From Corynebacterium amycolatum (lineage in GTDB: Bacteria; Actinomycetota; Actinomycetes; Mycobacteriales; Mycobacteriaceae), in the NCBI RefSeq assembly GCF_049243625.1, contig NZ_CP046975.1: a stretch of DNA of 32,000 bases. The stretch is one strand, 5' to 3'. The notes beneath the pieces are model-generated. The model did no database searches. It saw only the letters and a program-made list of their open reading frames with translations, and was not told where the DNA came from. This document shows positions 1 through 32,000 of this stretch, in pieces; the first letter of the stretch is position 1; each line of letters starts with the position of its first letter. Made by a program: the position numbers and the translations under genes.

Positions 1-1
1 C

Positions 2-550
2 GGGAACCGCCGATTAACCCCCGCTGTGTCTTTTATGGTGCGATTTGCCCCTGGTCAGGAAAACCAGCTACGCAGCCTGTGGGAGCATCTGATGGCGGGT
101 GATGAAACCATCAGCGGTGGTGCTGCACTCATGCCCCTGACCAGCTACGATTTCTCGCCGCTCTTTGGCTGGTTGGTCGACGGCAATGGGGTCAACTGGC
201 AACTGATGATTAATTCCTTAACCAGCGGGGCTGCAAGCACGGACTCTGCCGCAAAGACAGCGAATCCCGCCGTTATTCCCTACTTCATGTGGACAGGCGA
301 CGAACCACAGGCTGCCGCCGCCACCGAGGTATACAACCAACTTTTCGGGTCAGAGAATTTCATGACGCTCGACTCGCCGGGCATGCACAATTTCACCTTC
401 GGCGACGGTGTGGCGATGCGTCTCTCCAGCGATTCTGCCGAAGAGGTCGAAAGCGCCTGCCAAGCGCTTGGCCTTACAGGCGCTGAGGTTGCCGAGGGCA
501 CGGAAGCCGTCGTCAAGCCTGACCGATTCGGCGTGTACTGGACGCTCTAG
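2..550 (+). CDS. VOC / PhnB-like (3-demethylubiquinone-9 3-methyltransferase-domain) family protein with two tandem domains; 5' end probably lies left of the window
   Basis: The frame is open from base 2, with no stop upstream of the GTG at 26. FSPLFGWLVDGNGVNWQLM looks like the C-terminal end of a PhnB-type VOC domain. A second copy follows (IPYFMWTGDEPQAAAATEVY...DRFGVYWTL). Family assigned from remembered motif shape only. Confidence 0.55.
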   Translation, partial: GNRRLTPAVSFMVRFAPGQENQLRSLWEHLMAGDETISGGAALMPLTSYDFSPLFGWLVDGNGVNWQLMINSLTSGAASTDSAAKTANPAVIPYFMWTGDEPQAAAATEVYNQLFGSENFMTLDSPGMHNFTFGDGVAMRLSSDSAEEVESACQALGLTGAEVAEGTEAVVKPDRFGVYWTL

Positions 551-552
551 CG

Positions 553-2532
553 TTACTTACGGGTCAACGCGATTGTCGCGCCGATGACCAAGACTAGAAG
601 CACTGTCCCCATAGAGAACCACATCATCTTCGAGGAGCCGTCATCCTCGTTTTCTTCGGTGGTCTTCGGATTCTGCTGGCTACTAGTCGGGGTTTCGCTA
701 CTTGGCGACTTGTGCGCGACCTGTTCAAAAGCTGGGCCCGGGATCTTCTCGCCGACCAACTCCGTGGTCAGCTGGTAAGTCACCGGGACGTTTTGAACAT
801 CCGCGACATCGTGGGATTTACCGGCGCCCCAACTGTTGTTGAAGAAGACAACGATGTACTGGTCACCATCCAGCCACGCTCTTTCAGCCTCGTAATCGCC
901 CGACTTTTCGCCATCTTCGCCGATCCGATTGCGGTAGTTAATCCGGGCCGAGTTACCAAATGTTGTCTCTTCGCCAATCTGGTGTTCATTTACCGGACGG
1001 CTTTCCTCGCTACCGGCGAGCTGGCGTGCCGAATTCAGCGTCTTGATATCCAGGCCGGAGATTTGTGCAAGCTTGTCCGCTTCTGGGGCGTCAATGAGTT
1101 TGACGGCGCCGCGGAGCTGCTGCCCATACTCGGACTTGATCTTGTACACGTGCGTCTCACCAGGAACAATGTCGGCCGTGACGCTGCTGATGTTGTCGGC
1201 AGTAAGTTCCGTGGCGTCATCGAACCACGAACCTGGGGTGACCTTCTTAGCCTGATCTGCTTCCGGCGTCGCGGGCGGAGGGTTCAAGCTCTCCTTGTCG
1301 GACGGGAACGCCTCCGGCACATCAGTCAGGTTTTCGTTGGCGAAACGCTTGATGATCACTTCTGCAGGAATGTCCTGACCTTCGAAGGGGCCTCCTTTTC
1401 GGGCCACGGAGAACACCATATTGCCCGACTTACAGTCCCCCTCCGCTCCTCCGGGCTGCTTGGTTGTTATCGATGCGAAAAAGGGGCCATTGGAGTCGAT
1501 GATGCCATTGCCGAAATCATTGGCAAGGAAGCAACTGCTGTCGTCCAAATGCATAGTGAGCGCGAAGTTGCGGATATCTAGGTCCATCAAAGTCGCGCCT
1601 GACGACGCTCCCGGCAACGTGGCCGCACTAATTGCAAGCCGCTCTCCCTCAGCGACCGGGACGGAGAAGTACTCAGCACCGTCGCCTTCCTGATTACTGA
1701 TGCTGCGCTCGGACTCAGGAGTCTTTTCCCGCAGCTTGGTCGAGAACGTTTCCACGTCGGCAGGCACCTGGGTAGCGCTCGTAGGAGCGTCGCCGCCCTG
1801 TATCTCTTGCGCGCTGGACTGCGCGGTGCGTGCGGTGCGGGTCGCCAGCGTCTTCATGGACTCAGCCAGCGAATCGGAGTCCTGGGCGTCTAGGTACTCG
1901 CCGCCTGTGGCCTCAGCAATGCACTCAAGTTCAGCACGTGCGCCCGCATCAACGAGGAAACCAACTGTGTTGATGACCAGATCAATGCCCTGCTGCTTGA
2001 GTTCTTTGGCTACCTCGCACACCGGTGGCGGAGCACAGGTGTCCTCACCATCGGAGACCAACACAATCGAACGTTGCCCTTCTTTCGGCAACTCATCGGC
2101 AGCCTGACGCAGCGCAGGCCCCATCGGGGTGTGGCCGGAGGCTTGGATCTTTCCTACTTCAGCAGGAATCTTCGCCGAGTTGCCAGCCTGCACGGGCAGC
2201 AGCGTGGTGATGTCCTGACAGCCAGCTTCCCGCTCCTCCGGCGAATTGCCGACTTCCGTGCCGTAGACCATGAACCCAATTTCGGAGTCCTCTGACACAG
2301 ATCCCGCGAACTTACTCGTCGCGTCCTTCGCTGCCTCCATTCGGGTTTGGCCACCCGCATCGTCGGCAAGCATTGACCCTGAAGCATCCAGGATCACCAT
2401 GGTTGGCGAGATAGTACTCGCAGTCTCTTGCGCCTGTGCACGCCCTGCTGTGATTCCCGCAAAAGAGCCTACGAGCACCAGCAACATGGAAATGGTGAGC
2501 ACGACCGCCGAGAGTTGTCTTGTTCTGATCAT
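553..2532 (-). CDS. von Willebrand factor A (VWA) domain protein, secreted with a C-terminal membrane anchor
   Basis: 659-aa ORF. The N-terminal segment is signal-like (LSAVVLTISMLLVLVGSFAGITAGRAQA). It has a MIDAS-type DxSxS motif (VILDASGSM) and VLVSDGEDTC. About 400 aa in the middle are uncharacterised. The C-terminus is a hydrophobic anchor (MMWFSMGTVLLVLVIGATIALTRK). AAGGAA lies about 9 nt upstream of the ATG. Confidence 0.8.
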   Translation of the reverse strand: MIRTRQLSAVVLTISMLLVLVGSFAGITAGRAQAQETASTISPTMVILDASGSMLADDAGGQTRMEAAKDATSKFAGSVSEDSEIGFMVYGTEVGNSPEEREAGCQDITTLLPVQAGNSAKIPAEVGKIQASGHTPMGPALRQAADELPKEGQRSIVLVSDGEDTCAPPPVCEVAKELKQQGIDLVINTVGFLVDAGARAELECIAEATGGEYLDAQDSDSLAESMKTLATRTARTAQSSAQEIQGGDAPTSATQVPADVETFSTKLREKTPESERSISNQEGDGAEYFSVPVAEGERLAISAATLPGASSGATLMDLDIRNFALTMHLDDSSCFLANDFGNGIIDSNGPFFASITTKQPGGAEGDCKSGNMVFSVARKGGPFEGQDIPAEVIIKRFANENLTDVPEAFPSDKESLNPPPATPEADQAKKVTPGSWFDDATELTADNISSVTADIVPGETHVYKIKSEYGQQLRGAVKLIDAPEADKLAQISGLDIKTLNSARQLAGSEESRPVNEHQIGEETTFGNSARINYRNRIGEDGEKSGDYEAERAWLDGDQYIVVFFNNSWGAGKSHDVADVQNVPVTYQLTTELVGEKIPGPAFEQVAHKSPSSETPTSSQQNPKTTEENEDDGSSKMMWFSMGTVLLVLVIGATIALTRK

Positions 2533-2691
2533 GTGGTCGGTTCCTTTTCTTCCAGCGTGAAAAGAACGTTACCCGACAAAAGCATCCGCGCAATGGAAAC
2601 TTATTAGAAGTGCGGTGGCTTTCTAGGGCTCACACAGGCGCTCCACTAGTGGCGCGAACCCCGAGCTAGCGCACACGTTCTTCCAGCACCT

Positions 2692-2989
2692 CTGGGTTAA
2701 TAGACAAAAGGTGTGTCTGATTCTCAAGATAATGACTGGGCAGACACCAAAAATTACGGACTCCACACGTGAATACGGGCTGCAAATGTAAAACTGTGCG
2801 AGTTTATGACACTTTCAGACCATTTTTCGGGCCATTTCTGACATAAACGCAGTCAGTAACTCAGATCCCCCGCCGTCGCTGACATAAACGCAGTCAGTAA
2901 CTCGCATTGAGGTAAGTATCGAAGGCCCCCCACCCGCCGACGCGCCGGTCGACACGCCGAGCGGGCACACTTTTCGCCTATTAACCAGC
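2692..2989. repeat. MITE-like intergenic repeat element, copy A, with terminal inverted repeats and an internal 41-bp-period duplication
   Basis: Left end GGTTAATAGACAAAAGGTGTGTC (2695-2717). The right end, reverse-complemented, reads GGTTAATAGGCGAAAAGTGTGCC (ends about 2986). A 25-nt unit CTGACATAAACGCAGTCAGTAACTC occurs at 2838-2862 and again at 2879-2903. The segment 2775-2986 recurs inverted at 19371-19552. It contains no ORF. Confidence 0.6.
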
Positions 2990-2994
2990 TCCCC

Positions 2995-3933
2995 TTAGCG
3001 GGACTTCAACCACGCCAAAATGTCGGCGTAGACCTCTTCCTTATTCAACTCGTTGAGAATCTCATGGCGACCATCCGGGTAGACCTTAAAGCGCACGTCC
3101 TTCTTCCCCGCGTTCAGGTATTTGCCCACGACCTCAGTCACACAGGCAGCGCCACCCGCCGGATCAACGGCACCGGAAACCACGAAAAGTGGCAGATCAT
3201 CAGGCGCTTTCTCATAGGCTTCAGACGAATTCGCGTAGTGCGTGCCGACGAGAAGGTCACGGAAAAAGGCATTGGTGGGAACGAAACCACACTTGTCGTC
3301 CGCAATATAAGCATCGACAATCTTGTGGTCGCGGGTGAGCCAATCAAACTTAGTGCGGCGCTCAAAGCCCTTGTTGTAATCAGCAAAGGTGAGGGTGTTG
3401 AGCAGCTTGCCCGGCGCGGTAGGACGAATCTTAGCCAGCAGGTTTGCAACCTTCATTCCCGCATCGCCCTTAGCTCCTGGCCACGACACGGTGCCCATGA
3501 TAATGACGCCGGTAAGCCCCTCGCCGTACTTGGCGATGTAGTTACGAGTCAGAAGTGACCCCATAGAGTGGCCGAGAATATAGTGCTTGCTGCCTGGGAA
3601 TTCTGCATCAACGTACTGGCGCACTGCGTGGAGGTCTTCGAGAATTAGATTCCAGCCACCATAGTCAGCGAAGTAGCCCGGGATGCCAGCATCCGTCTTG
3701 GTCATACCGTGGCCGCGATGGTCGTGCGCGACGACGGCATAGCCCTGGGATACGAGGTATTCGGCGAATTTAGCGTAGCGGTTGGCGTACTCGACCATGC
3801 CGTGGACAATCTGCACCACTCCCTTAGGAGTAATGGGCGCGCCCTTGTCATTTTCTGGGACCCAGCGCAGCACATTCAATGTGGCACCCGGGCGAGAAAG
3901 CGAAGTCCTAACAGCCGATGTCACGTCGGGCAC
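2995..3933 (-). CDS. alpha/beta hydrolase, lysophospholipase / monoacylglycerol-lipase-like
   Basis: 312-aa ORF with the nucleophile elbow GHSMGS, an HG oxyanion region (VQIVHGMVEYANRY) and a C-terminal DGRHEILNE carrying the catalytic His. Confidence 0.85.
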   Translation of the reverse strand: MPDVTSAVRTSLSRPGATLNVLRWVPENDKGAPITPKGVVQIVHGMVEYANRYAKFAEYLVSQGYAVVAHDHRGHGMTKTDAGIPGYFADYGGWNLILEDLHAVRQYVDAEFPGSKHYILGHSMGSLLTRNYIAKYGEGLTGVIIMGTVSWPGAKGDAGMKVANLLAKIRPTAPGKLLNTLTFADYNKGFERRTKFDWLTRDHKIVDAYIADDKCGFVPTNAFFRDLLVGTHYANSSEAYEKAPDDLPLFVVSGAVDPAGGAACVTEVVGKYLNAGKKDVRFKVYPDGRHEILNELNKEEVYADILAWLKSR

Positions 3934-4016
3934 CTTTCGCGTAGAGGTTTCGATACTTATCGCTCATCGTACCGAGGAACTTGGCTGCTCACTGGTGGTT
4001 TCGCCAACAAACGAAG

Positions 4017-4048
4017 AAAAACTCTGCCATCAACGTGACAGAGTTTTT
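4017..4048 (-). terminator. putative intrinsic terminator downstream of purB
   Basis: Inverted repeat AAAAACTCTG (4017-4026) / CAGAGTTTTT (4039-4048) with a 12-nt loop. On the minus strand the hairpin is followed by a U-rich tail (UUUUUCUUCGUUUGUU). The GC core is only 5 bp. Confidence 0.45.
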
Positions 4049-4060
4049 CAAAGGTACTTA

Positions 4061-4110
4061 CGTTTGCGCGTTTCGCGTTTCACGTTTCACGTTTCGCGAT
4101 TCGCGCGTGA
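4061..4110. repeat. tandem heptamer array, CGTTTC[G/A], about 6-7 units
   Basis: Reads CGTTTGCG CGTTTCG CGTTTCA CGTTTCA CGTTTCG CGATTCG CGCGTGA. It lies between the purB stop (4122) and the hairpin at 4017-4048. Confidence 0.75.
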
Positions 4111-4121
4111 CGCACGTGAAG

Positions 4122-5552
4122 CTACAGAATCTCGCCCGGCTTGTAAGCCGCGGCCTCTGGGTACTTGTCCACGACGGTCTGCACACGCGCAACTACGCGG
4201 TCAACCTGAGATTCTGCGGCACCGATGAACGCGTGGCGGTCTGCCAGAGCGTCGGCAAGCCCTGCGGCATCCAGCGGGAAGCGCTCATCTGCAGCGAGAC
4301 GTTCGGTGAGATTCTGCTCGGCGCCCTTTTCGCGCATATCCAATGCGGTGGCGACGGCGTGCTCCTTGATAATCTCGTGAGCTTCCTCGCGGCCCATACC
4401 AGCGCGGACAGCTGCCATGAGGATCTTGGTGGAGGCGAGGAACGGTAGGTAGCGCTCCAGCTCACGGTCAATCATGGCCGGGAATGCACCGAACTCGGAC
4501 AGGACGGTGAGGAAGGTTTCAAACATGCCGTCCATGGCGAAGAAGGCATCCGGCAGCGCAACGCGGCGGACCACGGAGCAGGAAACGTCGCCTTCGTTCC
4601 ACTGAGTACCGGCGTATTCGGAGAGCATGGTCATGTAGCCACGCAGAATGACCTGGAAACCGTGGACGCGCTCACAGGAGCGGGCATTCATCTTATGCGG
4701 CATGGCGGATGAGCCGACCTGGCCTTCCTTGAAGCCCTCGGTGACGGTCTCATTGCCGGCCATCAGGCGGATGGTGGTGGCCAGCGATGCCGGCCCTGCA
4801 CCGAGCTCGACCAGCGCGGACAGAGCGTCGAAGTCGAGGGTGCGCGGGTAAACCTGTCCGACGGAGTCAAAGACGCGGTCGAAGCCGAGGCCTGCAGCGA
4901 TTTCGTTTTCCAGGGAGGCCAGTGCGGACTCGTCACCGTCAAGCAGATCCAGCATGTCCTGGGCGGTGCCCATCGGGCCCTTGATGCCGCGCAGCGGGTA
5001 GCGGGAGATCAGGTCTTCTACGCGCTCGATACCCAGCAGCATCTCGTCCGCAGCGGAGGCGAAGCGCTTGCCCAGAGTAGTTGCCTGCGCGGCGACGTTG
5101 TGGGAACGACCCGCCATGACCAGCGACTGGTACTCCGCGGCCTTCTCGGCGGTGCGAGCAGCAACAGCGACAGCCTTGTCACGCACAACCTTCAACGACT
5201 CCAGTACCTGCAGCTGCTCGACGTTTTCAGTCAGGTCACGCGAGGTCATTCCCTTGTGAATGTGCTCGGTGCCAGCCAGTTCACAGAACTCTTCAATGCG
5301 GGCCTTCACATCGTGGCGAGTAATACGCTCACGGGCGGCAATGGAGTCGAGGTCAACCTGGTCGATAACCTTCTCATACGCCTCGATAGTGCCCTCCGGA
5401 ACCTCAATTCCGCGGGCGACCTGGGCCTTCAAAACTGCAATCCAGAGCTTGCGCTCGAGGATGATCTTGTACTCAGGGCTCCACAACTCCGCCAGAGTCG
5501 CAGAGGCGTATCGGTTAGCAAGGACGTTTGCAATCTTCTTTTTCTCAGCCAC
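4122..5552 (-). CDS. purB: adenylosuccinate lyase
   Basis: Carries the fumarate-lyase family signature GSSAMPHKMNARSCERV. The N-terminus VAEKKKIANVLANRYAS matches the usual actinobacterial PurB start. I place the start at GTG 5552, giving 476 aa. The ORF-track ATG at 5609 would overlap the upstream MarR gene by 23 nt. Confidence 0.9.
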   Translation of the reverse strand: MAEKKKIANVLANRYASATLAELWSPEYKIILERKLWIAVLKAQVARGIEVPEGTIEAYEKVIDQVDLDSIAARERITRHDVKARIEEFCELAGTEHIHKGMTSRDLTENVEQLQVLESLKVVRDKAVAVAARTAEKAAEYQSLVMAGRSHNVAAQATTLGKRFASAADEMLLGIERVEDLISRYPLRGIKGPMGTAQDMLDLLDGDESALASLENEIAAGLGFDRVFDSVGQVYPRTLDFDALSALVELGAGPASLATTIRLMAGNETVTEGFKEGQVGSSAMPHKMNARSCERVHGFQVILRGYMTMLSEYAGTQWNEGDVSCSVVRRVALPDAFFAMDGMFETFLTVLSEFGAFPAMIDRELERYLPFLASTKILMAAVRAGMGREEAHEIIKEHAVATALDMREKGAEQNLTERLAADERFPLDAAGLADALADRHAFIGAAESQVDRVVARVQTVVDKYPEAAAYKPGEIL

Positions 5553-5586
5553 GCCCTCAAGTATTCCATGACCCCGGCATCCGCGG

Positions 5587-6048
5587 TTATCTAGGCCATG
5601 GATGACCACGCATTTCTTCCACGCCTTCGTTGAATTTGCGCATCAATCGCACGAACTCCACGAGCTCCGAGTCCTCCCAATCGTGCGTAATGTCATCGAC
5701 GGTTTTCTTACGCGCCTCGATTTCCCGGTGCAGCAGCTCTAGCCCCTTGTCGGTCGCGCTATGCACCTTCGCGCTTGACGACGGCGCGGGTCTCTTCGCG
5801 ATATACCCCTGCCGCATGGCGGCGGCCAGCTGGCGGTGCACCGTAGAAATGTCCAGCCCCAGCGCATCGGAAAGCTCGGCGACTGTCATATCCGGCTGCG
5901 CTTCCAGTCGTGCCAGTAGTGCTGCGGCGGAGCGATCCAACAGGATGTCCTTGCGATGTGGTCGGTAGCCACTGGAGCTAACCCGGGATAGCAGCATGTT
6001 CTCGTAAACGAGCGCGGCTAGGTCGTCGTTTCGCACGATGGCAGTCAA
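5587..6048 (-). CDS. MarR family transcriptional regulator
   Basis: 153-aa ORF with a winged-HTH segment (MTVAELSDALGLDISTVHRQLAAAMRQGYI), divergent from an MFS transporter. The start codon at 6048 is TTG with GAGGA directly adjacent. GTG at 6036 is an alternative. Confidence 0.8.
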   Translation of the reverse strand: MTAIVRNDDLAALVYENMLLSRVSSSGYRPHRKDILLDRSAAALLARLEAQPDMTVAELSDALGLDISTVHRQLAAAMRQGYIAKRPAPSSSAKVHSATDKGLELLHREIEARKKTVDDITHDWEDSELVEFVRLMRKFNEGVEEMRGHPWPR

Positions 6049-6156
6049 TCCTCTTGTCGCCTATATGTCGGTCCTTTAATGGGCCTGTGAGATGTATCTG
6101 TTTGCTGAACAGCTCCTATTCTAGCGCGCCGCGGATGGGGTTAAGACCGAAAAAGC

Positions 6157-6188
6157 GCGTTTGCATCATACAAACCAATTGTTATAAT
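6157..6188 (+). promoter_or_regulatory. candidate sigma-A type promoter for the MFS transporter gene
   Basis: Extended -10 TGTTATAAT, with the TATAAT hexamer at 6183-6188. TTGCAT (6157-6162) lies 16 nt upstream. It sits in the AT-rich MarR/MFS divergent region. Confidence 0.4.
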
Positions 6189-6295
6189 TCGACCCCTAAC
6201 TGCATTTTTGCACGATACAAATGCCGGGAAGCAGTTTTGCCACAGCACTAATTCCACGATCGTTTTCAAACGGGAAAAGAGACCGTATTTTCAGC

Positions 6296-7582
6296 ATGAC
6301 AACGCATACGACCACGCAGAACAGGCGCAGACAGAACGAGCAGGACGAGCAGCACGGGCAAGACAAGCTCTTCTCCCCCGCGTTCATCATCAGCTGGCTG
6401 ATTAACTTCAGCATGTACCTGGTGTTCTACCTTTCAATCACAGTCATGGCGCTCTACGCCGTCCAGCGCTTCTCCGCCTCAGATGCCGCCGGTGGCTTCG
6501 CTGCCAGTTCTTTCGTGGTCGGCGCCACCATCGCGCGTCTCTTTTCCGGCTACTTGGTGGACACCTTCGGTGGTCGCAGAATCATGCTTGGCTCGCTCGC
6601 TGTCATCGTGGCAGCCTGTGCCGCCTACATTTGGGCCGCATCCCTGCCGGTCCTGATTGCAATCCGCATCATCCACGGCCTGACCTACGCATTAGCTTCC
6701 ACCGCCGTGATGGCCGCCGCCCAGACCGCTATTCCGGCTTCGCGCCGCGCAGAGGGAACTGGCTACATCTCGCTCGGCACCACCCTGGCCACCGCGATTG
6801 GCCCAGCTCTCGGCCTAGCCCTTATTGGCTCGGTCGGCTACAGCGTCCTCTTTGCCACAGCCCTCGGCCTGTCCATTGTCGGACTGGTGCTGGCACTCGT
6901 TCTGCCACAACACAACGGGCCCGCCACTGCGGAAACCAAGGCCGAGGCCACCGAGGATTCGTCGGCAAGCGAGACGAAGCGCACATTTTCCTTCGATGAC
7001 ATCATGACGCCGAGAGTGGTGCCGATTGGCCTGTTCATGCTGCTCATCGGCCTGGCGTATGCGGGCGTGATTACGTTTTTGAACCGATACTCGCAGCTGG
7101 GCGGCCTGACTAGGGGCGCCAGCTTCTTCTTCATCGCCTATGCGGTGGCGATGATGGCAGCACGCTTCTCGCTGGGACGCCTACAGGATCGCCGCGGCGA
7201 CAACCCGGTAATTGCCATCGGCCTGGTGTGCTTCACCATCTCACTGCTTGTTCTGGCTTTCGCAACCGCTGACTGGCACGTCATCGCCGCTGGCGCGCTC
7301 TGCGGCCTGGGCTACGGCACGCTGATGCCGGCGTGCCAGACCATCTCCGTGCACCTGGCGCCGGCGCACAAGTTGGGCACGGGTATCTCGACGCTGCTCT
7401 TACTTGTCGACGCAGGCATCGGCCTCGGCCCAATCGTGTTGGGCTCGGTAGCTGCCACGATTGGCTTCGACAAGATGTACGCAGGCCTGGCGGCTGTGGT
7501 GGTTCTCGCGGCCGTTTTCTACTGGTTCGTACATGGCCGCAAGCCTGTTGCGCAGCGCCATCACGTAAATATTCAGAACTAA
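6296..7582 (+). CDS. MFS transporter (drug/metabolite exporter type)
   Basis: Multiple hydrophobic spans. MFS motif-A-like GYLVDTFGGRR is present. A charged central loop (ATAETKAEATEDSSASETK) separates the two halves. I prefer ATG 6296 (MTTHTTTQ...) over the ORF-track maximum at 6221. Confidence 0.8.
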   Translation: MTTHTTTQNRRRQNEQDEQHGQDKLFSPAFIISWLINFSMYLVFYLSITVMALYAVQRFSASDAAGGFAASSFVVGATIARLFSGYLVDTFGGRRIMLGSLAVIVAACAAYIWAASLPVLIAIRIIHGLTYALASTAVMAAAQTAIPASRRAEGTGYISLGTTLATAIGPALGLALIGSVGYSVLFATALGLSIVGLVLALVLPQHNGPATAETKAEATEDSSASETKRTFSFDDIMTPRVVPIGLFMLLIGLAYAGVITFLNRYSQLGGLTRGASFFFIAYAVAMMAARFSLGRLQDRRGDNPVIAIGLVCFTISLLVLAFATADWHVIAAGALCGLGYGTLMPACQTISVHLAPAHKLGTGISTLLLLVDAGIGLGPIVLGSVAATIGFDKMYAGLAAVVVLAAVFYWFVHGRKPVAQRHHVNIQN

Positions 7583-7584
7583 CT

Positions 7585-7619
7585 GGTGTGCAGTCACTAT
7601 TAATTGGCGTGCAGTCACT
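7585..7619 (+). promoter_or_regulatory. 14-bp direct repeat pair upstream of gluA (candidate regulator binding site)
   Basis: GGTGTGCAGTCACT (7585-7598) and GGCGTGCAGTCACT (7606-7619), 13/14 identical. The centre-to-centre distance is 21 bp, two helical turns. The pair lies 70-100 bp upstream of the gluA start candidates. Confidence 0.35.
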
Positions 7620-7690
7620 TTTCACAGGTGAATATCGGACAAGGAACACCGGTAACTGTTATGTGTGGTGCATCACCTATACTTTCCCCC

Positions 7691-8446
7691 ATGACTGAAT
7701 CATCCACACCACAGAGCATGATTTCGATTGCCGGGGTGAACAAGTACTACGGCGACTACCACGCTTTGCGTGATATCAACCTAGAAATCCCAGCTGGTCA
7801 GGTCGTAGTCATCCTCGGCCCCTCCGGCTCCGGTAAGTCCACCCTGTGTCGAACCATCAACCGCCTGGAAACCATCGACAGTGGCGAAATTCGCATCAAC
7901 GGCAAGCTTCTTCCCGAAGAGGGCAAGGAACTCACCCGCCTGCGCGCTGAGGTTGGCATGGTCTTCCAGCAGTTCAACCTCTTCAGCCACATGACCATTC
8001 GGGACAACGTCACGCTGGCCCCGCTGAAGGTCCGCAAGATCTCCAAAGCCGAGGCCCGCGAGCGTGCGGACAAGCTGCTCGCCCGTGTCGGCATTGCGGA
8101 ACAGGCCGACAAGTACCCGGCACAGCTCTCCGGCGGCCAGCAGCAGCGCGTCGCCATCGCCCGCGCCCTGGCCATGGACCCGAAGGTCATGCTTTTCGAC
8201 GAGCCCACCTCCGCGCTCGACCCAGAAATGATTAACGAGGTCCTCGATGTCATGACCGACCTGGCCAAGGGCGGCATGACCATGGTCTGCGTCACCCACG
8301 AGATGAGCTTCGCCCGCCGCGTGGCCGACCGCATCCTGTTCATGGCCGAGGGGTCCATTGTCGAAGACACCGACCCGGAGACCTTCTTCACCAACCCGCA
8401 GAGCGATCGCGCCAAGGACTTCTTGGCCAAGATCGTCGGGCACTAG
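7691..8446 (+). CDS. gluA: glutamate ABC transporter ATP-binding protein
   Basis: Walker A GPSGSGKST, ABC signature LSGGQQQRVAIARAL, Walker B MLFDEPTSALD. Strong resemblance to C. glutamicum GluA as I remember it. Start candidates are ATG 7691 (TATACT -10-like box 7 nt upstream, no SD) and ATG 7718, which would give 242 aa starting MISIAGVNKYYG. The ORF-track start at 7604 is unlikely. Confidence 0.85.
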   Translation: MTESSTPQSMISIAGVNKYYGDYHALRDINLEIPAGQVVVILGPSGSGKSTLCRTINRLETIDSGEIRINGKLLPEEGKELTRLRAEVGMVFQQFNLFSHMTIRDNVTLAPLKVRKISKAEARERADKLLARVGIAEQADKYPAQLSGGQQQRVAIARALAMDPKVMLFDEPTSALDPEMINEVLDVMTDLAKGGMTMVCVTHEMSFARRVADRILFMAEGSIVEDTDPETFFTNPQSDRAKDFLAKIVGH

Positions 8447-8461
8447 GCGGGGCTGGTCACC

Positions 8462-9403
8462 ATGAAGCTTTCACTATTACGAGGAGGCCGGGGACTCAGT
8501 CGCAACCAGAGCCGCCGAGGCGTCGTCGGCAAGCGAGTTGCAGCGGCTGTCGTAGCTGTTGCCACGACAATGAGCCTCGTGGCTTGCGGTAGCGGCGGGC
8601 CCCGAAACCTGCTGGCCGATATCGAGGCCGGGCACGTGACGTTGGGCACGAAGTTTGACCAGCCGGGTCTCGGTGAGCGCACCCCGGATCGCGATTTCGC
8701 GGGCGTCGACACAGATGTCTCCCGCTACGTCATCGAGTACATCGCCAACAAGAACGGTTGGAATGTGCCCGAGATGGAGTGGCGCGAGACCCCGTCCGCT
8801 CAGCGCGAGACGCTAATTAACAACGGCGAGGTCAACATGATTGCCGCCACCTACTCCATCAACGCTGGCCGCCTGGCTGCCGTCGACTTCGCCGGCCCGT
8901 ACCTGGTCACGCACCAGGCACTGTTGGTGCGCGGTTCCGAGGGCATCCAGGGGCTTGACGACGTCGCCCCGGGCACTCGCCTGTGTTCTGTTTCCGGTTC
9001 CACCCCAGCACAGAAGGTCAAGGACGCTCTGCCGGAGGTGCAGCTGCAGGAGTTCGATACCTACGCCGCATGCGCCGAAGGTGTGAAGCAGGGTGTCGTC
9101 GATGCCCTGACCACCGATGCGACCATTCTCGCGGGCTTCGCCCAGCGCTACAAGAAACGCTTCGGCGATGACTTCCGCGTGGTTGAGCTGCGTAACCCCG
9201 ATGGCTCCTACTGGACCAACGAGTACTACGGCATCGGCCTACCCAAGGGCGATGATGCCAGCCGTGAGGCCATCAACGAGGCGCTGGAGTCGCTGTACGA
9301 CACCGGTGAACTTCAGAAGATTGTAAAGAAGCACTTGGGCGACAAGTTCGAGCTCGACGAAAAGCCAGCAATCGGCGATTTGTCGTTCGTAGAGAAGAAG
9401 TAG
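8462..9403 (+). CDS. gluB: glutamate-binding lipoprotein, ABC transporter substrate-binding component
   Basis: Lipobox SLVAC-GSG after a hydrophobic signal peptide. Family-3 solute-binding protein features. Positioned between gluA and gluC. Confidence 0.85.
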   Translation: MKLSLLRGGRGLSRNQSRRGVVGKRVAAAVVAVATTMSLVACGSGGPRNLLADIEAGHVTLGTKFDQPGLGERTPDRDFAGVDTDVSRYVIEYIANKNGWNVPEMEWRETPSAQRETLINNGEVNMIAATYSINAGRLAAVDFAGPYLVTHQALLVRGSEGIQGLDDVAPGTRLCSVSGSTPAQKVKDALPEVQLQEFDTYAACAEGVKQGVVDALTTDATILAGFAQRYKKRFGDDFRVVELRNPDGSYWTNEYYGIGLPKGDDASREAINEALESLYDTGELQKIVKKHLGDKFELDEKPAIGDLSFVEKK

Positions 9404-9422
9404 GAAGGGGTGCGAGCAAACA

Positions 9423-10109
9423 ATGAATCCAGAACTATGGAGTGAAATGGGGCCGGAACTGCTGCCGGCTTTCTGGGTGACCATCAAACTGACGATTGCC
9501 TCGGCAATTGGTTCCCTGATCTTTGGCACGCTTCTCACCGCCATGCGTGTGAGCCCCGTGGGAATCCTGCGTACCCTGTCGACCTGGTACATCAACATCG
9601 TCCGCAATACGCCGCTGACGTTGATTGTCCTGCTGGCCTCGATGGGCCTCTACTACAACTTGGGCCTGCTGCTGGCTGCGGAGAATGACTCCTTTATTGT
9701 CAAGCAGAACTTCCGCCTGGCGGTGCTGGCTTTTGTTGCCTACACCTCGTGCTTTGTCGCGGAGTCCCTGCGTGCCGGTATTAATACTGTGCCATTCGGG
9801 CAGGCCGAAGCCGCCCGCTCCCTGGGGCTAAGCTTCGGCCAGAGCTTCCGCCACATCATCTTCCCGCAGGCATTCCGCGGCGCTATCGTGCCGCTCGGCA
9901 ATACCCTGATTGCACTGACGAAGAACACCACGATTGCTTCGGTCATCGGTGTGGCTGAAGCGTCGCTGCTGATGAAGACCATGACCGAAAACTACGCCAG
10001 CGATATCCTGATTATCTTCGGCATCATCGCTGTCGGCTTTATTATTCTGACTCTGCCGACCGGTCTGTTCTTCGGCTGGGCTGGCAAGCGATGGGCGGTG
10101 AAGCGCTAA
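9423..10109 (+). CDS. gluC: glutamate ABC transporter permease
   Basis: 228 aa, polytopic, with the EAA-loop motif [22 protein letters not shown]. Its stop TAA (10107-10109) overlaps the gluD ATG. Confidence 0.85.
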
Positions 10110-11047
10110 TGGCTACTCGCGCAACAGTTCTTTACGACGCGCCAGGCCCCAAGGCTCAGCGCTTCAACCGAATTCTCACCTGGATCGTGGCCGCAATCAC
10201 CGTTGCGATCCTCGCCTGGGTGGGAATGAAACTGGCCGACAAGGGCCAGTTCGAGGCCAATAAGTGGTCGTTCTTCCTCGAATCCACAACCTGGACCACA
10301 TACATACTGCCCGGCCTGGTCAGCACCATTGTCGCGGCTGTCGTCTCTATTATTCTGTCGCTGGTGATTGGCGCTCTCCTGGGCGTCGGCAGGCTGAGCC
10401 CAATCGCACCCGTGCGCTGGCTGTGCTCGGTGATTGTCGAGTTTTTCCGCGCCATCCCGGTGCTGGTGCTCATGCTGTTTGCCTACTCGGTGTTCGCCAT
10501 CTGGCAGCTGTTCCCGTCGAATTACCTCGGCTTTGCCGCTGTTGTGTTTGGTCTGACCATGTACAACGGATCTGTGATTGGCGAGACCCTGCGCTCCGGC
10601 ATCGAGTCGCTGCCGAAGGGCCAGCGAGAAGCCGCGATTGCGCTGGGTCTCTCCCACCGCCAGACGATGGTCACCATTTTGCTGCCGCAGGCAGTCGCCG
10701 CAATGCTGCCGGCGATTATCTCGCAGATGGTCATTGCGCTGAAGGACTCCGCGCTGGGTTACATGATTGGCTACGTCGAGGTTGTCCGCTCTGGTCGCCA
10801 GCTTGGCGAGTACTACGGCGCCATGATTCCATCGCTGGTCGTCGTGGCAATCATTCTCATCGCCATCAACTTCGGCCTGGCCAACCTTGCCGAGCGCATC
10901 GAAAGCCAGCTCCGCGCCGGCCGCGCTCGACGCAACATCATTGCGAAGGTCCCGCATCAACGCGACGTGGGTGTCACCACTAAGGATGAAACCAATGTCG
11001 ACTGGCACGCCGAAGGCCACCGAGATCTGCGTGGCACTCACGAGTAA
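10109..11047 (+). CDS. gluD: glutamate ABC transporter permease
   Basis: EAA-loop motif [23 protein letters not shown]. The start at ATG 10109 forms a TAATG overlap with gluC ([14 protein letters not shown]...). The hydrophilic C-terminal tail is longer than I recall for C. glutamicum GluD. Confidence 0.85.
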
Positions 11048-11098
11048 AGCTCGCCGCATTACCCACGCACCCACATTCGCTTTACGACGAACACAGCG

Positions 11099-11146
11099 AC
11101 GCCGCCCATGGAAACTACTTTTGGTTTCCGTCGGGCGGCGTTTTCG
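11099..11146 (+). terminator. rho-independent terminator after gluD
   Basis: CGCCGCCC (11100-11107) pairs with GGGCGGCG (11133-11140). An inner stem GGAAAC/GTTTCC follows, with an 8-nt loop and then TTTT (11141-11144). Confidence 0.7.
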
Positions 11147-11262
11147 TAGTTGGCCTCGCCTTCGCTCCTATCGATGAGCTACTCACTGATGGACAGGCTC
11201 CGGTGCATCTATAGGTGAATAGCGTGGCCACAAGTGCCGGGCACTACTGCGACCGTGCTCTA

Positions 11263-13074
11263 CTACGACTCAGACTTGGTCCCCGACTCCTCTGGCTCCT
11301 CCGATTCCGACTTTTCGCCAGACTCAAACTCACCTTCAACGACCACATCGGACTGAATAACCAGGCGTCCCTCGTCATCGTGGGTGTACTCAAAGCGTGG
11401 TAGCTCATTGCCCTCTTCGTCGTAGCCCGGTGCGGGTGCGGCTTCGTGCTTCTCCAACTTCTCTGGAGTGTCGGTCTTGCTCCACTGTCGCGTGACTGGC
11501 TTGCGCACGGCCATGTGGTCATCACTCATGCCCTTGACCAGGGAGTACATCATGATGAAGTGGAGGAAGAAGAACGGCACACCAATGACAATCACCGCGG
11601 ATTGCAGCGCTTCCAGTGCAGTTTCACCAGAAATCAGCAGCAGAGAAGCTGCCACAGCACCGATCATGATGCCCCACAGCACGCGGTAAAAGGTCGGGGC
11701 CTTGTTTTCTTCACCGGTGGACATCATGTCCATTACCATCGCAGCGGAGTCGATGGAGGTGACGAAGAAGATCATGATCACAAAGAGCGCAAATACGCTG
11801 ACAAGCGTTGCCAGCGGGTACTGCTCCAGGAGGATAAAGAGTGCCGGCGAGGGATCTCCGCCTTCGACAACTGGTTTGGTCAGAATACCCGGATTCTCAT
11901 TTTCCAATTCAAAGCCTGCACGCCCGAAGATGGAGAACCACATAATTGACACGATTGTCGGCAGTGCAATCACACCGGCGATGAACTGACGTACTGTACG
12001 GCCACGAGAAATACGGGCGACGAACATGCCCACAAATGGCGACCAGCAGATTGTCCAGGCCCAGTAGAAGACCGTCCAGGCACCCTGCTTCCAATTCGGG
12101 TTGACGTCGTAGGAGTCAGTCCAGAACATGACGCGTGGCAACGCATCCAAGTAGACACCTGTCGTGTCGACAGTCTGGCGCAGCAACGTCAAAGTCGGGC
12201 CCATCAGCAGCACGAAGACCATCAACCCCATGGCGGCCCAAATATTGGCATTGGACAGCAACTTGATGCCCTTGTCCAAACCACGTGCCACAGAGATCGA
12301 GGCAATCACAATAATGATGGCAATCAGAATGAGCTGCACCATCGAGTTTTCCGGGGTACCGATTACACGAGCAGCACCGGAGTTAATCTGCAGCGCACCC
12401 ATGCCAACCGATACCGCGATACCGACGACCGTACCGATGATGGCAACGGCGTCGATAAGCTTGCCCGGCCATGAGTAGATGCGGGCACCGAGCAGCGGCG
12501 CGAAAATCGAGGAGACGCGTGGCGGCAGATGGCGCTTGTAAATGAAGTATCCCAGTGCGAGCCCCGGAAGCGCCATGATGACCCACATGTGAATACCCAG
12601 GTGGTAGATGGTAAATGCCATCGCAGTGTTCTGAGCTTCGCGGGTCATCGGCTCTTGACCGAACGGCGGGTTGTAGGCGTGGTTGAGTGGTTCAGCCACA
12701 CCCCAGAACATCAGCATGGAGCCAGTACCACCGGCGAAGAGCATGCCGAACCACTCAGCGATGCTGTATTCGGGCTCTTCGTCGTCATCGCCAAGCTGAA
12801 TGCGTCCGTAGCGGGACACGAACAAGCCGATGAGGAAGATAAAGCTCGCAGAAACACCACCGATGAACAGCCAGCCCAGGTTAGATGTAACCCATTCGGA
12901 AGCGGCCGAGTAGGCACCCCGAGCTGTGTCCCCCAGCACAACGGTCACTGCCACAAAGAGGACAATGAAACCTATCGCTGTCGTGAAGATCAACGGGTCG
13001 GTCGGCAGGTTCTTAAGAAAACCGCCCGACTTCTTTTCTTGCTTGTTTACTTGTGGCGTTGTTGTAGATCCCAT
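11263..13074 (-). CDS. BCCT family betaine/carnitine/choline-type osmolyte transporter
   Basis: 603 aa, polytopic, with the BCCT signature WTVFYWAWTICWSPFVGMFVARISRGRTVRQF. The cytoplasmic C-terminal tail is long and acidic (EGEFESGEKSESEEPEESGTKSES). I cannot tell which paralogue it is (BetP, EctP or LcoP type). Confidence 0.9.
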   Translation of the reverse strand: MGSTTTPQVNKQEKKSGGFLKNLPTDPLIFTTAIGFIVLFVAVTVVLGDTARGAYSAASEWVTSNLGWLFIGGVSASFIFLIGLFVSRYGRIQLGDDDEEPEYSIAEWFGMLFAGGTGSMLMFWGVAEPLNHAYNPPFGQEPMTREAQNTAMAFTIYHLGIHMWVIMALPGLALGYFIYKRHLPPRVSSIFAPLLGARIYSWPGKLIDAVAIIGTVVGIAVSVGMGALQINSGAARVIGTPENSMVQLILIAIIIVIASISVARGLDKGIKLLSNANIWAAMGLMVFVLLMGPTLTLLRQTVDTTGVYLDALPRVMFWTDSYDVNPNWKQGAWTVFYWAWTICWSPFVGMFVARISRGRTVRQFIAGVIALPTIVSIMWFSIFGRAGFELENENPGILTKPVVEGGDPSPALFILLEQYPLATLVSVFALFVIMIFFVTSIDSAAMVMDMMSTGEENKAPTFYRVLWGIMIGAVAASLLLISGETALEALQSAVIVIGVPFFFLHFIMMYSLVKGMSDDHMAVRKPVTRQWSKTDTPEKLEKHEAAPAPGYDEEGNELPRFEYTHDDEGRLVIQSDVVVEGEFESGEKSESEEPEESGTKSES

Positions 13075-13107
13075 TGTCGGGGTCGGCGCCTTTCACTTCT
13101 AGATTGT

Positions 13108-13124
13108 CTGTCTTTAAAAGACAG
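13108..13124. promoter_or_regulatory. perfect 8-1-8 palindrome upstream of the BCCT gene (candidate operator or 5'-UTR hairpin)
   Basis: CTGTCTTT-A-AAAGACAG, 34 nt upstream of the BCCT ATG (13074), in the divergent BCCT/phoD intergenic region. Confidence 0.35.
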
Positions 13125-13282
13125 CTCGGAAGACACATTCCTCCCAAGTCAGTTATCTACGTTACAAAAAGAAGCGGAGCCATTCTCAATAACCGGGTCT
13201 TTGTACTGCAATTGCGACTTTTCCCTTCGAGTTCACGCCGGTTTAACCGAACATCAAAGTGGAAAACCTAAAGTTCGACTCC

Positions 13283-14869
13283 ATGCAGCTTTCCCGTCGT
13301 AGCGCTCTACGTTTAGGCGCATCCACCGCACTTGCTACTTCAGTCACGCTCGCTCATGCCTCTGGAGCTGCCGCTTCAGTTACACCGGGTTCGCCGTCAC
13401 TGGCCTCCCCAGGGCTATTGCGTTCTCGGCCACAGCTCACTCACGGCGTTGCAAGTGGCGATATCCGCGGCGACGGCGCATTAATTTGGGCTCGCTCAGA
13501 CCGCCCCGCCCACATGGTTGTTGAAACTGCCGCGACAGAGAGCTTCCAGAATGCCAAGGTATTCCGCAGCAACTCTCTGTTAACTCCGGACACGGACGGC
13601 ACCGGACGTCTACGTGTCGTCGGTCTCGAGCCGGGACAGGAAATCTTTTACCGCGTCACGCTCGAAGAGGCAGATACTGGAATCTGCTCTGATCCCGTTA
13701 TCGGCACCTTCCGTACTGCCCCCAACCGCGCATCCAACATCCGCCTGCACTGGTCCGGCGATGTCGCAGGACAGGGTTGGGGAATTAACGACGAGATCGG
13801 TGGCTACACCGGCTTTTCCACCATGCTGGAGCGCAATCCAGACCTATTCATTCACTCAGGCGACACCTGCTACGCCGACGGTCCGCTGGAGGAATCCGTC
13901 ACGCTTTCCGACGGCACTGTGTGGCACAACCATGTCACTCCGGCCAAATCCAAAGTTGCTGAAACCCTCGAGGATTATCGCGGCCAGTACTCCTACAACC
14001 TCATGGACAAGAACTACTTGGCCTTCAATGCGCAGGTTCCGCAGCTGGTCCAGTGGGATGACCACGAAACAGTCAACAACTGGTACCCCAACGAAGTCCT
14101 AGACGATGATCGCTATACCGAGCGCGATGTCAACACCCTGGCCAAGCGCGCCTACCAGGCTTTCCATGAGTGGCAGCCACTTGATCAGCAAATGGCTGTT
14201 GATGGGCGCGTATACCGCAAGGTTTCCTACGGCCCTTTGCTAGACATCTTCATCCTGGATATGCGCAGCTACAAGGGAGAAAACACTTCCAATAATCCGC
14301 GCTCGACAACCGAAGAACCAATCCTTGGCGAAAAGCAGACAAACTGGTTAATCGACTCCCTCAAGGACTCCCGCGCAACGTGGAAGATTGTTGCCAATGA
14401 CCTACCGCTTGGAATCATCGTCCCCGACGGCGACGATGGTGACCAAGAAAGCGTATCCAATGGTGCCACCGGTGCGCCTGCAGGACGTGAACGTGAAATC
14501 GCCCGTCTGCTCAGCGCCATTAAGGATGTTTCAAATATCGTTTGGCTCACCGCCGATGTGCACTACACCGCGGCTCACCACTACAGCCCGGAGCGCGCAC
14601 AGTTCACTGACTTCGCACCCTTCTGGGAATTCGTCTCCGGTCCTCTCCACGCGGGCGCTTTCGGCCCCAACGAAATGGATCCGACCTTCGGGCCGAAGGT
14701 GGAGTACGTCCACGCACCGGGTAAGGACAATGCCAACGCCGACCCCACACAGGATTTCCAACACTTCGGCGAAGTCGATATCGACGGCGACTCACGCGAG
14801 ATGACTGTCCGTCTGCTCACCACCCGGGGCACCGAATTGTGGTCGACAACGCTGCAGCCGCAGGCGTAG
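13283..14869 (+). CDS. phoD: alkaline phosphatase D family protein, Tat-exported
   Basis: Twin-arginine signal MQLSRRSALRLGASTALATSV. Metallophosphatase motifs FIHSGDTCYAD and WDDHETVNNW. I prefer ATG 13283; the ORF track begins at GTG 13259. Confidence 0.85.
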   Translation: MQLSRRSALRLGASTALATSVTLAHASGAAASVTPGSPSLASPGLLRSRPQLTHGVASGDIRGDGALIWARSDRPAHMVVETAATESFQNAKVFRSNSLLTPDTDGTGRLRVVGLEPGQEIFYRVTLEEADTGICSDPVIGTFRTAPNRASNIRLHWSGDVAGQGWGINDEIGGYTGFSTMLERNPDLFIHSGDTCYADGPLEESVTLSDGTVWHNHVTPAKSKVAETLEDYRGQYSYNLMDKNYLAFNAQVPQLVQWDDHETVNNWYPNEVLDDDRYTERDVNTLAKRAYQAFHEWQPLDQQMAVDGRVYRKVSYGPLLDIFILDMRSYKGENTSNNPRSTTEEPILGEKQTNWLIDSLKDSRATWKIVANDLPLGIIVPDGDDGDQESVSNGATGAPAGREREIARLLSAIKDVSNIVWLTADVHYTAAHHYSPERAQFTDFAPFWEFVSGPLHAGAFGPNEMDPTFGPKVEYVHAPGKDNANADPTQDFQHFGEVDIDGDSREMTVRLLTTRGTELWSTTLQPQA

Positions 14870-14905
14870 GCAAGCTGTTCAACAGAGCGTGGTGGCAGCT
14901 ACTAA

Positions 14906-16107
14906 TTAGTGCGTTCCGCCACGCTTCACGACGGTCTCCTGCCCCGCCGCCTGCCAGGCCACAATGCCCCCGTCCAGGTTAATGAGCTCCGGCGTGACAC
15001 CATCAGCCTCGGTATCGCTGGCCAGCAGCTCAATCGCCTGTTGCGAGCGGGCCCCCGAGTGGCAGTGAATGAGAACTCCCTCTGCCCCAGTTGCGACACC
15101 GTCAGCCTGCGCAAGTGCCTCATTCACAGCAGCCCACCCACGGCTGCGAATGTCACCGAGTGGCACAAGCACAGATCCGGCAATGGCGACCTCCGCGTGC
15201 TCATCGGGTTCGCGTACATCGATGAGAGGCACTCCCCTGGCAAGAAGCTCGTGCGCCATGTTGGGACCGATGCTGCGCACGCTCTGCGCCGGGTCCTCTT
15301 CATCCTCGGACCACGATGCTGCGCACACCTGCGCAATTTCGGTCAGGTCGGAAACGGGTTCGCGCTCCGGGTCGGCTGCAAAGGACAGTGTGCGGGTGGT
15401 TGCCTCCAGGGCGTCGATAAGCACGAGCTTGCCAACGCCGACCTTGCCAACACCAGTGAGCACCTTGATTGCTTCGACGACCATCATCGAGCCAATCTGT
15501 CCGACCATTGCGCCGAGGACACCACCTGCGGCGCACGACGGTACGGAGCCGGGGTCGGGAATGTCGGGGTAGAGATCGCGAAGCATGGGACCGTGGCCTG
15601 GCCAGAAGACGGACAGCTGCCCGGCGAACTGCAGAATCGTGGCCCAGACCAGCGGTGTTCCGGTCAGCTCCGCAGCATCGGAGGACAGGTAGCGCGTGGC
15701 GAAATTGTCCGCGCCGTCGAGCACTACATCGTGAGTGGCAAAGAGCTCCTCGGCATTGTCGACGCTCAACCTGCCGACAATTGCGGTCACCGATGCCTCG
15801 GAGTCGAGGCGCCGCACGGCATCGGCGGCGGATTCGGCCTTCGGGCGACCAATGTCAGACTCGCGGTGAATGACCTGGCGCTGCAAGTTGGACTCGTCGA
15901 CTACGTCATCGTCAATAATGGTGATGTGTCCGACCCCTGCACCGGCCAGGTACAACAACGCGGGCGATCCCAGGCCACCAGCGCCGATAACGAGGACGCG
16001 GGAAGCTCGCAAAGTTCGCTGCCCCTCGGCGCCAAAGCCCGGCAGTGTTAGATGCCGCGCGTACCGACGCAGGTCACGATCCGATAGATTGACCCCCTGC
16101 TCAGCCA

Positions 16108-16108
<1 letters not shown>
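14906..16108 (-). CDS. thiF: ThiF/MoeZ-type adenylyltransferase-sulfurtransferase (E1-like domain plus C-terminal rhodanese domain)
   Basis: Rossmann motif VLVIGAGGLGSP. C-terminal rhodanese active-site loop HCHSGARS. The ATG overlaps the thiG stop (TAATG at 16106-16110). It is the last gene of the thiO-S-G-F cluster. Confidence 0.8.
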
Positions 16109-17216
<1,108 letters not shown>

Positions 17217-17229
17217 AAGCGAGCCTCCT

Positions 17230-18414
17230 CTAGTCGCTGAAGCGGAATGGATCGACGGCGGAAAGAAGCGCCGGGTCGTTATCATTTTCTCGACCGGCGA
17301 CGACATCGGCGGTGAGCTTGGAACCGATAGCCGTAAGCAGAATGCCGTGGCGGAAGTAGCCGGTGGACACGGTCAGTCCTGGAGCCACGCGGCCAATCAT
17401 GGGGACATCGTCCGGGGAACCCGGCCGGGCGCGGGCGGTCATCTCGTAGATTTCGCAGTCGAGAATGCCGGGCACCAGGCGGTATGCGTCGCGGAGTAGC
17501 TGGTGGACTCCTTCGGCGGAGACACCGGTCAGGTCATCTTCACGCGAGGTAGCGCCGAGCACGACGGTGCCGTCAGCACGCGGGACGATATAAACCGGAC
17601 GCCCCTGAACCACACCGCGAATAGTGCGGGTGACCAGCGGCCGCAGGCGCTCCGGTACACGCAGACGCAGCACATCCCCATAGACCGGGCGCAGTGGCAG
17701 ATTCAGATTCTCCGGCAGCCCGGTGATATCGGCAGTGTTCAACCCCGCAGCCAGAACGACCTCATCGGCGAGGTAATCATTTCCGTCCGCACCGCCCAGA
17801 CCGATGGCGCGGTCGGAAGCGTAGATAACCTCTTGCGCGCGGGTGCGGATGACACGGTCTCCCAGGATGGTCAGCAGTGCGTCGGCGAGCAGACGCGGAT
17901 TGACCTGGTGATCTCCTGGAATATCCACCGCACCAACACAACCCGGCCCCAGTGCCGGCTCGGCCCGGCGCGCTTCGGTGGCGGTAATGCGGTTGATCTC
18001 CATACCCATGTCATGCTGCAACTCAACGAGCTCGCTAAGGGTCTGCCGGTCGGCGGCATCACCCGCACAAACAAACGTGGAATTCTCGATGTAGCCGACA
18101 TCGTGGCCTGATTCCTCAGCGATGGCCTGGGCAAAGTCGCGGTAGAGCTTGCCCGACTCAACCATCAGCGGATACAGCGTCGGCTGATCCCACACGACTT
18201 CGGCCACCGGCGCCAGCATGCCAGCTGCGGCGAAAGTTGCGCCGGAAACGGGCTCGGCATCGAGGACGGTCACATCGAATCCCCGGCGAAGTAGTCTCCA
18301 TGCCGTCGCCAAGCCAATAATGCCCGCACCTGCGATAACAACGCTTGACGACGTATCCCCTGTGCCACCCTCACCTATCGAGGCAGCACCCATAGCGGCA
18401 GCATTCACTGCCAT
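17230..18414 (-). CDS. thiO: glycine oxidase
   Basis: FAD dinucleotide-binding motif VVIAGAGIIGLATAW near the N-terminus. I place the start at ATG 18414 (MAVNAAAMGAAS..., 394 aa), immediately after GGAGGGAGGA. The listed 483-aa ORF runs on through the riboswitch into the thiE promoter region. Confidence 0.85.
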   Translation of the reverse strand: MAVNAAAMGAASIGEGGTGDTSSSVVIAGAGIIGLATAWRLLRRGFDVTVLDAEPVSGATFAAAGMLAPVAEVVWDQPTLYPLMVESGKLYRDFAQAIAEESGHDVGYIENSTFVCAGDAADRQTLSELVELQHDMGMEINRITATEARRAEPALGPGCVGAVDIPGDHQVNPRLLADALLTILGDRVIRTRAQEVIYASDRAIGLGGADGNDYLADEVVLAAGLNTADITGLPENLNLPLRPVYGDVLRLRVPERLRPLVTRTIRGVVQGRPVYIVPRADGTVVLGATSREDDLTGVSAEGVHQLLRDAYRLVPGILDCEIYEMTARARPGSPDDVPMIGRVAPGLTVSTGYFRHGILLTAIGSKLTADVVAGRENDNDPALLSAVDPFRFSD

Positions 18415-18530
18415 TCCTCCCTCCGGCGGCATAACCCGCATCAGGTAAAAGCGGTCGGCGTTATTCGCCCTCTCAGCCAGCGGCATCTCATCGATGCCGA
18501 GTACGGCTCCCGCGGAACGTAGTACTCCCC
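18415..18530 (-). promoter_or_regulatory. TPP (thi-box) riboswitch controlling thiO-thiS-thiG-thiF
   Basis: The minus-strand RNA reads GCGGGAGCCGUACU-CGGCAUC-GAUGA-GAUGCCG-CUGG-CUGAGA-GGGCGAAUAACGCCG-ACCGC-UUUU-ACCUGAU-GCGGGUUAUGCCGCC-GGAGGGAGGA-AUG. The thi-box hallmarks are present: CUGAGA, ACCUGAU and GGGUUAUGCCGCC..GGAGGGA. There is a perfect 7-bp P3-like hairpin. The 3' end contains the thiO SD. The outer boundary is approximate. Confidence 0.8.
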
Positions 18531-18593
18531 CATCATATGACTTCCCGATGGCCGCCACTACACCGCATCCTCGACCTCGCCTAACATGGGGAC

Positions 18594-19352
18594 ATGAACG
18601 CCTCATCAGCTGCCACTCGCACAACACGACGCGCCCTGCTTGCCGATGCCCGTCTGTACCTCTGCACCGACTCGCGTGCATCCCGCGGTGATCTGCGCGA
18701 ATTTCTGCACGCCTGTTACGAAGGCGGCACCGACATCATCCAGCTGCGCGACAAGAAAGTCGACACTCGCGACGAGATTGCCGCCGTGGAGATCCTCGCC
18801 GAGGTCGCCGCTGAACACGGCAAGCTCTTCGCCGTCAATGACCGCGCCGACATTGCCGCGCTGACCGGCGCAGACATTCTGCATGTGGGCCAGGAAGACC
18901 TCACGACCGAGCAGGCCCGCCAGATCGTTGGCCCCGAGGTTCTCATCGGCCGATCCAACCGAAATCTGGACATGTTCGCCGCCTCACTTGCCGACGATGG
19001 CATCGATTACGCGGTAATCGGCCCGGTGTATGCCACCCCGACGAAGCCCGACCGTCAGCCCGTCGGAGTCGAGATGGTTCATGAAGCTGCGGCACTGGTG
19101 CGGAGAGTGCGGGCACAGGGATCAGCGGAGTCCCACCAGGATTCCGTGGCCGATATTGTGCGCCCACACGACCGCGGCGCAAGTGACCCCGTCAAGCCAT
19201 GGTGGGCAATTGGCGGTATCAACGCCGAGACCGCCAATGCGGTTATCGCCGCTGGTGCGGAGCGCATTGTGGTGGTTCGCGCACTGACCGAGGCAGAAAA
19301 TCCGGAAGAGGCAGCTCGTGCCCTGCGCGCTGCGGTTACGAACGGTCGCTGA
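18594..19352 (+). CDS. thiE: thiamine-phosphate synthase
   Basis: Motifs LYLCTD, DIIQLRDK, IGPVYATPTKP and WWAIGGIN. Divergent from thiO. TAACAT lies 6 nt upstream of the ATG and there is no SD, so the mRNA may be leaderless. Confidence 0.85.
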   Translation: MNASSAATRTTRRALLADARLYLCTDSRASRGDLREFLHACYEGGTDIIQLRDKKVDTRDEIAAVEILAEVAAEHGKLFAVNDRADIAALTGADILHVGQEDLTTEQARQIVGPEVLIGRSNRNLDMFAASLADDGIDYAVIGPVYATPTKPDRQPVGVEMVHEAAALVRRVRAQGSAESHQDSVADIVRPHDRGASDPVKPWWAIGGINAETANAVIAAGAERIVVVRALTEAENPEEAARALRAAVTNGR

Positions 19353-19370
19353 GTTTCGTGGGTTAAGTAG

Positions 19371-19552
19371 CAAAAGTGTGGGTTAATAGGCAAAAAGTGT
19401 GTCCGCTCGGCGTGTCGCTGGGTGGGCACCATGTGCTATCTAGCCCTACTTTGCCCCAATGCGAGTTAGTGACTGCGTTTATGACAAAATTGGCCCAAAA
19501 ATGGCCTGAAAGCGTCATAAACTCGCACAGTTTCACATTTGCAGCCCGTTGA
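19371..19552. repeat. MITE-like intergenic repeat element, copy B (inverted relative to copy A and truncated)
   Basis: The reverse complement of 19460-19552 aligns to 2775-2862 plus 2904-2910, with about 8 differences in about 95 positions by eye. The terminal motif is doubled: GGTTAAGTAGCAAAAGTGTG (19371-19390) and GGTTAATAGGCAAAAAGTGTGTC (19391-19413). The far end lacks the second terminal repeat. Confidence 0.6.
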
Positions 19553-19601
19553 GCTGGGCGTGGACCCCGCCTTTCCACACTGTTGGTCGTTGATTTCCAT
19601 C

Positions 19602-19634
19602 GCGACGGAGCCCCGCGTGCACGGACTCCGTCGC
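19602..19634 (-). terminator. stem-loop just downstream of the trkA-like gene (terminator-like, no clear U-tract)
   Basis: GCGACGGAG (19602-19610) pairs perfectly with CTCCGTCGC (19626-19634). It begins 7 nt past the stop at 19641. Confidence 0.4.
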
Positions 19635-19640
19635 TTCCTG

Positions 19641-20342
19641 TTACTCTCCGGCGAATGTCTCCAACTGCCGAATAGCGCCGGAGACAATCAGGAGATCACC
19701 TGCGGAAATGCGGTCGTCGGCAAGCGCAGGGCGGAATCGCTGACCGCGCTTTTGTACGGCGACAACCGTAATCGGTGCGCTCTGGTTAATCTCCGCCACC
19801 GTCTTATCCAGGCAGTGGATTGGCGGCGCGACCTTGCCTACTGCGTAATCGCGGTCGAACTCCAGGAAGTCCTGGACCTTGCCGCCGATGAGGTGCGCAA
19901 TACGACGACCGGTGTCGGCCTCCGGGCGAATGACGTGGTGCACACCAATCTGGCCCAGGATTTTGGCGTGGGCCTGGTTATCGGCCTTTGCCCAAATCAT
20001 GGGCGCCCCCATATCCACCAGCGCAGACGCGGTCAGCAATGAAGCCTCAATGTCACTGCCGATGGCGATAACAACACGTTCGGCTTCATCGACACCGAGC
20101 TGCTTCAGTACCTCCGGCATGGTGGTGTCGGCGGTGACCACGTGGTCGAAGGTCGAGGACAGCTCCTGAACCACCTTTTCGCGATGGTCTACGCAGAGAA
20201 CCTCGATACCGCCAGCGACCAGCTCCTCGCCGAGTGCCTGTCCGAAACGCCCCATACCGAGGATGACAACAGGCGAAGAGCTGGCTTGGTTGGAGAAATG
20301 ATCTGCAAAACCAGCAAACGGGTTGAATTTCGAGTTAGCCAA
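19641..20342 (-). CDS. TrkA/KtrA-type potassium uptake protein (RCK NAD-binding subunit)
   Basis: Rossmann motif VVILGMGRFGQALGEEL followed by an RCK_C-like C-terminus. My preferred start is TTG 20342, which overlaps the upstream TrkH-family stop by 8 nt (ATTGGCTAA) and gives 233 aa. ATG 20426 is the alternative. Confidence 0.75.
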   Translation of the reverse strand: MANSKFNPFAGFADHFSNQASSSPVVILGMGRFGQALGEELVAGGIEVLCVDHREKVVQELSSTFDHVVTADTTMPEVLKQLGVDEAERVVIAIGSDIEASLLTASALVDMGAPMIWAKADNQAHAKILGQIGVHHVIRPEADTGRRIAHLIGGKVQDFLEFDRDYAVGKVAPPIHCLDKTVAEINQSAPITVVAVQKRGQRFRPALADDRISAGDLLIVSGAIRQLETFAGE

Positions 20343-21765
20343 TGAAGGGCCTTTCTTCTGGATATTCGTAGACGCGCTGGCGTGGGCGGGCGGCCAAGGC
20401 CGTCGCCAAGGCGATTGGGCCAACACGTCCGGTGAACATCAGCACGATGAAGATTGCCTGTGCTGCCACCGGCAGGTCGGCGGTAATACCTGTGGAAAGG
20501 CCTACCGTGGCGAAAGCACTGATTACTTCAAAAAGAATTTGGTCAGTAGAAAACTGTGGTGCTAGGAAACTGACGGCGATTACTGCCAGGAATACCTGGC
20601 CGATACCGAAGGCAAGGACAACGAGAGCCTGGCGCAGCACCTTTGGGTTGAGGCGCCGCCTAGCCACGGACACGGAGGTGTCACCGCGAATCTCCGCGAG
20701 AACAGCGGCGAGAATGACTGCCGACGTCGTGATTTTCACGCCACCTGCAGTACCGCCGGTGCCACCACCAATGAACATGAGGAAGTCAGTGCCCAGCAGT
20801 GTCGATGGGTGGAACTCCGCGTAATCGAGCGCGTTGAACCCCGCGGTACGCGGGCTCACACCAGCGAAGAATGAGTTGAGTATCTTCTCCCCCGCGGTGA
20901 ATCCAGACATGGCATTGGACCACTCCCCAAAAGCCACCATGAGCGTACCCAAAGCAATCAGCAGAATCGTGCCTTTAATGGTGAAGCGAGTAGTCAGCGA
21001 CCAGCGTTTAGGCAGCTGTCCTCGAGTGCAGACACTAAGCCACGCTTTGCCGTGCCGCCAGGCCTCGAGCAAAACAGGAAAACCCAGACCACCCACGATG
21101 AGGGCGAAGGCCAGTGGCAAAAGCACCCAGGCATCGCTATAGAACCCGATGACATTGTCGGTATACAGAGCGAAACCGGCGTTGTTGAAGCTTGAGATGG
21201 CATGGAACAAGCCTTCCCATGCAGCCTTTCCCCAGCCATACCCGTATCCGGAGTGGAACCGCAGCGTAAGTGCCACTGCCACCACAAACTCCACCAACAG
21301 AGTGAAGCTAACGGCAGCACGGACAACCCACGAAATCTCGCCCATATCCATACCGCGGCCTTCAACGCGGGCACCGGCACGGCGGTTCAGGCCGAGCCTT
21401 CCTGCTACGAAGAGGCCGAAAAGTGAAGCCAAGGTCATGAACCCGAGACCACCCAGCTGAATCAACAACATGATGACGACCTTGCCGAAGGTTGACCAAT
21501 GGGTGGCCGTATCTACGGTGATCAGGCCGGTCAGGCTTGTTGCCGAGGTGGCTGTGAACAGCGCATCAGACAGCGCCGTGGGCAAACACATATCCCCAGG
21601 GCTCGGGGCGCACTGCCCCGTAGGATGGCTATTGACCGCCGAAATCGGCAGCATTAACAAAACCGTGCCAGCGGTTATCAAGGCGACATAACACCACACC
21701 ACCAACGTCGTGGGACGAACTCCCCGACGTGTTTTAGTGGCCTGCCGCGACAGCGTAATCACCAT
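20335..21765 (-). CDS. TrkH/KtrB family potassium transporter membrane subunit
   Basis: 476 aa, polytopic, with repeated pore-loop-like segments (TSLTGLITVDT, NNAGFALYTD, SPRTAGFNALD, FATVGLSTGIT) typical of the Trk/Ktr/HKT superfamily. Coupled to the RCK subunit gene downstream. Confidence 0.85.
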   Translation of the reverse strand: MVITLSRQATKTRRGVRPTTLVVWCYVALITAGTVLLMLPISAVNSHPTGQCAPSPGDMCLPTALSDALFTATSATSLTGLITVDTATHWSTFGKVVIMLLIQLGGLGFMTLASLFGLFVAGRLGLNRRAGARVEGRGMDMGEISWVVRAAVSFTLLVEFVVAVALTLRFHSGYGYGWGKAAWEGLFHAISSFNNAGFALYTDNVIGFYSDAWVLLPLAFALIVGGLGFPVLLEAWRHGKAWLSVCTRGQLPKRWSLTTRFTIKGTILLIALGTLMVAFGEWSNAMSGFTAGEKILNSFFAGVSPRTAGFNALDYAEFHPSTLLGTDFLMFIGGGTGGTAGGVKITTSAVILAAVLAEIRGDTSVSVARRRLNPKVLRQALVVLAFGIGQVFLAVIAVSFLAPQFSTDQILFEVISAFATVGLSTGITADLPVAAQAIFIVLMFTGRVGPIALATALAARPRQRVYEYPEERPFIG

Positions 21766-21952
21766 CGGAACGTTAGTCCTCGTGGCCAGCGATGTCGAGG
21801 GGAATGCTGATATTCCGTCTCTGCATATGCCGGGACTTAGCGGGGAGCTGCTTTACGCCCCCAGACACCGTTGCGATATCCCGTACACATTTCGCGCCCC
21901 ATCCCCGCCCCCACACCCCACCCCGCTTTGGCTACTACGGAAACCTTGAGTT

Positions 21953-22027
21953 ATGGTCAGATTCATGATGACACCCCTGATGAACACACTCGCGCCGTGC
22001 GGCGCACAGTGGTGGTGGCTCGCCTAA
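21953..22027 (+). CDS. trpL: tryptophan operon-type leader peptide (MVRFMMTPLMNTLAPCGAQWWWLA)
   Basis: Short ORF absent from the track because it is under 60 aa. Three consecutive TGG codons lie at 22010-22018, 2 codons before the stop TAA (22025-22027). An in-frame TGA at 21947 makes ATG 21953 the first possible start; ATG 21965/21968 are alternatives. It is followed by mutually exclusive hairpins and a terminator upstream of trpB. Confidence 0.6.
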   Translation: MVRFMMTPLMNTLAPCGAQWWWLA

Positions 22028-22083
22028 GTCCGCGAGCAACGTCACGTCATCTCATTAATGTCGACGGCAAACCCGTCAAGTAC

Positions 22084-22123
22084 GAGCTCGCAAGAAGATA
22101 AATCTGGCGGGCTCTTTTCTTTT
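22084..22123 (+). terminator. attenuator terminator (3:4 hairpin plus U-tract) upstream of trpB
   Basis: GAGCTCGC (22084-22091) pairs with GCGGGCTC (22107-22114), including one G-U pair. Three further inner pairs follow a 1x1 mismatch. TTTTCTTTT follows at 22115-22123. Segment 3 (GCTCGC, 22086-22091) is identical to segment 1 (22018-22023). Both are complementary to segment 2 (GCGAGC, 22032-22037). Confidence 0.65.
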
Positions 22124-22187
22124 ATCGGTTCGGCGAAGAGAACCAGGGCCCGCTGAAATAAACAACAGCAACGAAAGGCTCTCTTCA

Positions 22188-23513
22188 ATGACTGATTACA
22201 ACCCCAGCGCGGATGCCATCGCCAAGGCTTCAGCACCGACTGCAACCAGGGTGCCGTCGGCAAGCGTTAACGGCGCGGGCGAGGTGCGCGAAACCCTCTT
22301 GCCTGCATTTTTCGGTCGCTTCGGTGGACAGGAAGTGCCGGAGTTCCTGCTGCCAGCACTCGATGAGCTGGAAGCGGCTTACATCGAGGCGATGAGCGAT
22401 CCGGAGTTCCAGCGCGAGCTGGAAGAACTGCGTCGCGATTTCCTCGGCCGCGCAACCCCGCTGTTCGAATGCCGACGTCTATCCACGCCGAACACGACGA
22501 TTGTGCTCAAGCGCGAGGACTTGAACCACGGCGGCGCGCACAAGGGCAACAACGTGGTCGGCCAGGCGCTGCTGGCAAAGCGCATGGGAAAAACCCGTCT
22601 CATTGCTGAGACGGGTGCAGGCCAGCACGGCACGGCCACCGCGATGGCCGCAGCGCTGCTGGGACTTGAGTGCGAGATTTACATGGGCGCGCACGATGTC
22701 GCCCGCCAGCACCCCAATGTCGAGCGCATGGAGCTCATGGGCGCGAAGGTCGTTCCCGTCACCACCGGCGAGGCCGGTTTGAAGGATGCTATTGACGAGG
22801 CACTGGTCGAGTGGAGCAAGACTCTCGACTCCACTTTCTACCTGCTGGGCACAGCCGCCGGGCCGCACCCATTCCCCACTATCGTGCGTGAATTCCAGCA
22901 GGTCATCTCGGAGGAGTCACGCAGTCAGATGGTCGAGCGTTACGGCAAGCTTCCCGACGCTGTCATCGCAGCCGTCGGTGGCGGCTCCAACGCCATTGGC
23001 GCATTTGCTAACTACATCGACGACTCCGATGTCGCCCTCATTGGCGTCGAGCCTGCAGGTGAGGGACTCGACACCGATCGTCACGGGGCGCCCATCAATG
23101 GGGGCAAGACTGGTGTCCTTCACGGCATGCGCTCATTTGTCATGCTTTCCGACGACGGCGAGGTGTTGCCATCGCACTCCATCTCGGCGGGCTTGGATTA
23201 CCCGTCCGTTGGCCCGGAGCACGGCATGCTGAAGGAGAATGGCCGCGCCAGCTATGTCGGAATTACCGACGAGGAGGCGCTGGAAGCGTTCCAGCTGCTC
23301 AGCCGCATGGAGGGCATTATTCCGGCGATGGAATCCTCGCATGCGCTGGCGCAGGCCATTAAAATTACGCGACTCCGTGAAACCTACCCTGCCGCTGGTA
23401 GCGAGTTCGGGCTGCCGGTTCACGAAGGCGATGAGCCTTTGCTGTTGCTCGTGAACCTGTCGGGTCGCGGTGATAAGGATATGGAGCAGGTCCGGGAGTT
23501 CCTGAACCAGTAG
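22188..23513 (+). CDS. trpB: tryptophan synthase beta chain (canonical TrpB1 type), not adjacent to trpA
   Basis: 441 aa with [16 protein letters not shown], the PLP-lysine motif [46 protein letters not shown] and [14 protein letters not shown] lies 9 nt upstream of the ATG. Confidence 0.9.
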
Positions 23514-23579
23514 GAATAACCAGTAGGGATTGCTTCCCCACTAGCTGCCTAGCAGGAATCGGACCAAAGCTAATTCTTG

Positions 23580-23735
23580 TTAGGCAGCACGGCGATCGTC
23601 AGCGGCGATGCCCTGCTTCGGGTTCGCCTCCACGATGGCTTCGGCAAGCAGCGATGCCAGCGCATCCTGCTTGGATTCCTTGCCGTCCTGGAAAATCGGG
23701 GACACAGTATCCATAATCTCGTTGAATGCGTTCAT
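23580..23735 (-). CDS. small hypothetical protein, 51 aa (MNAFNEIMDTVSPIFQDGKESKQDALASLLAEAIVEANPKQGIAADDRRAA)
   Basis: Not in the ORF track because it is under 60 aa. ATG at 23735 is preceded by AAGAGAGGTGACCTCTG, a GAGAGGTG SD at about 7-nt spacing. Third codon positions are mostly G/C, as in neighbouring genes. The listed + strand ORF 23577..23765 is its antisense shadow. I recognise no family. Confidence 0.5.
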   Translation of the reverse strand: MNAFNEIMDTVSPIFQDGKESKQDALASLLAEAIVEANPKQGIAADDRRAA

Positions 23736-24495
23736 CAGAGGTCACCTCTCTTAAGATCTCTTTGATCTTTATTGTTGGACTTCTCCAACCGATTCTTTGC
23801 GATTCAGCAGTTGAAACAATGTTTCATCGAACCGTTTGGAACTTATGACTTGCAACCGTAGACGACAACACAAGACCTGGCAAGCACTAAACTTTATTTT
23901 TAGTTAACCGTTTGTTAACTTTTGGACACTTTTTAGCTCAGACACTGAGCCACAAACAGTGCCCCTCAACGCCGCCCCATACCTCGCTTTACTGCCCTTG
24001 ATAACCGCTTCAAAATCACGCTCTTTTACACAGCCGAAAGCCAGGCGCGAAAGTCTCTTTTGGCCGAACATAAACTATCCCCACTGAAAGCGCTTGTAAC
24101 CATCGTTGAATGTGGATTACACACCACACTCAATCGTCACCCCGCGCACGAATAGCCACCAGCTTCCCAGGGGTCCACCCCAGCGCCAGTTAAAGAAAAA
24201 GAACCCACTGCCAGCATAAATAGCCCACCAACAGAGCTGCCGACCGCCGAAACCACTACCGTGAAGGCCATCCCACCCCTCTATCAACTCAACCCTAGCC
24301 TCGCTGGATGTGGCCGCAGCCACGAAGCCTTCAATCTGAGGCAGTTTTTCCGCCTTTACGGCGAACGAGCAGTCAGGAAAACAGAGCCCCAACGCCTCCC
24401 TCCCAAAACTGCCCCAACATCAGCCCAGCAAGCGGTTACCGGCACAGGATTTAAAGCAGCGATTCGTCCACCGAGCCCCTATCTCAACCGACCTC

Positions 24496-24516
24496 AAAAA
24501 CACCCCTGAAAGGGTG
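24496..24516 (-). terminator. rho-independent terminator after the aminotransferase gene
   Basis: The minus-strand RNA reads CACCC-UUUCAG-GGGUG followed by UUUUU (plus-strand A-run 24496-24500). It lies about 36 nt downstream of the stop at 24552. Confidence 0.6.
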
Positions 24517-24551
24517 AGGTAAATCACATCGCAAACGTCGCTAACGGCCGC

Positions 24552-25823
24552 TTAACCACGACCAGTGAACGCCCCAATACGCCGAATAGCCTCTTCCATC
24601 TCGGAAGTCTCACCGGCGAAGCAGAGGCGAACCCACTCATGGCCGTTCTCTGTGTCGAAGTCGATTCCAGGGGCAACGGCCACGCCCGTTGCAGCCAACA
24701 GTTCCCGAGCCCATGTCATGGAGTCGACGGAGTTCGGGTCGTCGTAAAGCCCTGCGATATTGGCATAGATATAGAAACCGCCGTCGGGCGGGGCGATATT
24801 ACCGAGACCGACGCGGGGCAGCCCCTCGAGCAAAACGTCGCGGTTGCGCGCGTAACGCCTCACGTGCGAATTGAGCTCGGCAATGGACTCGGCGCTGAAC
24901 GCCTCTACCGCCGCTTCCTGCGAAATTGCCGGTGGGCAGACAGTGAGGTTGGCTTCGAGTCGATCCAGGGGCGCACGCAGCCACTCTGGAACGATGAGCC
25001 AGCCGACGCGCCAGCCGGTCATCGAGAAGTACTTACTGACACTGCCGACTACGACCGCCGCATCAGAAAACTCGCGTGCTGACGCGCACTTTCGACCATA
25101 GGTAATGCCGTGATAAATCTCATCGGAGATGAGCAGGCAATCGTGCTGCTCGCACCACTTCGCAATGGCACGCAGCTCGTCGGCATCGATAATGGTGCCA
25201 GTGGGATTGTCCGGACTGGTGACGATCACGGCCTTGGGCACGCGCGGAAGTTCCTGCAGGTGTTGGACAGTGAGCTGAAAGCGGGTCTCGGGACCACAGT
25301 CAATCTCGACAATGTTGGCGCCGAGCGCCTGCAGAGTATTGCGGTATGCGGGATAGCCCGGGCGCGCGAGCACAATATCGTCGCCGACGTCGAGCGCTGC
25401 GAGGAAAAGTGCCACGAAACCGCCGGAAGAACCGGTGGTGATGACAACATCGGCAGCTTCCGTGGCCGTGCCGTAGTTTTCACGATGCCAGGCGGCGATG
25501 GTTTCGCGCAGCTCAGGCGTGCCGACGGCCGCAGTGTAGCCCAGAACCTGATTTTCCAAATCGGCACGAGCACGGGCAATCGCGGCAGCCGGGGCCGCAG
25601 TCGCGGGCTGCCCCACACAGAGGAACAGAGCGTCACCGTGAGTACGCTGACGCTCCTGTGCGAGCGCGAGAACATCCATCACATGGAAAGGTGCGACCTC
25701 ACTGCGGCGGGATGCTAGATCGCGCTCGGGCTGGGATGCCTGCGGAGGCCCCGAGAAGTTTAACGGCTGCGGTGATTGCGGTGACTGCAACGACTTTGGC
25801 GACTGCGGAGATTCGGCGTGCAT
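24552..25823 (-). CDS. class I/II pyridoxal-phosphate-dependent aminotransferase (aspartate/aromatic family)
   Basis: PLP-lysine motif SVSKYFSMTGWRVGW, N-terminal APFHVMDV, and DNPTG. The N-terminal extension is low-complexity (SPQSPKSLQSPQSPQP). No other canonical start lies before the conserved core. Confidence 0.85.
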   Translation of the reverse strand: MHAESPQSPKSLQSPQSPQPLNFSGPPQASQPERDLASRRSEVAPFHVMDVLALAQERQRTHGDALFLCVGQPATAAPAAAIARARADLENQVLGYTAAVGTPELRETIAAWHRENYGTATEAADVVITTGSSGGFVALFLAALDVGDDIVLARPGYPAYRNTLQALGANIVEIDCGPETRFQLTVQHLQELPRVPKAVIVTSPDNPTGTIIDADELRAIAKWCEQHDCLLISDEIYHGITYGRKCASAREFSDAAVVVGSVSKYFSMTGWRVGWLIVPEWLRAPLDRLEANLTVCPPAISQEAAVEAFSAESIAELNSHVRRYARNRDVLLEGLPRVGLGNIAPPDGGFYIYANIAGLYDDPNSVDSMTWARELLAATGVAVAPGIDFDTENGHEWVRLCFAGETSEMEEAIRRIGAFTGRG

Positions 25824-25926
25824 ACCTTCATCTTTGCAGCCACCGAGGCCCCCGGGAAATCCAATTCAGCCCGGGTGGGTGCACCAGTGAGGTATTCGAG
25901 TGCAGCCTGACCGCCTCGAGCATTAT

Positions 25927-27201
25927 TTAAATGGAAATGCGGCCCTCAACTGCAGGTAGTGCAATGTCGGTGCGGTAGTGCGAGCCCTCGAGCTTAATGG
26001 TCTTGATGGTCTCGTACGCCTTGTCGCGAGCCTCTTCCAGCGTGTCACCAACGCCGATGACGTTGAGCACACGGCCACCAGCGGAGACCAGCTCACCTGC
26101 AGCATTGCGGGCAGTACCTGCGTGGAGAATGCCATCTGCCTCACGACCAGGCTCTGCACCTTCAATGACATCGCCCGTGCGCGTCGACACCGGGTAGCCT
26201 TCAGCTGCCAGCACAACAGTCAGAGCGTACCCATCACGCCAAGACAGCGGACTGAAGTCCGCCAATGTGCCGGTAGCAGCGGCGTTGAGCAGCTGCGCCA
26301 CCGGGGACTCCAGCAGCGCCAGCACGGCCTGGGTCTCCGGGTCACCGAAACGGCAGTTGAACTCAATGACAGCCGGGCCGTCCTCGCCCCAGGCCAGACC
26401 CGCGTACAGCAGACCCTGGAACGGGCAGCCGCGAGCGGCCATTTCACGAGCGACCGGCTCGCAGACCTCGGTGACGATGCGCTCAGTTGCGCCTTCCGGC
26501 AGCCAGGACAGCGGGCTGTAAGCGCCCATGCCACCGGTGTTCGGCCCCTCGTCGTTATTACCGACGCGCTTGTGGTCCTGAGCCGGCAACAGCGGGACGA
26601 CGGTTTCGCCGTCGACCAGGCAGAACAGGGAAACCTCCGGGCCATCCAGGAAGGACTCCAGCAGCACCGGGTTACCGGCTGCCAGCACCGCCTTTGCGTG
26701 TTCAAGAGCTTCAGCGCGGTCCTTAGTGACCACAACGCCCTTGCCAGCAGCCAGACCGTCATCCTTCACGACCCAGTTCGGACCAAAGCGGTCAATGGCG
26801 GCCTCGATGTCTTCATCGGAAGCCTCCGGCTGAATGGCCTCTGCCGAGGCGGTCTTTACTCCAGCCGCCTTCATGACGTCCTTAGCGAAAGCCTTAGACC
26901 CCTCAATCCGAGCCGCGTCCGCGTTCGGGCCAAAAACTGCAAAGCCAGCGTCGCGCAGCGCGTCTGCCACACCCGCGACCAGCGGAACCTCCGGGCCAAT
27001 AACAACCAAATCGGCCCCAATTTCCTTGGCCAGCGCAACAGCGCCAGCGGGGTCATCCACGACCAGTGGATGCATGGTGGCAATTTCACTCATACCCGCA
27101 TTACCAGGGGCTACGTGAAGATCAGTAGCCTGCGGGTCCTTACTCATTGCGTACAACAGGGCGTGCTCACGGGCACCGGAGCCAATTACGAGGATGCGCA
27201 T
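25927..27201 (-). CDS. purD: phosphoribosylamine-glycine ligase
   Basis: [16 protein letters not shown]-terminus, ATP-grasp core, GGMGAYSP. I chose start ATG 27201 by the usual PurD N-terminus. The ORF-track ATG at 27210 (MIAMRIL..) is equally possible. Confidence 0.9.
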
Positions 27202-27281
27202 AGCAATCATCTTACTAATCAGCCCGGATAACTCTCATCGCGCCCAACCCCTCAATCCGCTATTCGGGTTACCCTTGGCAC

Positions 27282-27704
27282 ATGAGCACAGTATTTACCA
27301 AGATCATCAACGGTGAACTCCCCGGTCGTTTTGTCTACCGCGATGACAAGGTCGTCGCATTTTTGACCATCGAGCCAATCGCACCTGGTCACACTCTGGT
27401 TGTCCCTATTGAAGAGGTGGACAAGTGGACGGATGCCTCGCCTGAGCTGTGGGCTCACCTCAATGAGGTTGCCCACAAGGTTGGTCAGGCTGTTGTCTCC
27501 GCTTTTGACGCTCCACGTGCTGGCTACCTCATCGCCGGCTTCGAGGTTCCGCACACCCACATCCATATCTTCCCTGCCCACGACATGTCCGGCTACAACC
27601 TCCAGTCGGTCGATCGCAATCCTTCCGCAGAGTCCATGGATGAGGCCGCCGCTAAGCTACGGAAGGTCCTCGGGACTGATGAAGACGGAAAGTTGGTGCG
27701 CTAA
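27282..27704 (+). CDS. HIT (histidine triad) family protein
   Basis: 140 aa with the histidine triad HTHIHIFP and the N-terminal FTKIINGELPGRFVY motif. Confidence 0.85.
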   Translation: MSTVFTKIINGELPGRFVYRDDKVVAFLTIEPIAPGHTLVVPIEEVDKWTDASPELWAHLNEVAHKVGQAVVSAFDAPRAGYLIAGFEVPHTHIHIFPAHDMSGYNLQSVDRNPSAESMDEAAAKLRKVLGTDEDGKLVR

Positions 27705-27742
27705 TCGCCGCTTCAAACGAGGATTTTCGGGAAGAACAACTT

Positions 27743-27773
27743 CCGGTTCCTGCCCCTGAAGCGCAGGAACCGG
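27743..27773 (+). terminator. strong stem-loop downstream of the HIT gene (terminator-like, lacks a U-tract)
   Basis: Perfect 11-bp stem CCGGTTCCTGC (27743-27753) / GCAGGAACCGG (27763-27773) with a 9-nt loop, 39 nt after the HIT stop. Confidence 0.35.
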
Positions 27774-27871
27774 AGGCGCAAAAACCGGCTGCAGCTGAAG
27801 GATCAGCATCGCTCCCCTATGCCATCTTCCGTCCGCTGCGCGGTGTTTTCGAAGATAACTGGGGAGCCAAA

Positions 27872-28591
27872 GTGTCCAAATCCCGGCCGTGGCCGGTCAT
27901 CCTCCTGCATGGAACAGGCCAGGTCAAGGGTATTTGGGAGACCCTCGGCGGTCAGTTACGGGAGGATGGCTGGGCTGTCTTCGCGCCAGATTTTGGACAC
28001 CGTGCAACAGACCCCATCAATCAGTCCATCGACATGCTCGTGCCTTACATCAAGGCTGTCCTGCACGCCACTGACGCAAAGCACGCCGTTATCGTGGGGC
28101 ACTCGCAAGGCGGCTTAATTGCCACTCTGCTTTCTCTGCGCATTTCCAAGTACATCAAGCATGTTGTCTGCCTTGCCGCGCCCAATCACGGCACCAATCT
28201 GGGCGGCATCGCTTCCAGTATCACTAAGATCCCCGGCACAAAGTCGCTGATGAGCAACTTCGTTCAGAGTTACTGGGGCGTTTCCGGTTTGGAACAGCTC
28301 ACGGGTTCAAAGATGGTTTTGAACTCCAATTCCCACGATATCCTCGGTCCCGGTGTTACTTACACCTGCATTGCCACCAAGTATGACCAGCTCATTTCCC
28401 CGCCACAGTCCTGTTTCTTGGATGATGGTGACACAGGCATGGTCACCAATCTCTATGTGCAGGACACGTTCCCTCAAGCAATAATTTTGCATGAGCAGAT
28501 GGCGCACGATTGGCGTCCCCGCGCACTTACTCGCGAGGCACTATTCAAGCTGGTAGGCGAGGATTTTGACCCAATCGAGCATGCGGAATAG
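27872..28591 (+). CDS. alpha/beta hydrolase, actinobacterial class-2-like lipase/esterase, paralogue 1
   Basis: PVILLHGTG oxyanion region and nucleophile elbow GHSQGG. GTG start at 27872 is preceded by GGGGAG at 5-nt spacing. There is no signal peptide. Confidence 0.75.
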   Translation: MSKSRPWPVILLHGTGQVKGIWETLGGQLREDGWAVFAPDFGHRATDPINQSIDMLVPYIKAVLHATDAKHAVIVGHSQGGLIATLLSLRISKYIKHVVCLAAPNHGTNLGGIASSITKIPGTKSLMSNFVQSYWGVSGLEQLTGSKMVLNSNSHDILGPGVTYTCIATKYDQLISPPQSCFLDDGDTGMVTNLYVQDTFPQAIILHEQMAHDWRPRALTREALFKLVGEDFDPIEHAE

Positions 28592-29354
28592 ACCGCTCCT
28601 AACGCGGATTTTCCCACCGACAGCCGCACATCCGTCCTCACCAAATCCGAGTCCAGCGTCGGGGGACCTCAGAGACCCCGTTCCGGTTATCGCACTTCAT
28701 GGCACGCTCGATAGTCCCGGCGCGTGGGCACCGCTTGCCGACGGTCTCCGTACCCTCGGCCGCCGAGTCTATGTACCGGCCTACGGAGACCGTGGCACTG
28801 CTGCCCTTGTAGATTCTGTCGCCGAGGTCGAGTCCTATATCAACGGAGTCTGCACTGAAACGAACTCGGACACGGTCGATATTGTGGCTCACTCGCAGGG
28901 TGGGCTACTGGCTTTCCTGCTGTTTACGCGTCTTGCAAACCATGAATGCGAGCGTTTTTCGTTTCGACGTGTCATCAGTGTGTCGGGATCTGTCGGCGGT
29001 GTAAATCTGACTGAGATCTCCCGCATTTTGGGCTGGTGGAATGGGGCTCCTGCCCGCTGGCTAATGGGACAGGCTTTAGCCGATCAGATTGCGGTAGCTG
29101 CAGGAAAATATGAACTTCCTGCAGCCAACACTGCCCCGCACCTCCGAGGGCGCAAGGCAGCCGCACCTGACTGGATTAATGTCATCAGCCACCATGACAA
29201 CCTGGTCATTCCGTGGTCCGATACCGCGCAGAGCTTCCTGCCAGACAGCCAAACTGTTTTGCTCGAAACCGAGCTGGAGGGCAGGTCTGTTGCGCATTGG
29301 AAGCAGCAAACAGACTCCGAGGTGATCGACCTAATCACTCGGCTATTGGCGTAG
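28581..29354 (+). CDS. alpha/beta hydrolase, class-2-like lipase/esterase, paralogue 2
   Basis: PVIALHGTLDS and AHSQGG, with the same architecture as the upstream gene. ATG 28581 overlaps the upstream stop (TAG 28589-28591) by 11 nt. The ORF-track TTG at 28566 is an alternative. Confidence 0.75.
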   Translation: MRNRPLLTRIFPPTAAHPSSPNPSPASGDLRDPVPVIALHGTLDSPGAWAPLADGLRTLGRRVYVPAYGDRGTAALVDSVAEVESYINGVCTETNSDTVDIVAHSQGGLLAFLLFTRLANHECERFSFRRVISVSGSVGGVNLTEISRILGWWNGAPARWLMGQALADQIAVAAGKYELPAANTAPHLRGRKAAAPDWINVISHHDNLVIPWSDTAQSFLPDSQTVLLETELEGRSVAHWKQQTDSEVIDLITRLLA

Positions 29355-29363
29355 GGCTTCGAC

Positions 29364-30206
29364 CTAGAACTTGGTCAGCGACTCGCGCGCGGTGACGACA
29401 TCCGCAAGCAGCTGCTGCGCGGCTGGCGAGGGGTTATCGGAGGTGAGGGCCTCGATGACGACGTCGGGAAGCCCTGCGGCGCGGTAGTCGTCGACAGTGA
29501 CATCGCCGTACTCGAGGACCCCGTGGAGCCATGCGACTGCACGCGACTCTGGCGAAATGCAGCGTCGTGCGGTGCGTTCCTGCTGGACGAGCACATCACG
29601 GTTTTCCACCCCGCGCATCCCCAGCCGCGCAAGAGTGCGAGCAGCAGAGATGAGGTTCTCACCGGCAACACGATCCTGCTGATTCGGATTGGCCGGCGGC
29701 TTCTTACGACCACGACGGCGCACGTAGAGCTCCTGCTGACCAATACCGACCAGGGAACCATCGCGGTTTCGGATTACAGAGGTGTATGGAACGACCGTCG
29801 AATAGCCACCTTCGGTTTCGGCCTTAAGCTTTTCGACCATCTCATCCGGCACCTCTACCTCGAGGTACGCACCATTCTTACCCGGCCGGATAAATTCAAA
29901 CGACCCAGTTCGCGTCCACGCCTCGTACTTCTTGACATCCAGGCGCTGCATAACCAGCGTGCCAAACAGCACATCCGTCATCGAAAACAGTGCACCGCCA
30001 AATGCCGCGCCATGCATATTCGCAGTCAGAGCGTTTAGGCGCAGCTCCAATCGTCCCTCAGACCAGTCATCCGCAATCTCGGTGATACGGATGCCGGTGC
30101 CAAACAGCGGCGGCCAAATGTTCAGCAAGAACTTTGCCTTAGCCGGGGACATCTCTTTCTCAGCAAGTTTGTACAGGGTGCGTCGCAGCGATGGACCAAT
30201 AGACAT
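29364..30206 (-). CDS. hotdog-fold thioesterase-like protein (PaaI/DUF4442-like N-terminal domain) with an uncharacterised C-terminal domain of about 110 aa
   Basis: The N-terminal 165 aa resemble the DUF4442/YiiD_C thioesterase fold (NIWPPLFGTGIRITEI...NMHGAAFGGALFSMTDV). A basic linker RRRGRKKPPANPN follows, then a domain I do not recognise. Family assigned from memory. Confidence 0.65.
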   Translation of the reverse strand: MSIGPSLRRTLYKLAEKEMSPAKAKFLLNIWPPLFGTGIRITEIADDWSEGRLELRLNALTANMHGAAFGGALFSMTDVLFGTLVMQRLDVKKYEAWTRTGSFEFIRPGKNGAYLEVEVPDEMVEKLKAETEGGYSTVVPYTSVIRNRDGSLVGIGQQELYVRRRGRKKPPANPNQQDRVAGENLISAARTLARLGMRGVENRDVLVQQERTARRCISPESRAVAWLHGVLEYGDVTVDDYRAAGLPDVVIEALTSDNPSPAAQQLLADVVTARESLTKF

Positions 30207-30243
30207 AACTACTTACATTAGGTGTTGACCGGGCGAACGCGGG

Positions 30244-30323
30244 CATTATTGTCAGAAAACAAAAGTGTGTCAGCTTCAGCGCATGCTTTACGACGGTTCC
30301 CGCGCCCCACCTTTTATTAAGAC
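30244..30323. repeat. mini-copy of the repeat-family terminal motif, an inverted pair
   Basis: CATTATTGTCAGAAAACAAAAGTGTGTCAGC lies at 30244-30274. The reverse complement of 30305-30323 reads GTCTTAATAAAAGGTGGGG. Both resemble the TTAATA..CAAAAGGTGTG ends of copies A and B. About 30 bp separates them. Confidence 0.4.
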
Positions 30324-30332
30324 AGCGACTAT

Positions 30333-30740
30333 TTAGGCAGCAAACCGTTTCGCCAGCGTATTGACGCGCAGAGTGAAGAAATCCCGCAATTCCGCGTAGC
30401 GGGAATAACCATAAATCCCGCGGTCAGCTGGGTCATCATATTCCCAGCGCTCAGTCTCTACATCTGGCGCGATGTAGTCCGAAACGTCGATTTTCCCCAC
30501 AACAATGACCACATCCGCACTGTCTGCGAGAGACGGCGTGAGTTGATGAGGATCGCCATCGCACCGTGCCCCCACCTCACAGAGCGCACGCCGCGCGTCT
30601 TCATCCAGACCGCGGTCATCATCATCGATGCTGATACCTGCTGACAAAACTGTCAAGCCTGGGGCAGCTTGCCGCAGCAGCCCTTCGAGTACGCGTGAGA
30701 GTCCCATGTTTGAACTACTGACAAAGAGCACCTCTGACAT
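30333..30740 (-). CDS. low-molecular-weight phosphatase / ArsC-like family protein lacking the catalytic cysteine
   Basis: 135 aa from ATG 30740 (MSEVLFVSSSNMGLSRVLEG...). The fold-level resemblance to LMW-PTP/ArsC includes the conserved RWEYDDPAD. The P-loop position reads VSSSNMGLSR instead of CTGNxCRS. TACGAT lies 6 nt upstream of the ATG with no SD. The ORF-track start at 30821 is unlikely. Confidence 0.7.
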   Translation of the reverse strand: MSEVLFVSSSNMGLSRVLEGLLRQAAPGLTVLSAGISIDDDDRGLDEDARRALCEVGARCDGDPHQLTPSLADSADVVIVVGKIDVSDYIAPDVETERWEYDDPADRGIYGYSRYAELRDFFTLRVNTLAKRFAA

Positions 30741-30967
30741 GGCTCTATCGTAGAATATTTTTCTCAGAGAAATCACCCCAGCTTGTGGGGTTTTCTGGAA
30801 GGTTTTGCAGAAAAATGCCAAAAGCGCCCATAGCGCAGGCCCTTCCCCGAGACCAGCCCTATCGGCGCTTATGACTTAAAAACAAAGTCCACTTTACATG
30901 CGCATGCAACCCCTGTGAAGCATGGGGCTAGAGTTGCAGATGTGAACGCTCCGTGGCCTGTGATTTT

Positions 30968-31011
30968 CCGGCTGTCGGTGTTGCGCTGTCCGGCTGTCGG
31001 TGTTGCGCTGT
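30968..31011. repeat. perfect 22-bp tandem duplication
   Basis: CCGGCTGTCGGTGTTGCGCTGT occurs at 30968-30989 and again at 30990-31011. Two CCTATCGAT copies follow at 31012-31020 and 31031-39. Confidence 0.85.
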
Positions 31012-31253
31012 CCTATCGATGCAATATTCACCTATCGATACGCAGCAGCGTGGCCATAAGTGGAAAGCTCATCCATATGTCGACCGGGACTTCCGACAAC
31101 GTGCGCATAAGTGACAGAAAATTCCCCCGCCCCAGCCCCCGACAGGCATTTGCCCTTTAATCTGCCTTCAAAAGAATCCTTTGCTCCCCGCCCCGGCCCC
31201 CTTAGACCGGATAAAATTGGCGGGGCCAATCGCTCGCGAATAGGAGAATCACC

Positions 31254-32000
31254 GTGACCGACTCTCGCGATATTAAACCTTTTGCAGCCAACCGCAGCTC
31301 CAAAGTGACCTCCATCGGCTCCATCATCGGCGCAGCAGCAGTGAGCGGCCTACTTCTCGGAGGTGTCGGTGCGGGCACCTGCTTGGCAATTCTCGATGTG
31401 CCCGAGCGCTCCGACTACGTCATGAAGACTGCGCAGCGTGAGGTACAGGCTGACATCATGGACCCGGACGATGTGCTCACCCCAGAGGAAGAAGAGCGCA
31501 TGCTTCGCGATGTCTCCCTGATCGCCGCCCCTGACGTGGTCCAAGAGCTGCACTACATGGTCTTTGCCGAGAACAAGGAAAACGTTAATGACTCCGTAGA
31601 GGAGTACCTGCGCGATAACCACCAGGAGCTCATCGGCAAGGATAAGTTTGCTGATGGCCAGGTCTTCGTCGGCGTGGGCCTTGATCCGCGCCAAGCCTTC
31701 GTCTTCGCGGGTGAGGACGTGGCTGCTCAAATGAAGCTACGCAAGAATGACAGCCATCTGAAACAGTCCATCGAAGCAATTAAGCCGGGCGTGCGGGATG
31801 GCAACATTCCTGCTGGCCTCTTTGCTGGCGCAGCGGCTGCAATCGACGTAGACCGTGCTGCGGATACTCAGTACGAGGGCGCAAAAGAGGATCGGATGGG
31901 GGCGGCCGTTGGCCTCGGGGTGGCGGGCCTGAGCGTTGGCGGCGCTGGTGTCGGCCTCGCCGGCGGTATACGCCGCAGCCGACAGAAGCAGGCACAGCAG
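31254..32000 (+). CDS. membrane protein with a TPM/DUF5129-like domain; 3' end runs off the window
   Basis: Not in the ORF track because there is no stop inside the window. GTG 31254 is preceded by AGGAGAA at 5-nt spacing, and an in-frame TAA lies at 31212. An N-terminal TM segment (SIGSIIGAAAVSGLLLGGVGAGTCLAIL) is followed by a soluble domain and then a Gly/Ala-rich hydrophobic segment. The frame is open for 249 codons to base 32000. The listed minus-strand ORFs here are antisense shadows. Confidence 0.7.
   Translation, partial: MTDSRDIKPFAANRSSKVTSIGSIIGAAAVSGLLLGGVGAGTCLAILDVPERSDYVMKTAQREVQADIMDPDDVLTPEEEERMLRDVSLIAAPDVVQELHYMVFAENKENVNDSVEEYLRDNHQELIGKDKFADGQVFVGVGLDPRQAFVFAGEDVAAQMKLRKNDSHLKQSIEAIKPGVRDGNIPAGLFAGAAAAIDVDRAADTQYEGAKEDRMGAAVGLGVAGLSVGGAGVGLAGGIRRSRQKQAQQ

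Follow-up and report, generated by a model that had tools for sequence, protein, structure and literature searches.

We conclude, with a probability of roughly 70%, that a working ribosome-mediated attenuator that senses charged tRNA-Trp controls a single, orphan and probably TrpA-independent trpB gene in the window, by which we mean the whole 32 kb stretch of Corynebacterium amycolatum DNA analysed here. The attenuator is real and largely classical. An attenuator directly before trpB is not new, having already been described for C. diphtheriae trpB1 (PMC1262725, PMC5784534), and the present locus is a variant of that known arrangement. Its elements, in 5' to 3' order, are as follows.

21928-21933 (+): -35-like hexamer TTGGCT, read from the sequence, 18 nt upstream of the -10 box
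21947-21957 (+): extended -10-like box TGAGT-TATGGT, whose end lies 7 nt 5' of the conserved start of the leader
21965-21970 (+): AUGAUG, the 5' strand of helix P0, with CGUCAU at 22045-22050 as its partner
21965-22027 (+): leader peptide ORF MMTPLMNTLAPCGAQWWWLA plus stop, 20 codons, from the conserved start
22010-22018 (+): three tandem Trp codons TGGTGGTGG, codons 16-18 of the leader, the sensing site
22017-22023 (+): segment 1, GGCTCGC (core GCTCGC 22018-22023), overlapping the third Trp, Leu and Ala codons
22032-22037 (+): segment 2, GCGAGC, partner of segment 1 or segment 3, starting 5 nt past the stop codon
22045-22050 (+): 3' strand of helix P0, CGUCAU, pairing with AUGAUG at 21965-21970
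22063-22077 (+): small hairpin GACGGCAAACCCGTC inside the 2:3 loop, in Corynebacterium leaders only
22084-22091 (+): segment 3, GAGCTCGC (GCTCGC 22086-22091), shared by the antiterminator (as 3' arm) and the terminator (as 5' arm)
22107-22114 (+): segment 4, GCGGGCTC, 3' arm of the terminator
22115-22123 (+): U-tract TTTTCTTTT of the intrinsic terminator, read from the sequence
22145-22153 (+): segment 5, AGGGCCCGC, conserved, beyond the terminator and complementary to segment 4
22173-22178 (+): Shine-Dalgarno-like GAAAGG of trpB, read from the sequence and kept in L001-L004
22188-23513 (+): orphan trpB, TrpB1-type, 441 aa, with the leader terminator 65 nt upstream

The leader and its alternative structures

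As in attenuators as a class, the leader ORF is short and enriched near its stop codon in codons for the regulating amino acid. TGGTGGTGG occurs three times in the window against an expectation of 0.32, and its sole intergenic copy is that of the leader at 22010-22018. The three tandem TGG codons near the stop, pointed out in the earlier note, are conserved in relatives: WWW is retained in 15 of 17 loci, the exceptions being L008 (WWR) and L201 (WW), and the Corynebacterium and Actinomycetaceae loci have in common leader peptides of the form M(M)T...WWWL with 12-20 residues. The start that the note gave, at 21953 for a 24-codon ORF, did not hold. The longer ORF (21953-22027) is present in the window as read, but comparison across loci places the conserved start, ATGATGAC, at 21965, encoding the 20-codon MMTPLMNTLAPCGAQWWWLA; ATG 21953 is missing from L002-L005 and sits within a conserved TAnnnT -10-like box. 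All 12 loci checked have a TAnnnT hexamer 6-7 nt 5' of the conserved start codon, and judging from this conserved box alone the leader mRNA is probably leaderless; a leaderless leader-peptide mRNA is documented for C. diphtheriae ilvB (PMC5784534). The -35-like hexamer, kept as GCTTTGGC in L001-L004, would act as a promoter element.

The 1:2 / 2:3 / 3:4 layout that had been proposed for this leader was borne out, GCTCGC, GCGAGC and GCTCGC standing before the hairpin in that order, with the terminator in the minimum free energy (MFE) fold and the alternating helices appearing in constrained folds. The terminator hairpin, an 8-bp GC-rich stem followed by UUUUCUUUU upstream of trpB, folds at -16.1 kcal/mol (z = -3.6), which none of 200 shuffles equalled, and it is also part of the MFE structure of the whole leader; a simple consensus terminator scanner missed it, its loop of 15 nt exceeding the scanner limit of 3-8. 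The 2:3 domain folds at -18.1 kcal/mol, and 2:3 complementarity is better than in shuffles in 12 of 12 sequences (p <= 0.042), the antiterminator in the window being just 6 bp. The earlier list of RNA elements was correct for segments 1-4 and overlooked two conserved pairings, P0 and segment 5 with segment 4. Helix P0 is seen in MFE folds, with 88% of its cells paired over 12 sequences; it is weak in single sequences (p 0.008-0.5), in most of which it is not significant, yet it recurs in every lineage with differing sequence, and we retain it solely as a recurrent feature.

In constrained folds, for which a ribosome footprint of ~13 nt was assumed, the free RNA and the RNA with a ribosome at the stop codon both adopted 1:2 plus 3:4. 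Stalling of the ribosome at the second Trp codon gave 2:3 in the window, L001, L002, L005, L008, L009, L011 and L013, and the terminator was still in the stalled-state MFE of L003, L004 and L007. The geometry is that of an attenuator, the stalled ribosome masking segment 1 only and the stop-codon ribosome masking segment 2; to judge from footprint size, segment 2 would be hidden by a ribosome that has reached the stop codon 22025-22027. These models suggest that switching would be ribosome-dependent.

We propose that transcription probably starts at or beside the leader AUG at 21965, giving a leaderless mRNA whose 20-codon leader would be translated, with read-through responding to charged tRNA-Trp. 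With plentiful tRNA-Trp, the ribosome would reach the UAA at 22025 and cover segment 2, 3:4 would pair and transcription would terminate at 22115-22123. Termination would likewise be expected if no ribosome loads, in which case the 5' end would fold with segments 1 and 2 as P0 plus 1:2. When tRNA-Trp is scarce, the ribosome would stall on UGG UGG UGG and hold segment 1, leaving 2:3 to pair; this would block the terminator and allow trpB to be transcribed.

Conservation of the leader carries much of this reading. It lies upstream of trpB in 17 loci from two orders, namely the window and 16 others (L001-L005, L007-L011, L013 and L201-L205) from the C. amycolatum/C. lactis group and the Actinomycetaceae, which share its pairing core unchanged. 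Across the alignment of 12 sequences, segments 1-4 do not vary in their cores, against a mean column identity of 52% in the flanks, and between the window and C. lactis the pairing cores, Trp codons and U-tract are identical though trpB has diverged to a dS of 0.9. We take the recurrence of the WWW ORF and all pairing segments before trpB as telling decisively against chance, and the conservation in relatives on which the earlier note had staked its reading is found in 16 further loci. Covariation, the other check that it had proposed, is present in part. Helix 1:2 is 87% paired in the alignment of 12 sequences, and covariation at its pair 64/87 (UA/UG/CG) extends to L008 with its WWR variant; helix 3:4 is 90.7% paired with compensatory changes at two pairs; and the terminator-state structure as a whole is 88.7% paired with 4 compensatory pairs, a number reached by 5 of 500 shuffles. 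Helix 2:3 shows no covariation among the 12 aligned sequences, its pairs, like segment 2 itself, being invariant. The formal covariation analysis has limited power, with multi-partner segments that are invariant and just 4 compensatory pairs.

The leader family is not uniform in its output. In the Actinomyces homologues L203-L205 the 3:4 hairpin stands without a U-tract, so intrinsic termination alone cannot account for the family. A metagenome scan with the pattern TGGTGGTGGCTC-N6-12-GCGAGC returned 120 matches, most of them chance occurrences within coding sequence; about 17 of the 120 are genuine trp-operon leaders on Actinomyces-like contigs. Membership of a known RNA family, RF00513 (Trp_leader) included, was considered and rejected, since the gathering threshold was not reached: across Rfam, the window gave no match at that threshold except a TPP riboswitch elsewhere in it, and a search of 21850-22260 at E <= 10 gave chance-level matches only.

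The trpB gene, its product and its isolation

The gene that follows the attenuator by 65 nt is the canonical TrpB1-type trpB that the earlier note had recognised: its product scores 555.8 bits against TIGR00263 (cut-off 392.45) and 504 bits against E. coli TrpB (2dh5), and TrpB2-like models score it under their own cut-offs. It is 99% identical to the C. amycolatum strain SK46 protein. The catalytic residues K87, E109 and D305 are retained, R141 and K167 are conserved too, and dN/dS values of 0.035-0.10 over dS of up to 0.9 indicate strong purifying selection. To judge from this selection and the kept catalytic residues, trpB is functional.

Where the protein departs from other TrpB1 enzymes is at the α/β interface. 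Residues βAsn171 and βArg175 lie in COMM-domain helix βH6 at this interface (PMC8187860), and in the window TrpB they are replaced by Asp and Val, respectively. βArg175 is present in 38 of 38 TrpA-linked TrpBs and in none of the 12 members of the window clade, all of which carry Asp for βAsn171. By contrast, the Actinomyces-like contig L114 encodes a TrpC-TrpB fusion paralog that keeps both residues, as does the equivalent fusion of L140. Neither mark of a TrpA partnership was found, the window lacking trpA and the α-contact residues being substituted. On the basis of these interface substitutions, the data are suggestive of a clade that may act independently of TrpA. The concern that a TrpB1 enzyme should need TrpA, which had been raised for this gene, is largely answered here by a clade without the α-contact residues βAsn171 and βArg175. 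A natural TrpB1 clade without the otherwise invariant βArg175 is also of relevance to stand-alone TrpB biocatalysts.

The reading of the attenuator as controlling no gene but trpB is upheld. An HMM built from 38 TrpA sequences found no TrpA in six-frame translations of the 32 kb window and of the stand-alone relatives, giving just weak TIM-barrel matches to the ORF at 16108-17043, which is presumably thiG; trpA adjacency, which would have undercut the note's reading, is thus absent within the 32 kb window. Searches by tblastn with TrpE/G/D/C(B)/A at E <= 1 returned only trpB itself from the window and the stand-alone relatives. Nothing trp-related lies in the 22 kb upstream or the 8.5 kb downstream of trpB, and the small convergent ORF that follows it has no match in Pfam or NCBIfam. 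A decayed trp remnant in the ~1 kb after trpB was also considered, and is ruled out by the TrpA HMM and tblastn.

The earlier note had left two options, a dispersed pathway and a Trp-responsive indole-salvage module, of which the second fits better. Were the pathway dispersed, trpA and trpEGDCF would lie elsewhere in the genome and this trpB would be an ordinary β subunit or an extra indole-rescue copy. Such an arrangement has precedents, as bacteria commonly have their trp genes split up (PMC2395257) and some Actinomyces hold a TrpB of the window clade beside a complete operon with its own trpB. The reported genome content speaks otherwise: KEGG module M00023 is absent from all C. amycolatum isolates in a pangenome survey, the supplement of which carries no per-gene trp table (PMC12542688), and because of this reported absence we prefer salvage. 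The lack of βArg175 and the Asp at position 171 make the clade an unlikely partner for TrpA, and no trp-related gene flanks trpB over the distances given above. We regard dispersal as improbable, noting that the absence of trpA/E/G/D/C/F is judged from the 32 kb sequence together with one KEGG-module survey. On the published evidence, the host would be a Trp auxotroph. Since the remaining pathway genes are reportedly missing from it, TrpB would most likely condense environmental indole, its presumed substrate, with serine to give tryptophan, on demand only.

On related Actinomyces and Corynebacterium-like contigs, leader-trpB-trpE-trpG-trpD-trpC/B operons begin with a trpB of the window clade. 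The locus therefore has the look of an operon head, and we consider it likely that its source is an actinobacterial leader-trpB-trpEGD(C/B)A operon, the head having been either retained or acquired by horizontal transfer. The same gene order could be read in a bleaker way, with leader and trpB as the functionless leftover 5' end of a trp operon and their regulation vestigial, and the ~1 kb of poorly conserved DNA after trpB, only 85% identical to SK46 where the TrpB protein is 99% identical, would suit such decay. The gene itself, however, is intact and under the purifying selection described above; the pairing cores, Trp codons and U-tract of the leader are unchanged over the same divergence; the stand-alone leader-trpB arrangement has been kept independently in Schaalia; and fragments of trpE/G/D/C/A are absent from the vicinity of trpB. 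We consider a decaying relic very improbable, and regard a working attenuator on a salvage gene as the better account.

Segment 5 and a possible second level of control

Despite diverged surroundings, 16 of the 17 leaders keep segment 5 beyond the terminator. The 4:5 duplex is better than in shuffles in 11 of 12 sequences (p <= 0.012), the 4:5 hairpin folds at -24.5 kcal/mol with 0 of 200 shuffles folding equally well, and the pairing appears in the stalled-ribosome folds. The classical attenuation model has no place for such a segment.

One reading that would give it a role is a dual-level switch in which the attenuator continues as a relay through segments 4 and 5 to the ribosome-binding region of trpB, as an addition to the classical mechanism and not a replacement for it. 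In the terminator state, segment 5 or adjoining sequence would pair with the Shine-Dalgarno region and block translation of read-through transcripts; in the antiterminator state, the freed segment 4 would capture segment 5 and open the Shine-Dalgarno region. The conservation of segment 5 in nearly all leaders and its complementarity to segment 4 speak for this, as does its timing: it is transcribed too late to affect termination, and its role must therefore come afterwards. Folds of the stalled state show 2:3 plus 4:5, and those of the other states show 3:4 plus a hairpin covering the Shine-Dalgarno region. Actinomycetaceae leaders carry anti-Shine-Dalgarno hairpins of the CCUGAG...CUCAGGAG type that begin at the 3' end of segment 5, and the lack of a U-tract in L203-L205 means that an output other than intrinsic termination is needed there. 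The accessibility calculations did not bear the relay out, however. In the partition function, the mean unpaired probability of the Shine-Dalgarno sequence is 0.39 with 3:4 formed versus 0.43 with segment 3 sequestered, and among individual loci the accessibility shifts both ways with no consistent opening. In most sequences the 5:6 duplex does not outdo its shuffles (p 0.02-0.41), and in the window the 5:6 hairpin has little stability (-9.4 kcal/mol, z = -1.3). Because the accessibility tests gave no consistent effect, we have demoted the relay to a minority hypothesis and consider it doubtful. The conserved segment and the homologues without a U-tract nonetheless suggest a control layer in actinobacterial leaders that has gone unstudied.

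A broader reading, which we judge unlikely, would combine a leaderless six-segment relay (P0, 1:2, 2:3, 3:4, 4:5, 5:SD), in which a single stalling of the ribosome sets both termination and translation initiation of trpB, with a distinct and unnamed TrpA-independent TrpB1 clade. This clade would head actinobacterial trp operons, and in auxotrophs that live with a host, such as the C. amycolatum group and Schaalia, it would persist on its own and serve to scavenge indole; conceivably it has moved together with its leader between the Actinomycetaceae and Corynebacterium.

Relation to known systems

Classical attenuators for comparison are the trpL leaders of E. coli and Salmonella (Rfam RF00513) and of C. 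glutamicum, in which a leader with tandem Trp codons is combined with mutually exclusive 1:2/2:3/3:4 helices, 3:4 being the intrinsic terminator, and the stop codon is positioned so that the terminating ribosome masks segment 2. The window leader follows the same logic. It differs in having three Trp codons where trpL has two, in its probable leaderless start and the lack of a Shine-Dalgarno sequence ahead of the leader AUG, in adding the 5'-end helix P0 and the conserved post-terminator segment 5, in controlling a single salvage gene and not a biosynthetic operon, and in giving no Rfam sequence or structure match, even at E <= 10. In the B. subtilis trp leader, the TRAP protein binds free Trp and acts through a terminator and a hairpin that sequesters the trpE Shine-Dalgarno sequence. 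If the relay were true, the window would resemble it in that one Trp-dependent RNA decision sets both termination and translation of the first gene. The sensor would differ, being the translating ribosome and not TRAP, and the translational arm proposed for the window is unsupported by thermodynamic models.

As regards salvage, genital strains of Chlamydia trachomatis, themselves Trp auxotrophs, use exogenous indole by means of a Trp-responsive trpRBA (PMC7755916), and indole salvage has been proposed for an orphan trpB of Mycoplasma californicum (PMC4081997). Our reading of the window is alike in that a host without de novo tryptophan synthesis keeps the β reaction for indole. Chlamydia retains trpA as allosteric partner and uses the repressors TrpR and YtgR where the window has a leader-peptide attenuator, and no regulation is described for the Mycoplasma gene, whereas the window trpB has an attenuator and its product has lost the α-contact residues. 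If our reading is true, the locus is a clear natural case of textbook attenuation that has outlived the biosynthetic pathway on one salvage gene, and the leader can sense Trp in its own right and be moved as a unit. C. amycolatum, frequent on skin and mucosa as a commensal and opportunist, is then predicted, together with some Schaalia, to be able to live on indole from neighbouring bacteria and to switch indole use on under Trp limitation only, for instance during IDO-mediated depletion of host Trp, by the same logic as in genital Chlamydia.

Among close relatives, the C. diphtheriae trpB1 leader is predicted to be a classical attenuator, the operons there being trpB1EDGC and trpB2A (PMC1262725, PMC5784534). 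Its leader peptide, MTNMNAHNWWWRA, has, like that of the window, three tandem Trp codons close to the stop and precedes a Corynebacterium trpB; the remaining pathway genes follow trpB1, whereas in the window trpB is the only gene. With L208 as a stand-in, which combines a C. diphtheriae-like leader, MNTMKKLWWWRA, with a TrpB of the same clade that is 67% identical to the window TrpB, the two leader-trpB units would appear to be orthologous. The pairing segments of the C. diphtheriae-like leader in L208 differ, and it is the Actinomycetaceae leaders that the window core matches. The operons of A. gaoshouyii, A. marmotae and Actinomyces sp. Chiba101 have a homologue of the window leader, namely MTTTRTRCWWWLP, in which the GGCUC / GGCGAGCC / GCUCGCC / GGCGGGC / GGGCCCGCC segments recur, and a TrpB of the same clade that is 71-72% identical. 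In these operons, in contrast to the window, the full pathway follows trpB and the 3:4 hairpin has no U-tract; the Actinomyces leader is also shorter, at 13 codons, and is without the inner hairpin of the window.

The trpB leader and its alternative structures

An earlier note, written from the sequence alone, had described a Trp-codon attenuator ahead of a stand-alone trpB, and the coordinates it assigned to the leader ORF, Trp codons, pairing segments, hairpin, U-tract and trpB all match the sequence:

21953-22027: leader ORF as first drawn, from its ATG
22010-22018: three Trp codons, TGG TGG TGG
22018-22023: segment 1, GCTCGC
22032-22037: segment 2, GCGAGC
22086-22091: segment 3, GCTCGC
22084-22091 and 22107-22114: terminator hairpin arms, GAGCTCGC and GCGGGCTC
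22115-22123: U-tract TTTTCTTTT, directly 3' of the hairpin
22188-23513: trpB (TIGR00263, 555.8 bits; cut-off 392)

The terminator hairpin (-16.1 kcal/mol) is more stable than any of 200 shuffles and forms part of the minimum free energy structure of the whole leader; its 15-nt loop is the sole reason why a simple terminator scanner did not call it. The motif TGGTGGTGG is found three times in the window, where 0.32 copies would be expected, the leader copy being the sole intergenic one, and an Rfam search matched the leader to no family.

The WWW ORF and all pairing segments recur 5' of trpB homologues fetched from genomes: in five Corynebacterium loci (L001-L005), in six loci of the Actinomycetaceae genera Schaalia, Actinomyces and Pauljensenia (L007-L011, L013), where TrpB identity is only 71-74%, and in five further loci from look-ups of protein hits (L201-L205). 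A MAFFT alignment of 12 leaders averages 52% column identity, yet the segment 1-4 cores do not vary, nor do the Trp codons, bar the third codon of L008 (UGG to CGG).

Each leader was folded in three states, namely ribosome-free, with the stop codon occupied by a ribosome, and with a ribosome stalled on Trp codon 2, using a mask with a downstream footprint of about 13 nt. Free RNA and the stop-codon ribosome gave the 1:2 hairpin with the 3:4 terminator, while stalling gave the 2:3 antiterminator in the window, L001, L002, L005, L008, L009, L011 and L013; in L003, L004 and L007 the stalled-state optimum retains the terminator. The alternation expected of the 1:2 / 2:3 / 3:4 layout originally proposed is reproduced in constrained folds of the window. 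Segment 2 is also a better-than-chance partner for segment 3 in 12/12 leaders by duplex energy (dinucleotide shuffles, p ≤ 0.042). Covariation, suggested earlier as a check, was found for one state only. The terminator-state structure (the 5'-end helix P0, 1:2 and 3:4) is 88.7% paired on the alignment versus 29-50% for slid controls, and four pairs show compensatory changes (just 5 of 500 shuffles had that many); one of these pairs offsets the third-Trp-codon change in L008. The 2:3 helix, 91.7% paired, shows no variation and hence no covariation; invariance is what two-partner segments should show, and it was noted for other actinobacterial trp attenuators (PMC1262725). From sequence analysis we rate the leader-trpB attenuator as a real and probably functional element, and its mechanism would be textbook ribosome-mediated attenuation. 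Attenuators 5' of C. diphtheriae trpB genes were predicted in 2005 (PMC1262725).

Leader start and post-terminator segment

Although the leader ORF stands, its proposed start does not: the ATG at 21953 is not conserved, and the conserved start is ATGATGAC at 21965, which yields the peptide MMTPLMNTLAPCGAQWWWLA. Actinomycetaceae leader peptides have 12-18 residues and the form M(M)T...WWWL. In the 12 loci examined, a TAnnnT hexamer always lies 6-7 nt 5' of this start and no Shine-Dalgarno sequence precedes it. The corresponding region of the window is TGAGT-TATGGT (21947-21957), with TTGGCT 18 nt upstream, and resembles the extended -10 box of corynebacterial promoters. From the position of this box we infer that transcription starts at the leader AUG, making the mRNA probably leaderless. 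The leader-peptide transcript of C. diphtheriae ilvB is documented as leaderless (PMC5784534).

Two leader features had been overlooked. In P0, AUGAUG at the 5' end (21965-21970) pairs with CGUCAU (22045-22050) just 3' of segment 2 and thereby encloses 1:2 in a large domain; every lineage has an equivalent helix of differing sequence, weak in each sequence taken singly. Segment 5 is a conserved stretch 3' of the U-tract (AGGGCCCGC, 22145-22153; GGGCCCGCC in Actinomycetaceae) that is complementary to the terminator 3' arm (p ≤ 0.012 in 11/12 sequences), and the resulting 4:5 hairpin, at -24.5 kcal/mol, was equalled by 0 of 200 shuffles. Segment 5 is transcribed too late to affect termination. 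A relay through segment 5 to the trpB Shine-Dalgarno was tested and is the less likely reading, equilibrium accessibility showing no consistent change (0.39 versus 0.43 on average). In L203-L205 the 3:4 hairpin is present and the U-tract absent.

A 16-nt tandem duplication (CTTTTATCGGTTCGAGA CTTTTATCGGTTCGAC) follows the U-tract in L001-L003 (L001 about 5920-5952) and is absent from the window (site 22124-22140); it lengthens the 4:5 loop and leaves both arms untouched. L002 (NZ_JVVM01000022.1) is labelled Corynebacterium vitaeruminis, a label that may be wrong: its trpB locus is syntenic with that of C. amycolatum, with 96% protein identity.

An orphan trpB and its α-contact residues

The assignment of the window TrpB as canonical TrpB1 holds by sequence, with the TIGR00263 match, catalytic residues retained and scores below the cut-offs of TrpB2-like models. 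Its score is 504 bits against E. coli TrpB and 438 against the M. tuberculosis enzyme; identity is 99% to the C. amycolatum SK46 protein and 85-97% to relatives including C. lactis. Its neighbours in the window are all unrelated to tryptophan:

upstream, divergent: trkH and trkA, the K+ transporter noted earlier
upstream: thiE; a set of thiO, presumed thiG and thiF-moeB-like genes, preceded by a TPP riboswitch
18401-18523 (-): the TPP riboswitch (RF00059, 60.5 bits)
downstream: an aminotransferase gene and purD
farther away: purB, transporters and a PhoD-like phosphatase

The absence of trpA, trpE, trpG, trpD and trpC from the window was confirmed. In six-frame translations of the window and of L001-L013, no TrpA was detected by a profile of 38 TrpA proteins whose genes adjoin trpB in other loci; tblastn with TrpE, TrpG, TrpD, TrpC-TrpB and TrpA queries (Actinomyces and Corynebacterium-like contigs) matched only trpB itself. 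In a pangenome study of corynebacteria from skin, every C. amycolatum isolate is reported to lack the Trp biosynthesis module M00023 (PMC12542688). The orphan trpB is under strong purifying selection (dN/dS 0.035-0.10, dS up to 0.9).

We compared 38 TrpA-linked with 12 leader-linked TrpBs (E. coli numbering). βArg175 is present in 100% of the former and in 0/12 of the latter, which carry Val or Glu; βAsn171 is Asp in 12/12 leader-linked proteins, and the groups differ also at positions 56, 74, 165, 176 and 293. βAsn171 and βArg175 belong to helix βH6 of the COMM domain, at the α/β interface (PMC8187860). TrpC-TrpB fusions 5' of trpA in the Actinomyces-like contig L114 and in L140 keep Asn171 and Arg175, whereas the solo-type paralog of L114 has neither, and further solo-clade TrpBs show the same pattern. 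This loss of α-contact residues argues that the leader-linked clade may function without TrpA. Across the leader-proximal clade βArg175 is replaced throughout and βAsn171 mostly (window protein residues about 205-215), and βLys167 is also lost in the Corynebacterium-like P0112 and P0118 (LSDA versus LKDA).

No trp remnant was found in the ~1 kb 3' of trpB, which consists of a conserved 51-codon ORF convergent with trpB (23580-23735, minus strand; MNAFNEIMDTVSPIFQDGKESKQDALASLLAEAIVEANPKQGIAADDRRAA) and variable DNA. The ORF recurs in L001-L005, and neither Pfam nor NCBIfam gives a match to it. The DNA upstream of it (23736-23960) is likewise conserved and contains a hairpin, TTGGACTTCTCCAA, as well as an operator-like palindrome, GTTAAC-N6-GTTAAC (about 23903-23920). 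From trpB to the aminotransferase gene (23514-24551), identity to SK46 is 85% versus 99% for the TrpB protein; conservation extends as far as C. lactis only in the small-ORF part, and GC falls to 38-41% around 23714-23913 versus 59% window-wide.

At the thiamine genes, the riboswitch sits within the 5' part of mechanical ORF 17230-18681, whose ThiO profile match begins only at residue 114, so the true thiO start must be downstream of the riboswitch. Next come ORF 16108-17043 (presumably thiG) and the ThiF/MoeB-like gene; thiE is divergent.

Clade contexts and origin

The closest large-database proteins are of C. amycolatum/lactis type, followed by Actinomyces and Schaalia (69-76% identity). 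Clade members occupy four kinds of genomic context:

stand-alone trpB: Schaalia L201, L202
leader, then trpB-trpE-trpG-trpD-trpC/B with trpB first: A. gaoshouyii, A. marmotae and Actinomyces sp. Chiba101 (L203-L205)
trpB, then leader, then trpE and onward: oral Actinomyces contigs L114, L128, L206, L207
trpB overlapping trpE, 3' of leader MNTMKKLWWWRA: L208

Given these operon-head contexts, the C. amycolatum leader-trpB is best read as an operon head, either retained after loss of the rest or acquired alone. The L208 leader is similar to MTNMNAHNWWWRA, the leader of C. diphtheriae trpB1 (PMC5784534). In its core the C. amycolatum leader is almost identical to the Actinomycetaceae version and differs from this C. 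diphtheriae-like one, a pattern that hints at possible transfer of leader-trpB between Actinomycetaceae and the C. amycolatum group.

Orphan trpB has been proposed to serve indole salvage, for example in Mycoplasma californicum (PMC4081997). Four features appear not to have been described in combination: an attenuator kept on a lone trpB in a host reported to be auxotrophic for Trp, a probable leaderless start, a conserved post-terminator segment and a TrpB clade without α-contact residues.

Leaders of the WWW-L / GGCGAGCC type are also found at the head of trpE-trpG-trpD-trpC/B-trpA operons in oral Actinomyces-like genomes (L114 at 1788, L128 at 4744, L140 at 2562, L206 at about 4460, L207 at about 4990), often with a solo-type trpB on one side and trpE on the other. 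In several of them the 3:4-like hairpin is not followed by a U-tract, and CCUG...CAGG hairpins cover the trpE Shine-Dalgarno.
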